Shown: in pieces, positions 1-64,000 of the stretch
Layout of the letters: every line of letters begins with the position of its first letter
Position numbering within the stretch: position 1 is the first letter of the stretch
IMG/VR virus record: IMGVR_UViG_3300042392_000853
Coordinates: 573 to 64,572 of that record
Reading direction: 5' to 3' (one strand)
DNA length: 64,000 nucleotides
Origin: a virus
Lineage: Duplodnaviria > Caudoviricetes
Program-made: the position numbers and the translations under genes
The notes under the pieces: generated by a model
Told to the model about the DNA's origin: nothing
The model's input: only the letters and a program-made list of their open reading frames with translations
Database searches by the model: none

Positions 1-405
1 GTCCGCCAGATAGACCGATTCAGGCTCAACCCATTCGGCGCCCTCAGCGTCACAGTCGCAAGGCTCGCACGTCTCGGGGTCCATCCAATAGCCTTCAGGT
101 TCCGGGCCGAACGACACAAGCCCGGCGTCAAGGTCCACAAAGACGTCTGAGACGTTATCCGCCACCCATGCGCGGAAATGGTCCGCAAGCGGCCCGAACG
201 TCTCAGCGACGGAATAGCCCTCGCCTTCAAGGTCGCTGTATTCCGTCGCGTAATCGTCAACCGTGAAGCCTTCAAAGCCTTGCGGCCCGATACGGGAGAA
301 CGTCGGCCCGTGATAGAGGTCATAACGCAATGCCGCCGCCGCGGCTTCCACATGATCAGGGAGGCGGATAGCGTCCCGAATAAGAGCGTCAATCTTGTCG
401 CGCAT
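1..405 (-). CDS. Acidic hypothetical protein, runs off the window edge (MRDKIDALIRDAIRLPDH...)
   Basis: Translated by hand: open from ATG at 405 to position 1, with GGAG RBS upstream; absent from the ORF track because its stop is outside the window. Confidence 0.7.
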   Translation of the reverse strand, partial: MRDKIDALIRDAIRLPDHVEAAAAALRYDLYHGPTFSRIGPQGFEGFTVDDYATEYSDLEGEGYSVAETFGPLADHFRAWVADNVSDVFVDLDAGLVSFGPEPEGYWMDPETCEPCDCDAEGAEWVEPESVYLAD

Positions 406-612
406 AGCCTTGTGCTCCAATGCAGCTAGGCCACCACGGCCCGGCGTCTCAGTCACCAGACACTATCTAGGCGGCCGCCGCAAGCGGTTACTTGTATGCC
501 GCAACGTGCGGCGGATTGTCGCACCTAGCTGGCGAGCGGTTGCTCCTTATAGATGCACGCGAGGCGGGCGCCCGGCGCGTGGCGCACGACACTATGCCGC
601 AGGCCAAGAGGC

Positions 613-641
613 TTGACGGCCAGGGCGCGCCGGGCTAGTGT
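613..641 (+). promoter_or_regulatory. Putative sigma70-type promoter for the rightward genes
   Basis: TTGACG at 613-618 and GCTAGTGT at 634-641, resembling the Caulobacter housekeeping consensus. Confidence 0.45.
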
Positions 642-768
642 CTTGGGGCTGGCAGGGCCTTTGGCCCGGACCCCTATACCCCAATTGGGAATGGCGGACG
701 GGTGCTTGTAGGGCTTGCCGCAATTTTTTAGCAGCCCACCCCTAGAGGGCTAACAAGGAGACAACAAC

Positions 769-1050
769 ATGCCATACACACCCGTGCCGGTAGTCACGCC
801 GGTCATCATCTCGTCCCGACGCTGCGAGACGCAACCCCCGACGCCGCCCAGCCCGACGGAAGTAATGGCCGCCAAGGTCGCCACGCTCTCGTTCCTGGCC
901 CTCATGGCGCTGGTTGTTGCGATCATGCTGGCGTCAGCGGTGGTCGAAATCCGAGACGAGGGTTGGGGCTGGACGTCTCTGTTCTTGCTGTGCACCGCGG
1001 TCATCATGGCGGTCGCGGTGGCCGCCCTCAGCGTGCTGGTGCTGGCATGA
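769..1050 (+). CDS. Hypothetical membrane protein (2 TM)
   Basis: AAGGAG RBS; two hydrophobic segments. Confidence 0.7.
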   Translation: MPYTPVPVVTPVIISSRRCETQPPTPPSPTEVMAAKVATLSFLALMALVVAIMLASAVVEIRDEGWGWTSLFLLCTAVIMAVAVAALSVLVLA

Positions 1051-1337
1051 GCAAGCCCGACGCACCCAGCACCCCGCCCCTATCTGGCGCCGTCTGCCTC
1101 TTCCTCCACCCTGAGCCGGGCGACTACGAGTCGCGCAAGGCCATCCGTGCTCGCTACGACGCCGGCTCCATGACGATCACGAAAGGCCCGGCGCTGGCCG
1201 CCTGGTTGGCCGAAGCGCCTGAAGATCCCCGCCAGAACGTCCGCGACGCCTTTCTGGCGTTCATGGCCCGGTGGCTCGTCGTGGATTCCGACGCCGACAT
1301 CCCGACCGTCGTTGGTCGGACGCAAGTGGAGGACTGA
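1047..1337 (+). CDS. Hypothetical protein
   Basis: ATGA overlap with the upstream stop. Confidence 0.6.
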   Translation: MSKPDAPSTPPLSGAVCLFLHPEPGDYESRKAIRARYDAGSMTITKGPALAAWLAEAPEDPRQNVRDAFLAFMARWLVVDSDADIPTVVGRTQVED

Positions 1338-1341
1338 CCAG

Positions 1342-1836
1342 ATGCCAGACGTCCCCGACGACTACTGGCTCCGCCGCGCCGGCGTGTTCACTGAAGAGGA
1401 CGACGACGGCTGGATCCCGCACGACGGCGGCGCCTGCCCCGTGGCGCCTGACACCTTCGTACAGGTCGACCTCGGCGATGTCACCCTCGACCCGAACCGC
1501 GCGTCCGAGTTCGAGTGGCACAAGGTGCAGGAATACCGCGTGATATCCAGCGAGGAGTTCCTGGCCGGCGCGTTCGGCTACCCGCTTGGCTACGACGAGG
1601 ACGACCTCGACACCGAGCAGCCCGACTCACCCAACGACCACTACCGCCAGGGCGATATCGAGTGCATCGACGCGATCCGCGCGGCCCTGACCGACGAGGA
1701 GTGGCGGGGCTACTGCAAGGGTAGCATTATAGGCTACATCTGGCGCGAGAGGCACAAGGGCGGCGATGAAGACCTCATCAAGTCGCAAGATTTTTTGCGC
1801 TGGGCAGTGGCGGGCAAAGCGGAGGGCAAGCGATGA
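1342..1836 (+). CDS. DUF3310 (SaV-like) domain protein with N-terminal WIPHDGGxCPV module
   Basis: PNDHYRQGDIECIDAIRAAL..GYCKG.II.YIWR..HKGG.EDL.K motif; GGAGG RBS. Confidence 0.8.
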   Translation: MPDVPDDYWLRRAGVFTEEDDDGWIPHDGGACPVAPDTFVQVDLGDVTLDPNRASEFEWHKVQEYRVISSEEFLAGAFGYPLGYDEDDLDTEQPDSPNDHYRQGDIECIDAIRAALTDEEWRGYCKGSIIGYIWRERHKGGDEDLIKSQDFLRWAVAGKAEGKR

Positions 1837-2096
1837 CCGAGAAACTGACCGGCCCGGACCTGGACAAGGCCCGCTGGCTGCGGGCCGACCGAACCCACCC
1901 CGACAACTATGCCTGCGCGGGGATTGAAGCGGCGCGCCTGGCGCGGGTGGGCTGGCAGCCCGGAGCCTCGTGGGAGGAAGAAGCGCGAGCCCTGTTTGAG
2001 GATATCCGCGCCAACTACCGAGGCTGCTCGCCCGGCAGCCGTGAAGAGAACCTCTGGCATCGGATCAGCATCTTGCTCGGAGATGGACCGGAATGA
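1833..2096 (+). CDS. Hypothetical protein
   Basis: ATGA coupling, GGAGG RBS. Confidence 0.65.
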   Translation: MTEKLTGPDLDKARWLRADRTHPDNYACAGIEAARLARVGWQPGASWEEEARALFEDIRANYRGCSPGSREENLWHRISILLGDGPE

Positions 2097-2536
2097 AACC
2101 TGAAGAACTGGACAAGGCCACGGCGGATGAGGCGTGGAGGATAATGGAGGAGGGGCAGGACGTCGCCGTCATCGCCGCCCGCCTAGCCCGCGAAGGCTAT
2201 AGGCCGCCGGAGCCGGTTGACCCGGATGTGCTGGTGGTGCGGGAAATCGTGGCGAAAGTGTTTGACGAAAAGGGCTGGCGTGACGCTGCGGGCGAAGCGC
2301 GTAAAGGCCAGACGGATAAAGGGGCTACGCTCCTCGCCGCCTTCGACGCCTACAAAGCCGGTCGAGAGCAAGAGCAGGAACGGGCGAAGGTGCTGGTTGA
2401 ACCTGCCGAGGCAATCGTCAACCGCGCCGTGCACGGGACGGGCTCCAATGGCGCCCGCTGGGTCCACATTGTCAAAGCCGCCCGGCGGTTGGAGAAGGGC
2501 CTGACAGCCTACAAAGCCGGAAAGGCCGCACCATGA
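2093..2536 (+). CDS. Hypothetical protein, paralog of 55715-56071
   Basis: Shares PVDPDV, AY.AG and AYKAGK motifs with 55715-56071. Confidence 0.7.
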   Translation: MKPEELDKATADEAWRIMEEGQDVAVIAARLAREGYRPPEPVDPDVLVVREIVAKVFDEKGWRDAAGEARKGQTDKGATLLAAFDAYKAGREQEQERAKVLVEPAEAIVNRAVHGTGSNGARWVHIVKAARRLEKGLTAYKAGKAAP

Positions 2537-3003
2537 CCGACTGGCTCGAACACACAACCGACACCTGCCCTGTAGACCCGGAGACGGTGGTGGAGGTTCG
2601 GCTTCGTGGCGACTACGTGCGGCCTGCGGATAAAGCTGGTGACATGGATTGGGGCAGCTTTTGGGTGGCGTCCTTCAGGCCGCCGCTTGGTTCGCCGATA
2701 CAGCATCCGCTTGACGTCACCCACTACCGCATCATCACCCCCGCCAAGCCCCCGGAGCCTGAGATGACCAAGACCCACGAGGAAGATGAAGCCTACCTTG
2801 AGGAAGCGCGGCGGCAGGCCGACCGCGAATACTCCGCATACAAGCGCGGCTTTGAGGCGGCGACCAAGCCCGAACCCGACCTCATCACCCTGCGTCTGGA
2901 GTGCATGAAGATGGCTGTGAGCCATTTCAGCATCCTTGATCGCGAGCAGGCCGCAGACCGCCTCCTCCACTACGTCCTCAACGGATCGGTGGACAAGGCG
3001 TGA
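2533..3003 (+). CDS. Hypothetical protein (MTDWLEH..CPV module)
   Basis: ATGA coupling; N-terminal module shared with 1342, 48726 and 56594 genes. Confidence 0.7.
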   Translation: MTDWLEHTTDTCPVDPETVVEVRLRGDYVRPADKAGDMDWGSFWVASFRPPLGSPIQHPLDVTHYRIITPAKPPEPEMTKTHEEDEAYLEEARRQADREYSAYKRGFEAATKPEPDLITLRLECMKMAVSHFSILDREQAADRLLHYVLNGSVDKA

Positions 3004-3079
3004 GGCTTGGGGCATAGAAGGCGACAAGGTCTTCGCGAGCGTTCGGACGCCTTGCTGGCTTAAGAGCCTTTGGGCTTGG

Positions 3080-3154
3080 GCGGGGTTTACGTCGCAAAGC
3101 GGGGGCGCACTGTCAGCGCCGGGCGGGGTTCGCTCCCGCCAAGACCCCGTTCCA
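3080..3154 (+). tRNA. Non-canonical tRNA-like element ending in CCA
   Basis: GCGGGGT(3080-86)/ACCCCGT(3144-50) acceptor-like stem plus T-CCA; GGCGC-ACTGTCA-GCGCC anticodon-like arm; GGCGGG-GTTCGCT-CCCGCC T-like arm; weak D arm and no U33. Confidence 0.35.
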
Positions 3155-3180
3155 CCCTCACGGCTTCGGGCGTGAGTCGC

Positions 3181-3212
3181 AGGGCCGGGGGAAACCTCGG
3201 CCCTTGCTTTTT
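3181..3212 (+). terminator. Rho-independent terminator
   Basis: AGGGCCGGGG-GAAA-CCTCGGCCCT followed by TGCTTTTT. Confidence 0.75.
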
Positions 3213-3305
3213 GCGCTATCCAGCTTGCCCACACGCTCAGGTGTGCGGCCATGCGATAGCTACGACGTATAACCTTCAGATTATGCGCTAGGCCTGCGGA
3301 TATAA

Positions 3306-3372
3306 CTTGTGGCTCATGAAACCCCGATCCGTGAGCCACAAGCCGGTTTGCGTGTCATGCGTGAGCCACAAG
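3306..3372. repeat. Three copies of TGAGCCACAAG (one inverted, two direct 30 bp apart), probable operator
   Basis: 3306-3316 (reverse complement), 3332-3342 and 3362-3372, directly upstream of TTGACA at 3377. Confidence 0.7.
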
Positions 3373-3376
3373 CCCG

Positions 3377-3406
3377 TTGACACCCGCGTGGATCTGGCGC
3401 CACATG
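3377..3406 (+). promoter_or_regulatory. Putative promoter (TTGACACCCGC class)
   Basis: TTGACA -35 and GCCACAT -10-like element; the same 11-mer occurs at 60608 and 62560 on the - strand. Confidence 0.55.
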
Positions 3407-3409
3407 GCC

Positions 3410-3569
3410 TCACGCCCCACCCGGGACTCCTTTCAAGACCACGGGCGACGGGACTTCGAGGCCAGGGCAGCGCCGCAAGGCGTCAACGCGGGCCGGGAGC
3501 GGGGTATTCACGCACCCGTAATGCCTTGGAAGTCGCCGCAGGGCCGGGAGCAATCCCGGCCCTTGCTTT
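3410..3569 (+). ncRNA. Candidate structured ncRNA 2
   Basis: GACTTC-GAGGC(3452-62) pairs with GCCTT-G-GAAGTC(3523-34); GCGCC-GCAA-GGCGT hairpin; lies between a promoter and a terminator with no credible ORF. Confidence 0.55.
3540..3569 (+). terminator. Terminator hairpin
   Basis: AGGGCCGGGA-GCAA-TCCCGGCCCT-TGCTTT; 20-nt core identical to 14488-14507. Confidence 0.7.
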
Positions 3570-3659
3570 ATGCGCCGGCAGGCGGTAGGGTCTCACGTCA
3601 GCGGGCCAATGGTGGCCGGCTACAGTTTGGGCCGATAAGCGGCCCGAGGAGACTGCACA

Positions 3660-3859
3660 ATGACTGAACCCGACGAGGCTATTCTGTGGGCGAGGGAGCG
3701 CGCCGCGAGGTGGCAGGACGAAAACGGCGGCGAGGCTGGCCCCAGCTATCGGAGCGGAAAGCTGGACGGCCTACTCGGTGAGGAGGTTGAGGGCTACCGC
3801 GCCGGTCAGGCCGCATCCGCTGAGCGGATTAAGGCGCTGGAGGAGGCGCTGGCGAAGGC
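3660..3859. repeat. 200-bp inverted dispersed repeat, copy 1 (copy 2 at 57947-58146)
   Basis: Direct comparison shows identity except a few substitutions near the 5' end. Confidence 0.9.
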
Positions 3860-4154
3860 CGACGAACCTCAGTGGTTCTATGCCGACGACGAAGGATCGC
3901 CCTTCGACTCCGTGCATGAGGCCGTCGAGTGGATCTTGGACGAGTTCGGCCCCGACGATGATTTCCCGAACGGCAAGGGCGTTCGGCGCATCGACACGAT
4001 GCGCGACTGCGCACCCATCTTCGCCGCCGTCCGCTGTCGCAGGATCACCGAAGCCGAACGCGCGGGTGGTCGGAAGGGCGACTTTGTGTTCGATGTGACG
4101 GAGTGCGCCACGGAAGCCGAAGCCGAGGCCCTGCTCAAGGAGGCTGACCGGTGA
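3660..4154 (+). CDS. Hypothetical protein, paralog of 57670-58146
   Basis: AGGAG RBS; near-identical 5' and 3' ends to the minus-strand paralog. Confidence 0.8.
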   Translation: MTEPDEAILWARERAARWQDENGGEAGPSYRSGKLDGLLGEEVEGYRAGQAASAERIKALEEALAKADEPQWFYADDEGSPFDSVHEAVEWILDEFGPDDDFPNGKGVRRIDTMRDCAPIFAAVRCRRITEAERAGGRKGDFVFDVTECATEAEAEALLKEADR

Positions 4155-4321
4155 GTGACGATGAACGCATCAAGGCGCTGGAGCTAATGGGTGTGCTGTC
4201 CGAGTTTTTCAATCGCCCTGAGTTAAGCGGGGTGCGGTGGAAGGAACCGGAGCGCGTTACCCACCTCATCCGTCGCGCTGGCTTTCTCGCCGGGTTTCTT
4301 GCCGGGGAGGCTGACCAATGA
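4151..4321 (+). CDS. Small hypothetical protein (56 aa, MSDDERIKALE...EADQ)
   Basis: Hand translation; GTGA coupling; ends in the GAGGCTGACCAATGA junction. Confidence 0.6.
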   Translation: MSDDERIKALELMGVLSEFFNRPELSGVRWKEPERVTHLIRRAGFLAGFLAGEADQ

Positions 4322-4491
4322 ACTTCCGACGCCCTACAGCCTCAGACCTACCAGTCCGCTTTATCGGACACGTTATGCCCAGTCATCCAGCCCGGCCTGT
4401 TACAGACTGGATGGAGGCCACCCGGCCACGGATGGGTGCGACGCAGCGGGCCTATTGCTGGCCGAACCTGACGAGGAAGGACGCGAGATGA
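4318..4491 (+). CDS. Small hypothetical protein (57 aa)
   Basis: Hand translation; ATGA coupled at both ends. Confidence 0.45.
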   Translation: MNFRRPTASDLPVRFIGHVMPSHPARPVTDWMEATRPRMGATQRAYCWPNLTRKDAR

Positions 4492-4667
4492 CTGCTCAAA
4501 CGGCTGCGCTGTTCTTGATGACCGCGGTCGGGGTCGTCAGCCTAGCTTGGTTGACCGACGACTGGCGAACCACACCCACCCGGCAGCGTATCGCTATCGC
4601 CACATGGCTGGCCTTCTGGCTTGGCCCGCCGCTGTATTTCATCTGGACCAAGGGCGTGATGGGATGA
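4488..4667 (+). CDS. Small membrane protein (2 TM)
   Basis: ATGA coupling; hydrophobic segments. Confidence 0.6.
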   Translation: MTAQTAALFLMTAVGVVSLAWLTDDWRTTPTRQRIAIATWLAFWLGPPLYFIWTKGVMG

Positions 4668-5173
4668 GGTACCTGTCCTTGTTCAGCGGCATTGAGGCCG
4701 CGAGCGTGGCGGCGGGCAACAACCTGACAGGCCAGCGCATCGGCAGGTTGGTCGTGCAGCGCGTCGACGGGCGGACGGAAGACAAGCACCTCGCTTGGCT
4801 CTGCCAGTGTGACTGCGGTCGGACCAAGCGCGTTGCATCCAACAGCCTTCGGCGCCGGAACCCGGTTCAGTCGTGCGGGTGCATGAACCGCGACACCGCG
4901 CAGCGTAAGCGCCGCACTGGCGGTCCATGGAATGAAGGCAAGAGTTACGTCATCGACGGCGGGGAGCACTGCTACCGAACCCGGCACGGGTGGGCCAGAG
5001 CGGCGATCAAGCACTATGGCAACCGGTGTGAGCGTTGCGGATGGGACGCCGCTAGGTGTGATGTCCACCACCGAGAGCCGAAGGCCGGCGGCGGGACGCA
5101 CACTCTGTCGAACGCGATTGTCCTGTGCCCGAACTGTCACCGGGTAGAGCATGAGAAAGGCCGCTTGACATGA
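4664..5173 (+). CDS. HNH endonuclease with a captured C5-methyltransferase N-terminal peptide
   Basis: LTGQRIGRLVV..WLCQCDCG..SCGC domain and CERCG..DVHH..GG.H..SNAIVLCPNCHRVEH HNH; begins MRYLSLFSGIEAASVA. Confidence 0.85.
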   Translation: MRYLSLFSGIEAASVAAGNNLTGQRIGRLVVQRVDGRTEDKHLAWLCQCDCGRTKRVASNSLRRRNPVQSCGCMNRDTAQRKRRTGGPWNEGKSYVIDGGEHCYRTRHGWARAAIKHYGNRCERCGWDAARCDVHHREPKAGGGTHTLSNAIVLCPNCHRVEHEKGRLT

Positions 5174-5385
5174 TGACCGGCGAAGAGTTGCGGGACGCCC
5201 GCGAAGACCTTAATCTCACCCGCCAAGAGTTGGCTGACATCCTGCGCTTCGGCGCGAACGGCGAAAGGCGGATCCGGCGCATGGAGCGAGGCGAGATCGA
5301 GGTTTCAGGCCCGGTGTCGGTCGTCATTGACGCCCTGCTGGACGGCTGGTCGCCCGAGGACGGCTGGCAGTCGGATGACGGCTGA
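5170..5385 (+). CDS. XRE-family HTH protein
   Basis: ELRDAREDLNLTRQELADIL..IRRMERGE. Confidence 0.8.
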   Translation: MMTGEELRDAREDLNLTRQELADILRFGANGERRIRRMERGEIEVSGPVSVVIDALLDGWSPEDGWQSDDG

Positions 5386-5623
5386 CGAGGTGGTTGCGCG
5401 GCTCACCGGCGGGGCGGCCTACCTGAGCCTCACCCATGGCGTCCTGATGATGGCTAATGGGCAGCGCATCCCGCTCGTGCGCATGTACGACAAGGACGGG
5501 GATCCTACGGTGCACGCCGACGAGGCCGTCACCTTCCTGCTGAACGGCCCGGACTGCGGCGCTCCGAGCGGCTACGTCCTGCTGCCGTGCGACATGTTCG
5601 ACCTGCTGGGGACACTGCATTGA
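5375..5623 (+). CDS. Hypothetical protein
   Basis: ORF filling the gap before terL; its stop overlaps the TTG start. Confidence 0.55.
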   Translation: MTADEVVARLTGGAAYLSLTHGVLMMANGQRIPLVRMYDKDGDPTVHADEAVTFLLNGPDCGAPSGYVLLPCDMFDLLGTLH

Positions 5624-8160
5624 CGTTCACCCGCGAGCAACTGATGGCCCTGCCCAAGGAGGACCTGCTGTTCCTCGACTGGCAGGCCCGCTGGCGCGCG
5701 ACGGCCCGACCGGACCAGATGCTGCCCGAGACGGGGTGGTCGCAGATCGGCGTGCAGGCCGGGCGCGGGTACGGAAAGCAGCTTTGCAAGGAGACGCCGA
5801 TCCCGACGCCCTCCGGCTGGCGGCGACTCGGCGACCTGGAGGTCGGCGACGAGGTCTTTGACGAGACCGGCGCCCCGTGCCGCATCGTTGCCACCTACGA
5901 GCAGCCCGTCACTCGCGCCTACCGCCTGACTTTCAGCGACGGGGCGACGATCACGGCCTGCGAGGACCACCTGTGGGTCACTTGGACTCACCGCGAGCGC
6001 AAGCAGTTCATCCGCCACCACCCCGAAGCCGACGATTTCCCTGAAAACTGGCCGGCGCACACTCAGCCCCTGTGGGATTCCCGCGGCAACGTCGTCGGGG
6101 CCATCGGACCCGAGGTGCGCACCACCGCCGAGATCGTTGACACGCTGGTTTTCGGCACGCGCGGCGACACGAACCACTGCATCCCGACCTGCCACCCCCT
6201 GCAATACCCCAAAAAGGCCCTGCCAATCGACCCGTGGGCGCTCGGCTACTGGCTTGGCAACGGTGCGACCGTAGGCCCCGGCATCAGCACCCACCAAGAC
6301 GACACAGACCTCGTCGTGGCGCGCTACGAGGCCCTTGGCTACAGTGTGACGCGCTATGCCAACGGCAGAGACGGCTACGTCAAGGGCCTTTTGGGGCCGC
6401 TCAGGGCCGTTGGCGTGATCCGCGACAAGCATGTGCCCCGAGACTACCTGCAAGGCTCTGTGGAGCAGCGCGAAGCCCTTTTGGCGGGCCTGCTGGACAG
6501 CGACGGGCACTGCTCGCTGTCGGCGGGCCACATCGAGTTCTGCTCGACCCTGCGCTGCCTTGCCGATGCGGTGGTTGAGTTGGCGCGTTCCCTCGGCCAG
6601 AAGCCCGTTTTGCTGGAGGACCGGGCGCGGCTCAACGGCAAGGACTGCGGCCCGCGTTACCGGGTCAAGTGGCGCAGCACCTACCAGCCGTTCTCGCTGC
6701 CCCGCAAGGCTGCGGCGTGGCGCACGCCCGGCGCTCAGGCCCTGCGCAACCGGCACCGCATGATCGTCGCCGCCGAGGAGGTGGCGCCGGTGCCCATGCG
6801 CTGCCTGACGGTCGACAGCCCGAACAGCATGTTCCTGTGCGGCGAGGCGATGATCCCGACGCACAACACCCGCGTCGGCGCCGAGTGGCTCGGGCAGAAA
6901 GCCTACCGGGACACCAACAAGTTCCCGTTCCGGGTCATCGCCCCGACGCTCAACGACGTGCGGTTTACCTGCTTTGAGGGCCAATCCGGCCTGCTTTCAG
7001 TCATCCCGCCCGAACTCGTCGCCGACTACAACAAGACCAATCTGCTGATCACCCTGATCAACGGCGCCACGATCCGCGGCTTCGGCACCGAGGAGCCCGA
7101 GCGACTGCGGGGGCCAAACAGCGCCGGCGACTGGGGCGACGAGGTCGCGGCGTGGATCCGCGATCAAGAGGCGTGGGACCAGGCCGCGTTTGGTCGACGT
7201 CTTGGTGTCAATCCGCAGGTCGTCTGGACCTCGACGCCCAAGCCCAAGACCCTGATCCGCAACCTAACCGAGCCCAAGGCCGGACGCATCATCATTCGGG
7301 GCTCGACCTACGATAACCGCGAGAACCTCGCAGAGTCGTTCTACGACGAGTTGAAGAAGTACGAGGGCACCAAACTTGGCCGGCAGGAACTGGAAGGCGA
7401 ACTGATCGACGCCGAGGAGGGCGGCATCATCGCTCGCTCGTGGTTCAAGTTGTGGCCGGCCAGCAAGCCCTTGCCCAAGTTCGAGTGGATCATCATGTCC
7501 CTTGACACGGCCTTCACCGAGCGCACCCTCGACAAGCGCACCCACGACCCTGACCCGTCGGCCTGCGCCGTGTTCGGCATCTTCTGGCACGAGGACGTGA
7601 TGAACGTGCTGGTCCTCGACTGCTGGAGCGACCACCTCGGGATGCCAGACCTCATCACCCGGGTGAAGCGCGAGTTGAACGTGGCCTACGGCGACGACGA
7701 GGACACCTCGCTCATCAAGCCGATGTTCGGCCCCCCCAAACCCATGACCAGCGGTCGCAAACCCGATCTGCTCGTCATCGAGGACAAGGGCAGCGGCATC
7801 AGCCTGCGCCAGTCGCTGTCAAAGGAAGGCATACACGCCTACCCCTACAACCCCGGTCGCGCCGACAAGCTGGCCCGCCTGCACATGGTAAGCCACCTGT
7901 TCGCCCGTGGTTATTTTTGGCTACCCGAAAGCGAAAAGCGGCCCGGCAAGCCGCGCACTTGGACCGAGCCCGCGCTGGACCAACTCTGCTCATTCCGGGG
8001 CGGCGGGTCCATCAAGCACGACGACTTCGTTGACGTTTTCAGTCAGGCCGCGCGCGTAATCATGGACAAGGGCCTGCTTTCCGGTGTAAAGCGAGAAAGC
8101 AAGTCCGTCCGCGAGGCCCCGGCCCCGCCGAAAACTCGCGTGAACCCCTACGCTATCTGA
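5620..8160 (+). CDS. terL: Terminase large subunit, intein-containing
   Basis: AGRGYGK[intein]T Walker A, ERLRG..WGDE Walker B, TSTP motif, VIEDKGSG and HDDFVD nuclease motifs; probable TTG start at 5620. Confidence 0.93.
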   Translation: MTFTREQLMALPKEDLLFLDWQARWRATARPDQMLPETGWSQIGVQAGRGYGKQLCKETPIPTPSGWRRLGDLEVGDEVFDETGAPCRIVATYEQPVTRAYRLTFSDGATITACEDHLWVTWTHRERKQFIRHHPEADDFPENWPAHTQPLWDSRGNVVGAIGPEVRTTAEIVDTLVFGTRGDTNHCIPTCHPLQYPKKALPIDPWALGYWLGNGATVGPGISTHQDDTDLVVARYEALGYSVTRYANGRDGYVKGLLGPLRAVGVIRDKHVPRDYLQGSVEQREALLAGLLDSDGHCSLSAGHIEFCSTLRCLADAVVELARSLGQKPVLLEDRARLNGKDCGPRYRVKWRSTYQPFSLPRKAAAWRTPGAQALRNRHRMIVAAEEVAPVPMRCLTVDSPNSMFLCGEAMIPTHNTRVGAEWLGQKAYRDTNKFPFRVIAPTLNDVRFTCFEGQSGLLSVIPPELVADYNKTNLLITLINGATIRGFGTEEPERLRGPNSAGDWGDEVAAWIRDQEAWDQAAFGRRLGVNPQVVWTSTPKPKTLIRNLTEPKAGRIIIRGSTYDNRENLAESFYDELKKYEGTKLGRQELEGELIDAEEGGIIARSWFKLWPASKPLPKFEWIIMSLDTAFTERTLDKRTHDPDPSACAVFGIFWHEDVMNVLVLDCWSDHLGMPDLITRVKRELNVAYGDDEDTSLIKPMFGPPKPMTSGRKPDLLVIEDKGSGISLRQSLSKEGIHAYPYNPGRADKLARLHMVSHLFARGYFWLPESEKRPGKPRTWTEPALDQLCSFRGGGSIKHDDFVDVFSQAARVIMDKGLLSGVKRESKSVREAPAPPKTRVNPYAI
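5779..6867 (+). mobile_element. Class 3-type intein (363 aa) with LAGLIDADG homing endonuclease
   Basis: Starts QLCKETPIPTP; block B DHLW; block F PMRCLTV; block G IPTHN/T; LGYWLGNG and LAGLLDSDG motifs. Confidence 0.9.
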
Positions 8161-8167
8161 GGCCCGC

Positions 8168-10669
8168 ATGGATCCCGAAGACGATCAGCCGGAAGAGAGC
8201 GAGGTTTACGAACTGGAGGACGAGGAGACCGACGTCGTCGACACGGAGGACGGTGGCGCTATCGTCACGCTGGACGAGGATGACAGCGACGAGCCGTCCG
8301 CGGATTTCCTCCAGAACCTGGCCGAGACGCTGCCAGACACCGAACTCAAGACGCTGGCCAGCCAAATCCTTGAGTTCGTGGAGCGCGACCGGGAGGCCCG
8401 GTCCAAGCGCGACGAGCAGTATGAGGAAGGCATCCGGCGCACGGGCCTCGGGGACGACGCTCCCGGCGGTGCGGGCTTCCAAGGGGCCAGCCGCGTGGTC
8501 CACCCGCTTCTGACCGAGGCGTGTGTCGACTTCTCGTCCCGCGCCATCAAGGAGTTGTTCCCGGCGAACGGGCCGGTCAAGGACTTCATCCCCGGCAAGG
8601 TCACTCGCGACAAGATCGCCAAGGCGCGTCGCAAGACGGCCTACATGAACTGGCAGTTGACGAAGCAGGCGCCGGAGTTCCGCTCGGAACTGGAGCAGCT
8701 TCTCACTCAGGTGCCGCTGGGCGGGGCGCAATACCTCAAGGTCGGCTGGAAAGAGGCGAAGAACCGCCCCAGCTTCCTGTTCGTCGCCATCGACGAGATG
8801 CTCATCCCGTTCGCGGCGACCAACTTCTACACGGCGCAGCGCAAGACCCACGTCCAGTACCTGACGCAACTGGACTACGACCAGCGCGTCGCCTCCGGCA
8901 TGTATCGCGACGTGGACCTGGTTCCGGTGGGCATGGACCCTGACCGCACCAAGGCGGACGTCGCCAACGACAAGGTCGAGGGTCGCGAGGAGACCGCCTA
9001 CAACGAGGACGGCCTGCGCACGGTCTTCGAGGTCCACACCACCGTCGACATCGAGGACGACCGCACGGACGGGCCGGCGCCCTACATCATCACGATAGAC
9101 AAGTCGACGTCCTGCGTCCTGAGCATCTATCGCAACTGGGACGAGGACGACGAGACCGAGGAAGAACTCCAGTGGTTTGTGGAGTTCCCCTTCGTGCCGT
9201 GGCGGGGCGCCTACCCCATCGGCATCACGCACATGATCGGCGGCCTGTCCGCCGCGGCTACGGGCGCTTTGCGGGCGCTCCTAGACTCGGCGCACATCAG
9301 CAACAGCCAGACCATGCTGCAACTCAAGGGCGCGGGCATCGGTGGCCAGACCATCGACATCCAGCCCACGCAAGTGGCGCAGATCGAGGGCGGCATCGGC
9401 GCGGACGACATCCGCAAGGTGGCCATGCCGCTGCCGTTCAACCAGCCCTCCGCCGTGCTGTTCCAACTGCTCGGCTTCTTGGTGGAGTCGGGCAAGGGCG
9501 TCGTGCGCACCACCATGGACGACGTGTCCGATGGCAACGCAAACGTGCCCGTCGGCACCACCATGGCGAAGATCGAGCAGGGGATGGTGGTGTTCAGCGC
9601 CATCCACATGCGGCTTCACAACGCCATGGGCCGGTTGCTGGACATCCTGCATCGCCTCAACGGCATGTATCTCGACGACGATGCGCAGGAGGATGAACTC
9701 GGCGAGGAGATCGCGACCCGGGCTGACTTCGCCGGGCCGATGGACGTCATCCCCGTCAGCGACCCCAACATCTTCTCTGAGACCCAGCGCATCGCGCAAA
9801 TCCAGACCATCGCCCAGCGGGCGGCGGTCCAGCCGAACCTCTACAACGCCCGCAAGGTGGAGGAGCGGATCCTTGAGACGCTGAAGGTCCCCAACGCCTC
9901 TGACCTGCTGGTGCCGCCCGTCGAGCCCAAGGAGCAGAACGCGGTGGCCGAGAACGTGGCCATGACCATGGGCCGGCCCGTCATCGCCTTCCCGCAGCAG
10001 GACCACATCGCCCACTTGGAGGCGCACCTCGGCTACATGCTGAACCCGGTGCTTGGCGCCAACCGGCTGATCGCCCCGCAGTTCCTGCCCGGTGTGCTGA
10101 ACCACATCAAGGAGCACATGGCTCTGTGGTATGCCCAGCAGGTCTACGAGTTGAGCAATCAGGCGACCGGCATGGACATGGGCGACGCCGTGCGCGAGAA
10201 CAAGAGCGTGGCGGACAAGCAGTCCTTCGACCGGATGCTGGCGCAAGCGTCGAACACCGTGTCGCAGCGCGCCGCCGAGGCGTTCGGCGACATGCCGCCG
10301 GTCATCGAGCAGGCCGTGCAGATGCTCCAGTCCATGTCGCCGCAAGCCCCGCAGGACCCCGCTGTCCAAGCCGCCATGGCCGAGACCGAGCGTCGGGCGG
10401 CTGCGGATCAGGCCAAGGCGCAATACGACGCCCAGCGCCTCCAGATCGAGCAGCAGGACAATCAGGTCGACGCGCAGATGCAGCAGGCCAAGCTGGAGGC
10501 TGAGATGCAGGCCGACCAGATGCAGCAGCAGGCCGAGGACCAGAGGTCTGCTATGGAGATGCAGGCTCGCGTCGCCATGAACGACGCCGACAACCAGACG
10601 GCCATGTTGCTCGCCCAGATGGGCGGCGACGAGCCGGCGGTGAACCCGAACCCCAACCCCCAGCCCTAG
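8168..10669 (+). CDS. Portal protein
   Basis: 833 aa directly after terL; HPLLTEAC..F..RA.KEL.P.NGPVK motif and Q-rich C-terminal coil. Confidence 0.85.
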   Translation: MDPEDDQPEESEVYELEDEETDVVDTEDGGAIVTLDEDDSDEPSADFLQNLAETLPDTELKTLASQILEFVERDREARSKRDEQYEEGIRRTGLGDDAPGGAGFQGASRVVHPLLTEACVDFSSRAIKELFPANGPVKDFIPGKVTRDKIAKARRKTAYMNWQLTKQAPEFRSELEQLLTQVPLGGAQYLKVGWKEAKNRPSFLFVAIDEMLIPFAATNFYTAQRKTHVQYLTQLDYDQRVASGMYRDVDLVPVGMDPDRTKADVANDKVEGREETAYNEDGLRTVFEVHTTVDIEDDRTDGPAPYIITIDKSTSCVLSIYRNWDEDDETEEELQWFVEFPFVPWRGAYPIGITHMIGGLSAAATGALRALLDSAHISNSQTMLQLKGAGIGGQTIDIQPTQVAQIEGGIGADDIRKVAMPLPFNQPSAVLFQLLGFLVESGKGVVRTTMDDVSDGNANVPVGTTMAKIEQGMVVFSAIHMRLHNAMGRLLDILHRLNGMYLDDDAQEDELGEEIATRADFAGPMDVIPVSDPNIFSETQRIAQIQTIAQRAAVQPNLYNARKVEERILETLKVPNASDLLVPPVEPKEQNAVAENVAMTMGRPVIAFPQQDHIAHLEAHLGYMLNPVLGANRLIAPQFLPGVLNHIKEHMALWYAQQVYELSNQATGMDMGDAVRENKSVADKQSFDRMLAQASNTVSQRAAEAFGDMPPVIEQAVQMLQSMSPQAPQDPAVQAAMAETERRAAADQAKAQYDAQRLQIEQQDNQVDAQMQQAKLEAEMQADQMQQQAEDQRSAMEMQARVAMNDADNQTAMLLAQMGGDEPAVNPNPNPQP

Positions 10670-10683
10670 AGGACACCCCCCTG

Positions 10684-10797
10684 ATGGCCAAGCCGACTGA
10701 CAAGACCAAGGGGCCGGTCCCCCAGCACCACATGCTGGCGACGACCGGCAAGCCGCGCCCTGACAACGCGCGCAAGGGGCCGCTGCCGCCCAAATGA
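10684..10797 (+). CDS. Small basic protein (37 aa)
   Basis: Hand translation; GAGGA RBS; ATGA coupled to the next gene. Confidence 0.45.
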   Translation: MAKPTDKTKGPVPQHHMLATTGKPRPDNARKGPLPPK

Positions 10798-10988
10798 ATC
10801 CCGACACGCTGATCAGGAGGCTGAAGGAGGCGCAAGCCGAACTCGCCCGGGGCCTCCTGATTACGCCTTCTGGGCGGGACGCCTTCGAGTATGGCCGAGC
10901 CGTCGGTCTCTATGAGGGATACGAGAGAACCTGGAACCTGATCGCGAACCTTTTTGAGGAATCGGAACGCGGCAAGTTCGACATCTAA
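10794..10988 (+). CDS. Hypothetical head-region protein
   Basis: 64-aa ORF between portal and GroES. Confidence 0.7.
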   Translation: MNPDTLIRRLKEAQAELARGLLITPSGRDAFEYGRAVGLYEGYERTWNLIANLFEESERGKFDI

Positions 10989-10997
10989 GGAGCACAC

Positions 10998-11426
10998 ATG
11001 CAAAGCCTTGCAAACAAGATTACCTTTGACTACGGCACCGTGGACGAGGCGTTTCCGCCTTGCGACCCGCAGTTTGAACCGGGCGGCTCGCGGATTCTGG
11101 TGCAGTTTCGCACCCCGAAGAGGAAGACCAAGGGCGGCATCATCCTGACTGCCGACACCCGCGAGACCGAGCACTATAACACTCAGGTGGCCAAGGTTCT
11201 CGCCGTTGGCCCCCTCGCCTTCCACAACCGCAAGACGATGGTCTTGTGGCCTGAAGGCGCGTGGTGCGCACCGGGCGATTTCATTCGCGTCCCAAAGTAC
11301 GGCGGAGATCGCTGGACGGTCCCGACGTTGGACGGGACAGACGAGGCCATCCTCGCCCTGTTCAACGACCTCGACACCCTTGGCCGAGTGACGGGCGACC
11401 CGCTCGCCGTCAAGGCCTTCATCTAG
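10998..11426 (+). CDS. GroES/Cpn10-like co-chaperonin
   Basis: P.GSRILVQ..KTKGGIIL..AKVLAVGP..GD....KYGG. Confidence 0.85.
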   Translation: MQSLANKITFDYGTVDEAFPPCDPQFEPGGSRILVQFRTPKRKTKGGIILTADTRETEHYNTQVAKVLAVGPLAFHNRKTMVLWPEGAWCAPGDFIRVPKYGGDRWTVPTLDGTDEAILALFNDLDTLGRVTGDPLAVKAFI

Positions 11427-11442
11427 CCTGAAGGAGCCGTTC

Positions 11443-12396
11443 ATGGCTGACGTTATGACCGAAGACGACGACATCGAGATCGTAGAGGTCGATGAGATCC
11501 CCGAGTCCACCGAGGAGCCCGAAGCCGCGGCGCCGGAGCCCGAGGCTGAGGAGCCCGAAGACGAGGACGACGATGAGGACGACGAGCGCCTAGCGGAGAG
11601 CCAGGACGACGCGGAAGACGACATCGTCAACCGCAACCGCGTCAAGCGGCAAAAGCGCCGGCAGGCCCGCAAGCAGGCCCAAGAGCGGCTTGAGGCCGAG
11701 GTCCGCGCCTTGCGCGACATCAACATGGAGTTGGCCCGCAAGGTCAACAACATCGAGGGTGTCCACCTCACACAGGCCGAGGCCAACCTCGCCAAGCAGC
11801 TTGACGTCGCTCGCGACGAGGTGCGTCAGGCCGAGACGATCATCGCCCGGGCGGTGGAGGCAGGTAACGGAGAGGACGTGGCTGCGGCCATCCGCCTCCG
11901 CGACGAGGCGAAATACCGCGCCGATCAGGTCGCCGTTGAGCAGCAGCGGTTCACTGAGACGCGGCGTGACCCGTCGCCACCTGTCGACCCGCGTGTGCGC
12001 ACCTACGCCACGCAATGGGTGCAGGCCAACCCGTGGTACAACCCGAACGGCAAGGACGAGGCGTCGGTTCTCACCCGTCGCATCGACCAAGGGCTTCTGG
12101 CGGAGGGCTACGACCCGACGACCGAGGGCTACTACCGCGAGTTGACCCGTCGCGTGGAGGCCCGCTTCGGCGGCGCGTCCGCTCCCGCCGAGGAGCCCGC
12201 TCCTGCTCCGCGCAAGAAGGCTCCGCCGATGGGCGCCACCCGCGAGCACACTCCGACTGCTGGCCGCAAAATCCAAGTGCGTGTGACGCCGGAAATCCGC
12301 CAATCCCTTGAGGAAGCGGGCTACTGGGACGACCCCGCCATGCGCAACAAGATGCTCCGCCAGATCGCCGAACGGCAGAAGAACACCCACCGGTAA
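11443..12396 (+). CDS. Probable capsid scaffolding protein
   Basis: Acidic N-terminus, long coiled coil, upstream of the capsid genes. Confidence 0.65.
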   Translation: MADVMTEDDDIEIVEVDEIPESTEEPEAAAPEPEAEEPEDEDDDEDDERLAESQDDAEDDIVNRNRVKRQKRRQARKQAQERLEAEVRALRDINMELARKVNNIEGVHLTQAEANLAKQLDVARDEVRQAETIIARAVEAGNGEDVAAAIRLRDEAKYRADQVAVEQQRFTETRRDPSPPVDPRVRTYATQWVQANPWYNPNGKDEASVLTRRIDQGLLAEGYDPTTEGYYRELTRRVEARFGGASAPAEEPAPAPRKKAPPMGATREHTPTAGRKIQVRVTPEIRQSLEEAGYWDDPAMRNKMLRQIAERQKNTHR

Positions 12397-12410
12397 AAAA
12401 GGACGCGACA

Positions 12411-12950
12411 ATGCTTGAAGATGATGATAGGCTTAAGAAGGAAATCGGTGCTGGACGCCGGTCCCGCGCCTCGGAAGACCGCAATGTCACCGAGGACCGC
12501 GTGAGGACTGATGACGACCGGCTCGCCATGTTCCGTATGCAGATGCACAACGATGCGCTGCCTGACTTGCCTCCGATCCCCGGCTACCACGTGTGCTGGT
12601 TGACGACGACTAACCCCCGCGACAGCATTCATCGCAGGATGATGCTGGGGTACAGCCCGGTGACTGCGGAAGACGCACCCGGTCTGGATTACGCCACCCA
12701 GAAAACGGGTGAGTACGCAGGGATGATCGGCATCAACGAGATGCTCGCGTTCAAACTGCCATTGAACCTCTACGAAGCGTTCATGCAGGAAAACCACCAC
12801 GACGCCCCCGCCCGCGAAGAAGAACGCATGGCCGACACCACCGAGAGCCTGGTGGAAGAAGCCAACAGGGCAGGGTCACAGGTGCAGATGGGTGACGGCA
12901 CGGCATCGCTTCGCTCCAGTCCTTCCGTCCGTGGGGTCTTCACCTCATAG
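12411..12950 (+). CDS. Conserved head-region protein
   Basis: PPIPGYH.CW motif; position in the head operon. Confidence 0.7.
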   Translation: MLEDDDRLKKEIGAGRRSRASEDRNVTEDRVRTDDDRLAMFRMQMHNDALPDLPPIPGYHVCWLTTTNPRDSIHRRMMLGYSPVTAEDAPGLDYATQKTGEYAGMIGINEMLAFKLPLNLYEAFMQENHHDAPAREEERMADTTESLVEEANRAGSQVQMGDGTASLRSSPSVRGVFTS

Positions 12951-12989
12951 GGCGGGTCCATAAACCCACTCGAATGAGGTAAGACGCAT

Positions 12990-13550
12990 ATGCCCGCGAC
13001 TTCCCAGCCGTTCGGCCTTCGTCCCGTCTATTCACCTAGCGGCGTGATTCGTCCCGTCGCTATGTCGATCCTGACGGGCTACGGCGTGAACATTCTCCAG
13101 AACCAGCCGATCAAGATCGGCACCAACGGCACCGTCGAAGCCGCCGCCATCGGTGAGCGCTTCGTCGGTGTCTTCCAAGGCGTCGAGTTCACCGACAGCG
13201 AGGGGCGCCGCCGCGTGTCCAACCGCTGGGTGGCCTCCACTGCCGCCACCGACATCGTGGCTTACGTCACGGTCGATCCGACCATCGTCTACGAGATCCA
13301 GTCCTCGGCGACCATCGCCGTGGCCGACATCGGATCGCAGGCGGACTACACCGTCATCACCGCCGGCTCCACCGTCACTGGCCTGTCGCAGCTTATGCTC
13401 GACGCCGCCACGCTGACTGCCGCCGCCAGTGCGTCGCTGCGGATCATCAACGCCTCGCCCGGCCCCGACAATGCGTTCGGGGACGCCTTCGTCATTCTTC
13501 AGGTCCAGATCGCCGAACACCAGTTCGTCGCTGACCGCGTTGCCTTCTAA
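12990..13550 (+). CDS. Probable capsid decoration/cement protein
   Basis: PFGLRPV N-terminus, beta-rich, immediately before the major capsid gene. Confidence 0.65.
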   Translation: MPATSQPFGLRPVYSPSGVIRPVAMSILTGYGVNILQNQPIKIGTNGTVEAAAIGERFVGVFQGVEFTDSEGRRRVSNRWVASTAATDIVAYVTVDPTIVYEIQSSATIAVADIGSQADYTVITAGSTVTGLSQLMLDAATLTAAASASLRIINASPGPDNAFGDAFVILQVQIAEHQFVADRVAF

Positions 13551-13564
13551 GGAGGACCCACACT

Positions 13565-14479
13565 ATGGCTAATCCCATGAGGTCAACCGACTTCCGCTCC
13601 ATCGTCGAACCGATCATGAATGAATCGTTTGACGGCGTGTACAACCAGCGCGCTGACGAGTGGAAGCAGGTCTTCAAGGAGTTCCAAGGCACCCAGCGGA
13701 ACTACCACGAGGAAGTGATGCTGTACGGTATGGGCGCCGCGCCGGAACTCCCGGACGGCATGGCCGTCACCTACCAGTCGGGTGGCGTGCTGTTCCTCCA
13801 GCGGTATATCTACCGGGTCTACGGTCTGGCCTTCGCGCTGACCAAGGTCCTGGTCGAGGACGGCGATCACATCCGCGTCGGGCAGACCTACTCCAAGCAC
13901 CTCGCCCAGTCTCTGGTCGAGACCAAGGAGACCCTCGGCGCCAACGTCGTGAACCGTGCCTTCAACGCCGCGTTCCCGGGCGGTGACGGCGTGGCGCTCA
14001 TCAGCGCTAACCACCCCATCGTCAACGGCACCTTCTCCAACCAACTGAACACCGCTGCGGCGCTGTCTCAGACCTCGCTGGAGCAGATGCTCATTCAGAT
14101 CCGCAACGCCGTGGACAACAACAACAAGCGCATCCGTCTGACGCCGAAGAAGCTGGTGATCGGTCCATCCAACACCTTCCAAGCCGAAGTGCTGCTCAAC
14201 TCCGCGCTCCGCGCCGGCACGGCCAACAACGACATCAACCCCGTCAAGTCGATGGGTATGCTGTCCGAGGGTCAGGCCAACCTCGCTCGTATCACCTCGA
14301 CCACCGCTTGGTGGATCCAGACCGATGCGCCCGAGGGGCTGAAGCTGGCCAAGCGTCGCGGCCTTGAGAAGTCCATGGAAGGTGACTTTGAAACCGACTC
14401 CATGCGCTACAAGGCAACAGAACGCTACGCGTTCGGGTGGTCTGACCCCCGTGGTCTCTACGGCACCGCCGGCATCTAA
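13565..14479 (+). CDS. Major capsid protein
   Basis: 304 aa, AGGAGG RBS, GGDGV.L....HP and DFET....YKA.ERYAFGWSDPRG motifs, followed by a hairpin. Confidence 0.9.
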   Translation: MANPMRSTDFRSIVEPIMNESFDGVYNQRADEWKQVFKEFQGTQRNYHEEVMLYGMGAAPELPDGMAVTYQSGGVLFLQRYIYRVYGLAFALTKVLVEDGDHIRVGQTYSKHLAQSLVETKETLGANVVNRAFNAAFPGGDGVALISANHPIVNGTFSNQLNTAAALSQTSLEQMLIQIRNAVDNNNKRIRLTPKKLVIGPSNTFQAEVLLNSALRAGTANNDINPVKSMGMLSEGQANLARITSTTAWWIQTDAPEGLKLAKRRGLEKSMEGDFETDSMRYKATERYAFGWSDPRGLYGTAGI

Positions 14480-14485
14480 GGGATT

Positions 14486-14509
14486 GAGGCCGGGAGCAAT
14501 CCCGGCCTC
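14486..14509 (+). terminator. Hairpin after the capsid gene
   Basis: GAGGCCGGGA-GCAA-TCCCGGCCTC; no U tract. Confidence 0.6.
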
Positions 14510-14546
14510 TACCCTGTAGCCTTGTAACCCCTCGGAGACTCGCCAA

Positions 14547-14987
14547 ATGGCTCAAACTCACAACAACGGCCCTCTGGCTTCCGGCGACAAGCTGCCCGGT
14601 ACGCCCGGCGGCAACAACATCGGGCTGGCGGTTCTGTCGCAGACCTTCCTGATCGACTTCGACGCGACCTTGGTGCAGACCCGTTCTGTTCTGCTCCCGG
14701 TCAACAGCCAGATTGTCAACATTTTCTGCGACGTGCTGACCGCCTACAACAGCGCCACTTCGGCGACGCTGACTGTGGGTACCGCTGCGGCGGGCACCCA
14801 GTACGCCTCGGGCGTCAACGCCAAAACCGCTGGCCGGACCACCCCGACCTTCACGGCGGCGCAACTGGCCGCGATGGACGACACCGGGACGAACGAAGGC
14901 GTGTTCGCCACCGTGACCTCTGTCGGTCAGCCGACTGCCGGTCAGGTCCGCGTGACCGTCAACTACGTCCAGACCACGGGCATCTAA
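14547..14987 (+). CDS. Virion structural protein
   Basis: Thr/Ala/Gly-rich beta protein after the capsid gene. Confidence 0.7.
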   Translation: MAQTHNNGPLASGDKLPGTPGGNNIGLAVLSQTFLIDFDATLVQTRSVLLPVNSQIVNIFCDVLTAYNSATSATLTVGTAAAGTQYASGVNAKTAGRTTPTFTAAQLAAMDDTGTNEGVFATVTSVGQPTAGQVRVTVNYVQTTGI

Positions 14988-14991
14988 GTTC

Positions 14992-15017
14992 GGGGGCCGG
15001 TCTTCGGATCGGCCCTC
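14992..15017 (+). terminator. UUCG hairpin
   Basis: GGGGGCCGGTC-TTCG-GATCGGCCCTC. Confidence 0.55.
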
Positions 15018-15038
15018 ACCTCTTTCGGAGACGACACC

Positions 15039-15365
15039 ATGCGTCCAGTGACAATCAGCCAGACCGGCATCGGCAACAGCGCGGTTGTCATTCCGGACTA
15101 CATGCTCAACCCCTTCAACATCGGGGTTGCTGTCCGCGTGACGGGCACCGTCACCTACACGGTTGAGCACACGTTCGACGACGTGTTCGCCGCCACATTC
15201 AACCCCGCCACGGCCACCTGGTTCGCGCACACGACCCTCACTTCTCTTTCGGCGAACGCGGTCAGCAATTACGCCTTCGCCGTCCGGGGGATCCGCGTCA
15301 CCGTCACCGCCGGTTCCGGCACAGCATCACTGACCATCGTCCAGTCGGGCGTGGCGTCTAATTAA
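15039..15365 (+). CDS. Virion structural protein
   Basis: YTVEHTFDD..W..H motif; GGAG RBS. Confidence 0.7.
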   Translation: MRPVTISQTGIGNSAVVIPDYMLNPFNIGVAVRVTGTVTYTVEHTFDDVFAATFNPATATWFAHTTLTSLSANAVSNYAFAVRGIRVTVTAGSGTASLTIVQSGVASN

Positions 15366-15376
15366 AGGACACTGGC

Positions 15377-15961
15377 ATGACCGACACACTCTCTGTTGGC
15401 GGCGGCAATACGGACTTCGCCGCGAAGGTGGCGCTGGCTGCCGAAGGTGGGTCCGCTTTCGTGGGTCGCATTAATCTGCTGCGGCAGGTTGAGGAGGCGG
15501 CGGCCAAGGCCAAGCAGGATCTCGGTATCGCGGGCGACGCAGCAGTCGTCTTCGAGCAGGCCAACGCCAAGCTGGCCGAAGCCAAGGAGCGGGTCGCCAA
15601 GGCCAAGGCGGAAGCCGAGGCCGTCTTGGTCAAAGCCAAAAGCGCTGCCGACGACACATCGGAGAAAGCGAACGCCACGCTCGCTGAAGCGGAGAAGACC
15701 CTTAAAGCAGCCACGGCTGAAGCCAAGGCTGTGCGAAGCGAGGCGGACAAGGCGCTTAAGGCCGCCCAAGCCGAGGCTCTGGAGATGGTTCGGTCGGCCA
15801 AGGCCCAAGTGGGGGACATACAGCAAGCGTCTGCCGGCGCGCAGGCGGCGCTTTCCAGCGCCCTTGACCGCAAGGCCAAAGCCGAGGCGTCCGCCGCAGT
15901 TCTGGAGGGCGCCGCTCGCGACTTTTTGACTGCAATCAGGGGTGCCACCGATGCCGGTTAA
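15377..15961 (+). CDS. Ala/Lys-rich coiled-coil protein
   Basis: Composition; AAGGA RBS. Confidence 0.7.
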   Translation: MTDTLSVGGGNTDFAAKVALAAEGGSAFVGRINLLRQVEEAAAKAKQDLGIAGDAAVVFEQANAKLAEAKERVAKAKAEAEAVLVKAKSAADDTSEKANATLAEAEKTLKAATAEAKAVRSEADKALKAAQAEALEMVRSAKAQVGDIQQASAGAQAALSSALDRKAKAEASAAVLEGAARDFLTAIRGATDAG

Positions 15962-16325
15962 CTACAACACCAACGTCAAGAACAGCCGCATGACGGATGT
16001 CCGCGACGCTATTGATGCGGGTTCGGGTCCCGGCACGTTGGAAATCTGCACGTCTGGCTACGCGACTGTGCTGTCGACGATCACGTTGTCCGACCCGTGC
16101 GGCACAATTTCCGGCGGCGTGTTGACGTTCAGTGGGACGCCGATAAGCGCTACCGCGTCTGCCAACGGCACGGCGGCGCTGGCGCGGTTCAAGGACTCCA
16201 CCGGCACTGTGGTCGCGGACGGCCTGACGGTCGGCACCAGCGGCCAGAATGTCACCGTCAGCACCACGACGTTCACTTCTGGCCAAAATGTTGACATGAC
16301 CTCTGCCACGCTAACGCACGGGTAA
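15951..16325 (+). CDS. Structural protein
   Basis: A.GTAA.ARFKDS.G motif. Confidence 0.7.
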   Translation: MPVNYNTNVKNSRMTDVRDAIDAGSGPGTLEICTSGYATVLSTITLSDPCGTISGGVLTFSGTPISATASANGTAALARFKDSTGTVVADGLTVGTSGQNVTVSTTTFTSGQNVDMTSATLTHG

Positions 16326-16410
16326 GGCACATGGCTGACAACGTAGGCTACACACCCGGCTCAGGTGAGCGTGACCGCCTTCACCCTGAACGCCGGCGGG
16401 GCGTGAGGCC

Positions 16411-16851
16411 ATGAGCCTGGCCGAACGTGTCGCCGCCGCCGATCTCGCCGGTCTTCCAGACTGGCGGGTCGCCGAGCTGCTGAATATCCCTGACCCCAGC
16501 CTTCCGGAGGTTGTCACCCTGGAGCAGACCCTTCTGGGGCCGGCGGGCATTATGGTCGCCCTCGGCCCCGAGGCCGGGGCGCGGGTTCTTAACGCCATCG
16601 AAGCGGGCGCGGTGCAAGACGCGATGCTGCGCTGGGTCTTCTACATTCTGAAGGACGGCGGGGTCGATATGGCTCACGCCTTTGTCCGCGCCGGGCTCGA
16701 CGACCTGGCGGCGGCGACGGTCATCACCGCCACCGACGCGCAGATTCTGAAGGCTAGCGCCGAGCGCCGCCGGTTCCCGTCTTGGGCGGAGCATAACCAA
16801 ATCGAGGTGACGGCCCGGTCGGTGGGACTGGCCCGGGGAGCAGTGGGGTAG
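16411..16851 (+). CDS. Hypothetical tail-region protein
   Basis: 146-aa ORF in the structural operon. Confidence 0.65.
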   Translation: MSLAERVAAADLAGLPDWRVAELLNIPDPSLPEVVTLEQTLLGPAGIMVALGPEAGARVLNAIEAGAVQDAMLRWVFYILKDGGVDMAHAFVRAGLDDLAAATVITATDAQILKASAERRRFPSWAEHNQIEVTARSVGLARGAVG

Positions 16852-16854
16852 ATC

Positions 16855-17268
16855 ATGGCTGTCGCAAAATGGGCAACCCCAAGTGCCCGCTCTTCAAACT
16901 TTGCTGGCACGACGCTCAACTCTCTGGCCAATGCCGGGGAGTCCTCCGTCGTCACCTACGACAACAGCACGAACCGGGACCTTTACGGCCTGGTGACCAT
17001 CAAGCTCGGCTCCATCACCCCGGCGACCGGCGGATCGATCACGGTCCGGGTCACCCTGAACGATGGCACGGACACAGCGGACAGGGCCGGAGGCGACCTC
17101 TATGTGGTCCCCCTGGTCGCGGGCGCCGGGGCCAAGGTGGCGGTCCTCAACATGGTCCGCCTCTACCCGTACGCGATGCGGTTCTCCCTTGTGAATAACG
17201 CTGGGGTGACCTTGGCGGCTTCGGGAAATGAACTCTACGTCCGTCCTTGGAACGAGGACGTCGCCTGA
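16855..17268 (+). CDS. Structural beta-sandwich protein
   Basis: GGAG RBS; composition. Confidence 0.65.
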   Translation: MAVAKWATPSARSSNFAGTTLNSLANAGESSVVTYDNSTNRDLYGLVTIKLGSITPATGGSITVRVTLNDGTDTADRAGGDLYVVPLVAGAGAKVAVLNMVRLYPYAMRFSLVNNAGVTLAASGNELYVRPWNEDVA

Positions 17269-18074
17269 TGGCCCGAGGCGTCTCGCCTGTCGATGAGGCG
17301 CGGCTTCAGGCGCGGCTCTGGACGCCAGCGCTAGTGCTTCCAGCGGTGTGGCTGGACGCCGCCGATCTAAGCACGATCACCATTGCCACGGGTGTCAGCG
17401 AGTGGCGCGACAAGAGCGGGAATGGTCGCCACATGACGGCTCCTGGTACTCAACCAGCATTGGCCGCAAACTCGCTAAACGGGTTGAACACCATTGCGTT
17501 TGACAACAGAACCACCACACAGACGCTCACGAATGCCTACAGTTACAGCGGCACGGATATCACGCTCGTGTCTCTAGCTTATTCATTAAGAGGCACTGTA
17601 CGGACATATTACACACGGCTTTGGTCGATGAATGCCACTGGTCAACAAGACTACAATAACAACAGCGGCTTTATCATGGTTTATGGCGTTGGCACAGCAC
17701 TTGACAATGTGGCGACGTTACGAAATAACTCTATTCTAGCCCAATCGACAATAAATAGCAATGCGCAATGGGCATTTCACGTTGGGACAAAATCGGGAGG
17801 AAGCGGCACGTTTTCAACGAACGGCGAAGCAAGGGTTAGTGGCTCAACATCGAACTCCGCACTAGGTTTTAACGTCATCAGAATCGGAAATGACGTGGGG
17901 GGTGTAGATTCGGGTTTGTTCGGTAATGTTGCCGAAGCGATGATATTTTCTTATGCGCTTAACTTATCGCAGCAGCAAACAATTGAGGGCTATCTTGCCC
18001 ATAAGTGGGGCCTGACTGCCAATCTGCCCGCCGCGCACCCGTTTAAGAACCGCCCGCCGCTGATCGGAGACTAA
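17268..18074 (+). CDS. LamG/concanavalin-like virion protein
   Basis: WLDAAD.....GVSEWRDKSGNGRH and G.VAE...F...L.....IEGYLAHKWG motifs. Confidence 0.75.
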   Translation: MARGVSPVDEARLQARLWTPALVLPAVWLDAADLSTITIATGVSEWRDKSGNGRHMTAPGTQPALAANSLNGLNTIAFDNRTTTQTLTNAYSYSGTDITLVSLAYSLRGTVRTYYTRLWSMNATGQQDYNNNSGFIMVYGVGTALDNVATLRNNSILAQSTINSNAQWAFHVGTKSGGSGTFSTNGEARVSGSTSNSALGFNVIRIGNDVGGVDSGLFGNVAEAMIFSYALNLSQQQTIEGYLAHKWGLTANLPAAHPFKNRPPLIGD

Positions 18075-18078
18075 GCTC

Positions 18079-18771
18079 ATGGCCCTGCGGATTCGCGTCC
18101 CGGCTTTGTCCGCCGGGGCTCCTGGCGGGGCGATTACCGGCTCTCTGGCGGTCACGGAGGCGCAGGACGTCGCTGCGCTCAGCGTCACCGTCATCAACCC
18201 GATTAGCATTTCGCTGGCCGCCACCGAGGCGCAAGACGTCGCGGCGCTTAGCGTCACCGTCACCAATCCGATCAGCGTTTCTCTGGCCGCCACCGAGGCG
18301 CAAGACGTCGCGGCGCTTAGTGTATCGGTGCGCAACACCGTATCGCTGGCTGCTACCGAGGCGCAGGACGTCGCGGCGATTGACGTAAGCGTCAGTGGTG
18401 CGACCGTCACCGTCGCCCTAGACGCCACCGAGGCGCAGGACGTCGCTGCGATAGGCGTGACCGTTAGCAGCACGACTGTAACTGTCGCGCTGGCTGCTAC
18501 CGAGGCGCAGGACATCTCCGCGGTCAACGTGTTGGTGCGCAACGTCGTCGCGCTGGCCGCCGCAGAAGCGCAAGACATCGCCGCGATCAGCGCGGTGGTG
18601 CGCAACGTCGTCACGCTGGCCGCCACCGAGGCGCAGGACATCACCGCTATCTTCATTGATTCGGGGCCGGGACCCTCTGAGCAATTTACGGTGAGCGGCC
18701 CCTATGTTACAGATACCTTCACCACAACCACCCTGTCGTACCCCTACGACATCAAGAGGCGCACGGCCTGA
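18079..18771 (+). CDS. Repeat-containing structural protein (8 x LAATEAQDVAA)
   Basis: Eight 20-24 aa tandem repeats visible in protein and DNA. Confidence 0.75.
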   Translation: MALRIRVPALSAGAPGGAITGSLAVTEAQDVAALSVTVINPISISLAATEAQDVAALSVTVTNPISVSLAATEAQDVAALSVSVRNTVSLAATEAQDVAAIDVSVSGATVTVALDATEAQDVAAIGVTVSSTTVTVALAATEAQDISAVNVLVRNVVALAAAEAQDIAAISAVVRNVVTLAATEAQDITAIFIDSGPGPSEQFTVSGPYVTDTFTTTTLSYPYDIKRRTA

Positions 18772-18772
18772 C

Positions 18773-19096
18773 ATGTACGACCTGTCACTCAGAGAGCAGA
18801 CAGAGCGGGCTAGAGCCGCCATTCAAGAAGCCTTGGGCCTGTTCAACGGAGCGCAAGTTGCGCCGCCCGGACAGCCTCCCCGCCCGCCTGTTCCCTCCGC
18901 AGGTGCGCTCCCGTCTCCCGCCGCTCCTTCGGGACCGGGAGCCGCGGGGCCGCCGGGTCAGGCCCAAGGCACCCCGTTCGCCGGCGCCGCGTCGAACCCC
19001 GCCCTGCGCCAGCAGCAGGGCGCCATGGGCTCTCTGGAAGCCGCCATGCGCCAACCCCTCGTCCGCTCCGGCGGCCCACTCATGCCGGATTTCTGA
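18773..19096 (+). CDS. Pro/Gly/Ala-rich hypothetical protein
   Basis: GAGG RBS; fills the operon gap. Confidence 0.6.
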   Translation: MYDLSLREQTERARAAIQEALGLFNGAQVAPPGQPPRPPVPSAGALPSPAAPSGPGAAGPPGQAQGTPFAGAASNPALRQQQGAMGSLEAAMRQPLVRSGGPLMPDF

Positions 19097-19098
19097 CG

Positions 19099-19404
19099 GT
19101 GAAGGGCTACACGGACACCACGCGCACGGTCTACATGTCGGAGGGCGGCAAGGCCAAGTCCCCGGCTTGGACCCGCAAAGCAGGGCAGGATCCGGACGGT
19201 GGTTTGAACGCCAAGGGCCGCGCCTCCTACAACCGCGCCAATCCCGGAAAGCCGGGCCTGAAGCGCCCCCAGCCGGAGGGCGGCCCGCGCCGCGACAGCT
19301 TCTGCGCCCGGATGAAGGGCATGAAGGCGAAGCTGACCAGCGCCGAAACCGCTCGTGACCCCAACAGCCGCATCAACAAATCCCTGCGCGCTTGGAACTG
19401 CTAA
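19099..19404 (+). CDS. Basic phage protein (DUF6321-like)
   Basis: PAWTRK.G.DP.GGLNAKGRASY..RRDSFCARM.GM..SLRAWNC. Confidence 0.7.
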   Translation: MKGYTDTTRTVYMSEGGKAKSPAWTRKAGQDPDGGLNAKGRASYNRANPGKPGLKRPQPEGGPRRDSFCARMKGMKAKLTSAETARDPNSRINKSLRAWNC

Positions 19405-19419
19405 CCGAGGACTCGACCC

Positions 19420-19671
19420 ATGAAGGGCTACAAGAACAGCACCAAGACGGTCTACGAGACCGAGGAATCCGCCAACTACGCCAAGGGCGGCATGGCCAAG
19501 GTCGGCAAGGTCATGGGCGAGTTCAAGCGCGGCACGCTGCACAGCGGCTCGAAGAAGGGGCCGGAAGTCACCAACCGCAAGCAGGCTATCGCCATCGGCC
19601 TGAGCGAGGCCCGCAAGGCTGGCGCCAAGGTGCCGGCTAAAATGCGCAACGGGGGCAAGGTCGGTTGCTAG
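19420..19671 (+). CDS. Basic protein (DUF6496-like)
   Basis: KVMGEFKRGTLHSG..VTNRKQAIAIGLSEAR. Confidence 0.75.
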   Translation: MKGYKNSTKTVYETEESANYAKGGMAKVGKVMGEFKRGTLHSGSKKGPEVTNRKQAIAIGLSEARKAGAKVPAKMRNGGKVGC

Positions 19672-19750
19672 ACCGGCCCTAGTCCTATACAATCGCACCA
19701 GACAGGTCTGCTGTGACTAGCGGACTGCTGACCCCAACAGCGGACCTGCC

Positions 19751-20737
19751 ATGGCCTACTCCGGCACAATCTCGCAGACGGTGTTCGATACCCGACGGGT
19801 GATCGACAACGCCTTCCGGCGCGCGAAGATGCTGCCCGAGACCGTGTCCGGCGAGCAGATCGACATCGCTCGCGACCAGCTTTACCTGCTGACCTCCAAC
19901 CTCGCCAATCGCGGCGTGCCGCTGTGGTGCGTTGAGAAGATCATCGTGCCGCTCTACGAGGGCGTTGGCGACGTCACCCTGCCCGCAGGCACTGTCGACA
20001 TCCTCAACGTCAACCTGCGCGTCTTGCAGGAAGTGACCGGCGTCAACACCGTCACCTCGACCACCTACAGCACATCGTTCGGCACCGACACGCCCGTCAC
20101 CACCGTCGGGGTGCTGTGGGCCGCAGCCGCCGTGCCGATCATCTTCGAGCGGTCTACCGACGGCGTGGGGTGGATCACCGTCCAGTCCGAGACGCCGTCC
20201 GCCTCTGCTGGCCAGTGGACGTGGTTCGACGTCTCGCAGATCATCTCCGCGCCCTACTTCCGGGTGCGCGCCACGAGCGGCACGCTGTCCTACAGCCAGG
20301 TCTACTTCGGCAACAACCCGACGGAAATCCCGTTCGGCAGGCTGAACAAGGACGACTACACCAACCTGCCCAACAAGGCGTTCAAGTCGCTCCGCCCCCT
20401 GCAATACTGGTTCGACCGGCAGGTCCCCGCGCCCGTCATGCACCTGTGGCCGGTGCCCGCCGCCGGCTCCACCGTCTACCAGATCGTCGCGTGGCGCCAC
20501 CGGCACATCATGGACGTCGGCACGATGACGCAGGACGTTGAGGTCCCGCAGCGGTGGCTCGACGCCGTAATCTCCATGCTGGCCGCCAAGCTGGCGTCGG
20601 AGATCCCCGAAGTGCCCGCCGACATGATCCCGCTGCTCGACGCCAAGGCCACGCAGGCTGAACTCGAAGCGTGGGGTGAGGAGCGGGACAACTCGCCCAT
20701 CCGCTGGGCGCCCAACATCAGCGCCTATACGAGGTAA
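19751..20737 (+). CDS. Head-tail adaptor / tail tubular-like protein
   Basis: ANRGVPLW, DY..LPNK..RP.QYWFDR..LWPVP motifs. Confidence 0.7.
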   Translation: MAYSGTISQTVFDTRRVIDNAFRRAKMLPETVSGEQIDIARDQLYLLTSNLANRGVPLWCVEKIIVPLYEGVGDVTLPAGTVDILNVNLRVLQEVTGVNTVTSTTYSTSFGTDTPVTTVGVLWAAAAVPIIFERSTDGVGWITVQSETPSASAGQWTWFDVSQIISAPYFRVRATSGTLSYSQVYFGNNPTEIPFGRLNKDDYTNLPNKAFKSLRPLQYWFDRQVPAPVMHLWPVPAAGSTVYQIVAWRHRHIMDVGTMTQDVEVPQRWLDAVISMLAAKLASEIPEVPADMIPLLDAKATQAELEAWGEERDNSPIRWAPNISAYTR

Positions 20738-20742
20738 GTCCG

Positions 20743-21045
20743 ATGCCGCTTTACCTTGACACCCGTGGCCGCTCGACCCTTGGAATCGGCCTGTGCGCCC
20801 GGTGCAGCCGCAAGTTCTCGCTGGACGACCTGCACTCCGACCCGAACTTCCCGGGCCTGATGGTCTGCAAGGACGACCTCGACGAGTTCGACCCCTACCG
20901 GCTTCCGGCTCGCCAGACCGAGGACATCACGCTGCGCTTCGTGCGGCCCGACGAGAGCATCGCCACGGACCCCGCAGGCGTGATTCTGGAGAACGGCGAC
21001 TACTTCCTCGTCACCGAGGACTTTGAGGAGTTCCTGCTGCCGTGA
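20743..21045 (+). CDS. Small Cys-containing virion-region protein
   Basis: CARC..GLMVC..D..DP..RPD. Confidence 0.7.
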   Translation: MPLYLDTRGRSTLGIGLCARCSRKFSLDDLHSDPNFPGLMVCKDDLDEFDPYRLPARQTEDITLRFVRPDESIATDPAGVILENGDYFLVTEDFEEFLLP

Positions 21046-22199
21046 GCGTTCCCAGCAACCTCGTCCCGACGCGCATCTCCCAACTGACCGAGTATTTCGG
21101 GGCGGACGCGAACGGCTACCTACCCTACATCATCGGCGGCGTCACCTACAAGGTGAAGTTCTCCACACTGAACATCGCCGGCGCAGCGGTCTCGTCGTTC
21201 AGCGGCGGCACGACCGGCCTGACGCCGTCGACGCCGACCAACGGCGCCGTGACGCTGGGTGGTGTCCTGGCTTTGACCAACGGCGGCACGGGCGCCACGA
21301 CGGCTTCCGGCGCGCGCACGGCGCTCGGCCTTGGCACCGCAGCGACAACCAACGCCACGGACTACGCCACGGCGGCGCAGGGCACGAAGGCCGACACTGC
21401 TGTCCAGACTGTCGCCTCGGCTGACGGGTCGGTCACGGTCACAGGCACGACGGCTATTGATCTCGCCGTGGCGGCGACCACCAACATGATCGCGCGGGTC
21501 CGCAACAACACCGGCTCGACCCTGACCAAAGGCACGGCGGTCTACATCAACGGCGCCGTCGGCCAACTCCCGACAGTGGCGAAGGCGCGGGCCGACACCG
21601 ACGCGACTTCGGCGCAGACCCTCGGCATCATGTCGGCGGACGTTGCCAACAACACCAACGGCAACGTGACGGTCATCGGGCGCGTGGCGAACGTGGACAC
21701 CTCGGCCTACACAGACGGCCAGCAGTTGTATCTCAGCGGCGTGACCGCCGGGGCGCTGACGGCCACCAAGCCCTACGCCCCCCTGCACATCGTCTATGTG
21801 GCGGTGGTCGAGCACGCCCACCCGACGCAGGGCTTGCTGTTCGTCAAGGTGCAGAACGGCTACGAGTTGGACGAGTTGCACGACGTGGCCGCGCAGTCGC
21901 CGTCCAACGGCCAGACCCTCGTGTTCAACAGCACCAACAGCCTGTGGGAGAAGAACACCGTCTCCTTATCGGCAGGCGTCAACGGCAATTTGCCCACCGC
22001 GAACGGCGGAACAGGCCAGACGTCCTACACCAACGGGCAGCTGCTGATCGGCAACAACACCGGCAACACGCTGACGAAGGCCACGCTCACGGCGGGGACG
22101 GGCATCAGCATCACCAACGGCAATGGCTCCATAACCATCGCATCGACCGCGTCCGGCCCCTCGCTGGCGCAGGTCATCGCCATGGCCGCCGCTCTCTAA
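21042..22199 (+). CDS. Tail fibre-like protein
   Basis: NGGTG repeats, ARTALGLG and ELDELHDV motifs. Confidence 0.75.
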   Translation: MSVPSNLVPTRISQLTEYFGADANGYLPYIIGGVTYKVKFSTLNIAGAAVSSFSGGTTGLTPSTPTNGAVTLGGVLALTNGGTGATTASGARTALGLGTAATTNATDYATAAQGTKADTAVQTVASADGSVTVTGTTAIDLAVAATTNMIARVRNNTGSTLTKGTAVYINGAVGQLPTVAKARADTDATSAQTLGIMSADVANNTNGNVTVIGRVANVDTSAYTDGQQLYLSGVTAGALTATKPYAPLHIVYVAVVEHAHPTQGLLFVKVQNGYELDELHDVAAQSPSNGQTLVFNSTNSLWEKNTVSLSAGVNGNLPTANGGTGQTSYTNGQLLIGNNTGNTLTKATLTAGTGISITNGNGSITIASTASGPSLAQVIAMAAAL

Positions 22200-22211
22200 G
22201 GACTGAACCTC

Positions 22212-22880
22212 ATGGCTGTCACCCCCACCTCAATCGTCACGCCGCAGCGCCCTTGGTCGGCTACCGCCGTCGCCACCACGGCGAACAGCACCTACACGGA
22301 CACGCCGACCAACAGTGTGCTGCTGACCCGCCAGGACCTGCTGCCACCCAACCCGTTCACCACGCAGAACGGGCAGCCGACGGTGACGGTCCTGCATCCC
22401 GATCACGGCCTGTTCACTGGGATACAGATTACGTTTAGCGGGGCGGCGGCTGTGGGTGGCATCACGCCGTCGGGCGCCTACACCGTGACGGTGTTGACGG
22501 CGGACACCTACACCATCACCCATGGCTCCAGCGCCACGTCGGGCGTGACGGGCGGCGGCTCGGCGGTGCTGGGGCAACTGGCCCGGACTGCGGTCAACGG
22601 GGTGCGGCTCACGAGCCTCACGGCGCTGGCCCGCGCCACGGTCACGGCGACTGAACTGCAACTGTATATCTCCAACGACGGCGGCACGACCAAGCGGCTC
22701 ATCCACTCGAAGCTGATGGCGGCTTACACGGTGGTGGGAACCGCCGGCCAGCCGGTGGTTGACTTCGGCTACTCGGACAGCAACCCGCTGTTCCTGAGCG
22801 CTTCCGACACGCTGTATGTGGCGATTGGTGTGACGCTGGCTAACGGCATTGTGTTCCGCGCGGCGGGCACCGGCTACTAA
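22212..22880 (+). CDS. Tail-associated protein
   Basis: VTV.HP.HGL..G..ITFSG module. Confidence 0.65.
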   Translation: MAVTPTSIVTPQRPWSATAVATTANSTYTDTPTNSVLLTRQDLLPPNPFTTQNGQPTVTVLHPDHGLFTGIQITFSGAAAVGGITPSGAYTVTVLTADTYTITHGSSATSGVTGGGSAVLGQLARTAVNGVRLTSLTALARATVTATELQLYISNDGGTTKRLIHSKLMAAYTVVGTAGQPVVDFGYSDSNPLFLSASDTLYVAIGVTLANGIVFRAAGTGY

Positions 22881-22881
22881 C

Positions 22882-23796
22882 ATGCCCGTCAACACCCTTG
22901 GTCCTGTTGGTCTGACAGCCCAGTCCATGAGCATGGCTGCTGGGACCCAGAGCCTGTTCGAGGGCGGCATGAGGATGCAGGCTCAGGGGATGGACGGGCG
23001 GAAGAAGGGGGTTCGCGTTTTCCAAATCTCCCCGGCGGTCAACGGCAGGACTACTTGGAATCTCGATGCTGACGGACCGCTAAATTTGGCGTCTGAAGGT
23101 TCTTGGACCATAACGCCAATTTCATCGTTTGGCGTCAACGTCAAAGCGTGGGGTGAGGGTGGCGGCCAAGGTGGGGGCGGTGGGGCTGGACTTTTTGGCG
23201 CTGGGGCTTTTGCGGGTGGTGCAGTCACGCTGATAGCGGGCGTAACAATCACGCTCGGCGTTGGGCAGGGCCGTGGACCTGCGCCTGTAAACGGACCCCA
23301 GGGCGGCGGCTGGTCGGGCCTGTTCGTCACCTCTTCAAGCCTCGCCATTCTGATCGCCGCCGGCGGCGGCGGCGGCGGCTTCAGCTCAATGAGCGTTTCT
23401 GGCGGCCCTGGCGGGTGGCCCTCGGGCTCCCCAGGAGCCCTCGACCCGAGCGGCAACGACGCTGGAGGCGGCCCCGCCACGCAATCTGCGCCCGGAACCG
23501 GGGGATCGCCCGGCGGCGGTCTTTTCTCCGAGAGTGGTTCGCCAGGCTCGGGGCGGAATGGTGGCTCAGGCGGCTATGCCGGAGGCGGCGGCGGCGGCGG
23601 TTACTTCGGCGGCGGCGGCGGGGCCGGGTCCGATTTCTCCGGCGGCGGCGGTGGTGGCGGCTCCAGCTACTTCGACCCGGCCCGCGTCTCCAGTGCTTCA
23701 ATGCTGTCCGGTTCGGGCACGACGCCGGGTAACGCATCCGACCCACAACGCGGCACCGCTGGTGCGTCACTCAGTGGCAGGCTCATTCTCTCGTAA
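22882..23796 (+). CDS. Glycine-rich tail/receptor-binding protein
   Basis: LIAAGGGGGG and GGGGGGYFGGGGG tracts. Confidence 0.75.
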   Translation: MPVNTLGPVGLTAQSMSMAAGTQSLFEGGMRMQAQGMDGRKKGVRVFQISPAVNGRTTWNLDADGPLNLASEGSWTITPISSFGVNVKAWGEGGGQGGGGGAGLFGAGAFAGGAVTLIAGVTITLGVGQGRGPAPVNGPQGGGWSGLFVTSSSLAILIAAGGGGGGFSSMSVSGGPGGWPSGSPGALDPSGNDAGGGPATQSAPGTGGSPGGGLFSESGSPGSGRNGGSGGYAGGGGGGGYFGGGGGAGSDFSGGGGGGGSSYFDPARVSSASMLSGSGTTPGNASDPQRGTAGASLSGRLILS

Positions 23797-23809
23797 GGAC
23801 CGCAGGACG

Positions 23810-24241
23810 ATGCTCTACCAACGCAAGACCCTCCCCGACACCCTCATGGGCGACCCCGCCCCGCTCCCCGCCGAACTGGTGGGCCTTGCGGACGTGAGCC
23901 TTGCCGATCTGTCCGCCGCCGTGCCCGACGCGGCTGTGGAACTCGGCTACGAGGGGCAGGGCTTCTTTCCCTTCACGCCTGAACCGCCCCCGCCCCCTCC
24001 GGTCGATGAACTGCACAAGGTGGACTTTCTGCGCCTGTTCACGCAAGCCGAGCGCATCGCCATCCGGCAGGCGGCGAAGGTGAACCAGGTGGTCGAGGAC
24101 TATCAAGATATGCTTGAGGCCTCCCCGGAGAAAGTTCGCTTGTCCGACCCCGACATTCAGGAGGGTGTCCCGGAACTTGAAGACGCTGGCTTGCTTGCTC
24201 CGGGCCGCGCCGCTCAAATCCTTTCTGGAGAAAGTCCGTGA
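23810..24241 (+). CDS. Putative tail fibre assembly protein
   Basis: FLRLFTQAERIAI..GLL...RAAQIL motif; follows fibre genes. Confidence 0.6.
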   Translation: MLYQRKTLPDTLMGDPAPLPAELVGLADVSLADLSAAVPDAAVELGYEGQGFFPFTPEPPPPPPVDELHKVDFLRLFTQAERIAIRQAAKVNQVVEDYQDMLEASPEKVRLSDPDIQEGVPELEDAGLLAPGRAAQILSGESP

Positions 24242-24576
24242 CGAAAGATTTTCCGCCGCAACAAACCTATATCCCCGGACGCCCCGTCCTGACCTACTTC
24301 CGGCGGCTCTTTGTGGTGCTGGATCAGTTGCTGAACGTGATATTTGGCGGGGATGAGGACGAGACGATCAGTTCGCGCCTTGCCAAAGACGTTCGGCGCG
24401 GTCGCAAGTTCGCCTGCGTTCTGTGCCGAATCCTCGACTGGCTCGACCCGAACCACTGCGAGAAAGCGATTGAGCGGGATGAGGGCAAGAGGCCTGGCCA
24501 ATACGATCCGCCCCCGGGCCTTGAGCAGCGCTACGAGAAGCGCTGGGTCTACCCGCCCCGACATGACTGGAGTTAA
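24238..24576 (+). CDS. Conserved phage protein
   Basis: LDQLLN..GG..DETISSR..C..LD..DPNHC. Confidence 0.75.
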   Translation: MTKDFPPQQTYIPGRPVLTYFRRLFVVLDQLLNVIFGGDEDETISSRLAKDVRRGRKFACVLCRILDWLDPNHCEKAIERDEGKRPGQYDPPPGLEQRYEKRWVYPPRHDWS

Positions 24577-24581
24577 CCGCT

Positions 24582-24815
24582 ATGGAATGGGACGCCATCC
24601 TGCAAACCCTTGCAGCTCTGGTCATGGCGCTAGGGGGTTGGTTCATGCGTGAGTTGTGGGGCGCCGTGAAGGAGTTGCGAGTGGACCTCGCCACCCTTCG
24701 CGCCGACCTGCCCAAAGAGTATGTGTCCAAGGACGATTTCCGTCAGGACATCGGGCGGATTCACGAACTGCTGGACAAAATCTACGACAAGTTGGATACG
24801 AAGGCACCCCTGTAA
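24582..24815 (+). CDS. Small membrane-anchored coiled-coil protein
   Basis: N-terminal TM then LP..YV.KDDF motif. Confidence 0.7.
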   Translation: MEWDAILQTLAALVMALGGWFMRELWGAVKELRVDLATLRADLPKEYVSKDDFRQDIGRIHELLDKIYDKLDTKAPL

Positions 24816-24834
24816 CAGCCGCAAGGAGCGTTGC

Positions 24835-25782
24835 GTGCCGATTTCAGACGAACAGTTCATCGCCGCATGGCGGGAAAGCCTTTGCTCGCCCGCCGCCACC
24901 GCCCGCACACTCAACATTGACGTCCGCGCCGTATATCGCCGACGCCAGCGGATGGTGGACCGCGGAATCGTGCTTGAGACGCACCCGGCCAACATTTCGG
25001 GGGCAATGCAATCGACTTACACGCAGGCTTGGTCCTACCCCCGCGAACTGACCGTCACTGTGCAGAACGGCCACGCCATCGTCTTCTCGGATGCTCACTT
25101 CTGGCCCGGCGGTCGCACGGTCGCCAACGAGGCGCTGCTGAAACTCATCAAGCGGCTGAAGCCCGCCTTGCTCGTGGCGAACGGCGACATCTTCGACGGC
25201 GCGAGGATCAGCCGCCACGACCCGCACGGCTGGGGCCAGCCCCCTTCGGTCAAAGAGGAGCGGGACGTGTGCGTCGAGCGGATGCACGAAATATCCGACG
25301 TCGCCCCGCGCCAAGCCGAGCGCAAGTGGACCATCGGCAACCACGACATGCGCTTCGACCGCGCTCTGGCCATCAACGCGCCGCAGTATGATGGCGTTCT
25401 GGAGCGGCTGTCCGACATCTTCCCCGAGTGGGACATGGCGTGGTCCATGCGCGTCAACAACACGGTCATGATCAAGCATCGTCAGGCCAACGGAATCCAC
25501 GCGGCATATAACAACACTCTCAAGGGCGGCCTGTCGATGGTGACGGGCCACCTGCACCGCCTTGCCGTGACGCCTTGGGCCGACTACAATGGTCGGCGCT
25601 GGGGCGTCGACACCGGCACACTGGCCGACCCGCTCGGCCCGCAGTTCGAGTATCTGGAGAACAACGCCACGCCGTGGACCTCCGGCTTCGCGGTGCTGAC
25701 GTTCAAGGACGGCAAGCTGCTTCCGCCCGAGTTGTGCGAGGTTCTGGACGGCGTGGCCTATTTCCGCGGAGAAGCGGCGTGA
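24835..25782 (+). CDS. Calcineurin-like metallophosphoesterase
   Basis: SDAH, NGD.FD, GNHD and GHLH motifs; AAGGAG RBS before GTG 24835. Confidence 0.85.
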   Translation: MPISDEQFIAAWRESLCSPAATARTLNIDVRAVYRRRQRMVDRGIVLETHPANISGAMQSTYTQAWSYPRELTVTVQNGHAIVFSDAHFWPGGRTVANEALLKLIKRLKPALLVANGDIFDGARISRHDPHGWGQPPSVKEERDVCVERMHEISDVAPRQAERKWTIGNHDMRFDRALAINAPQYDGVLERLSDIFPEWDMAWSMRVNNTVMIKHRQANGIHAAYNNTLKGGLSMVTGHLHRLAVTPWADYNGRRWGVDTGTLADPLGPQFEYLENNATPWTSGFAVLTFKDGKLLPPELCEVLDGVAYFRGEAA

Positions 25783-25967
25783 AGCCCACCCACACAGACC
25801 CCGAACTGCTTGAGCGACTGCGGCTTGCCGCGCAGCGCCCAATGACGCGGAAAGAGGTGCGCGAGCAGAAAATCTCGTGGGTGCTTGGCAACCTGCCGTT
25901 TGACAGCGATGCCACCTACGACGAGATTGCAGCGGTCATCGACAAGCACGAAAGGTACGCAGCATGA
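25779..25967 (+). CDS. Hypothetical protein
   Basis: GTGA coupled; MT..E.REQKISW.G motif. Confidence 0.55.
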   Translation: MKPTHTDPELLERLRLAAQRPMTRKEVREQKISWVLGNLPFDSDATYDEIAAVIDKHERYAA

Positions 25968-26497
25968 TCAACCCCCTCGCTTTCATCGCACTTGCGGCGA
26001 TCCCTCTCTACCGCTGGGCCGACCGCCGTGTCGGAGGCGGCGGCGCTAACGCCCTCGGCCCCCTTGGCGGACGGAGCGTCGGCTTCCTCGGCGGCGCGCT
26101 CCTCGGGGCAGCCATCGGCTATGTCGCCGTGGGCCTGTGGGGCGCCCTCCTCGGCCCCTTCTGGGCGCTCTACCGCTCGTTGGACTTCAAGCGCGGGGCT
26201 CTTGCGCCAATCAACAGCAAACAGCGCGTAAACGCGGTCCTCCGCCACGCGCTCGCCCTGCTGATCGCCGTTCCGATCTTCTTCCTCGGGGGGCCTTGGA
26301 TCGCAGCCTTAGTGGTCATGGCGGTTTACGCCGGGGTAGCGTCTCGGCTGGCGTTCGGCCTTGGCGACCGGCTGATCGCCTGTAATCAAGGCGGCGGCGC
26401 TTGGAACGACGAGTGGAACAACGAAGCCGAGCGCAGCCGAGGCACAGCCTACGGTGTGGCCTTTGCGGTCCTGTGCCTTTGGGGTGCGCTATGGTGA
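25964..26497 (+). CDS. Multi-pass membrane protein
   Basis: Several hydrophobic helices. Confidence 0.7.
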   Translation: MINPLAFIALAAIPLYRWADRRVGGGGANALGPLGGRSVGFLGGALLGAAIGYVAVGLWGALLGPFWALYRSLDFKRGALAPINSKQRVNAVLRHALALLIAVPIFFLGGPWIAALVVMAVYAGVASRLAFGLGDRLIACNQGGGAWNDEWNNEAERSRGTAYGVAFAVLCLWGALW

Positions 26498-26748
26498 TCA
26501 AAGAGGTCCAGTGGTTCTGGCGTCGTCTGTTCACTTTCCTGTTCGTCGGCATCAACACCGCCACCGTCGGGTGGATCGTCCTCAAGATCGACGACCCGGA
26601 CGCCCTTAAGTGGATCGGCTTGGGCCTCATCTTTGCGAACATCATGCTCGCCTTCGTCTACATGGCGGGCGCCACGCTCGTCGACCTGACCCGCCTCAAG
26701 TCCGAAGCCATCAAGACGGCGGAAGAGGTAAAGGAGATCATCACATGA
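26491..26748 (+). CDS. Putative holin (2 TM)
   Basis: Two TM helices, charged C-terminus, next to spanins and lysin. Confidence 0.6.
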   Translation: MVIKEVQWFWRRLFTFLFVGINTATVGWIVLKIDDPDALKWIGLGLIFANIMLAFVYMAGATLVDLTRLKSEAIKTAEEVKEIIT

Positions 26749-27104
26749 AGCGCTACCTCATCGCCTTCGGCATCACCTTCGTGGTGTTTTTGCTGATCGT
26801 GGCGGGCTTCTACAAGGTGATGTTCGACCTCCAGCGCAAGCGCAACCAAGTCGCCGCCGCTGAGATCGCCGCCACCAAACAGGCGCTTGAAGCCTCAGAG
26901 ACCTACACCGAGAAAACCGTCGTCATCCGGGAGAAGGGCAATGCAGCCACACAACGTATATACAAAGCGCCGAGCGCGGACAGCCCTGTGCCTGACGGCG
27001 TGTTGTCTGCTTGGCGCGACGGCATTAGCCGGTTGCGCGACGACAGCGCCAAGGCAGCCGATCCCGCAGGCGTTCAAGGAGCCGTGCAAGGGGCCGGAGG
27101 ATAA
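26745..27104 (+). CDS. i-spanin (Rz-like)
   Basis: N-terminal TM plus periplasmic helix; overlapped by a lipoprotein ORF. Confidence 0.7.
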   Translation: MKRYLIAFGITFVVFLLIVAGFYKVMFDLQRKRNQVAAAEIAATKQALEASETYTEKTVVIREKGNAATQRIYKAPSADSPVPDGVLSAWRDGISRLRDDSAKAADPAGVQGAVQGAGG

Positions 27105-27240
27105 CGTCAAGACCATCGCGGACCTCGCCGCATTCTCCGTGCGGCAAGAGGTTGCGCTACAGGACTGCGAGGCCAAGCGGGTGGGCCTCGTCTCCCTGAT
27201 CGACAAGCCCGCTGGCAAGCCTTGGTGGAGGTTCTGGTGA
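26941..27240 (+). CDS. o-spanin (Rz1-like lipoprotein)
   Basis: LAGC lipobox, Pro-rich, overlaps Rz in another frame. Confidence 0.7.
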   Translation: MQPHNVYTKRRARTALCLTACCLLGATALAGCATTAPRQPIPQAFKEPCKGPEDNVKTIADLAAFSVRQEVALQDCEAKRVGLVSLIDKPAGKPWWRFW

Positions 27241-27734
27241 CTGGACCGCTCTGGTATCGCGTAGCTGAGAAGCAGATCGGCGTGAGGGAAATCCCGGGCG
27301 CCAAGTCCAACCCGACGATTCTGACGTGGGCCAAGGCCCTCGGCTCGCGGCTCGGCATCGCCTACACGAACGACGACACCCCGTGGTGCGGCGTGTTCAC
27401 CGGCTACTGCGTCCAAGCCGCAGGCTTCAAGCCCCCACCCATCGCCGTGCGCGCCAAGGCGTGGGCGACGTGGGGCGAGCCGCTCGTCACCCCGACGCTC
27501 GGCTGCGTCCTCGTGTTTGAGCGACCCGGCGGCGGGCATGTCGGCTTCTATGCCGGCGAGACGACCACCGCTTACCGTGTGCTGGGCGGCAACCAGTCCA
27601 ACAGCGTCAACTATGCGTGGATCGCCAAGGACCGCTGCATCGCCATGCGCTGGCCGGACAACAGCGCCCCTATCGTGCCGGTGCGCGTCATGGGCTTCAA
27701 CGACCCGAAGCGGGTTTCGACCAACGAGGCGTAA
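27237..27734 (+). CDS. Endolysin, TIGR02594 / NlpC-P60-CHAP-like peptidase
   Basis: DDTPWCG.F, GGGHVGFY and LGGNQSNSV motifs. Confidence 0.85.
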   Translation: MTGPLWYRVAEKQIGVREIPGAKSNPTILTWAKALGSRLGIAYTNDDTPWCGVFTGYCVQAAGFKPPPIAVRAKAWATWGEPLVTPTLGCVLVFERPGGGHVGFYAGETTTAYRVLGGNQSNSVNYAWIAKDRCIAMRWPDNSAPIVPVRVMGFNDPKRVSTNEA

Positions 27735-27838
27735 CCCATTCGGTTGGCGCATCGCGCCGATTGTGCTAGGCTATTCAGACGAGGCGGTCGCGGCCCACCA
27801 CAGGGCTACGGCGTCAAGGCTCCCGACAACGGTGCTCC

Positions 27839-28483
27839 ATGGCGACGACGACCACCTTCACGACCCTCAAGGAAGATGTGCAGCGGTATCTTGAGCGTGG
27901 CTCCACGCTCGGGAACGACCCTGTCATCATTGAGCAGCTTCCGCGCCTGATCAATCTGGCCGAGCGGCGCATCGCCCGCGAACTCAAGGTGCAGGGCTTC
28001 ATCAGCGTCGTCACCGGCCAGTTCACGGCGGGCCAGTCGGTGTATGCCAAGCCGGATCGCTGGCGGGACACGGTGTCGGTCAACATCGGCGTAGGCTCGA
28101 CCCGCAAGCAGGTGTTCCCTCGGTCCTACGAGTACTCGCGCCAGTACTGGTCCGACGAGAGCCTGACCGCCGAGCCGGATTTCTACAGCGACTACGACAG
28201 CAGCCATTGGCTGATCGCCCCGACGCCCGACGCCACGTACCCGTTCGAGATCCTCTATTACGAGTTGCCGCCGCTGCTCGACGACGTGGTGCAGAGCAAC
28301 TGGCTCACCGAGTATGCGCCTCAACTGCTGCTCTACGGCACGCTGCTGGAGGCGACCCCCTTCCTCAAGAACGACGAGCGCATACAGGTCTGGCAGAGCA
28401 TGTACGACCGCGCCGCCGCCATGCTCAACGGCGAAGACCTCGCCAAGGTCCTTGACCGCAACTCCACCCGCAAGGAGGCGTAG
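27839..28483 (+). CDS. Head-tail adaptor protein
   Basis: INLAERRIAREL, APTPD..Y and NWL...AP.LLLYG.L.EA..FLK..ER motifs. Confidence 0.75.
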   Translation: MATTTTFTTLKEDVQRYLERGSTLGNDPVIIEQLPRLINLAERRIARELKVQGFISVVTGQFTAGQSVYAKPDRWRDTVSVNIGVGSTRKQVFPRSYEYSRQYWSDESLTAEPDFYSDYDSSHWLIAPTPDATYPFEILYYELPPLLDDVVQSNWLTEYAPQLLLYGTLLEATPFLKNDERIQVWQSMYDRAAAMLNGEDLAKVLDRNSTRKEA

Positions 28484-30754
28484 GTGTCCTACACGCAAGT
28501 CTTCGGGGGCACGACCCTCTACCCCTCCGACGTCTCGTATCTGGCCCTGTCGCTGACCGCGGACACCACGCTGGAGTGGCCGCTGGAGTCCAGCACCCTC
28601 GCGCCCGTCGCCGCCTCGATCATCGACGTCACGCCGACCGGCGCGTTCGCCATCACCATGCCCGACGCCACGCTCACGGCTCCGGGGCAGACGGTGCTGT
28701 TCAACAACCTCGGGCCGTCAGTCGTCACGGTGCTCAAGAGCGGGGGTGGCGTGCTGTGCTCCCTTGGCGCGGGCGAGCAGTGGCAGGTCTATCTGTCCAG
28801 CAACACCACCGCCGCAGGCGACTGGAGGGTCTTCCGCTACGGTGCGGCCACCGCTTCGGCGCAGGCCGCCTCTCTGGCGGGCTACGGGTTGGTCGCCATC
28901 GGGAACACGCTGGCTCAGGCGCAGCAGGTCACGCTGTTCAACAGTTCCTACTCGCCGGGCGCCGCCGACCGCAGCAAGGCGCTCGTGTGGACCGGCAGTT
29001 CGGGAACGCTCAACCTGCCCGTCACGTCAGCGGTCGGGAACGACTATTTCCTGAGCGTCCGGAACAGTGGGACCGGCGCGCTTCTGGTCGACGGCGCCGG
29101 CAGCGACCTGGTTAACGGCGCGGCGTCCTTGTCCATGCAGCCCGGCGACAGTGCGGTCTTCATCACGGACGGCGCCAACTGGTACACCGTGGGGCTCGGG
29201 CAGGACCCGGTGTTCGCGTTTGACTACACGTCCGTGTCCGTGTCGGGGTCTACCTACACCCTGTCAGGAACGGAACTTAACCGAGTCGCGTATCGCTTCG
29301 TCGGCACGCTCTCCTCGGACATTGTCGTGCGGGTCCCGAACACGGTGCAGCAGTACTGGGTGTGGAACGACACCACGGGCGGCTCTTTCACACTCAGCGT
29401 CGCGACGCTTACGCAGCCCGCGCCGCTGGTGGTGCCCCGGGGCTCCCGGGGGATCTACTACTCGGACGGCTCGAACATGGTGAAGGCCGACACGGCGTCG
29501 ATCTCACTGCCGATTAACCTGAGCGATGGTGGCACCGGCGCGAGCACGGCTGCGGGCGCGCGGATAAACCTTGGCGGGTCGTCTGTCGGCATCGCGGTGT
29601 TCACCGCGGCGACCTCGCAGGCAGCCCAAGCGGCTATCGGCATCCCGGTCCCGCCGCCGTTCTCGCTGGGCACGGGCGTCTGGAACGGCGTGACGCCAAC
29701 CCAACTCGACCTCACGATCCCAGTCGGCGTGGCGTACTCTCAGTCCGCCGGCCAGCAGATAATCTTCAAGGTGCCCACATCCAGCCCGTCAGGGGCCATA
29801 ACCATCAAGGTCGGGGCGAACGCTGCGGTGTCGCTGGTCAACGTCGACGGGTCGGCGATGAACCTGCAAGACCTCATGCCCGCCGCCTCCTACTTGGCGA
29901 TTTTCGACGGCACCCGGTTCCAACTCCAGACACCCACCAACTCGGTCCTTAGCGGATACGCGCAGGCCACCAACGGCGCCATCTCCGGCTACATCGTGTC
30001 CAACGATGTGACGAACCCGAACACGACGTTGAACATTTCCGTCGGAAACTGCCGGGACAGCACCAACAGCCGGAACATCCCGCGCACCGCGGGCATCATC
30101 AAGAACCTGTTTGCTGTATGGGCGGCTGGCACGAACCAAGGCGGGCGCGACGTCGCCACGGCCCCCGCAGCCAACGAGACCTGGCACGTTCACGCCATTC
30201 TCAACGGGACCAGCGGGGTGACGGACGTCCTGCTGTCGAAGTCGGCGACCGCACCGACACTCCCTTCGGGCTACACCCACTTCCGGCGTGTCATGTCAGT
30301 GGTTCTCGACTCGTCCGCCAACATCAAGGGTTTCGTGCAGTCTGGCAGCTACGTCCAGTTGAAGGTCCGCAACGCCGAGTTCGCGACCACTTCAAACGGC
30401 GTCGCCGCCGGTACCCTGCGCAACATGCAGGTGCCTCTCGGCCTGAAGTTGCTCCTCGATGTCTACTACCAGAGCACGACGAGCGGGGGCAGCACAACCG
30501 ACCCCGTTTTTAGCGGCTGCTACGACCCCGATGTCGGTGTGCCGAACGGCACTCTGGCCACAAACAACAACGCCAGGTGGGCGCAACTTCGCATACAATG
30601 GGGCGGGTCAAACCTCGACCTTCGCTACCAGACGACCATGCTTCAGGTCTACACAAACACCAACGCTCAGATTTTCACCGCGTCTAACGACTCTACCGAG
30701 GTCATCGCGGGGGGTGTGGTCGGCTGGCTCGACCCAAGGGACAATTTCTTCTGA
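28484..30754 (+). CDS. Tail fibre/spike protein
   Basis: 756 aa beta-rich; DGGTGA.TAAGAR.NLG hinge; PTLPSGYTHFRR C-terminal module. Confidence 0.75.
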   Translation: MSYTQVFGGTTLYPSDVSYLALSLTADTTLEWPLESSTLAPVAASIIDVTPTGAFAITMPDATLTAPGQTVLFNNLGPSVVTVLKSGGGVLCSLGAGEQWQVYLSSNTTAAGDWRVFRYGAATASAQAASLAGYGLVAIGNTLAQAQQVTLFNSSYSPGAADRSKALVWTGSSGTLNLPVTSAVGNDYFLSVRNSGTGALLVDGAGSDLVNGAASLSMQPGDSAVFITDGANWYTVGLGQDPVFAFDYTSVSVSGSTYTLSGTELNRVAYRFVGTLSSDIVVRVPNTVQQYWVWNDTTGGSFTLSVATLTQPAPLVVPRGSRGIYYSDGSNMVKADTASISLPINLSDGGTGASTAAGARINLGGSSVGIAVFTAATSQAAQAAIGIPVPPPFSLGTGVWNGVTPTQLDLTIPVGVAYSQSAGQQIIFKVPTSSPSGAITIKVGANAAVSLVNVDGSAMNLQDLMPAASYLAIFDGTRFQLQTPTNSVLSGYAQATNGAISGYIVSNDVTNPNTTLNISVGNCRDSTNSRNIPRTAGIIKNLFAVWAAGTNQGGRDVATAPAANETWHVHAILNGTSGVTDVLLSKSATAPTLPSGYTHFRRVMSVVLDSSANIKGFVQSGSYVQLKVRNAEFATTSNGVAAGTLRNMQVPLGLKLLLDVYYQSTTSGGSTTDPVFSGCYDPDVGVPNGTLATNNNARWAQLRIQWGGSNLDLRYQTTMLQVYTNTNAQIFTASNDSTEVIAGGVVGWLDPRDNFF

Positions 30755-31425
30755 TGTCTTGGCAAGTCCGCAAACCCTTCACCCTCGTCACCTACGGCAC
30801 GTCGCTGACTACAGGGCGGCTCTCAGCGCAATGGGTTGAGCGGCTGCAACAGGCGCTCTACGGCGTGCCCGAAGCCATCGGGCCGGTGATCGTCTACAAC
30901 ATGGGCCGGGGCTCCCAGACATCGGCTTGGGGCGCTGCGAACGCAAATCTGGCGGCGGACATGCGGCCCACGCATATCCTGACCGAAGGATTTGCTATCA
31001 ACGATAGCGCCCTCGTCGGCGGCGTCCCGCAAGTCAGCCAGATCGACCACCTGCTGAACATGGCCAGTATGCGGGCTACGTGGAAGGCGGCGAACCCGTC
31101 GGTTGACATCACTTGGCAGACGATGAGCAGCGTCAGTTCCGACGTGGCTACTGGGCGCCCCAACTTGGCGAACTACTACGCCGACGAGATGACCTACGCC
31201 ACCGCGCAGGGCGACACCGCCCTTGACAACTACTTGGGTCCCGGCGGCGCGTACCCCGGGCCGTCAGGTGGGTGGCCGAAGCCGCTTTCCCCGGCACTGA
31301 CATACGACGGCGACGGGCTGCACCCGCTCTGGTCTGGCGCCGACGACACGTACCTGTTTCCGAACGTGCGCTGGTGGGCGCGCGTCAAGATGGCGGCCTA
31401 CTGGGGGCTGCCTGCTCCTGTCTAA
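30754..31425 (+). CDS. SGNH/GDSL hydrolase
   Basis: GTSLT, NMGRGS, IND and DGLHP blocks. Confidence 0.8.
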   Translation: MSWQVRKPFTLVTYGTSLTTGRLSAQWVERLQQALYGVPEAIGPVIVYNMGRGSQTSAWGAANANLAADMRPTHILTEGFAINDSALVGGVPQVSQIDHLLNMASMRATWKAANPSVDITWQTMSSVSSDVATGRPNLANYYADEMTYATAQGDTALDNYLGPGGAYPGPSGGWPKPLSPALTYDGDGLHPLWSGADDTYLFPNVRWWARVKMAAYWGLPAPV

Positions 31426-31447
31426 CCGAGTTTCACCGTAAGCTGAA

Positions 31448-31606
31448 ATGACCAAGCGCACTGAAACTTCCGTCCCGAAGCCCTACCCGAGTTGGGTGTG
31501 GGACCCTGTCACCAAGGACTGGGAGGCCCCGGTCCCGTTGCCGGAAGCCTACCGCGCATACGTGTGGGACGAAGAGACGCTGTCCTGGCTCGAAGCAGGA
31601 GGCTGA
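31448..31606 (+). CDS. Small Trp/Pro-rich tail-associated protein (52 aa)
   Basis: Hand translation: PKPYPSWVWD..WEAPVP.P....WDEETLSW. Confidence 0.65.
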   Translation: MTKRTETSVPKPYPSWVWDPVTKDWEAPVPLPEAYRAYVWDEETLSWLEAGG

Positions 31607-31609
31607 TCC

Positions 31610-33142
31610 GTGGCTGAGAGCATCATTCGCATCCAGTCGCAACCCGGCATCAAGCGCGACGGCACCATGCTGGAGGGCGACGCTTACGTCGACGGGCAGT
31701 GGGTGCGGTTCCAGCGCGGCCTGCCGCGGAAGATCGGCGGCTACCGTTCGATCAACAAGTTCCTGTCCGAAGTCAGCCGGGCGCTGAACGCCTACACCCA
31801 GAACGACCTGACCTACGTCCACTCGGGCTCGGCCAACAAGATCGAGCGGTTCTTCATCGACTCGTCGAACAACACCTCGGTCATCACCGACCGCACCCCG
31901 ACGTCGGGCTTCACGACCAACCCCGCCAACGTCTGGCAGTTCGACATCGACAGCGATAGCACCCAGAACCTGATCGTGGCGCAAGTGGCGCCGAACGGGG
32001 TGAACATCGCCAACAGCACCGGCGGCCAGTTGTTCTCAGGCCCGATCCTCGGCGCCACCGCACTGACGTCGATCACCTTGCCGCTCGGCGGCAACTGCAC
32101 CGGCGGCGTCGTGGCGCTGCACCCCTACACCTTCATCTACGGGACCAACGGCTACGTGGCTTGGTCCGTCGCTGGCGACCCGACCGACTTCAGCGGCACG
32201 GGCAGTGGATCTGCAAACGTCACGGCGCAGAAGATCGTGAAGGGTATGCCGCTCCGCGGTGGCCCGGGCAACTCGCCGTCGGGCCTGTTCTGGTCGCTGG
32301 ACGCCCTTGTGCGGGGCTCCTTCGTGGGCGGGGCCGAAGTCTTCCAGTTCGACACGCTCAGCACCGAGTCCTCGATCCTGTCGCCCAACGGCGTCATCGA
32401 GTACGACGGGGTGTTCTTCTGGCCGGGTGTTGACAGGTTCCTCCTGTTCAACGGCGTGGTGCGTGAAGTGCCGAACTCCATGAACCTCAACTGGTTCTTC
32501 GACGGCCTGAACGAGACCCAAGCCCAAAAGGTGTTCGCCGTGAAGGTGCCCCGCTACGGGGAAATCTGGTGGTGCTACCCGCGCGGCGAGGCGACGGAGT
32601 GCAGCCACGCCATCATCTACAACGTGCGCGAGAACTCGTGGTACGACTGCGAGTTGCCGAACGGCGGCAGGTCCGCCGGCGCGACGCCCTCGGTGTTCCG
32701 CAAGCCGCTGATGACCGGCGTGCAGCTTCTCAACAGTGGCTACAAGTTGTGGGTCCACGAGACCGGCGTCGACGAGGTGGACGGCACGTCCGTCCAGCCG
32801 ATCTACTCGTTCTTCGAGACGGCGGAAATCTCCTTGCCCATCTCCAGCGAGGGCAAGATCAACAAGCAACTGCACGTCGCCCACATCGAGCCCGACTTCG
32901 TGCAGTCCGGCGAGATGGTGGTCTCGGTGCATGGGCGCTTCAACGCCCGCTCGCCGGAAATCGAGGGGCCGTTCATGCCGTTCCCGGCGGCGGCGACAGG
33001 CCAGACGGATCAGGTCGTCAACCTCAAGACGCAGCGCCGACAACTGCGGTTCCGCTTCGCGTCGAACGTGATCGGCGGCGACTACCAGATGGGTCTGGTC
33101 CTGGCACATGTCCAGCCCGGCGACGGGACGATGATCGGATGA
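31610..33142 (+). CDS. Tail nozzle / DNA-stabilisation protein
   Basis: PGIKRDGT..WVRF..G.PRKIGG, EIWW.YP motifs; precedes the ejection proteins. Confidence 0.75.
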   Translation: MAESIIRIQSQPGIKRDGTMLEGDAYVDGQWVRFQRGLPRKIGGYRSINKFLSEVSRALNAYTQNDLTYVHSGSANKIERFFIDSSNNTSVITDRTPTSGFTTNPANVWQFDIDSDSTQNLIVAQVAPNGVNIANSTGGQLFSGPILGATALTSITLPLGGNCTGGVVALHPYTFIYGTNGYVAWSVAGDPTDFSGTGSGSANVTAQKIVKGMPLRGGPGNSPSGLFWSLDALVRGSFVGGAEVFQFDTLSTESSILSPNGVIEYDGVFFWPGVDRFLLFNGVVREVPNSMNLNWFFDGLNETQAQKVFAVKVPRYGEIWWCYPRGEATECSHAIIYNVRENSWYDCELPNGGRSAGATPSVFRKPLMTGVQLLNSGYKLWVHETGVDEVDGTSVQPIYSFFETAEISLPISSEGKINKQLHVAHIEPDFVQSGEMVVSVHGRFNARSPEIEGPFMPFPAAATGQTDQVVNLKTQRRQLRFRFASNVIGGDYQMGLVLAHVQPGDGTMIG

Positions 33143-33369
33143 TCAACCCGCGAAACATGACGCTGACAGACTGGGCGGATAGTGTTATCCTCTCGACGAG
33201 TGATGCGTGGTCCTTCGGCAAGCTGGAGGACGAGTCGCGTTGGCAAGACTGGGCCATCGGCTTCGTGCGAGCATCACAGTTCACACAGCAGGTCGTCCCG
33301 GACCCCTATCAGTTTGCGGACTGGCGCGACTGGGCCGAGCGCGCTTATCCCATGCTTGAGGTGAACTGA
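33139..33369 (+). CDS. Small Trp-rich virion-region protein
   Basis: ATGA coupled; WQDWA..PDPY.F.DWRDWA. Confidence 0.65.
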   Translation: MINPRNMTLTDWADSVILSTSDAWSFGKLEDESRWQDWAIGFVRASQFTQQVVPDPYQFADWRDWAERAYPMLEVN

Positions 33370-33371
33370 CG

Positions 33372-35060
33372 ATGGCAGAAGATTTCGCCGTTAAGGCGCC
33401 CGGGGCCGCTCAAAGCAGCGCTCTCCTGAGCAACGCGCAACTCATGCCTGCCGACCCGAAGAAGGGCTACGGCACGCCCTACTACGCGGCTTACACAAAT
33501 GACGGCGACATGGCCGGCGCGGTCATGGTGGCCGAAGGGCAGAAGGTCCGCCTCGTCGACAAGTTGACCGGCGACGTCGTGTACGAGGGTGTCGGCCCGG
33601 CGGCGGCGCAGGTCGCCACGGCCACGGCGAACGCGATCTCCAAGGACAAGGGGCGGGGGGCTGCGTGGGCCATCCAGAAGCCGACCGATGAGGGCGGCTG
33701 GGTGTCCATGGCCGAGGAGCGCTATGACCCCAAGAAGCAGGGCTTCTGGGGCAAGTTGGCGGACTTCGCGCTGCCTGTCCTCGGGGCTATTCTGGCGCCC
33801 ATGACCGGCGGCCTGTCGCTGGGTCTCACGGGCACACTCGGCACGGCGGTGGCGACTGGCCTCGGTGCAGCGGGCGGCTCTCTGCTCGGCTCCGCGACGA
33901 ACCGTCGCGACTTCGACGACGCGCTGAAGCGGGCTGCGGTGACGGGCTTGACGGCGGGGGCGCTGTCCGGTGTGACCCCGGTTATCGGCAAGGCGATCAC
34001 GAAGATCCCCGGCCCTGTCGGCAACGCGATCAACACCGGCTACAGCGCGGTGATGAACCCGCTGAACGCCGGGGTCAACGCCGTGCGCGGTGCGGCGGGC
34101 AACGTTGGCAACGTCATTGGAAACGCGGCTGCGGGTGTCGGAAACACCGTCGGCGAACTGATCATCACCCCGTCGGTGACGAGCGCCATCACGGGCGGTG
34201 GCCTCGGGGCGCTTACCGGGACGGCAGGCGCCAATGCGCTTACCGGCGGCTCGGGGGCCGACACCGTCGGCAACACTATCGAGGGCGTGGACGTCACAGC
34301 CAGCAACACCGACGCCACGACCGGCGGTGTCGTCGGCACCATCGGCTCCAACGTCGTGCTCAACGACGCCACCATCCCGTCAAACGTCGAAGGACTTGAT
34401 ACGTCCGGCCCCGACTACCGTGACCAGAACAGCCTGCTGGAATGGATCAAAGCCAACCCGCTTGACGCCGCTAGGCTCGGGCTGACACTGGCCGGAGGTA
34501 TCGGCGGTGTCGCATCCGGTGGTGGCTCCGGCGGCTCTGGCTCTCTGCCTCCCGGCTTCGCGGCTGCGGGCACACCGGGCTCGCTGTCCGACGCTTTCCG
34601 CGCCAAGCTGCCGGCGCCCTCCGGGCCGTTCGCCAACCTGTCTGCCCGCAACGTCGCCATGACGCCCGATCAGTGGAAGACCTACGGCACGCGCTCCGAG
34701 GAGTCGTTCTATAACAACGTGCCGCAGCGCCCGTCGGGTATCCTCGACACTCCACGCCGCGCGCCGCCGACACCTGTGCCGTCCGCCGAGCCTGAGCGGT
34801 TCGCCAAGGGCGGCTTCGCCGTGCGCGGCATCGGCTCTGGCCGCGACGACAAGATCCCCGCGCGCCTGAGCGACGGCGAGTACGTCATTGACGCAGAGAC
34901 CGTGGCCCTCCTCGGCGACGGCTCGTCGGACGCCGGGGCGAAGCGCCTCGACGCTTTCCGCGCCAACATCCGCAAGCACAAGGGCAAGAAACTCGTGCGG
35001 GGCGAGTTCAGCGTGAACGCCAAGAAGCCCGAAGCCTACCTCAAAGGGGGACGTGTCTGA
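33372..35060 (+). CDS. Internal virion/ejection protein
   Basis: Gly/Ala-rich hydrophobic region; C-terminal G.G.GRDD.IPARLSDGEYV motif. Confidence 0.7.
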   Translation: MAEDFAVKAPGAAQSSALLSNAQLMPADPKKGYGTPYYAAYTNDGDMAGAVMVAEGQKVRLVDKLTGDVVYEGVGPAAAQVATATANAISKDKGRGAAWAIQKPTDEGGWVSMAEERYDPKKQGFWGKLADFALPVLGAILAPMTGGLSLGLTGTLGTAVATGLGAAGGSLLGSATNRRDFDDALKRAAVTGLTAGALSGVTPVIGKAITKIPGPVGNAINTGYSAVMNPLNAGVNAVRGAAGNVGNVIGNAAAGVGNTVGELIITPSVTSAITGGGLGALTGTAGANALTGGSGADTVGNTIEGVDVTASNTDATTGGVVGTIGSNVVLNDATIPSNVEGLDTSGPDYRDQNSLLEWIKANPLDAARLGLTLAGGIGGVASGGGSGGSGSLPPGFAAAGTPGSLSDAFRAKLPAPSGPFANLSARNVAMTPDQWKTYGTRSEESFYNNVPQRPSGILDTPRRAPPTPVPSAEPERFAKGGFAVRGIGSGRDDKIPARLSDGEYVIDAETVALLGDGSSDAGAKRLDAFRANIRKHKGKKLVRGEFSVNAKKPEAYLKGGRV

Positions 35061-36093
35061 CATGGCCGACGATACTGGACTGACCAGCTTCCTCAACAGC
35101 GGCAACGTGAACATCGCGCCGAACGCCAGCACGACCGAGACCGTGCTGCCGGAGTGGTACACGAACTACGGGATGCAGCTTCTCTCTAATCAGAGCGCGC
35201 TGATGAACGCCCCGTACCAGACCTACCAAGGTCCTCGTGTCGCGGGGTTCACGCCCGACCAGCAGGCTGCGTTCAGCGCGACCAAGGATGCGGCGTTCTC
35301 CTACCAGCCCGGCCTGAACGCCGCCACGACCGCCACGCAGAACCTGCTCACGCAGCCCGGCGGCTTGCAGACCGCGCAGCCCTTCCTGAACCGCGCCGGC
35401 CAGACGTCGGCGTCTCAGGTGCAGCAGTACATGAACCCCTACCAAGACGCGGTGGTCAACCGCATCGGGGAACTCGGCGCGCGCACCCTGCGTGAGCAAA
35501 TCCTGCCGGAGATCAGCGACCGCTTCATCAAGTCTGGACAGTTCGGCGGGTCGCGTCAGGCCGAGATGATCGGTCGGGGTATTCGCGACACGATGGAGGG
35601 CATCACGGCTAGGCAGGCCGAGGCCCTGTCGTCCGGCTACCAAGGCGCGCTCGGCGCAGCGCAGACCGACCTGTCGCGCCTCGGCAACCTCGCCGGGACC
35701 GCCGGGACCCTCGGCCAAGGGGACATCGCCTCCCAGCGCGCCACCGCCGCGCAGATGGCGGACATGGCCGCCCGTCAGCAGAGCCTCGGGCTCACCGGCG
35801 CTGGAGCCCTGTCGGCTATCGGCGACAGGCAGCAGGCTCTCGATCAAGCCAACCTTGACGTTGCGTATCAGGACTTCCTCAAGCAGCAGGGCTACCCGCA
35901 GGCGCAGATCGACAACGCGGTCGCCACGATGAAGGGTGTGCAGGGCGCCGTGCCGCAAGGCACGTTGGAGTTCGGTTACGGGCCTACCGGCACACCGGCG
36001 CCGGGCGAGGAGTCCGATCTCGGCAAGTTCGCTACGGGGGCGGGCACGGCGCTCACCCTCGCCAAAGCCTACAAAGAGATTTTCGGAGGCTAA
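35053..36093 (+). CDS. Internal virion/ejection protein
   Basis: Gln/Ala-rich; YMNPYQ..V and GQFGGSRQ motifs. Confidence 0.75.
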   Translation: MSDMADDTGLTSFLNSGNVNIAPNASTTETVLPEWYTNYGMQLLSNQSALMNAPYQTYQGPRVAGFTPDQQAAFSATKDAAFSYQPGLNAATTATQNLLTQPGGLQTAQPFLNRAGQTSASQVQQYMNPYQDAVVNRIGELGARTLREQILPEISDRFIKSGQFGGSRQAEMIGRGIRDTMEGITARQAEALSSGYQGALGAAQTDLSRLGNLAGTAGTLGQGDIASQRATAAQMADMAARQQSLGLTGAGALSAIGDRQQALDQANLDVAYQDFLKQQGYPQAQIDNAVATMKGVQGAVPQGTLEFGYGPTGTPAPGEESDLGKFATGAGTALTLAKAYKEIFGG

Positions 36094-36095
36094 GG

Positions 36096-37400
36096 ATGGA
36101 AGACGAAGACCTCGGCGCGCTGTCCTCTGTGCGCGATGCGGAAGACGCCGCCGCCCCCGCGCTGACCGGGAACCCGCAGGCGCTCGCCGTGCTCAACTCT
36201 TTGCGCGAGGAGCAGCGCAAGCGGTGGGACGAGTATGCCCAAAGCATCCGCGCCGCGCGTAGCGCCCAGATGCAACAGACCGGGCCGTCCGCCACGGACA
36301 GGCTGGCAAGCGCCTTGCTGGCGGCGGGTCGCCCTAACCGCGGCGGCTCGAACTGGGAGTCGTTGCGCCAAGGGCTGGAGAACTGGAACCAGAGCGGCGA
36401 GGCCGCCCGCCAAGCGCAAATGCAGCAGAAGCAACTGGCTGCGCAGGAAGAAGCCGAACTCGCCAAGATGGCGTTCGAGCAGGGCTCGTCGCTGGAGAAC
36501 CTGGCGGCGAAGTACGCGATGGCGCCGCAAAAGTCGGGGTGGAACGTGTCCGGCGGCATCTCGACCGGAGGCGAGCCTTACGCCACTTACCGCGACCCGA
36601 GCGGGCGTCTTGTCGTCAAGACCCGCGGCGGCGAGACGGCCTTCGACGCGCCGGGCGCCCCGGCGGCTGGTGGTGCTCCGCCTGCTGGTGGCGCCCCGGC
36701 TGCGGGCGGCGCACCCACGGGAGATATGTTCGTCGGGCCGGACGGCAAGACCTACCGGAAGGATGCCTTCGGTGTGCCGCGCGAGGTGTTTGGTGGAGAG
36801 ACCCGCCCCGCCACGCCCGAAGAGGCGCGGCAGTTCGGCGTCACGGAGGGCTCGTTCGAGGGCGGCGTGTTCAAGCCGGGCGCCGGCGCAGTGCCGATGG
36901 CGCAACTCAAGTCGGAGATTCCGAAGTTCGAGAACAGCATCCTGCACATGCAGGACCAGATCGGACTTGCGGAGAGCCTGAAGTCCCGCGCCGGGCCGCT
37001 GACCACGGGTCTCGGAGGCACAATCGCAGGGTTCATCCCCGGGACGTCGGCGTTCACCTTCAAGGAGGATCTGACGAAGACGCTCGGTGGCAACATCGCC
37101 TTTGACCGCCTCCAGCAGATGCGCGAAGAGTCCAAGACCGGCGGCGCCCTCGGGCAGGTCGCCGTGCAGGAACTGGACGCGCTGCGCTCGTCGATGGCCG
37201 CGCTCAATGCGTCCATGGATATGAAGGACCTCACCCGCAACCTCGACATGGTCATCGCCAAGTACAAGCGGGCGATGTCCGCCTACCAGCGCATGGTTGA
37301 GGAGCGCAAGCGCACCCTGTCCGGCGGCGCTCCGGCGCAAGGCGGTGCGCCCGCGAGCGGGACAATCAAGTACGACCGGAACGGCAACAGGATTCGCTAA
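36096..37400 (+). CDS. Internal virion/ejection protein
   Basis: NIAFDRLQQMR..S.TGGALG.V...EL motif. Confidence 0.75.
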   Translation: MEDEDLGALSSVRDAEDAAAPALTGNPQALAVLNSLREEQRKRWDEYAQSIRAARSAQMQQTGPSATDRLASALLAAGRPNRGGSNWESLRQGLENWNQSGEAARQAQMQQKQLAAQEEAELAKMAFEQGSSLENLAAKYAMAPQKSGWNVSGGISTGGEPYATYRDPSGRLVVKTRGGETAFDAPGAPAAGGAPPAGGAPAAGGAPTGDMFVGPDGKTYRKDAFGVPREVFGGETRPATPEEARQFGVTEGSFEGGVFKPGAGAVPMAQLKSEIPKFENSILHMQDQIGLAESLKSRAGPLTTGLGGTIAGFIPGTSAFTFKEDLTKTLGGNIAFDRLQQMREESKTGGALGQVAVQELDALRSSMAALNASMDMKDLTRNLDMVIAKYKRAMSAYQRMVEERKRTLSGGAPAQGGAPASGTIKYDRNGNRIR

Positions 37401-40400
37401 TGCCTATTCGTGCTCAAGCTGCCGACGGTTCTATCCACGAGTTCCCGGAAGGCACGGCGCCCGAAGTCATAGACCGGGTCATGAAGGCGTACGCGCAAGG
37501 CGGCGAGGGTGAAGCCCCGCGTCGCGCCACCGGCGACAGGCCGCCCGAGGCCCTGACCGAGACGGCCCCCGGCGAGTTCACCGGGGAGAGCGGCGCACGC
37601 TACTCCGAGAAGCCGCGCCAGCCGCAACTCGTCGCTGACCTGGAGGACACCAACCGCCTGAGCCCCGAGGGCTTGCCGTCGGTTGAAGACCTGCGCGGCA
37701 GCATCTTCCGCAACATCCTCGGCAAGGAGCCCACGCCGTCACCCAACGCCTTCGGTGCGTTTGCGCAAGGCGCCGGCCTGTCCGCGCTGCCGACCCTCGT
37801 TGGTTACGGCGCCATGCGGGGTGGCGCAGCCCTCGGCGCGCTCGCCGGCCCGGCAGCGCCTATCCTGTCGCCGACGCTGGCCGTCGGGCTCGGAGTGGGT
37901 GGCGCGCTGACCACCGCCGAGGCGCAGGAGCGGGCGCTGGACGCACTGCCCGAGGACGTCAAGGCGCGCTTCGGCCTGTCCGAGGAGCAGATCGCTGCGT
38001 CGCGAGAAGCCTACCCCTACACGTTCAACTTCGGCCAACTGGCCCCCAGCCTGCTTACGGGGCGCCCGTTCTCCGCAGAGAGCCGTCAGGCCCTGATGAA
38101 GGCGGCTCGCGAAGTCAACCCGGCTCTGGCCGCGCGCCTGTTCGGTAAAGCCGTCGAGGAGGCCGCGCCAACCGCCGCGCTGTCCGCCGGCGCGGGCGCT
38201 ACGGGGGAGGCCGTCGGCCAGTTCTTCGACGGCAACAAGGACCCCGACATCGGCAAGATCGCCCAGTCCGCCCTTGTCAGCGGGCTTACCGGCTACAACC
38301 CTCGCAGCGTATCGGCATTGGAGCGCAGCCTCATCGGCACCCAGCAGCCGACCGCCGTGACCGACGAATTGCAGATGGGGGCCTTGCGCCTCGGAGCCGA
38401 GCCCACCCCGCTTGACGTGCTGCCGCGCGATGTGCTCGGCAACCTCGCGTCCGACGTGGCGCGCGTCAACCCGCAGGCCGGTCGTGAACTGGAGCGCGCC
38501 GCCGACCAGCGTGTCCGCCAACTGCCCGGTGCGCTGTCCACCCTCGCCGAGGGCATCCCCGGCGTGCCGCCCGGAGCCACCGTCACCGGCGTCACGGATG
38601 CCGCCGAGGCCGCGCGTCTCGCGCGTCAAGCCCGCATCACGTCCGGTAAGACGAACATCGTGCGTGGCGCGGAGGCCGAGCAGGAGGCGGCCAAGGCGGC
38701 TAAGGCCGAGGCATCCGAGGGTGTGCTCCCGGAGACCCGCGGCGGGGCGCCTGCCGCCTACACCGAACTGCAAGCCCAGCGCGACGCTGCGCGGTCCAAC
38801 TTCAAGCGGCTTTACGACGACGCAGAGGCGGCGGGCGACGTCGCTCTTCCCGCCGATGCAGCGCCCACCGTCGCCGATGAACTGGCGGCCACGGCCAAGT
38901 CGTACGCCGGGACCCTTGAAGCGGGCGAGGCTCCGGCCACTGAGCGCATCGTAGCCAAGGTGACCAGGGCGCTTGAGGAGCGTGGCGGCCTGACCTTCAT
39001 GGACCTCAACAGCCTGCGCCGCCAGCTTCAGCCGCTGACCGGTCGCGGGGACACCGACTCCACCGCCGCGCGCGACGTGATCCGCAAGATCGACGAGGTT
39101 GAGGACCGACTGTTTGACGCCGGCGCGTTCGGTGACTCGGACGTCGTTCAGAAGTGGCGGGCCGCCAATCAGGCTCGCCGCGAGTTCGGTCAGAACTGGG
39201 AGAACAACGTCTTCGAGCGGATCCTCGCGGGCCAAGACCCACAGGCCATGACCGTGACGATGTTCGGCACCGCCGCCGGGGCGCCAGTGCGTGGGCCGAA
39301 CCGCGAGGCGGACATCTCCGCTGTCATGAGCCGCCTGAGCCCGGAAGCCCGCGCTGCTGTCCAACAGGACGCCATGGACCGGCTGTTCAGCAAGGACGTG
39401 GGCAAGCCCACCTTCGGCGCAGCGTTCACCAAGTGGGAGCGCGAGAACCCCGAACTGGCCGACATGCTCGTGCCGGAGGAGGGCCGCAACGCCCTGATCC
39501 GCGCGCAGGGCGAGATCAAGGCCGCGACCGAAGCATCGGAAGCCGCCAAGGCTCGCGGCGCCCGCGCCACCGAGCGCGCGACGACGCTGATGAAGCAGAC
39601 TGAGGATGCGTTCAAGGCGAGGGTCGAACCCGCTTCGCAGGGGCGCAACTTCCTGTCGGAGAGCGCGCTGGACTTCCGCAACGCCGTCGACGGGTGGACG
39701 CCCTCTCAGCGTCAGACAGCGAAGGTCGGCGTGCGTCAGGCCATGCGCGATGCAGTGGCCAAGCCCGACGCCTCGATCCGCCTACTCGTCAACTTGGCCG
39801 ACAACACCGACGCCCAAGCCAACCTGCGCGTCCTGCTCGGCAACGCCGAGGCTGACGCCATCATCCTCAAGGCCGTATCCGCGCAGGAGGTCGTCAAGCG
39901 CCTCGGTGCGGTCGGGCAGGGCGCCCGCTCGGGCCTCGGAGCCGCGCCCTCAGAGCCGGACATGATGGACCTCGCGCCCGACATCCTCATCAAGTCCGGG
40001 CCTATGGGCGCGAGGGTGGACGCGCAGGCCAACTTCTTCCAGTCGGCCATGCGCCTGCTGACCGCCAAGGGGCTGTCCAGCGCGGAGGCGCTTCAAGTGT
40101 CCCGCGACCTTCTGGACCCGGCGAAAGTAGACGCGGTGCGCGACCAGCTTGCCAAGCAGATCGGTGAGGGGCCTGCGGACGCCGCTCGTCGCCGGGCACA
40201 GGCGTTCTACGGCCCTGTGTCGGAGCGCCTCGGCATAGCCGCCACGCGCGCCGCCGTGACGCAACGCGAGCCTCCGCCACAGGTCGAAGCGCCTCCGGTG
40301 GAAGAGCCCGAAGCGGAAACGCCTGCTCCGCCAGCGCTGCCCGTGTCCGTCGAGGGCGAGCGCATCTCGCCGCAGGTGCCGCCCGAAGTCGTGCAGGCGA

Positions 40401-40801
40401 CTGCCGCCCTGACGCCCACACAACTCAAGGCCCTGGCCATCGTGCTGGAGGCCAGCCCGAACCGCGACGAGATGCGGGCGGTCGGCCATGTGCTGAACAA
40501 CCGCGCTCGCAACCCGTCCCGCTACGGCGAGTCCTTGATCGAGATGCTGATGGGCGGCGAGTTCGACGGCTTCAAGACGACGCGCGAGAAGATTGACGAG
40601 ATGCTCGCCTCTGAGCGTTTCCGCGAGGCCGAGCAGGTGATGGCCGACATCGACGCGGGCAAGGACCCTGACCCGACGGGCGGCGCCACGCACTTCCTCG
40701 CCCCCCGGCTCATGCAGCAGAAAGGCTACACGACGCCGGAGTGGGCGAAGCGCGCGGGCAAGCCTATCGGCGAGACCGTATTCTATTCAGAGGTGGACTG
40801 A
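37400..40801 (+). CDS. Large internal virion protein with C-terminal SleB/Hydrolase_2-like cell-wall hydrolase
   Basis: LEA....EMRAVGHVLNNR..DPTGGATHF.......P.WA at the C-terminus. Confidence 0.8.
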   Translation: MPIRAQAADGSIHEFPEGTAPEVIDRVMKAYAQGGEGEAPRRATGDRPPEALTETAPGEFTGESGARYSEKPRQPQLVADLEDTNRLSPEGLPSVEDLRGSIFRNILGKEPTPSPNAFGAFAQGAGLSALPTLVGYGAMRGGAALGALAGPAAPILSPTLAVGLGVGGALTTAEAQERALDALPEDVKARFGLSEEQIAASREAYPYTFNFGQLAPSLLTGRPFSAESRQALMKAAREVNPALAARLFGKAVEEAAPTAALSAGAGATGEAVGQFFDGNKDPDIGKIAQSALVSGLTGYNPRSVSALERSLIGTQQPTAVTDELQMGALRLGAEPTPLDVLPRDVLGNLASDVARVNPQAGRELERAADQRVRQLPGALSTLAEGIPGVPPGATVTGVTDAAEAARLARQARITSGKTNIVRGAEAEQEAAKAAKAEASEGVLPETRGGAPAAYTELQAQRDAARSNFKRLYDDAEAAGDVALPADAAPTVADELAATAKSYAGTLEAGEAPATERIVAKVTRALEERGGLTFMDLNSLRRQLQPLTGRGDTDSTAARDVIRKIDEVEDRLFDAGAFGDSDVVQKWRAANQARREFGQNWENNVFERILAGQDPQAMTVTMFGTAAGAPVRGPNREADISAVMSRLSPEARAAVQQDAMDRLFSKDVGKPTFGAAFTKWERENPELADMLVPEEGRNALIRAQGEIKAATEASEAAKARGARATERATTLMKQTEDAFKARVEPASQGRNFLSESALDFRNAVDGWTPSQRQTAKVGVRQAMRDAVAKPDASIRLLVNLADNTDAQANLRVLLGNAEADAIILKAVSAQEVVKRLGAVGQGARSGLGAAPSEPDMMDLAPDILIKSGPMGARVDAQANFFQSAMRLLTAKGLSSAEALQVSRDLLDPAKVDAVRDQLAKQIGEGPADAARRRAQAFYGPVSERLGIAATRAAVTQREPPPQVEAPPVEEPEAETPAPPALPVSVEGERISPQVPPEVVQATAALTPTQLKALAIVLEASPNRDEMRAVGHVLNNRARNPSRYGESLIEMLMGGEFDGFKTTREKIDEMLASERFREAEQVMADIDAGKDPDPTGGATHFLAPRLMQQKGYTTPEWAKRAGKPIGETVFYSEVD

Positions 40802-40903
40802 GTAGCCAGACACCCACGGCGAACAGCGCCGCGCCGGCAACAAACATCCACGGCGCGAACCAGAGCCCGAGCAGGGCCATCGGCGCCAAAGCCACCTTGT
40901 CGT

Positions 40904-43159
40904 TCATGTCTCGCTCCTCCGCTTCATAGCCTCAAGCAGCACGTCCTGCACGCTGCGCTTGTTGACGAGTCGGTCCAGCACCATCGCGTCCACCGTCCCT
41001 CGGGCGAGGATGTAGTGGATAAAGACAGGCCGGTCGTAGCCCGACTGCTTCTGGCGCTGCGGGCCGATCCGCTCGATGATCTGGTCGTGTTCCTCAAGGT
41101 TCCAGTTCAGGCCGAAGAACGCGAGGATGTTGCCGCCGTCCTGTAGGTTCAGGCCGTGGCCCGCCGACGCCGGGTGCGCGACCAGCACCGGGATGCGACC
41201 CGCGTTCCAGTCCACAATCGTCTTGGGGTTGTCGTCCAGCGGCTTGGCCCCAGGAACCGCAGCGAGGATCCGCGCCAGATCGCTCTTGAAGTTGTAGGCG
41301 ACCAGCACGGGCATCCCGTTGGCCTCCTCCACCACGCTCTTGAGCGCGTCGATCTTCTCGTCGTGCACGACGGCCCACGAGCCGTCCTCCTTGTAGACCG
41401 CGCCGTTCGACAACTGGAGGCACTTGCTGGTGCGCACCGCAGCGTTCACGGCCTCCACGCCCTCGCCCTCGATGAGCGCCCACATGTCGCGCTCCATCTC
41501 CTCGTAGGTCTTGCGCGCGTCCTTCGGCAACTCAACCTCGATCACGTTGCGGATCGGCTCGTCGACGTCCAAGCCCTTGACCGTCAGGCACACGTCCTTG
41601 AGCCGGTCCTCGATTTCCGCTTGCGCGAACTCACGAGGCTGGAGGCTGTAGCCGTCCCAGCCCTTGGTGAACCAGCGCGCCTCGAACGCCGAGAACGTGC
41701 GACCCAGCCGCTCGCCGCGGTCAACGAACCAGACCTGGCCCCACAGGTCCTTGAGCCCGTTCGGCGCCGGCGTGCCCGTCAGGCCGATGAACCGGCGCGA
41801 CTTGGTGTGCGCCACCTTGGCCAGTGCCCGCGCCCGGGAGCCGCCCTGCCGGGTGCGGTATGACTTCAGTTTGGAGCAGTTATGGACGAGGACCCCGTTA
41901 GCAAAGTATGTAGGTGCTCCTTCAACCTCAAGGTTGAATACAGGGACCAAGCCTCCGTGTTCTTGATCCGAAACACGGTCCACCCCAACGACTGTAGCTT
42001 CTCGGTCTTCTTCCGATCCCGCGCCATACCGAGGTAGGTCCCGTGCGACTGCCCATCCACCTCCAAGCACACCATCCGGCTGGCATCCGCGAAGTCGAGT
42101 TTGTAGTGCGACGGATATCCGGCCCCAGCCCCCTTCAACGACACTATGTGATTCCAGCGGAACCCTTCCGGCAGCAGCGGCGCAATCAGCGCCTCTGTGT
42201 TCGTCATGCCAGTCCCGTTGCCGCCCCGTTTGGCGGGGAACGGCTTGTTCTTCCGGACCTCCGACATCGTCGCCCGATGGGTCTCGGACCATGGCCTTCC
42301 ATAGTTCCAAGCACGCATACCTTCCTGCTCGCGCTTCCGCTGAGTGGCCGTCATGTTTCGGCGGCTCAACTCTCGGTGCTCCGGGCGCCCGGAAACCGCC
42401 TTCGACCGGCAGCTTGTGGAGCAGTACTGGGTCTTGCCCAGTCCCGCCTGCGTGTGCGCTCGGCTGCCCCTTCGCAAGAAGGGCGTCTGACAGGTCGGAC
42501 AGACAATCTCGACCATAGAGCCGCCGACCTCCACAAGCCTCTGCGGGTAGCCATCCGGCGTCAGTAAAGAACGGGTGCGTTTTCGTGGCATAGATTTTAA
42601 CCCCTGAACCTAGGGTCAAACATACCAGATTAAAATCGTTTGAAAAGCGCCGATACACCCTGCGGATCCGGCGCGGCCCAACGTGCGTGAGAACCTCCTC
42701 GCCCTCAGACAAACTCTCGATAGGGCGGTCGCCGCCGGGCGTGGCGACCTGCGTCCCCGCGACGAAGCACTCGTCTGCAATCACCGTCTTGAACGGCCAG
42801 CCCTCGCCGTAGTGCGCGACAAGCCAAGGCACGTTGTCGTAGTTGGTGGCGTAGATGTCAGCAGGAAGGCGCAGGGCGGCCTCCCGCTGCTTGGCGGTGC
42901 CCAACACCGGCACGACCCTTAGCGCCTGCGTGTGAGCCCATTTGGCGGCTTCCTGTGGCCATGTGCTGCTCACCACCCGCTTGGGTGCCAACACCAGTGC
43001 GGGGAACACCTCCTCGACCGTATCCAGCGCGCTCAGGGCCGTCAGCACCGTGACCGTCTTGCCCCCGCCCATCGGCATCCACAGGACGCTGCGGCGCAGG
43101 TTGTAGAGGTGGTCGAGGGCCTCGCGCTGGTAGTCGTGCGGCGTGAAGGTGCGGGTCAC
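40904..43159 (-). CDS. SNF2-type helicase, intein-containing
   Basis: MGGGKT, DE[intein]C, LTGTP, AGHGLNLQ and QIIERI motifs; probable GTG start at 43159. Confidence 0.92.
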   Translation of the reverse strand: MTRTFTPHDYQREALDHLYNLRRSVLWMPMGGGKTVTVLTALSALDTVEEVFPALVLAPKRVVSSTWPQEAAKWAHTQALRVVPVLGTAKQREAALRLPADIYATNYDNVPWLVAHYGEGWPFKTVIADECFVAGTQVATPGGDRPIESLSEGEEVLTHVGPRRIRRVYRRFSNDFNLVCLTLGSGVKIYATKTHPFFTDAGWLPAEACGGRRLYGRDCLSDLSDALLAKGQPSAHAGGTGQDPVLLHKLPVEGGFRAPGAPRVEPPKHDGHSAEARAGRYACLELWKAMVRDPSGDDVGGPEEQAVPRQTGRQRDWHDEHRGADCAAAAGRVPLESHSVVEGGWGRISVALQTRLRGCQPDGVLGGGWAVARDLPRYGAGSEEDREATVVGVDRVSDQEHGGLVPVFNLEVEGAPTYFANGVLVHNCSKLKSYRTRQGGSRARALAKVAHTKSRRFIGLTGTPAPNGLKDLWGQVWFVDRGERLGRTFSAFEARWFTKGWDGYSLQPREFAQAEIEDRLKDVCLTVKGLDVDEPIRNVIEVELPKDARKTYEEMERDMWALIEGEGVEAVNAAVRTSKCLQLSNGAVYKEDGSWAVVHDEKIDALKSVVEEANGMPVLVAYNFKSDLARILAAVPGAKPLDDNPKTIVDWNAGRIPVLVAHPASAGHGLNLQDGGNILAFFGLNWNLEEHDQIIERIGPQRQKQSGYDRPVFIHYILARGTVDAMVLDRLVNKRSVQDVLLEAMKRRSET
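41866..42591 (-). CDS. Zn-finger/NUMOD3/DUF559 (Vsr-like) endonuclease encoded out of frame inside the intein
   Basis: CPTC..YCSTSC, WNYGRPWSETHR..MS, YKLDFA....CLEVDGQSH...RD.K....L..LGWTVFRI; SD-like AGGGG 9 nt before ATG 42591 and GGAGG before ATG 42516. Confidence 0.85.
   Translation of the reverse strand: MPRKRTRSLLTPDGYPQRLVEVGGSMVEIVCPTCQTPFLRRGSRAHTQAGLGKTQYCSTSCRSKAVSGRPEHRELSRRNMTATQRKREQEGMRAWNYGRPWSETHRATMSEVRKNKPFPAKRGGNGTGMTNTEALIAPLLPEGFRWNHIVSLKGAGAGYPSHYKLDFADASRMVCLEVDGQSHGTYLGMARDRKKTEKLQSLGWTVFRIKNTEAWSLYSTLRLKEHLHTLLTGSSSITAPN
41879..42769 (-). mobile_element. Intein (297 aa) at the helicase DExx motif
   Basis: CFVAGTQVATP start, block B ATKTHPFF, block F VFNLEV, block G VLVHN/C. 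Confidence 0.9.
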
Positions 43160-43437
43160 ACCAAGTCGCCGCCGAACAGCTTTTCGGCGTCCACCCGGAA
43201 GCCGAACCCCCGGCGGTTGAGGACCGAGCCTTGCGGCACTTTCTGCCGGATGCGATGGATCACGACCGACAGGTGGGTGTGCGACTTGCGCCATACGGAC
43301 AGCGGCTCAACGTCAAGGCCGATGGCCGTGGCCAGTTGCGCGTTGCTGACGTAGCCCTCGTGCTCAAGCATGTAGGCCAGCGCCAGCGCCTCTTGGTGCC
43401 CGAGTCCGAACATATCGGCCAGTTGCGAGATGGTCAT
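43156..43437 (-). CDS. Winged-helix DNA-binding protein (OmpR C-terminal-like)
   Basis: LSVVIHRIRQKV....LNRRGFGFR. Confidence 0.7.
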   Translation of the reverse strand: MTISQLADMFGLGHQEALALAYMLEHEGYVSNAQLATAIGLDVEPLSVWRKSHTHLSVVIHRIRQKVPQGSVLNRRGFGFRVDAEKLFGGDLV

Positions 43438-43910
43438 ACGATGTGCCTTCCGTCGGTCTTGAGGCGAGGGGGTTTGGGCGAGGCGGACGGCTCCGTGTTT
43501 TTATACATGATGAGCCGGTGCTTCGGGCAGTAGGAGCGGTGCCCCTCGGTGTCGGCGCAGCAGGAGTAGGTCACGTCGCCATCGACGATAGGGAAGGCGC
43601 ACTCACCGAACTTGCGCTCGGTCCACGGACGCATAAGCGGCTCACCCACAACACGCACCTCCTTCACAGGGAACTTGATGATGTTGACGCGCTTCTCGTC
43701 GTGCGCCTTGCGCTCGTTGGGCCGGCGCACAATGCGCGGCGGCTCGGCCTTGACGGGAGCGGCTGGCTTCCCGTGTTTTGCACCCATGCGGTGCATCTTG
43801 CCGATCACGGCTTTGCGCGTGACGCCGAGGATCTTGCCGATATCCACGGCGCTCTTGCCCTCGGTCCAGAGGCGGGCGGCGAGGGCGGTGTTCTCGTCCG
43901 ACCAGCCCAT
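43434..43910 (-). CDS. gcrA: GcrA cell-cycle regulator homolog
   Basis: MGWS......LW.EGKSA..IG..LGVTR.AVIGK.HR.G plus C.FPI..CC...SYCP.H C-domain. Confidence 0.85.
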   Translation of the reverse strand: MGWSDENTALAARLWTEGKSAVDIGKILGVTRKAVIGKMHRMGAKHGKPAAPVKAEPPRIVRRPNERKAHDEKRVNIIKFPVKEVRVVGEPLMRPWTERKFGECAFPIVDGDVTYSCCADTEGHRSYCPKHRLIMYKNTEPSASPKPPRLKTDGRHIV

Positions 43911-44180
43911 CTATGCCTTGATCCCCACGACGGCGAGGTCGTAGCCTGCGTCGCTGTGGCCCCGGCGCCAACCGACGGCGCCGTGGCACCCCTTGGCCGT
44001 GGCCATGCGGATCAGCGTGGTCGTCATGTAGTTGGCGATGCTTTTAGTGGGTTCGCTCTGCATACGAACGGCGAACATGTCGGTGAACGGGCCGCTCAAT
44101 TCCACGAGGCGAAGTTCCTCACCGAACAGTCGGTAGAGGGTGTGGATGTCGTCGTCATACATCTCAAAAGGTGGTGTCAT
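43911..44180 (-). CDS. Hypothetical protein
   Basis: AGGAG RBS, ATGA coupling. Confidence 0.6.
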   Translation of the reverse strand: MTPPFEMYDDDIHTLYRLFGEELRLVELSGPFTDMFAVRMQSEPTKSIANYMTTTLIRMATAKGCHGAVGWRRGHSDAGYDLAVVGIKA

Positions 44181-44518
44181 GTTGTCTCCTCTGGCCCACC
44201 GTGGGCCGCGCTCTCTGTATCCCTGCTTGTTAGCTGCCCGTCAAGCGCCAATTCGATGAAGGCGTCCACCTCCTCGCGGGAGGCGACCACCCATACCCAG
44301 AAGCCGTCGGCGCGTAGCCGGTCGCCCTCGACGACCTGGAGCGGGTGCAACCGGCCACCCGCCCGCTTGACCTCCACGAAGTGCAGGTTCGGTCCCGGCC
44401 ACCAGACCATGCGGTCAGGGGCGCCGCGCCTGCCGATCCATTGCAGCTTGCGGTGCCGCCCACCCGTCGCCTTGACGCGGGCGATCAGGTAGGCTTCCAC
44501 CTTGCCTTCGGGGGTCAC
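44177..44518 (-). CDS. VRR-NUC nuclease
   Basis: E..VE.YL...G.PDR.....FVEVKR.GG....Q. Confidence 0.85.
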   Translation of the reverse strand: MTPEGKVEAYLIARVKATGGRHRKLQWIGRRGAPDRMVWWPGPNLHFVEVKRAGGRLHPLQVVEGDRLRADGFWVWVVASREEVDAFIELALDGQLTSRDTESAAHGGPEETT

Positions 44519-46453
44519 TCAGTCCCCCTTCTGATAGCGATACGTCTCAAACCCCGCTGCGGCGAGGGGCAGGCCGACCGACCACTGAGTGCCCTGCGAC
44601 ATGAGCGCGGCCAGGCCCTCCGCACTGAACGCCGGATCGTCCGGCGTCTCGCAGATGATCTCGTCGTGGACGTGCAGCACAGGGCCGTAGCCCGCCGCCT
44701 CCGCCGCGAGCAGGCCGGCGGCGAGGACGTCGCGGGCGGTGGCCTGTGTCAGGTTCTCCACAAGTTTTCCACCGTATGTGTCCAGCCGCTCCCAGCGTCG
44801 GGTGTATTGGTTGGTGCCCATGTAGGACAGGCGCCCGTCCTCGTCGACTTGCGGCGACGGGTAGCAGAGGTAGCGGCCTGACGGCAGGCGGGCGCGGAGC
44901 CAACCCCCGGAGCGTCGGAAGGCGATGCTGCTGGCCCGGTAGACCTCGCCCGGGTTGCTGATGGCGTTGCGGGCGGCGCGCTCGCAGTCGTACCAGAACT
45001 TGACCGTCGCCTTGTGCTTCGCGCGCCAAGCCTTGACGATCTCAAGCACCTTGGGCTCTGGCAGGTTGACGCCGTAGATCGCGCCCATTGCAGCGAACGC
45101 ACCGACGCTCCCCTGATAGCCGCAGGCCAACTCGGGCACCTTGCCGCTGACCTGCCGCTCGTCCTTCGTCACGTCGCCGGGGTCTTTGCCGAGGATGCCG
45201 CCCGCCGTGATCTTGTAGATGTCGTGCCCGACGCCGGCGTCAAACTCGCGGAAGGCGTCCAGCTTCCACTGCTCACCCGCCAGCCACGCCAGCACCCGCC
45301 CCTCGATGTTGGACAGGTCGGCCACGACCAGTTTGCAGCCCGGCGCCGCGACGATAGACCCGCGCACCGCGCTGGCGCACAACTCCATGACGTCGTCGTA
45401 GAACACCGTCTCGACGCCCACCTTCATGGCCTCGATGCCGGTGTCGATCTGCGGCTGCTTCAAGGTCGGTCGCGGTAGGTTCTGCGGCTGGAATAACCTT
45501 CCGCCCCACCTCGCCGTGCGTGACGCCCCGGCATATTGCATGGTGCCCCGCAGCCGCCTGTCGGACGAGGTGCCGTTCACCAGCACCCGATACTTGGCCG
45601 GGCTGGTCGCCGCCGCTTGCAGGCGCACCTCCAGCAACTCGCGCACGTCATCCGGCACGTCGGTCTTGAGCAGGGCGCCCAGCGTGCCCTTGCGCAGGTC
45701 GTCAATCTCCAAGCCCATCGTGTCGCGCAGGTAGTTGATCAGAGCGTCCCGCTGTGTGGCGCTGGGCACGGCGCCGTTCGTCATCAGCGCCGACTCCACC
45801 GCCAGTCGCTGACCCGCCTCCTTGGCGGCGCGCAGGGCGGCGTGGGCCAGGTCCATGTCGATCTGGATGCCGCGGTCGTTGATGGCTTGGTCCAGCCGCC
45901 ACACGGCCTTCTCGGCGTCGGTCCAGTTGACCTTGGGCTGGCGCTTGTAGACCTCGCGCATGGCGACGATGTCCATGCGGGCGTATTCCTTGAACGCCTC
46001 CCACTCCGCCGGGTGCGTCTCCTTCGTGGCCCGGCGCAGCTTGCGCGTCTTGGCCTGCGGCTTGCAGAACAGTTGGATCAGCTTCTTGCCCGCCTTGTCC
46101 TTGGCCTTGTCCAGCGGGACGCCGAGGACCTCGCACTGCTTGTCAAGGGCGCCCGGCAGGCTGTGCAGCAGGCCCACGGCGAGGGTGTCGTAGATGCGCT
46201 CAACGGGCACGCGCACCTGACTGAACGACAGGACCGTGCGGTCGAAATGGCTGTTGTGAATGACGATCTGGTCGGCGGCGTCGATGAGCGACTGCATCAT
46301 GCCGGGGGTCGGGAACTCGACGACCTGGACCTCGTCGTCGTCGTCCCATGCGTAGGCCAGCAGCAGGATCTCCGCGTTCTCCGCATAGGCCCATGTGCCA
46401 TGCGTGATCGGCGTCTCGCTGTAGGTCTCAAGGTCAAGGTAGATGGTGCGCAT
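44519..46453 (-). CDS. polA: DNA polymerase, family A
   Basis: DLETYS 3'-5' exo, ADLSNIEGR motif A, RQ..K..L...Y motif B, HVHDE motif C. Confidence 0.93.
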   Translation of the reverse strand: MRTIYLDLETYSETPITHGTWAYAENAEILLLAYAWDDDDEVQVVEFPTPGMMQSLIDAADQIVIHNSHFDRTVLSFSQVRVPVERIYDTLAVGLLHSLPGALDKQCEVLGVPLDKAKDKAGKKLIQLFCKPQAKTRKLRRATKETHPAEWEAFKEYARMDIVAMREVYKRQPKVNWTDAEKAVWRLDQAINDRGIQIDMDLAHAALRAAKEAGQRLAVESALMTNGAVPSATQRDALINYLRDTMGLEIDDLRKGTLGALLKTDVPDDVRELLEVRLQAAATSPAKYRVLVNGTSSDRRLRGTMQYAGASRTARWGGRLFQPQNLPRPTLKQPQIDTGIEAMKVGVETVFYDDVMELCASAVRGSIVAAPGCKLVVADLSNIEGRVLAWLAGEQWKLDAFREFDAGVGHDIYKITAGGILGKDPGDVTKDERQVSGKVPELACGYQGSVGAFAAMGAIYGVNLPEPKVLEIVKAWRAKHKATVKFWYDCERAARNAISNPGEVYRASSIAFRRSGGWLRARLPSGRYLCYPSPQVDEDGRLSYMGTNQYTRRWERLDTYGGKLVENLTQATARDVLAAGLLAAEAAGYGPVLHVHDEIICETPDDPAFSAEGLAALMSQGTQWSVGLPLAAAGFETYRYQKGD

Positions 46454-46463
46454 GGCAAGGAGT

Positions 46464-46502
46464 GAGGGGCAGGACGGCAGGAGAAGGACCGCCCTGCCCC
46501 TC
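46464..46502. terminator. Intergenic hairpin between gapR and polA
   Basis: GAGGGGCAGG...CCTGCCCCTC. Confidence 0.4.
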
Positions 46503-46510
46503 TGGCTTCG

Positions 46511-46768
46511 CTAGATCAGATCAGCGCAGCCAAGCGCGTTGGCGTAGAGTTCGAGCATGGCTCGCTCCTCCAGCACCTTGTCGCGGTCCTTCTTGCGAAG
46601 GGCCACCAGTTTGCGAAGGGCCTTGGTGTCGAACCCATTGCCCTTGGCCTCGGCGTACACCTCCTTGATGTCCGCCGCGACTTGGCTCTTGTCCTCCTCC
46701 AGACGCTCGATGCGCTCGATGATGGACCGCAGTTGGTCGGGCGCCGCGGGGGTGTTGTGACCGATCAT
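46511..46768 (-). CDS. gapR: GapR/DUF2312 nucleoid-associated protein homolog
   Basis: [16 protein letters not shown]....[23 protein letters not shown]. Confidence 0.9.
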
Positions 46769-47319
46769 CAGACGAAGTCCTCCTCGTCGTCCGCACCGAA
46801 CTCGTCAGCCGAAGCCGCCGACGAGCCGCCGAAGCGTTCGCCGTCCTCGTAGAACTTCACGCCGCGAAGCACGGCGTTGATGCGCCGGCCCCACTTCGGG
46901 CTGTCCTGCACGTAGATGTCCACGCTGGCGTGGACGTAGCAGCCGCCCTCGATCAGGTGGTCGGCCTCCGTGACCGGCTGGCCCTGACGGTCCAGCGCGG
47001 TGGGGCGCAGCTTCTCGGAGCGGGTGGACAGGAAGAAGTTGCCGTCGAAGCCGTCGTAGACGTCGCCGTTCTTGTTCTTGTACGGCCCCTCGGCCCACGC
47101 CGACTTCTTGTCGTCCATGAGTTGCTTGACGATGGTGTCGGCCTTGGCGCCCCACTTCTCCTTGGCCGCCGAGGCGATGGCCCCGCGGATCGCCGCCACG
47201 TTCGGGGAGGACGGGTCCACGATCAGCTTGGCGCCGTAGGCGGGCTTGTTGTCGCCGAAGGCTTGAGGCTGGAAGATGGCCGGGAAGGCCAGTCGCACGT
47301 TACGCAGTTGAACAATCAT
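46768..47319 (-). CDS. ssDNA-binding protein (DUF2815 / gp2.5-like)
   Basis: NVRLAFP.IF, GCYV.A, DGERFGG, acidic tail. Confidence 0.85.
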
Positions 47320-47344
47320 GTCTCAGGTCTCTCGTTTCAGGTTG

Positions 47345-48538
47345 CTAGTCGAAGTCCGCCGCCGTGGCCCCGAGGGACAACGCCGGTTTCTTATCCGTGG
47401 CCGGGGCCACCGATGGCTTGCCCGGGGACCGCGTGACCAGGGCGTTGATGCGCTGGAGGCGGGCTGGGCTGTGCTTGAGCAACTTCTCCGCAGTCGTCGG
47501 AGAAATCAAGTCATATTCGTAAATCTCGCTGTTCTTGAAGCGCCAGGACTTCAGCAGCTTGGTGACGTCGTCCGGGTTGGACCACTTGCGGTTGCCCATC
47601 CGGCCCTCGACCAGCTTGTAGCCGGGCACGTCGGCGCCGGCGAACAGGCGCCGCTCTATCTCGCCGCGCACGGCCTTGCACCAGTCCTCGATCAGCCCGA
47701 CCTTCGCCATGGCGCCGGCGAGCCACTCGGGATCCACGTTGGCCAGGGTGCCGACGAACGCCTCGTCCACGTCGTCGAAGTCCTCCGCCGTCGCGCCGGT
47801 GATGGTGTCCAGCACCTCGTCCTTGAGCGCCGGGCACACGAAGCGGGCATCGCAGAACCGGCACTGCTTCTCGCCGGGATTGTAGGTCTGGTCGCCCGAC
47901 AGGATGCCCTGCACGACCGCCTTGGTGCTGTCGGCGAACGCCATGAGGTCGTCGTACGACAGGCTCCACCGGCTGACCGGGTTGTCGTTCTGCGCCCGGG
48001 GCTGGTGGATGATCAGGTCGAACTGCTCGAAGGGTCCGAGGAAGTCGAAACTGTGCATCGCGCCGAGGGCGTAGAGCATGAGTTGCTCGTTGGCCTCGGC
48101 GTTCACCAGCACGCCGGCGCCGTACTTGTAGTCGATCAGGGTCAGTCTGCCCTCGGCCACGACGATGGCGTCCGCTGTGCCGAAGGCGTCGGGCGCACCG
48201 ATGAACGGCGAGAACTCCACGCGCTGGTCGGCGAAGGCCCTGCCGTCCTCACCCATGGCGTCGAGGACTAGGTCGCGGAAGGCGAGGCCCCCATGGATCA
48301 TGGCGTCGGTGACAGGCCAATCGGTGTCGCCCACCCGCACGGTGGTGCCGCGCAGTTCGGCGAACGCCTCGTTGCCGCCCCAGTCCCCCAGCACGATGCG
48401 GTTCGCCACGTCGTGAGCGGCGGTGCCCTCGTCGGCGTAGGTCGAGGTGCGCGGCGGGACAGTCTCGCACAGGGCGAGGGACCCGGGGCAGCGCAGCCAG
48501 CGGTGGGCGGCGGAGGGGGAGAAGCGGGCGTGCTGCAT
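47345..48538 (-). CDS. DUF2800 Cas4-like PD-(D/E)XK nuclease
   Basis: HARFSPSAAHRWL.CPGS, FGTAD, IDYKYG, QLMLYALG, CRFC. Confidence 0.88.
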   Translation of the reverse strand: MQHARFSPSAAHRWLRCPGSLALCETVPPRTSTYADEGTAAHDVANRIVLGDWGGNEAFAELRGTTVRVGDTDWPVTDAMIHGGLAFRDLVLDAMGEDGRAFADQRVEFSPFIGAPDAFGTADAIVVAEGRLTLIDYKYGAGVLVNAEANEQLMLYALGAMHSFDFLGPFEQFDLIIHQPRAQNDNPVSRWSLSYDDLMAFADSTKAVVQGILSGDQTYNPGEKQCRFCDARFVCPALKDEVLDTITGATAEDFDDVDEAFVGTLANVDPEWLAGAMAKVGLIEDWCKAVRGEIERRLFAGADVPGYKLVEGRMGNRKWSNPDDVTKLLKSWRFKNSEIYEYDLISPTTAEKLLKHSPARLQRINALVTRSPGKPSVAPATDKKPALSLGATAADFD

Positions 48539-48729
48539 CACTCGTAGCCCTTCTTCGCCATCTCGTAGCCGCGCATCAGGTCGCTGAAGATGCGACCCAC
48601 CATGTCGGTGTCGTCCAACTCGCCGGAGCGAATCGGGCGGGCCATCAGGTTGGCGTGCGACTTGGACAGTCGCGACAGGGCGCGCTCCCGGGCCTCCATG
48701 CGCATCTTGTACTCGGTGTCGGGGGTCAT
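48538..48729 (-). CDS. Hypothetical protein, paralog of 58139-58408
   Basis: RPI..GELDDTD motif. Confidence 0.65.
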   Translation of the reverse strand: MTPDTEYKMRMEARERALSRLSKSHANLMARPIRSGELDDTDMVGRIFSDLMRGYEMAKKGYE

Positions 48730-49169
48730 CGCAGCGTCTCCGTTTGGTTGGACACGGCGGAAACATAGCCCGGGTCGCGCGACATGGAGTCCAGCGCATC
48801 GGCTATGACCTTCGGGTCGTTGTGTGTCTGCCAGACACGGTGAGCCGTTTGCGCTGCGTCTTTCAGACCCGCCTGCACGCCTCGGAGATAGGCGTCGCCG
48901 GCCTCCTTTCTGCGGTAGGCAACCAAGCGGTCGCCGTGAAACAGGCACTCATACTTGTCGGGGTCCGGGCGCCAAGCGGTGACACACGACCAATCATGCC
49001 CTCCGGCCCGACCGGATTTACTTTCCCCACGTGATGACCACCGACCGCCGCCGGGGTACGATCCGATCCGGTAAAACACGTCAACTTCCATGTCCATCGG
49101 GCACGGGCACGGCTTGCCGTAAAGGTGCTTACGCCAATCGTTGCCCTTGTAGTCGATCCAGTCACTCAC
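48726..49169 (-). CDS. Hypothetical protein
   Basis: Starts at the GGAGGCTGACCAGTG junction; MSDWID..PCP module. Confidence 0.65.
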   Translation of the reverse strand: MSDWIDYKGNDWRKHLYGKPCPCPMDMEVDVFYRIGSYPGGGRWSSRGESKSGRAGGHDWSCVTAWRPDPDKYECLFHGDRLVAYRRKEAGDAYLRGVQAGLKDAAQTAHRVWQTHNDPKVIADALDSMSRDPGYVSAVSNQTETLR

Positions 49170-49804
49170 TGGTCAGCCTCCTGCATCCGGTCCTCGTGCG
49201 CCGTGACGGCGTGCATGATGGTGGTGTGGTCAAGGCCGCCCATCCACTCCGCGATCTGCGGGTAGGAGAAGCGCGGCTTGCCACGCTCGTCCTTCGCCTG
49301 CCTCATGCGCCAGGCCACCTCCTGCCGGGCGTGAGCGATGTGCTTGATCCGGCTGGTACCCATGATGTCCACGATGGACACGCCACGAGTGACCGACACG
49401 TCGCGCATGACCTGTTGCAGGTACGCCTTGCCGGTGAGCGGCGGGTCCTTGGGGTTCAGGACCGACTGGCGCCCGCGCTCGTAGGCGGCGATCAGGGACT
49501 CGTAGTTCCGGCTTCCGAAACCAAGGTCCAAGTCGTCAAGGCCGAGTTGCCTGAGCCTCTCGTACGTGGCGTTGAAACGGGCGACTGTCTGTTTGAAGTC
49601 GCAATCGTTCGGGGCGGGTGGTTCAGGTGAGGGCATCGCACCCCGCATAGCGGCGATTATGTTGGGCCACATGTCCTCGGGTGCGCCGCGAGCGGTGGTC
49701 AGGCCGAAGGTGGACAGCACGGCCTCGGCGGCGTAACGCCCCCTGCTATTGGCCAGCAACCGCACCGCGTCAACCACCTCGTCGTAGGTGACTGGCGTGG
49801 GCAT
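49166..49804 (-). CDS. Protein with a DnaA domain IV-like HTH
   Basis: DI.GTSR.K.IAHARQ.......FSYPQIA..MGGLDHTTIMHAV. Confidence 0.8.
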   Translation of the reverse strand: MPTPVTYDEVVDAVRLLANSRGRYAAEAVLSTFGLTTARGAPEDMWPNIIAAMRGAMPSPEPPAPNDCDFKQTVARFNATYERLRQLGLDDLDLGFGSRNYESLIAAYERGRQSVLNPKDPPLTGKAYLQQVMRDVSVTRGVSIVDIMGTSRIKHIAHARQEVAWRMRQAKDERGKPRFSYPQIAEWMGGLDHTTIMHAVTAHEDRMQEADQ

Positions 49805-50379
49805 CACATCGCACTCCGCACGGCGGCGATGATCTGCGGCCACATGTCGGCGGGCGTGCCGCGGGCGGAGGTCAGGCCGAAGGTGGACAGCACGGCCTTG
49901 ACGGCGTCCGGCCCCTTCTCCTTGGCCAGGGCCAGCACCTCGCGGGACATGTCCTCGTAGGTGATGGGCTCAGAGGCAGGCGTCGCAGAACCAGACGCGG
50001 GCTCGTCCGACCCAGCTTCCGAGGTAGACGCCTGCGTTTCCACAGGCGCATCGACGGAAGGGACGGGCTCCTCCACGATAGGCGTCGTGACGGTGCTCTC
50101 GAAGATGGGCTCGGGGGTGGCGGTGGACGCCAGCATCTCCGGGGTGACGTGCTCCACCGCAACCGCCACGGCGGGCATACCCAAGCCGGCGGCCTCTGCG
50201 GCCTCCCGGCTGATCTGCGTCTCCACGATGGGCGCCGTGGCCTTGGTGCGGGTCGCGCGGGGCTTGGGGGCCTCGGCGGGGGTCCGCAAATCCAAATACT
50301 GGCCTTCGCCGGCGATCTGGCGGGCTTGGGACACGATCTCGGCCCAGTCAACGCCTTCCAGGGTGATGCTGATAGACAT
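49804..50379 (-). CDS. Pro/Ala/Glu-rich hypothetical protein
   Basis: AAGGAG RBS; C-terminal helical domain duplicated in the next gene. Confidence 0.75.
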   Translation of the reverse strand: MSISITLEGVDWAEIVSQARQIAGEGQYLDLRTPAEAPKPRATRTKATAPIVETQISREAAEAAGLGMPAVAVAVEHVTPEMLASTATPEPIFESTVTTPIVEEPVPSVDAPVETQASTSEAGSDEPASGSATPASEPITYEDMSREVLALAKEKGPDAVKAVLSTFGLTSARGTPADMWPQIIAAVRSAM

Positions 50380-50382
50380 GGT

Positions 50383-51699
50383 TCAGTTCTCCTTTTTGTA
50401 AGCCGCTTCAATGCGGCGGCAGGCAATCTCAAAGTAGTCGGGGTCACGCTCGATGCCGATGAACCGAAAGCCCTCCAGCATGGCGCCCTTGCCCGTCGAG
50501 CCAGAACCCATGAAGGGGTCCAGCACGACACCCCCGGGCGGGGTCACTAAGCGACACAGGTAACGCATCAACTCCGTCGGCTTGACGGTGGGGTGGTTAT
50601 TCTGCCTTGGCCCCCACCGACCATACGGGTTCCCGTCCTCGCCCTGTGCGGCTTTCTCCGTGTGGTTGGGGCGGAACTCGCTGGCCGCGCTCGCCTTGCG
50701 CTCCATGTCCTCCAAGCCCTCGTCGCGGTCGCGCTTGCTGGCCTTGGGGCAGTAGAAGAACCGGGCGGCGGAGCCAACGTCACCATAGCCGACCTCCTGT
50801 TCGCCGGTGACGCCAAGCCGACCCGCCATAGCCGAGGTCTCATGCTCCTTGCGCCGAACGCCCGGCTTGCCGCTCTTGGTGTCGGGGAAACAGGCCAGCA
50901 CTTCCTCGCTGCCATCGTGGATCAGGTTGGCGGGCCAGCGGCCAAGTGGCGACGAGCCGACCTGCTCGCCTGCGTAACCTCCAGCGTAAACATTCTTTGC
51001 CATCTTGGCCGACGACCACGTTCCCCCGCCGCCAAGCCGGGGGTCGTCAACGGAGGGGTCCGTCCCCACCCGACACCCGTCCACATTCAGCGCGCCCGTG
51101 CCGTAGGTCTGGACGTTCTCCGCCACCGTGCCGGTCAGGGGCTTGCGGGCGACCGTGATAGGCTCCAGGGCAGGCTTCAGGGCCGTGCCCCAGCCTTGCC
51201 ACTGGCGGGCGGCGTCTGTGGCGGGGGCGGTGATGGCGCCCGGGTTTCCGGCGTAGTCGCCATACGCCGGTGTGTCGACGGCGCGCGTCTGCTGTGTAGC
51301 CTTGCGGGTGTCAAACCCCACCACCTCGCGCTCCGCACCCGCCGCCTTGTCGATGGCCTTGCTCACGTCCAGCGACTTCGGAAACCCCGACCCATAGACC
51401 CAGGCGATCATGTCCCGGATCTCAAACCCGGCGTCTTCAATCCGCACGGCCATCCGGTGTTGGGTCCGCGTCCCGGCAAAGGCCAGCAGGTGAGCGCCGG
51501 GCTTCATGGCCTCCAGCACCGAGGCCCACAGCGCCTCGCTCGGCACATCGTAGTCCCACCGCTTGCCCATGAACGACAAGCCGTAGGGCGGGTCGGTGAC
51601 GACCGAGTCGACCAGGTCGCCCACGAACGGGAGGCCGGGCACGATCTCCAAGCTGTCGCCGCAATATAGCGTGGCGTCGCCGATCTGCTCAACCCTCAC
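50383..51699 (-). CDS. DNA methyltransferase (N6/N4, beta class)
   Basis: TDPPY, HPTVKP, VLDPFMGSGSTG; probable GTG start at 51699. Confidence 0.9.
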   Translation of the reverse strand: MRVEQIGDATLYCGDSLEIVPGLPFVGDLVDSVVTDPPYGLSFMGKRWDYDVPSEALWASVLEAMKPGAHLLAFAGTRTQHRMAVRIEDAGFEIRDMIAWVYGSGFPKSLDVSKAIDKAAGAEREVVGFDTRKATQQTRAVDTPAYGDYAGNPGAITAPATDAARQWQGWGTALKPALEPITVARKPLTGTVAENVQTYGTGALNVDGCRVGTDPSVDDPRLGGGGTWSSAKMAKNVYAGGYAGEQVGSSPLGRWPANLIHDGSEEVLACFPDTKSGKPGVRRKEHETSAMAGRLGVTGEQEVGYGDVGSAARFFYCPKASKRDRDEGLEDMERKASAASEFRPNHTEKAAQGEDGNPYGRWGPRQNNHPTVKPTELMRYLCRLVTPPGGVVLDPFMGSGSTGKGAMLEGFRFIGIERDPDYFEIACRRIEAAYKKEN

Positions 51700-51862
51700 A
51701 GTCGCACTCTTTGTAGCGGTATTCGTCCTGCAAGTTCTCGTACCTAACGGCCAACCCCTCAAAGCGGTCGACCAACTCCTGCACGAGCGGGTGGTCGAAC
51801 GCCTCGCGCACGCGCTCGATGAGCGCCTCGTCCTCAAGCCCTGCGGCCTGCAATCTCGTCAT
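51689..51862 (-). CDS. Small acidic protein (57 aa)
   Basis: Hand translation MTRLQAAGLEDEAL...; AAGGAG RBS. Confidence 0.6.
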   Translation of the reverse strand: MTRLQAAGLEDEALIERVREAFDHPLVQELVDRFEGLAVRYENLQDEYRYKECDCEG

Positions 51863-51924
51863 GTCGATTCTCCTTGGGCCACAGCGGCCCGGTAACAGTT
51901 ATCTAGGACTTAACAAGCAAGTTG

Positions 51925-53934
51925 TCACGCACAAAATTGCACGACGCCATGCTCCAGCATCAGCGGGGCGTCCTCGCCCTTCTGCAAGCTGCGCACGGCG
52001 CGCATCACGCTCTGCCGCCGGATGTCGCGGGCGCCCTCCTCGGGTGCCGGCACCGTGCCCACCACGTAGTCCAGCAGCTTGTCCAGCGACATGCTGGTGA
52101 CGCTGGGCTCCAAGAGGCCGATGGCGTCCATCACCACCTGCTCCCACGCCCCGAACCGCCGCTTGGCCGTCGGCTTCTGCGCCACCGGCACCGTAGCGTC
52201 CCGCACCACAAGGCTGCTCATCTCCTCGCCGTCGCGGTCAAGGCCGACCACCACAGGCTCCAAGGTGAAGCCCCACGACAGGTCGTCGCGACCGTCCTTC
52301 TGCTTGCTGACCCGCAGGACGCGCACCTGCCCCTCGTCGGGCCGCATGACCTCGAACTCGACGTCCGCGGCGGCGCGGATCCCGCTCCAGCCCCGGGCGC
52401 CCCGCGCCGCGTCCTTGCCGCTGTGGTGGACCAGCAGCACCATGGCGCCGGTCGCATCGCGGATGGCGCGGGCGTGACGCAGGGCCAGGCCCATATCCTC
52501 GCCGCTGTTCTCGTTCGCGCCGGGCGTGACCTGCGCGAAGGTGTCGACCACCACCAAGTCGGTCGGACCCGCCGCGGCCATGGCCTCGACCACAGCGGTG
52601 ATGTCCTCCTCGATCAAGAAGTTCGGCACGGCGTTCATAATGCCAAGCGGCACACCGTCGAGGCTCAGGCCCCGGTCGATGGCATACGCCTTGACGCGGC
52701 CCGCCACGCCCCCGCCGCCTTCAGCGGCGACGTAGAGCACGGCGCCCTGCTTGACAGGCCGCTCGCGCCAGTCGGCCCCGCGCGCCACGGCCAGGGCCAT
52801 GTCCAGCACGGCGAAGGACTTGCCGCTGCCGCTGGCGCCGTAGAGCACGCCGAGGTCGGCCCGGGGCAGGACGCCCTTGATGATCCACTCCGGCGGCTCG
52901 CGCATCATGTAGTCGCTGGCGGCGACGAACGGAAAGCGGCCCGGGTAGCCCGGCGGCGTGGCGTAAGAGGCGGACGGCTCGGCGACCTGCACCTTCTCCG
53001 CCAGCTTCTCCAGCCGCTCGGACGGGTTCTGCGCCTCGCGCGCCTCGCGGGCCATCTTGATGACCGACGCCATGGTGACCTGACGGCCCGTGGCCTGCCG
53101 GCGGGTGAACGAGTCCCATTGCGCCTGTAGCTGGTCGCTGCCGGGGTATTGCTCGCCGTCACTGGACCACTCGTCCCACAGGTCAAACCCGTCGCCCTCG
53201 GTCTCGTGGTGCAGGGCCATGCCGACGCGGATCCAGTCGTCGCGGCCCATGCTGGCGTCGAGGTCGGCCAGCAGCGCCCTGATCTCGTCCTCGCTCAGGC
53301 CAAGGGTCGGCTCGTGGCCGGCCATGAAGTCGTCGGGGTCGCTCGGGCCGGGGCCTTGCGGGCCGAACCGCGCATCACAGAAGGCCCGCAGCTTGGCGCT
53401 GACGGGCGCCACCACGTCGCCGGTGTCGAACAGGTCCACGGTATAGAGCGGGTTGCCTGTGACGGTGACGAAGCCGGAAGCGGTGAAGGTCTCGACGCCA
53501 TAGCGGTCGGCGATGGCGCGGCTCTTGCGGTCGCCCAGCGCCCCCTTGACGAAGGCCCGCACGCCCTTGCCGCTCGGGCTGTATTCCGCGTAGGTGTCGC
53601 AGACCAGCGCCTCCAGTTCGGCGGGCAGATGGCCGTGGGTGTCGACGCAGGCGTCGAAGTCCAGCGCCGTGACGCCCCAGTCGGCGAGCATGGCCAGACC
53701 CACGCCGTCCATGCCGCGGGCCTTGGCGCGCTCCAGGGCGCGCTCCAGAGGCACGAGGGAGGCGCGGTCGCGGGCGTCACCCTGCCGGCCATAGCGCCTG
53801 CCGCCATTGGCGTAGTAAGGCACCTTGATGGCCTTGCCGGAGCCCTCGATGCGCTCATACCGCCAGCACAGCCAGCCGGGCAGGTCGCGCAGCAGCGAGG
53901 GGACAGCGAGGCCCGGAGTCGGGCCAGCCATCAC
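51925..53934 (-). CDS. Primase-helicase (PrimPol-like + PriCT-2 + AAA_25)
   Basis: LDFD, EYSPSGKG, W..VGMALH..WDEWS, GASGSGKS, VVVDT, VHHSGK. Confidence 0.9.
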   Translation of the reverse strand: MMAGPTPGLAVPSLLRDLPGWLCWRYERIEGSGKAIKVPYYANGGRRYGRQGDARDRASLVPLERALERAKARGMDGVGLAMLADWGVTALDFDACVDTHGHLPAELEALVCDTYAEYSPSGKGVRAFVKGALGDRKSRAIADRYGVETFTASGFVTVTGNPLYTVDLFDTGDVVAPVSAKLRAFCDARFGPQGPGPSDPDDFMAGHEPTLGLSEDEIRALLADLDASMGRDDWIRVGMALHHETEGDGFDLWDEWSSDGEQYPGSDQLQAQWDSFTRRQATGRQVTMASVIKMAREAREAQNPSERLEKLAEKVQVAEPSASYATPPGYPGRFPFVAASDYMMREPPEWIIKGVLPRADLGVLYGASGSGKSFAVLDMALAVARGADWRERPVKQGAVLYVAAEGGGGVAGRVKAYAIDRGLSLDGVPLGIMNAVPNFLIEEDITAVVEAMAAAGPTDLVVVDTFAQVTPGANENSGEDMGLALRHARAIRDATGAMVLLVHHSGKDAARGARGWSGIRAAADVEFEVMRPDEGQVRVLRVSKQKDGRDDLSWGFTLEPVVVGLDRDGEEMSSLVVRDATVPVAQKPTAKRRFGAWEQVVMDAIGLLEPSVTSMSLDKLLDYVVGTVPAPEEGARDIRRQSVMRAVRSLQKGEDAPLMLEHGVVQFCA

Positions 53935-54143
53935 TCACCCGTCAGCGCATGGACCATCTTGCGGACGGCGGGGGACACGAGGGCGATGCCCGGCACGCCG
54001 GAGATTTCCGCGATCTGCATGGCGCGCTTCGGCGGGGCATAGCCCTGCGAAGCCCACAGGCAGACGGCTTGGTGGGTCACGGCGAGGCGGCGGGCCAGAG
54101 CGGCCTTGCCGCCCACGGCCTCAATAGCGGTGTCGATGTTCAT
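53931..54143 (-). CDS. Cro/YdaS-like HTH regulator
   Basis: AIEAVGG.AALARRL.VT.QAV..W..G..P..RA. Confidence 0.85.
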   Translation of the reverse strand: MNIDTAIEAVGGKAALARRLAVTHQAVCLWASQGYAPPKRAMQIAEISGVPGIALVSPAVRKMVHALTGE

Positions 54144-54189
54144 CGTAGTCTCCTTGAGCGGCGAAGGTAAACGCTTGCGTTGCGGGGCG

Positions 54190-55176
54190 TCAAGCACTCC
54201 TTACGCGCTCCGCCGCCATCGCTGCGTATTCAGGGTTGAGTTCACAGAGGATGCTGTTGCGGTTGTTGCGGGCAGCGACAAGGCCAGTGGTCCCGGCCCC
54301 GCCGAACGGGTCCAGCACCGTCCCGCCTTCAGGGCACCCGGCGAGGACGCAGGGCTCGATCAGGTCGGGCGGGAACGTGGCGAAGTGGGCGCCCTTGAAA
54401 GGTTTGGTGGTCACGGTCCAGACGCTGCGACGGTTCCGCATCCCGTCGTAGACCTTGTATTCAGGGGGGCGAGAGTTGACCCCGGGTTGCGCCGCTCTCG
54501 TTGCGCTGCCCTTCGCGGCCTTGGTTCCCGCCGGATAGATGGCGGGCTCCTTCATCGCCTCGCTGTCGAAGTAGTAGCGAGGCCCCTTGGACAGCAGGAA
54601 GATATACTCATGCGCCTTGGTGCAGCGGTCCTTCACGCTCTCCGGCATGGGGTTGGGCTTGTGCCAGATGATGTCCTGCCGCAGCGTCCAGCCGTCCGCC
54701 TGTAGGGCGAAGGCGACACGCCACGGGATACCGATGAGGTCCTTGTGCTTCAACCCAATGGCGGAGGCGTTTCGATGGGCAGGCCCTGAGCCAGCCGCTC
54801 TTCTTGTTCCGCCATCCACTCTTGTAGCGTCAGCGTCGCCTCGCCCGCGATGTCCGCGTCCGTCGACAGATTGCCCTGACTGTCCACCAGCAAGGGTTTC
54901 GGCGGGCATGGCGGTTCCAGATCGTTGTGCTGCATAGCTATCTCCAAGGTTCAACCAAAGCGTCCCGTCATCCCGCAGGACGCGGCGCACCTCGCGGAAC
55001 ACCTCGACCAGCTTGGCGACGAACTCGTCGGGGGTTTGCTCAAGCCCGATCTGCCCGGCGTGGCCGTAATCGCGCAGCCCGAAATACGGGGGCGAGGTCA
55101 CGCAGGTGTTGACGGACTGGTCGGCCATCGCCCGCAAAGACGCGAGGCAATCGCCGACAACGATCTTGCAGGTCAT
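54190..55176 (-). CDS. DNA methyltransferase (N4/N6, beta class)
   Basis: TSPPY, IIW.KPNPMPES, HFATFP, VLDPFGGAGTTG. Confidence 0.9.
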   Translation of the reverse strand: MTCKIVVGDCLASLRAMADQSVNTCVTSPPYFGLRDYGHAGQIGLEQTPDEFVAKLVEVFREVRRVLRDDGTLWLNLGDSYAAQRSGTAMPAETLAGGQSGQSVDGRGHRGRGDADATRVDGGTRRAAGSGPAHRNASAIGLKHKDLIGIPWRVAFALQADGWTLRQDIIWHKPNPMPESVKDRCTKAHEYIFLLSKGPRYYFDSEAMKEPAIYPAGTKAAKGSATRAAQPGVNSRPPEYKVYDGMRNRRSVWTVTTKPFKGAHFATFPPDLIEPCVLAGCPEGGTVLDPFGGAGTTGLVAARNNRNSILCELNPEYAAMAAERVRSA

Positions 55177-55493
55177 TTGCACGGCCACTTCCCGGTGACG
55201 GCCAGGTCCACGGCGAGGAACGCATCATCGCCGCCCCGCTTGGGGTTGGCGCGGGCGTAGGCCACGAACGTGCGCCGGAGTTCATCGGCGGTCGGGTTGG
55301 TGGCGGGGCAGTAGTGCGTCCACACGCCGTTGAGCGCGCGGCGCCAGGTGTTGCCGCGGACGGCGGCGCGCACATAGCCGAGACAGTATGACCGCTCGGC
55401 GGGCATGGGCGACTCGCAGATCGGCAGAAGCCAACCGGCGGTGTCGGGTTGTGGCGCCGCGCTGATGGCGGCGGCGAGGGCGAGGGCGATCAT
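55173..55493 (-). CDS. Secreted Rap1a/Tai immunity-like protein
   Basis: Signal peptide; C.......C.GYV......CP.......V.Y...NP......A...WPC pattern. Confidence 0.7.
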   Translation of the reverse strand: MIALALAAAISAAPQPDTAGWLLPICESPMPAERSYCLGYVRAAVRGNTWRRALNGVWTHYCPATNPTADELRRTFVAYARANPKRGGDDAFLAVDLAVTGKWPCK

Positions 55494-55496
55494 GGG

Positions 55497-55718
55497 TTAG
55501 GCTCCAGTTGAGTAGGCGACGCCAACGACGAGGACGATGGGCAGGCAGGTGAAGATCAGAAAAATACTTCCCGCCATGAGGGCGTTTTCCCAGTCGCGAG
55601 TCTGGCAGGCGTAGATAAACTTGCCCCCGAAACCCAGAAGCAGGTGGGCCAACACACCGACAAAGCCCAGCGCCACGCCCCCGAGGGCGATGACAAGTAG
55701 GATGTCAGACAGGGTCAT
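55497..55718 (-). CDS. Small membrane protein
   Basis: Two TM segments. Confidence 0.65.
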   Translation of the reverse strand: MTLSDILLVIALGGVALGFVGVLAHLLLGFGGKFIYACQTRDWENALMAGSIFLIFTCLPIVLVVGVAYSTGA

Positions 55719-56071
55719 CGTGCAGCCTCCTTCCCAGCTTTGTATGCGGCGAGAGCGGTGCTCGCCTGTCTGCTGACACCGTTGGGGCCGTGCTGTCGGA
55801 TGTCGTCCAGCGTCTCCAGCAGCACATTCGCCTGCTCTCGGGCCATGCGGGCTCCGGCGAGGTAGGCGTCGACAGGTTCCCGAAGTTCACCAGCTGTGGC
55901 GCCAGCCCGCCACTTCCTGAACGCCTGCACGTCAGGATCGACGGGCTTTGGTGGGGTCCAGTTTTCACGAACCACCTCGATGATGTAGTGCTCGACGGGC
56001 GGCGCACCCCATCCGCGCTCACGGGCGCGACGCTTCGCCTCGGCCACGATCTGGTTGTTAGTCGGTGTCAT
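55715..56071 (-). CDS. Hypothetical protein, paralog of 2093-2536
   Basis: Shared motifs; coupled junctions. Confidence 0.7.
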   Translation of the reverse strand: MTPTNNQIVAEAKRRARERGWGAPPVEHYIIEVVRENWTPPKPVDPDVQAFRKWRAGATAGELREPVDAYLAGARMAREQANVLLETLDDIRQHGPNGVSRQASTALAAYKAGKEAAR

Positions 56072-56400
56072 CGTGCCGCCTCCTTGCGGTCGTGTTGCTG
56101 CTTGCTCTGGATCCGCCCAGCGTCGTCGGCGCCGGCCCAGCAGTGGTCATAATAGGGTGTGAACGGCTTGCACTCCTGTGCCTCGGCTTCCCAGCACGGG
56201 CCGCACCAGGCGTCCTCGTGGGCGTCGGTCGCCACAAGGTCGCCGTCCTCCCACCAGTCGTCGCAGCGCGGGCAGCGCGTAGCGTCGAGCACCTTGAGTT
56301 GGGTGTCGAAGGCGTCGGGGTTCTCGCCGGCGTCCTCGCGCCAGTCGGGGCCGAACGCCTCGACAAGCGGGATGTGGATATTGTCGGGTGTCAGCCTCAC
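56068..56400 (-). CDS. Acidic Cys-containing hypothetical protein
   Basis: CPRC..CGPC; junction start. Confidence 0.65.
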   Translation of the reverse strand: MRLTPDNIHIPLVEAFGPDWREDAGENPDAFDTQLKVLDATRCPRCDDWWEDGDLVATDAHEDAWCGPCWEAEAQECKPFTPYYDHCWAGADDAGRIQSKQQHDRKEAAR

Positions 56401-56597
56401 TGGTCAGCCTCCTTGAGCAGCTTGCGGGCGCGCACATAGGCCGCGCGGACTTCAACCGGCTTGTGAAGGTCATCTGCGTAGTCGTGCCAACCAAGGCAGT
56501 CTCGCAAAGCCTCCTCCAGCGCCTTGATCCTGCGGCGTTGATCCTCAATAACGGCATTCCGTCGATCCAGCGCCCGGTCGAAAACATCTTCACTCAC
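56397..56597 (-). CDS. Hypothetical protein (RIKALEEAL...LLKEADQ)
   Basis: Junction motif at both ends. Confidence 0.7.
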   Translation of the reverse strand: MSEDVFDRALDRRNAVIEDQRRRIKALEEALRDCLGWHDYADDLHKPVEVRAAYVRARKLLKEADQ

Positions 56598-56899
56598 TGG
56601 TCAGCCTCCTTTGCGATGGTCTCGGGGTCGAGGTCGCCAATTATCTCGGTCGGGACTTCGGGCCATTCGCGGTCGATAGCCGTCGCAGCAGCCTCCAGCC
56701 CTAGCCGGATGCCTTCTAGCCGGGCGGCGTCGATCAGGTGCTGGTTGAGGATGCGGTAGAAGCCTTTTGTTGTCCAACGGACGTGTTGTGCCGGACACAC
56801 GTCTGCGCCGTCCGGGTCTTCGTCATAGTCTAACCATTGCACCCACACGTCATCCGCGACCGGCTGGGGTCCGCCGTCGTGTTCAATCCAGTCAGTCAC
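56594..56899 (-). CDS. Hypothetical protein (TDWIEHDGG module)
   Basis: GGAGG RBS before GTG 56899. Confidence 0.65.
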   Translation of the reverse strand: MTDWIEHDGGPQPVADDVWVQWLDYDEDPDGADVCPAQHVRWTTKGFYRILNQHLIDAARLEGIRLGLEAAATAIDREWPEVPTEIIGDLDPETIAKEADQ

Positions 56900-57239
56900 A
56901 GGCCTGCCTCCTGACGAGTGCGTCGAACTCGTCGTTGATCTGGGCCAAGCGCTGGCGGGCCAGCGGGACGACCGCCTCGGGCTCCAGCTCAAGAAGTCGG
57001 GCGGCCTGGGCGAGGCTGATCAGCTTCTCTTCGACGTGTTCCTCGTTGCCCTCCCTGTCGAGATCTATCAGGTCGAGCATCACGGAGAACCGTGACCCAG
57101 GGTCGGTCCAACCCGGCCCGTCTTCGGTAGCGGCCTCAAAGACGGCGGGCGCGAACCGGGCGTCGAAGGTCGAGAAACCCTCGAGGCCGCCCGGGCAGTT
57201 GTCGCTGATCGCCACGGTCACTTGTGCGTAGGAGGTCAT
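56892..57239 (-). CDS. Hypothetical protein
   Basis: Coupled ORF. Confidence 0.65.
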   Translation of the reverse strand: MTSYAQVTVAISDNCPGGLEGFSTFDARFAPAVFEAATEDGPGWTDPGSRFSVMLDLIDLDREGNEEHVEEKLISLAQAARLLELEPEAVVPLARQRLAQINDEFDALVRRQACD

Positions 57240-57673
57240 CGGTCCGCCGCCTCGCCCCGAACCTTAGCGATCGCGGCCTGGGCCTGCTTTACGGCCAGAC
57301 GGCCCGTGGCAATCCAGTCGTCAGTGTCCAGCAGCGTCGCCAGGGTCTGGCAGGCTTCCAGCAAGTCCGGCGCGGCGGCGATTAGGCGGGCGTCTGGATG
57401 GTCGATGTCTGAGATGTGGAGCCTATAGACCGTCGTGTTCTGCTTCGCCTCCGAAACACCAGTCACGGACGCCTCGCCGACCTCGAACTTCAAAAGGTCT
57501 TTGGCATCTTCGAGCGAGTTTTGACCCCGGAAAGTGGGTTGAGCGTTTGCCGTGCCCCAGCGCTTGAACCCCATCACTATTCGGCGGCCGCCGTGACGGG
57601 TCGAGAGGTAGACATCCTGCGCGTAGGCATTTCCGCGCCAGACCCAAGGTCCCGGCGTGTGTTGATCGCTCAC
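57236..57673 (-). CDS. HTPGPW...DARLIAAAP family protein
   Basis: Paralog of 60812 and 62567. Confidence 0.75.
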   Translation of the reverse strand: MSDQHTPGPWVWRGNAYAQDVYLSTRHGGRRIVMGFKRWGTANAQPTFRGQNSLEDAKDLLKFEVGEASVTGVSEAKQNTTVYRLHISDIDHPDARLIAAAPDLLEACQTLATLLDTDDWIATGRLAVKQAQAAIAKVRGEAADR

Positions 57674-58146
57674 TGGTCAGCCTCCTTGAGCAGAGCCTCG
57701 GCTTCGGCTTCCGTGGCGCATTTCGTGATAGTCCAATCGGTATCGACCCCAAGGGCTTCTTGCTCCTCATCGGTGAGGAGATGCACGACGGCCCAAATGG
57801 TCGGGCAGCGCCGCCACGTCTCCACCTCGACAATGTGCCGACCGTGCGGAGCATCGTAGATGGCAGGCTCTATGGAGCTTTCAATGTCAGGGCAGATTTC
57901 GCCGCTTTCTCCATCGGTTGAAGCCCAAAAGTGGGTGGGCCTGTTCGCCTTCGCCAGCGCCTCCTCCAGCGCCTTAATCCGCTCAGCGGATGCGGCCTGA
58001 CCGGCGCGGTAGCCCTCAACCTCCTCACCGAGTAGGCCGTCCAGCTTTCCGCTCCGATAGCTGGGGCCAGCCTCGCCGCCGCCTTCGTCCTGCCACCTCG
58101 CGGCGCGCTCCCTCGCCCAGATCAGGGCCTCGTCGGGTTCAGTCAT
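57670..58146 (-). CDS. Hypothetical protein, paralog of 3660-4154
   Basis: Near-identical ends. Confidence 0.8.
   Translation of the reverse strand: MTEPDEALIWARERAARWQDEGGGEAGPSYRSGKLDGLLGEEVEGYRAGQAASAERIKALEEALAKANRPTHFWASTDGESGEICPDIESSIEPAIYDAPHGRHIVEVETWRRCPTIWAVVHLLTDEEQEALGVDTDWTITKCATEAEAEALLKEADQ
57947..58146. repeat. 200-bp inverted dispersed repeat, copy 2
   Basis: Reverse complement matches 3660-3859. Confidence 0.9.
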
Positions 58147-58408
58147 GGTCAGCCTCCTCGGCATTGGTTTTGACACTTTCGCCCCCGGCCATGCCCTCAA
58201 CACCGCTCGGGCGAAAGGAGCGCGCTTCGTCCAGCGTCATTTCCGCCAGCACATAACCGACCCTCATATCCTGGACGATGTTGGCCACGCGGTCGGTGTC
58301 GTCCAGTTCCCCGGCTAGGATGGGTCGGGTGAGAAGGTTGGCCTGCGACGGCGAAAGGCGCTGGATGGCGCGTTCGCGGGCGAGGCGTTGGATGGTGTCG
58401 TGGGTCAT
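58139..58408 (-). CDS. Hypothetical protein, paralog of 48538-48729
   Basis: RPILAGELDDTD. Confidence 0.65.
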   Translation of the reverse strand: MTHDTIQRLARERAIQRLSPSQANLLTRPILAGELDDTDRVANIVQDMRVGYVLAEMTLDEARSFRPSGVEGMAGGESVKTNAEEADHD

Positions 58409-58602
58409 GCGACCCTCCGCGCCTTAACAATCTCCGCCTTCATAGCGTTGATCTGGCCCGCCATCCTGTCAGCCGCACGTTCGGCGGCTTCAAGCGCGGC
58501 GGGCGTGGTCCATGTATTACAGGCCCGGCGGATTACAGCGGCTTCAGGGGCTATCGTGGTGGATAGCGCGCGGGCGGCGGTGGGGATGGTGATGTAGGTC
58601 AT
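58405..58602 (-). CDS. Hypothetical protein
   Basis: Coupled ORF. Confidence 0.55.
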   Translation of the reverse strand: MTYITIPTAARALSTTIAPEAAVIRRACNTWTTPAALEAAERAADRMAGQINAMKAEIVKARRVA

Positions 58603-58675
58603 TTGCGGTTTCCCAGTGTGATGGCGAGCATGAGGATGGTGGCGAGGATCCAGAAGGCGGCGCGGACGGCGGTGA

Positions 58676-58897
58676 TCATCGGGCCGCCCCCTTCATATCC
58701 TCAAGGGCGTGCGATATGAATCTCAACAGGTCTGCGTTGGCCATCTCGTGGAGGTCGTCTAGCGATTTGGCGTAGGCCAGATGGGCTGGATTCTTGGTCG
58801 CCTCCCCTACAAGCGGGAGGTGGAACCGCAACAGCCGCGCCATTACGAAGTCTTCCAGGGTGACAGGCGGGTAGCCCAAGGCGTCTTCGAGTGTCAT
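58676..58897 (-). CDS. Hypothetical protein
   Basis: GAGG RBS, ATGA coupling. Confidence 0.6.
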   Translation of the reverse strand: MTLEDALGYPPVTLEDFVMARLLRFHLPLVGEATKNPAHLAYAKSLDDLHEMANADLLRFISHALEDMKGAAR

Positions 58898-59094
58898 TGC
58901 GCACCTCGCATGTTCCTGTGAGCCTCCAGCGTCCGACGCGCGAACGATGCAAGCACGTTGTCAGGCAGGCTATCGGCCAAGGTGTAGAGGCTGGCGGACA
59001 TGCCGCGCCCGATATCGCCGAAGGTCTCAGCCTCGTCGATAGCGTTGATGAGGTCGATACGGGATGGGATGCGCGGGGGTGGGTGAAGCATCAT
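58894..59094 (-). CDS. Hypothetical protein
   Basis: GGAGG RBS, coupled. Confidence 0.6.
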   Translation of the reverse strand: MMLHPPPRIPSRIDLINAIDEAETFGDIGRGMSASLYTLADSLPDNVLASFARRTLEAHRNMRGAQ

Positions 59095-59504
59095 GCGTCC
59101 GCCCTCCGCTGGAAGAAGTCCAGAATATCCAGCGTCTCGCGGGCATTAACTGTGCCGGGGTATTCGGCGGCGACGTGGGTGCGATATTCAGGGATCGTGA
59201 ACCAGCGACAACCGGCCATGACCTTGTGAGAGCCGTCCTTCAGGCGGAACAGGCGGAAGGTGTAGCCGTCCATACGCTCGGCGGCGGCAATACATTTGTC
59301 GAGGGTGTCGCCTCGGAATATGGCACCGTCGAGTGTGGCCCGCCGCAGTTCGGCACGGCTCAGGCTGGAGCCGAAGACCGCCCCGCGCAAATAGGAGTAT
59401 CGCAGGTCGGCACCCTCCCAGTTAATTGCGGTCAGGTTGGCCCCGAGCAGGGTTCCGCCGTTCGCCCATGCGGCGGCTGTTAGATAAGCCATGTGCTTGT
59501 TCAT
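59091..59504 (-). CDS. Pentapeptide-repeat protein
   Basis: ANLTA, ADLRY, SYLRG, AELRR, ATLDG, AIFRG repeats; AGCRWFT..E.R.H C-domain. Confidence 0.75.
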   Translation of the reverse strand: MNKHMAYLTAAAWANGGTLLGANLTAINWEGADLRYSYLRGAVFGSSLSRAELRRATLDGAIFRGDTLDKCIAAAERMDGYTFRLFRLKDGSHKVMAGCRWFTIPEYRTHVAAEYPGTVNARETLDILDFFQRRADA

Positions 59505-59604
59505 AGCGCACCTCCGATAGCGGCCAGGGCGATCAGCAGCCATGCCAGCGCGGTGAACGCGGCGGCGGTTAGGATGGCTTCGAAGGCGAGGCGGATGAGG
59601 CGGG

Positions 59605-59793
59605 TCATCGGTCGTTCTCCTGTGCAGTCACGTCGGCCAGCAGGCCGGGCGCGGGTTGGCGGTTGTCGGTGGCGAGTTGCACGAAGATGATGGCGCGGGT
59701 AACGCCTCGCTCGTAGTCTAGGGCGATCTCGTGCGCCTTGGCGGCTGAGAGGCCGGAGGCGATCAGGACGCGGGCGGCTTCGGCGCGGGTCAT
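59605..59793 (-). CDS. Hypothetical protein
   Basis: AGGAG RBS, coupled. Confidence 0.55.
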   Translation of the reverse strand: MTRAEAARVLIASGLSAAKAHEIALDYERGVTRAIIFVQLATDNRQPAPGLLADVTAQENDR

Positions 59794-60167
59794 TCGGCGG
59801 GCTCCTGTGCCATGACTTCATCGGGGACAGCCTCGGCGTATCCGAGCCACTGGAAGCTGTTGTTCACGACCTTGCTGAAGATAGCCGCCTCGCCGTCGGC
59901 ACGGTTGTGCGCGAAGGCGTACGGGGCGGCGGTCACTTCCCCGGGCGGCGAGGCGAGCGGGATCAGGGACGATAGTGCGCCGCTGCCGCCGGGCTGGCCG
60001 ACGCGCAGGACGTAAAGCCGTTCGCGGACGCGCGGATCCCGATAGCTTTTGATCTCATACCGCCGGCCACCGTGCGTCAGGATCAGGCGGGCGGCGTCCC
60101 GCTCGGACAGGCCGGAAGCAAGCACGGTGTCGCCGTGCAGGACGGTGAAGGTCTCGGCGCGGGTCAT
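59790..60167 (-). CDS. Hypothetical protein, paralog of 60164-60502
   Basis: A.GL.E..AA..ILTH....YEI motif. Confidence 0.65.
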   Translation of the reverse strand: MTRAETFTVLHGDTVLASGLSERDAARLILTHGGRRYEIKSYRDPRVRERLYVLRVGQPGGSGALSSLIPLASPPGEVTAAPYAFAHNRADGEAAIFSKVVNNSFQWLGYAEAVPDEVMAQEPAE

Positions 60168-60502
60168 TCTACGCCCTCCTCGGCAAGCCGGGCTTGCATC
60201 TCATCCCAGTCATCTTGTGGGATGGCCTCAGCGGTCCAGCCTAACGAGGTGTCAGCGATACGGACAACCTCGGCCAAGATTTCGACCTCGGCGGCGTCTT
60301 GTTCGGCCTCCCACGACGCAACCAGCCAAAGGCTGAAGGCGCCGTTTAGCGACTTGCCCCAAAGAGACCAACCCGCGTTGACAGGGTGTTTGCGAATCTC
60401 ATACTGCGCACTGTCGTGCGTCAGGATCTCGTGGGCGGCCTCGGCCTCGGTCAAGCCCTCGGCGATGGGCTCGCCGGATCGGTCAACAACTACGTAAAGC
60501 AT
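60164..60502 (-). CDS. Hypothetical protein
   Basis: ACAGGAGA RBS; same motif as the downstream gene. Confidence 0.7.
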   Translation of the reverse strand: MLYVVVDRSGEPIAEGLTEAEAAHEILTHDSAQYEIRKHPVNAGWSLWGKSLNGAFSLWLVASWEAEQDAAEVEILAEVVRIADTSLGWTAEAIPQDDWDEMQARLAEEGVE

Positions 60503-60509
60503 AGTGCGG

Positions 60510-60618
60510 TGTCTCCTGTGAGCGGGCCGGGCTGGCCCTCCTACTGCCTCCGGCCCGCTACGCCTAAGCGCGCGGGCCTGTTGTGGCAAGTAAAGGCTGA
60601 ACTTGTGGCGGGTGTCAA
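60510..60618 (-). promoter_or_regulatory. Early promoter/leader module
   Basis: TTGACACCCGC (60618-60608), GGGCCAGCCCGGCCCGC hairpin, ACAGGAGA RBS. Confidence 0.6.
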
Positions 60619-60811
60619 TCGGTAGCTGTGCGGGTGGCCTCCTGAACCCGTACCGACAGGAGGCGGGCCGGTTTGCTGATCCGCCACGAAAAGCCCAAGT
60701 CGTCGCGGCGCGCTTCGTTGGCTTGGCGCCTCCCGTTGCAACTCCGGCAATGCCCGGCGCCTTTGGCCCGGCACGCGGTCGGCTGTTGGCAGTATGGGCG
60801 GGGCATGGCGG

Positions 60812-61102
60812 TCAATCCGCAACCGCGCGGGCTCGCCTGACGGCGGCGTGGGCGGCGTCCCATGCCTCGGACGCCTTGCGCGAGCGTGGCGGCTCCATGA
60901 CGTCAAGAAGCTGCTCCAGGGCGGCAAGCGTGTTTGGGGCCTCTGCGATCAAGCGCGCGTCAGCTTCCGCATAGGCGTTGCCGATATGGCGGGGCGCATG
61001 GGCCGGAAGCGTGTCGCTGACGGGCGCTCCGATCATGAAGCCGAGCCACGGCGCATCGTTGCGGGTTGCAACCCAAGGCCCCGGCGTATGTTGCGAAGTC
61101 AT
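60812..61102 (-). CDS. HTPGPW...DARLIA family protein
   Basis: MTSQHTPGPW start identical to 62567-62905. Confidence 0.7.
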   Translation of the reverse strand: MTSQHTPGPWVATRNDAPWLGFMIGAPVSDTLPAHAPRHIGNAYAEADARLIAEAPNTLAALEQLLDVMEPPRSRKASEAWDAAHAAVRRARAVAD

Positions 61103-61107
61103 AGCGA

Positions 61108-61344
61108 TCACCTTTCGATCAGGTCAAAACGGGCGGTCTTGCCGGAGGGGGAGAACCCCCAATCTTGAATCCGCGGGTTTTTGTAGCCCATGCGACGGGC
61201 CAGGGCGCGCACGGCGCCGGCGTGCCCCTCCTCCGCCGGGCAGCTTGCCGACGGGCCGGAAACGTGGCGGGCGCGGTACGTGCCCGGCCCCCATTGGTTA
61301 GCGGGCCGGTCGCGGCATACGGTGACGTTGTAGCCGTAGGTCAT
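61108..61344 (-). CDS. Hypothetical protein
   Basis: Coupled ORF; T..WGPG.YRA motif resembles 63230-63484. Confidence 0.55.
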   Translation of the reverse strand: MTYGYNVTVCRDRPANQWGPGTYRARHVSGPSASCPAEEGHAGAVRALARRMGYKNPRIQDWGFSPSGKTARFDLIER

Positions 61345-61808
61345 GCGAACCACCTGCGGTAAAGCGCGGGGCGCAGAGCCCATTGCGCTTGTTTCTGGAT
61401 AGCGGCGCGCTTGTTCTCCGTCTCGGGCGGAAGATCCGCGCGCCAGTAGTTCCAGAGCATCGCCTTCAGGACCGCACAGGCGGCTTCCCGGCGTTCGGTG
61501 GGCTCATACTGGCCGGCGGTGTAGTCTAGCCGCCCGTCCTGCCATGTCAGGCGCCCCGCATAGGCGCGGAAGCCTTCGAGCATGTCTTCGACGGGGATAG
61601 AGCGCAATTCCACTTGCGCCAGCATCTCCAGCCCGTCCGCGCGGTCGCGGGTAAGGCGCCGCATCTCGGCGGCGTAGTTCTTGCGGCCCTCGGGATCGGG
61701 GCGAGTGTTGCCCGGGCGGCCTTCGTCGCAGTAGTCAGCGAAGGGTAGGCCAGGGCGGCGGTTCAGCCAGATGCGCAGGGCGTCAAGGATGGCGGCGCGG
61801 TCAGTCAT
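61341..61808 (-). CDS. Hypothetical protein
   Basis: ACAGGAGA RBS; RPGL....Y and YTAGQY.PTE.R.A.C motifs. Confidence 0.75.
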   Translation of the reverse strand: MTDRAAILDALRIWLNRRPGLPFADYCDEGRPGNTRPDPEGRKNYAAEMRRLTRDRADGLEMLAQVELRSIPVEDMLEGFRAYAGRLTWQDGRLDYTAGQYEPTERREAACAVLKAMLWNYWRADLPPETENKRAAIQKQAQWALRPALYRRWFA

Positions 61809-62496
61809 GGTTCGGTGTCTCCTGTGAGGGGTTGGCCCGGCGGCGCGAGGTCGCCGGGCTGAGGGGCTTCAGGATGGAAAGGGCGGTGAAGGGCGGCTTG
61901 ACGCCTTCAAGGTCGCGCAGGGGCATCAGCACGCCGAACGCGGGGACGGGCACGCGGAGCGGGCGGCCCCTGGTGTGGTCAGTTGTCATGCCGAACGACA
62001 CAAGGGCCGGGTTCTGGCCGTCCTGATAGACGTGACATGTCGCTTTATACCGGTCGCTCAGACTCTGTGCCGCCTTGTCGAAATCCGCCAGATACTGGCC
62101 TTGGTATTGCGCGGCGGCGCCGTCCATAGCGGCGGCTTCAGGGATGGCGCGGCGCCAGTCGGGAAAACTGCCGTCAATCGGCTTACAGGCGACGTCCCCG
62201 ATGCGCTCCGGTGAAATGGTGATGCGCGGATCTACCATGCCGCGCGGCGGCTTGAAGCCCTGCAAGGCGCGCTTCAGGGCCTCGCCGGGGATTGTCCACC
62301 CGTCGAACGCGGGCAGGGCCGCGCGCTCATCATCGGGGGCCAGGGCGCCCACAAACATGCGATGGCCGTCAGTCGAGACGGCGAGACCGGCGGGATCAAT
62401 GTGGACGCCTCCGAGATAGTAGCGGGTCGCCTCGCGGCTGACGAACATAAGCGCGGCCTTCAGCATGTCAGGGCGGGCTTCAATGGAAACGGTCAC
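61801..62496 (-). CDS. DNA polymerase III beta-clamp-like protein
   Basis: RYYLGGVHI....VSTDGHRM and IDGSFPDWRRAIP motifs; GTG start at 62496. Confidence 0.75.
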   Translation of the reverse strand: MTVSIEARPDMLKAALMFVSREATRYYLGGVHIDPAGLAVSTDGHRMFVGALAPDDERAALPAFDGWTIPGEALKRALQGFKPPRGMVDPRITISPERIGDVACKPIDGSFPDWRRAIPEAAAMDGAAAQYQGQYLADFDKAAQSLSDRYKATCHVYQDGQNPALVSFGMTTDHTRGRPLRVPVPAFGVLMPLRDLEGVKPPFTALSILKPLSPATSRRRANPSQETPNHD

Positions 62497-62499
62497 GAT

Positions 62500-62570
62500 G
62501 GATTCTCCTGTAGCGCGGGCCGGGCTGGCCCTAGGGTTAAAGCGGTAACTTGTATTCGGGCGGGTGTCAA
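62500..62570 (-). promoter_or_regulatory. Early promoter/leader module
   Basis: TTGACACCCGC (62570-62560), GGGCCAGCCCGGCCCGC hairpin, ACAGGAGA RBS. Confidence 0.6.
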
Positions 62571-62905
62571 TCGCCGGTAGCCTTGGCGATGGCGGCGCGT
62601 GCGTTGGCGCATTCTTCAGGGTATTGCGCCTCAAAGTCGCCAAAGCCTGTGACGGCCCAAAGCAAGGCTTGCAGGGCGTCAGTCGTTTCAGGCGCCGCGG
62701 CGATCAGGCGGGCGTTGGCGTCGGCCTCGTCCGCCATAAAGTGAACCGGCTTGGAAACCCCACCATTGCGGACCGACAATTCGCCGGGTTGGGTCATGGT
62801 GTAGCAATCGCACACGGTAGGTCCGAACTTATGGACGACGTAAGGCCCGTGGTGCTCGGTGCTTTGGACATACTCCCACGGGCCGGGCGTGTGTTGCGAA
62901 GTCAT
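62567..62905 (-). CDS. HTPGPW...ANARLIAAAP family protein
   Basis: ACAGGAGA RBS; paralog motifs. Confidence 0.75.
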   Translation of the reverse strand: MTSQHTPGPWEYVQSTEHHGPYVVHKFGPTVCDCYTMTQPGELSVRNGGVSKPVHFMADEADANARLIAAAPETTDALQALLWAVTGFGDFEAQYPEECANARAAIAKATGD

Positions 62906-63019
62906 GGCGGGTCAATCTCCTGTAGCTAGGCGGGCCAGGGTGGCCAGCCTTCACGCCGGCGGCCTCCGCACGCTAGGCGCCGGAGGCTTTCGGGCGGGTT
63001 GTCCGCGAGGGTGGCGGGG

Positions 63020-63214
63020 CTAGTCGTCCCAAACAACATACTTGCGAAGATTGGCCGAAAGGCGCGGGTTTGCGGCGGCGCGGCGGCGCAATGCCGCGAC
63101 AACCTCGTCACCGTCGCCATTCTCGAAACAGCCGTCGAAGCGGCGACTAGTGCGGCGGCCTTCGGAAATGACCCTAGCAGCGTAGTTTACTCGGTCGGCG
63201 AAACTTCTGATCAT
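63020..63214 (-). CDS. Hypothetical protein
   Basis: AGGAGG RBS. Confidence 0.6.
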   Translation of the reverse strand: MIRSFADRVNYAARVISEGRRTSRRFDGCFENGDGDEVVAALRRRAAANPRLSANLRKYVVWDD

Positions 63215-63229
63215 GGCGCGGGCCTCCTG

Positions 63230-63484
63230 TCAGTCGGGCTGATATTCGATAATGAAGGCGTAACCGTTGCCGGCGGGCAGGTCCGCTCCGGCGGTGATCA
63301 GCCAGTCGCCTTCGCCCTCCGCCAGCTTGAAGCAAAGGGCCTCAGCCGCGGCACGGTGCGAGCCATCGCCGCCTAGGGCGTAATCATACGGCACGGTGAC
63401 GGATGCGCGCCAGCAGGTCGCCTTGATGCGGGATCCCCTGTGGTTCGTGGGGCCAAGATAGCGGGTGAGGATCGTTTGGGGCAT
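63230..63484 (-). CDS. Conserved phage early protein
   Basis: I.TRYLGPTN.RGSRIKA motif; AGGAG RBS. Confidence 0.75.
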   Translation of the reverse strand: MPQTILTRYLGPTNHRGSRIKATCWRASVTVPYDYALGGDGSHRAAAEALCFKLAEGEGDWLITAGADLPAGNGYAFIIEYQPD

Positions 63485-63639
63485 GTTGCCAGTCTCCTGA
63501 CGGGGGCGGGCCGCTATTGGCCCGCGCTCCCCGTCTGAATTGATAGATACGCGAGGGTTACAAATGGTGCAAGCGATTAATTGCAGGTCGGTTGTTTTTT
63601 TATGCGAGGGGGGTCTGAGGGTTTAGGGGCCTGTTATCT

Positions 63640-63815
63640 CTTGCAGCGTGCAACGCGACGCATCACGTTGCATCGTGTTGCAGATGTTGCAGCGCCCCTG
63701 AAATGCATCACCACATGCAACATGAGGGGGGCCCTATACGTAGTATAGGCCCCTCCGTGTTGCGTGATGCATCCGGCGCTGCGTCGTGTTGCACGCTGCG
63801 TTGCACGCTGCAAAG
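63640..63815. repeat. TGTTGCA/TGCA-rich array around a central palindrome
   Basis: Many (G)TTGCA/TGCAAC copies; GAGGGGGGCCCTATAC-GTA-GTATAGGCCCCTC at about 63724-63755. Confidence 0.6.
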
Positions 63816-63945
63816 CCTTTAACCGTCTGTTAGTCGGCGCTGAGACAGTGGCCAGGAAGGCGGTTAGCTGGCGGCTGTCAGGTCCGGTTAGCCTTCTATC
63901 GTGTAGCAGGTCGCGGCGCCCCTCGCACATGTGGGCGCCCGCGCA

Positions 63946-63975
63946 TTGACGGGGCGGGGCTTCAGGCTGTATAAC
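63946..63975 (+). promoter_or_regulatory. Rightward sigma70 promoter at the window end
   Basis: TTGACG-N18-TATAAC followed by a GGAG RBS at the window edge. Confidence 0.6.
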
Positions 63976-64000
63976 CCTTGGCCACTGATACGGGAGCGCA

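Follow-up and report, generated by a model that had tools for sequence, protein, structure and literature searches.

Inteins whose homing nuclease lies outside the splicing frame have been described in preprints of 2025 and 2026, as the original prediction for the present locus had allowed. Gosselin, Arsenault and Gogarten (bioRxiv 10.1101/2025.01.02.630785) report non-canonical inteins of actinobacteriophages with off-frame or antisense nucleases, layouts that their main text terms rare. These inteins share several properties with the intein considered here, which lies in a 64,000-nucleotide stretch of phage DNA (the window, meaning the whole stretch that was analysed): they are contiguous and (by prediction, for the window intein) spliceable, the nuclease is located between the splicing blocks and outside the intein frame, the in-frame reading has no recognisable structure, and an origin through invasion by a free-standing nuclease is proposed. 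Among their cases is a nuclease that is Vsr-like, as is the one in the window, and that HHpred links to 3R3P. In that text the Vsr-like nucleases are antisense, and the gene on the same strand, in frame 3, resembles endonuclease VII, whereas the Vsr/DUF559-like gene here is on the same strand in the +1 frame. The main text names DNA polymerase, minor capsid, terminase, and thymidylate synthase as hosts, in contrast to motif II of an SF2 helicase here, although the supplementary tables may list more. A cyanobacterial dnaX intein with an out-of-frame LAGLIDADG nuclease is described by Phillips, DeSimone and Gogarten (bioRxiv 10.64898/2026.09.14.751524), a text that cites Gorbalenya 1998. As in the window, the overlapping ORF is on the same strand. 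Within the overlap, dN/dS has low values for the nuclease frame and elevated ones for the intein frame, which resembles the frame-specific selection in the present family. Intein-plus, mini, and intein-free dnaX alleles co-occur, which the authors read as secondary invasion of a mini-intein. The dnaX case involves a LAGLIDADG nuclease in a +2 ORF of a bacterial chromosomal gene, unlike the Vsr-like nuclease in a phage helicase described here.

Fractured genes with split inteins and free-standing Vsr-like nucleases constitute a related arrangement (Dassa et al. 2009, PMC2677866). As described there, a phage gene of DNA metabolism is interrupted by an intein, and within this intein lies a Vsr-like nuclease gene that is translated separately, which would also be the case at our locus if its nuclease is translated separately. 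The 3′ end of the nuclease gene overlaps the C-terminal intein part by 6-69 bp, and an overlap is also present here. In the fractured genes the host gene consists of two separate ORFs and the intein acts in trans, whereas here one stop-free ORF overlaps the nuclease gene by 713 nt within the intein; because the host frame is stop-free through the nuclease gene, the window intein is contiguous. The prototype EDxHD homing endonuclease is I-Bth0305I (Taylor et al. 2011, PMC3239194; PDB 3R3P), in which DNA is bound by the N-terminal region and the catalytic domain, of Vsr fold, is C-terminal, the same order as predicted for the window nuclease. Its E, D, H, D residue pattern also appears, at the sequence level, to be conserved in the window nuclease family. 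I-Bth0305I, as described in that paper, resides in a group I intron of recA and has NUMOD-2 repeats and no zinc, while the window nuclease has a four-Cys module and no NUMOD match. In the ShiLan 'hidden HNH' insertion in phage methylases (Arsenault et al. 2025, PMC11855218), a homing nuclease is likewise out of frame and the host frame is open through the insert, but according to that text there are no splicing domains, so the insert stays in the host protein, and the nuclease is of the HNH type. In the main texts of CC-licensed PMC papers and bioRxiv preprints, we found no same-strand, +1-frame Vsr-like nuclease among the off-frame intein nucleases, and none of the off-frame intein nucleases described there is in a helicase. 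The general architecture is already in print, and the novelty is narrower than the title of the original prediction implied.

The host gene in the window encodes an SNF2-type helicase precursor on the minus strand, as do all coding features given below. Its longest ORF (40904..43294; 796 aa) matches SNF2-rel_dom (E 9e-14) and the phrog_62 DNA helicase (E 7e-142). The true start is probably the GTG at 43159, where start and stop codon would overlap as GTGA (43159-43156). On either side of the intein, the protein can be aligned with the intein-less helicase of Caulobacter phage RW (65%/54% identity), with the joint directly after ...ADE. The N-extein (42770..43294) ends in motif II with ...VIADE, and the C-extein (40904..41878) begins CSKLKS and shares its first 13 nt with the nuclease frame. 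Between them lies a class-1 intein of 297 aa and 891 nt (41879..42769), inserted after the D-E of helicase motif II (Walker B) and before a +1 Cys. It begins CFVAGT and ends VLVHN, followed by C; Cys1, block B T62-x-x-H65, the terminal H296-N297, and the +1 Cys are invariant or almost so in 48 sequences. The ORF list, Pfam, and a reading of the sequence bear out the predicted open helicase frame with Cys1 at 42769 and HN/C at 41879. Among 55 inteins compared, the insertion point is after D-E in 51 and after DEAH in the other four.

Two Pfam domains are recognised in the intein: Hint_2 (residues 1-41; E 9.6e-8), which exceeds its cut-off, and Intein_splicing (residues 259-297; E 1.1e-4), which does not. 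Between these parts, Pfam identifies no domain in the helicase frame. The N-terminal splicing lobe (residues 1-95; 42485..42769) contains Hint_2 and is modelled with pLDDT 89-98, and the C-terminal lobe with blocks F and G (residues 260-297; 41879..41992) with pLDDT of about 96. Against solved structures, the intein model matches 25 HINT/intein chains at E <= 0.001, of which the gp41-1 intein 6qaz is the best (E 2.2e-6), and both splicing lobes are thus predicted to fold as a HINT domain. The stop-free linker in between (residues 100-259; 41993..42472) has no Pfam domain and is modelled at pLDDT 37-60, nearly without secondary structure, in agreement with the earlier statement that the middle of the helicase frame has no LAGLIDADG or HNH motif. 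This linker of about 160 residues is predicted to form a disordered tether, and its residues are set incidentally by the codons of the nuclease. When the genome of the window was searched with PF14890, no further intein came up at E <= 0.001, which is uninformative on other inteins because the model scores even this one below its cut-off.

The putative homing nuclease is encoded by a nested ORF of 241 aa plus stop (41866..42591), which is in the +1 frame since 43294-42591 = 703. Its start ATG at 42591 overlaps intein codons Y60/A61, just upstream of block B, an alternative ATG at 42516 is five codons before the CxxC, and its stop falls, as first read, 13 nt inside the C-extein. In Pfam, the ORF matches DUF559 (PF04480; E 1.3e-7, 31.9 bits against a cut-off of 20.6). 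The original prediction had assigned to this ORF a zinc finger, a NUMOD3-like segment, and a DUF559/Vsr-like nuclease; the first and the last are upheld, while the NUMOD3-like label is not confirmed, as no NUMOD family matches at E <= 1. The zinc-finger-like module comprises C31, C34, C57, and C61 (42409..42501; consensus CxxC...CSxxC), invariant in 4/4 sequences compared, with beta hairpins predicted at residues 26-41, and helices are predicted at residues 59-115. Residues 25-146 show weak PHROG matches to non-catalytic parts of HNH/homing-endonuclease families (E 7.8e-5 and 6.8e-4). The catalytic domain of predicted Vsr/DUF559 fold (residues 128-222; 41926..42210) has pLDDT 84-96 for the blocks in 131-220. 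Its putative catalytic residues E177, D179, H183, and D192 (LEVDGQSH...D; 42016..42063) are invariant in 48/48 aligned sequences, and all 19 residues invariant across these sequences, the E, D, H, D included, are present in the window nuclease.

Foldseek with the whole nuclease model gave nothing at E <= 0.001, and the assignment of the Vsr fold rests on re-alignment with VIA and on a profile search. In the re-alignment, model residues 128-227 match the DUF559 protein 3hrl (Z 9.3, rmsd 2.6, 76 aligned), and the model also matches I-Bth0305I 3r3p_A (Z 8.8, rmsd 3.2, 80 aligned) and Vsr 1cw0_A (Z 8.6, rmsd 2.5, 85 aligned). A profile of 48 nuclease sequences finds 3hrl at E 1.4e-9 and I-Bth0305I (3r3p) marginally, at E 0.021 and 17.7 bits, which places the DUF559 protein closer to the window nuclease than I-Bth0305I. 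The sole match in a single-sequence search of solved structures is again 3hrl (E 0.21). The product of the +1 frame thus comprises a zinc finger, a helical module, and a nuclease of predicted Vsr/DUF559 fold, and the frame is under purifying selection; the profile match and fold anticipated for it have both been obtained.

The selective regime of the two frames can be separated. When the nuclease is shuffled synonymously over 55 loci (GC 0.37-0.63), about 540 stops are expected in the helicase frame and none is observed, while the third frame contains 795 stops against 727 expected; in the window, the third frame has 12. In the window alone, synonymous shuffles of the nested ORF average 5.2 helicase-frame stops, and 0.1% of 2000 shuffles are open. 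An invariant Tyr of the nuclease is encoded by TAC in 55/55 loci; TAT before AAR would create TAA in the helicase frame. Divergence in the middle region at nuclease codon positions 1/2/3 is 0.04/0.035/0.162 in 10 pairs and 0.085/0.076/0.311 in 24 pairs, the pairs being drawn from a few clades and not independent. The periodicity of substitutions matches the nuclease frame over the middle region and switches to the helicase frame over the splicing lobes. In the window itself, the third position that is rich in GC is that of the nuclease frame for the middle region (0.81), and for the exteins that of the helicase frame (0.88-0.92). Under the overlap, the helicase frame is kept only stop-free and the nuclease frame is under purifying selection, the pattern that the original prediction had asked of homologous inteins; a ribosome is able to read through the helicase frame because selection removes every stop. 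The window nuclease is only 30-39% identical to its nearest relatives among the 55 nuclease-scan loci compared, and family-level selection is therefore extrapolated to the window copy. For the sister groups, the same shuffle is weak where an HNH gene is in the +2 frame (1.1-2.8 stops expected, 2-14% of shuffles open) and uninformative for the antisense group, in which 0 stops are expected by construction.

We consider it highly probable that the element is a mobile class-1 intein in motif II of a phage SNF2-type helicase, with a homing nuclease gene overprinted on the same strand in the +1 frame. The precursor would splice to give the intact helicase, and the nuclease, initiated internally at ATG 42591 or 42516, would cut or nick intein-less helicase alleles close to motif II. 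Recombinational repair would then copy the intein into the cut allele. The layout itself may have originated when a free-standing nuclease gene entered a mini-intein. Such an element is a clean case of natural dual coding: one frame is informative, the other only avoids stops, and the effect is measurable codon by codon, as in the TAC codons above.

An alternative is that the intein is real and the nested nuclease a silent or decaying passenger, its ORF still open owing to recent invasion, in what would be a mini-intein with a long tether. Insert-less mini-inteins of 127-152 aa from the same lineage (5/80 among the loci listed) show that the insert is dispensable for the intein. On the same side, no listed run is on record as RNA, runs X10-X12 and X15 being labelled RNA-Seq but marked as probably DNA, and no strong ribosome-binding site or promoter was found, a promoter scan of 41700-43500 returning 0 sites against 0.2 expected. 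Two terminator-like sites in the scan are both on the plus strand and are no more than in shuffles. A decaying gene is nevertheless difficult to reconcile with the retention of 19/19 invariant residues in the window copy, with a third-position GC signature that tracks the nuclease frame in the window, and with family-wide purifying selection on that frame. The near-identical intein in a divergent helicase and the co-occurring intein-less allele, detailed below, further point to current mobility, and we regard a passenger as improbable.

Production of the nuclease by a +1 ribosomal frameshift from the helicase frame, yielding a fusion of N-extein, N-lobe, and nuclease beside the full-length precursor, appears more improbable still. 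The offset is +1 in every same-strand Vsr-like case (77/84 and 59/80 loci listed), but common descent alone predicts a constant offset, and the data force no zero-frame stop or rare-codon pause. One locus, L054, encodes such a fusion in its DNA, with N-extein, N-lobe, and nuclease in one 387-aa ORF and the C-lobe and C-extein in an overlapping ORF; it is a single metagenome contig in which an indel error is possible, and it is the only locus that looks split, perhaps a natural fractured form of this lineage. A +1 shift, moreover, cannot serve the sister HNH genes in +2 or the antisense Vsr-like genes. Signals for initiation are mixed. The SD-like strings predicted before the two ATGs are present, AGGG 10 nt upstream of 42591 and GGAGG 11 nt upstream of 42516, though both are weak, and across the nuclease loci such strings are irregular and no Shine-Dalgarno sequence is conserved, which would suit a frameshift. 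A start codon upstream of the CxxC in the nuclease frame, on the other hand, is found in 54/54 loci having the CxxC, and an ATG within 12 codons upstream in 35/54, compared with 8/54 and 27/54 in control frames.

An artefact, either assembly indels that displaced an in-frame nuclease or a chance ORF in a window of 60-65% GC, where long spurious ORFs are common, has almost no probability, given the indel-free contigs of runs X6, X8, and X13, the same offset in loci with GC down to 0.37, the above-cut-off Pfam match and confidently predicted Vsr fold of the nested frame, and the stop-filled third frame. The contigs of X6 and X8 cover 41866-42769 and those of X13 cover 41762-42485 with no difference and no indel, and none of the three runs is flagged as a possible source of the window. 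An assembly frameshift, named beforehand as an observation that would count against the reading, is ruled out by these contigs, and a chance ORF by the shuffle test and the low-GC relatives.

The same layout is widespread. Among the loci listed, the +1 nuclease occurs in 77 of the 84 found via the nuclease and in 59 of the 80 found via intein-frame patterns alone, the IMG/VR relatives in the two scans being 80 of 271 and 80 of 196+. It also occurs in 12/55 loci from prokaryote genomes and MAGs. The helicase frame is unbroken across the nuclease gene in the window ORF, which has 796 codons and no stop, and the same holds for the 77/84 loci listed. Pooled over all scans, the nuclease sequences amount to at least 100 distinct ones, which come from phages and from MAGs in many phyla. 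The +1 layout is also present in Pseudomonas phage MR14, Corynebacterium phage phi673, and Vibrio phage CP-T1; in all three GenBank records only the helicase CDS is annotated, and the nested nuclease is a hidden gene. Six-frame reading would be advisable in annotation pipelines for long 'domain-less' inteins. In sister inteins, the nuclease gene is either of the HNH type and in +2, or Vsr-like and antisense. At locus L077, a relative of the nuclease occurs as a free-standing gene.

We are inclined, with some caution, to place the window in an intein lineage at SF2 helicase motif II that is large, old, and hitherto undescribed and in which the nuclease is never in frame. On the same cautious reading, every full-size member seen is overprinted, either with a Vsr-like gene (+1 or antisense) or with an HNH gene (+2), and the series is rounded off by mini-inteins, a nuclease that is free-standing, and one fractured form. 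If this is true, overprinting is a stable evolutionary end state under selection on both frames and not a rare accident, and the lineage represents, in living form, the intermediate postulated by Dassa et al. 2009 that would link canonical inteins with fractured genes and free-standing nuclease genes. It would offer many independent examples, with +1, +2, and antisense solutions within one lineage, and the 'splicing first, nuclease later' model becomes testable through the series of nuclease-intein associations. For engineering, the window intein suggests that inteins can accommodate some 160 disordered residues as a tether that joins their lobes.

Evidence on mobility comes from run X10. Its 10.8-kb contig of a divergent phage carries an intein 99.8% identical to that of the window (2 differences in 891 nt). 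In the exteins, the covered C-terminal part (159 nt) has at least 15 differences and the covered N-terminal part (72 nt) has 4, a contrast of which dual coding, by itself slowing change, might explain part. Run X10 also contains a contig of 353 nt that leaves out 915 nt and has 24 nt between, a net loss of exactly 891 nt, and represents an intein-less allele. Other intein-less relatives are the helicase of Caulobacter phage RW and, in comparison with phi673, that of phi674. The element is polymorphic in these contigs and looks recently transferred between phages. As a side observation made by eye, and given no weight in the verdict, the 24 letters at the X10 joint form eight codons that keep the D-E and have no +1 Cys.

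The helicase precursor lies on the minus strand, where its longest open reading frame (ORF; 40904-43294) encodes 796 residues, and profile searching assigns it an SNF2-related N-terminal domain and a helicase C-terminal domain with HINT/intein signatures between them. The intein originally predicted in this frame is borne out by the ORF, by reading of the sequence and by these signatures: it comprises 297 residues on the minus strand, from Cys1 at 42769 to His-Asn at 41879, and Cys is the next residue. The Caulobacter phage RW helicase (454 residues, no intein) aligns with 54% identity up to ...ADE and with 65% from the first post-intein residue; since this alignment joins there, the insert is placed immediately behind the D-E of Walker B/motif II. 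The probable helicase start is GTG 43159 rather than ATG 43294 (43156-43294, minus strand). This codon overlaps, as GTGA, the TGA that ends the upstream ORF (43156..43437), and the residues after it are where the RW helicase begins; with this start, the longest ORF would overlap the upstream gene in its first 45 codons.

The same stretch of the minus strand carries a second, nested ORF in the +1 frame (42591-41866, 241 residues), whose ATG overlaps intein codons 60/61 immediately ahead of block B and which terminates 13 nt inside the C-extein. The ORF listing and a DUF559 match above the Pfam cut-off uphold the prediction of a same-strand, DUF559-type nuclease in this position, and the source record, which is a complete virus genome of 64,572 bp carrying direct terminal repeats, contains one copy of it. 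The nuclease structure predicted from a 48-sequence alignment has a mean pLDDT of 76, rising to 84-96 at residues 131-220, and its C-terminal domain aligns to the DUF559 protein 3hrl (Z 9.3), I-Bth0305I (Z 8.8) and E. coli Vsr (Z 8.6); E177, D179, H183 and D192 are invariant (48/48 sequences). The predicted helicase-frame intein, to which gp41-1 is the nearest solved structure, is folded confidently at residues 1-95 and 260-297 only; over residues 100-259, pLDDT is 37-60 and secondary structure is nearly absent.

The overprinted arrangement is no artefact. An assembly frameshift that displaced the nuclease from the intein frame is rejected, as contigs from two lake-water runs (X6 and X8) span the whole intein without a difference or an indel, and contigs of a further run (X13) covering 41866-42485 only are likewise identical; none of the three runs is flagged as a possible source. 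When the nested ORF of the window was shuffled among synonymous codons, the helicase frame acquired 5.2 stops on average and stayed open in 0.1% of 2000 shuffles. Helicase-frame GC3 is 0.88 and 0.92 in the exteins, a GC-rich phage signature, and in the intein middle it is helicase position 1, equivalent to nuclease position 3, that is rich in GC (0.80 and 0.81, respectively).

By tblastn, the nested protein matched stretches inside annotated helicase genes of Pseudomonas phage MR14 (L001:2369-3106), Corynebacterium phage phi673 (L002:2549-3193) and Vibrio phage CP-T1 (L003:2351-3100), all three +1 to the annotated CDS, with the intein after D-E and before Cys; GenBank annotates the helicase CDS alone. 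With nuclease patterns, 271 relatives were identified in IMG/VR, 80 of which were analysed together with the three phages and the window by searching HMMs of the N-lobe, C-lobe and nuclease against stop-to-stop six-frame translations. Both lobes occupy a single ORF spanning a +1 nuclease in 77 of these 84 loci, and five more are partial yet consistent with this layout. At one of the other two, L054:2350-4583, the N-extein, N-lobe and nuclease are fused in frame in one 387-residue ORF, and the linker, C-lobe and C-extein begin in an overlapping ORF (2931-4583), which is either a fractured (split-intein) form that occurs naturally or the result of a 1-nt error in assembly. At the other, L077:2977-3603, a free-standing 208-residue relative with its own ATG sits between unrelated phage genes with no surrounding intein. 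A second scan, restricted to intein-frame patterns (blocks A and B) to avoid the bias of a nuclease search, listed 80 loci, 59 with the +1 Vsr-like layout and probably two more. Among 55 matches in prokaryote genomes and MAGs, 12 have the layout, four are partial but consistent, and 39 are plain DUF559 genes; the 16 come from Akkermansiaceae, Dehalococcoidia, Kiritimatiellia, Pelosinus, Ruminococcus, Polyangiaceae, Clostridia, Brocadiia, Bacteroidales, Lachnospiraceae and others. All sources together yield at least 100 distinct nuclease sequences in the +1 layout, and the host proteins include ResIII/Helicase_C, SNF2 and RecQ-like enzymes.

Comparison of homologous inteins frame by frame agrees with the expectation of a conserved nuclease and a helicase frame kept free of stops. 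No stop interrupts the helicase frame across the nuclease ORFs of 55 distinct loci (GC 0.37-0.63), against 540 expected from synonymous shuffling (4-17 per locus), and the third frame of the same loci has 795 against 727 expected. A T-ending codon never precedes one starting AA, AG or GA (0/3549; T elsewhere, 23%), and the invariant Tyr preceding Lys in the nuclease is TAC in 55/55 loci. Between the lobes, divergence at nuclease codon position 3 is 0.162 versus 0.04 and 0.035 at the others in 10 close pairs, and 0.311 versus 0.085 and 0.076 in 24 pairs; amino-acid identity in the nuclease versus helicase frame is 0.93 versus 0.82 and 0.88 versus 0.66, respectively. Along the element, compared position by position in pairs drawn from few clades, the periodicity changes frame: the most variable site is helicase position 3 in the N-lobe (0.33) and helicase position 1 in the middle (0.32), with both frames constrained in the C-lobe. 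Part of the conservation is a mere shadow of the other frame: S-T-I-S-K-L-K at the nuclease C-terminus arises from reading block F (Y-N-I-E-V-E) in +1, and the invariant L-Q of the helicase-frame linker mirrors nuclease Y-K. The nuclease stop is formed across two block G codons, 8 nt before the intein end, in 37/55 loci and falls inside the C-extein in three, including the window.

Sister inteins carry other genes between their lobes. Among the intein-pattern matches listed, eight loci (L201, L207-L210, L212, L213 and L219; for example L207:2501-3310) have, in place of the Vsr-like gene, a +2-frame HNH gene of 180-240 codons, with HNH_3 above the Pfam cut-off in 5/5 tested, and share blocks A, B, F and G and the D-E|C site with the lineage of the window; no precedent for an out-of-frame HNH within a true intein was found in the literature examined. 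Two others (L205:2537-3589 and L211:2558-3616) bear antisense zinc-finger plus DUF559/Vsr ORFs of 351-353 residues on the minus strand, a layout reported for actinophages and found here in a helicase-type intein lineage. A 410-residue member has a plus-strand +1 ORF of 333 codons (L214:2673-3671) with a weak, sub-threshold ROS/MucR zinc-finger match only (E 0.0017). Mini-inteins of 127-152 residues without an insert, at five loci of the same lineage (L197, L204, L206, L217 and L220), are candidates for a pre-invasion or post-loss state. The 1645-residue RecQ-like helicase ORF L076:1032-5966 contains an off-frame intein of this family and further inteins with in-frame LAGLIDADG/Hom_end domains, thus combining canonical and off-frame inteins in one gene. 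No in-frame nuclease was recognised in full-size lineage members, as judged by profile search of the helicase-frame reading in the window and eight host proteins, and the lineage seems to acquire nucleases by repeated overprinting.

The principle of an off-frame intein nuclease is already known. Earlier reports describe antisense LAGLIDADG, antisense Vsr-like and frame-3 endonuclease VII-like nucleases in actinophage inteins (bioRxiv 10.1101/2025.01.02.630785), a +2 LAGLIDADG nuclease in a cyanobacterial dnaX intein (bioRxiv 10.64898/2026.09.14.751524) and Vsr-like nucleases between split intein halves in fractured genes (PMC2677866). Unlike the intein of the window, none of these actinophage cases is in a helicase (bioRxiv 10.1101/2025.01.02.630785). 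The same-strand +1 Vsr-like form in a helicase intein is apparently new, no report having been found in the main texts of CC-licensed PMC papers and bioRxiv preprints.

A five-step model is most likely. The precursor would be translated right through the tether, as the sequence supports. From the families involved, we infer that the lobes would then associate and the intein be spliced out, that low-level internal initiation would produce the nuclease, that this would cut empty motif II alleles in co-infection, and that repair would copy the element into the cut allele.

The authors describing phi673 reported that its helicase has an intein and that the phi674 helicase has none. A 10.8-kb contig from wastewater run X10 carries the intein of the window with 2 differences in 891 nt, and its helicase flanks differ at 15/159 nt or more on one side and 4/72 nt on the other; a second X10 contig matches the flanks of the window (2 differences in 167 nt) with exactly the intein missing. 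The same intein thus occurs in different helicase lineages, and one helicase lineage exists in intein-bearing and intein-less forms. Intein-less and intein-bearing alleles were present together in this one run (window 41703-41869 and 42785 onward). At the junction, read by eye, the alleles differ over 24 nt and are nearly identical over the next 167 nt, a pattern that fits co-conversion of a short tract, which would have brought in the +1 Cys.
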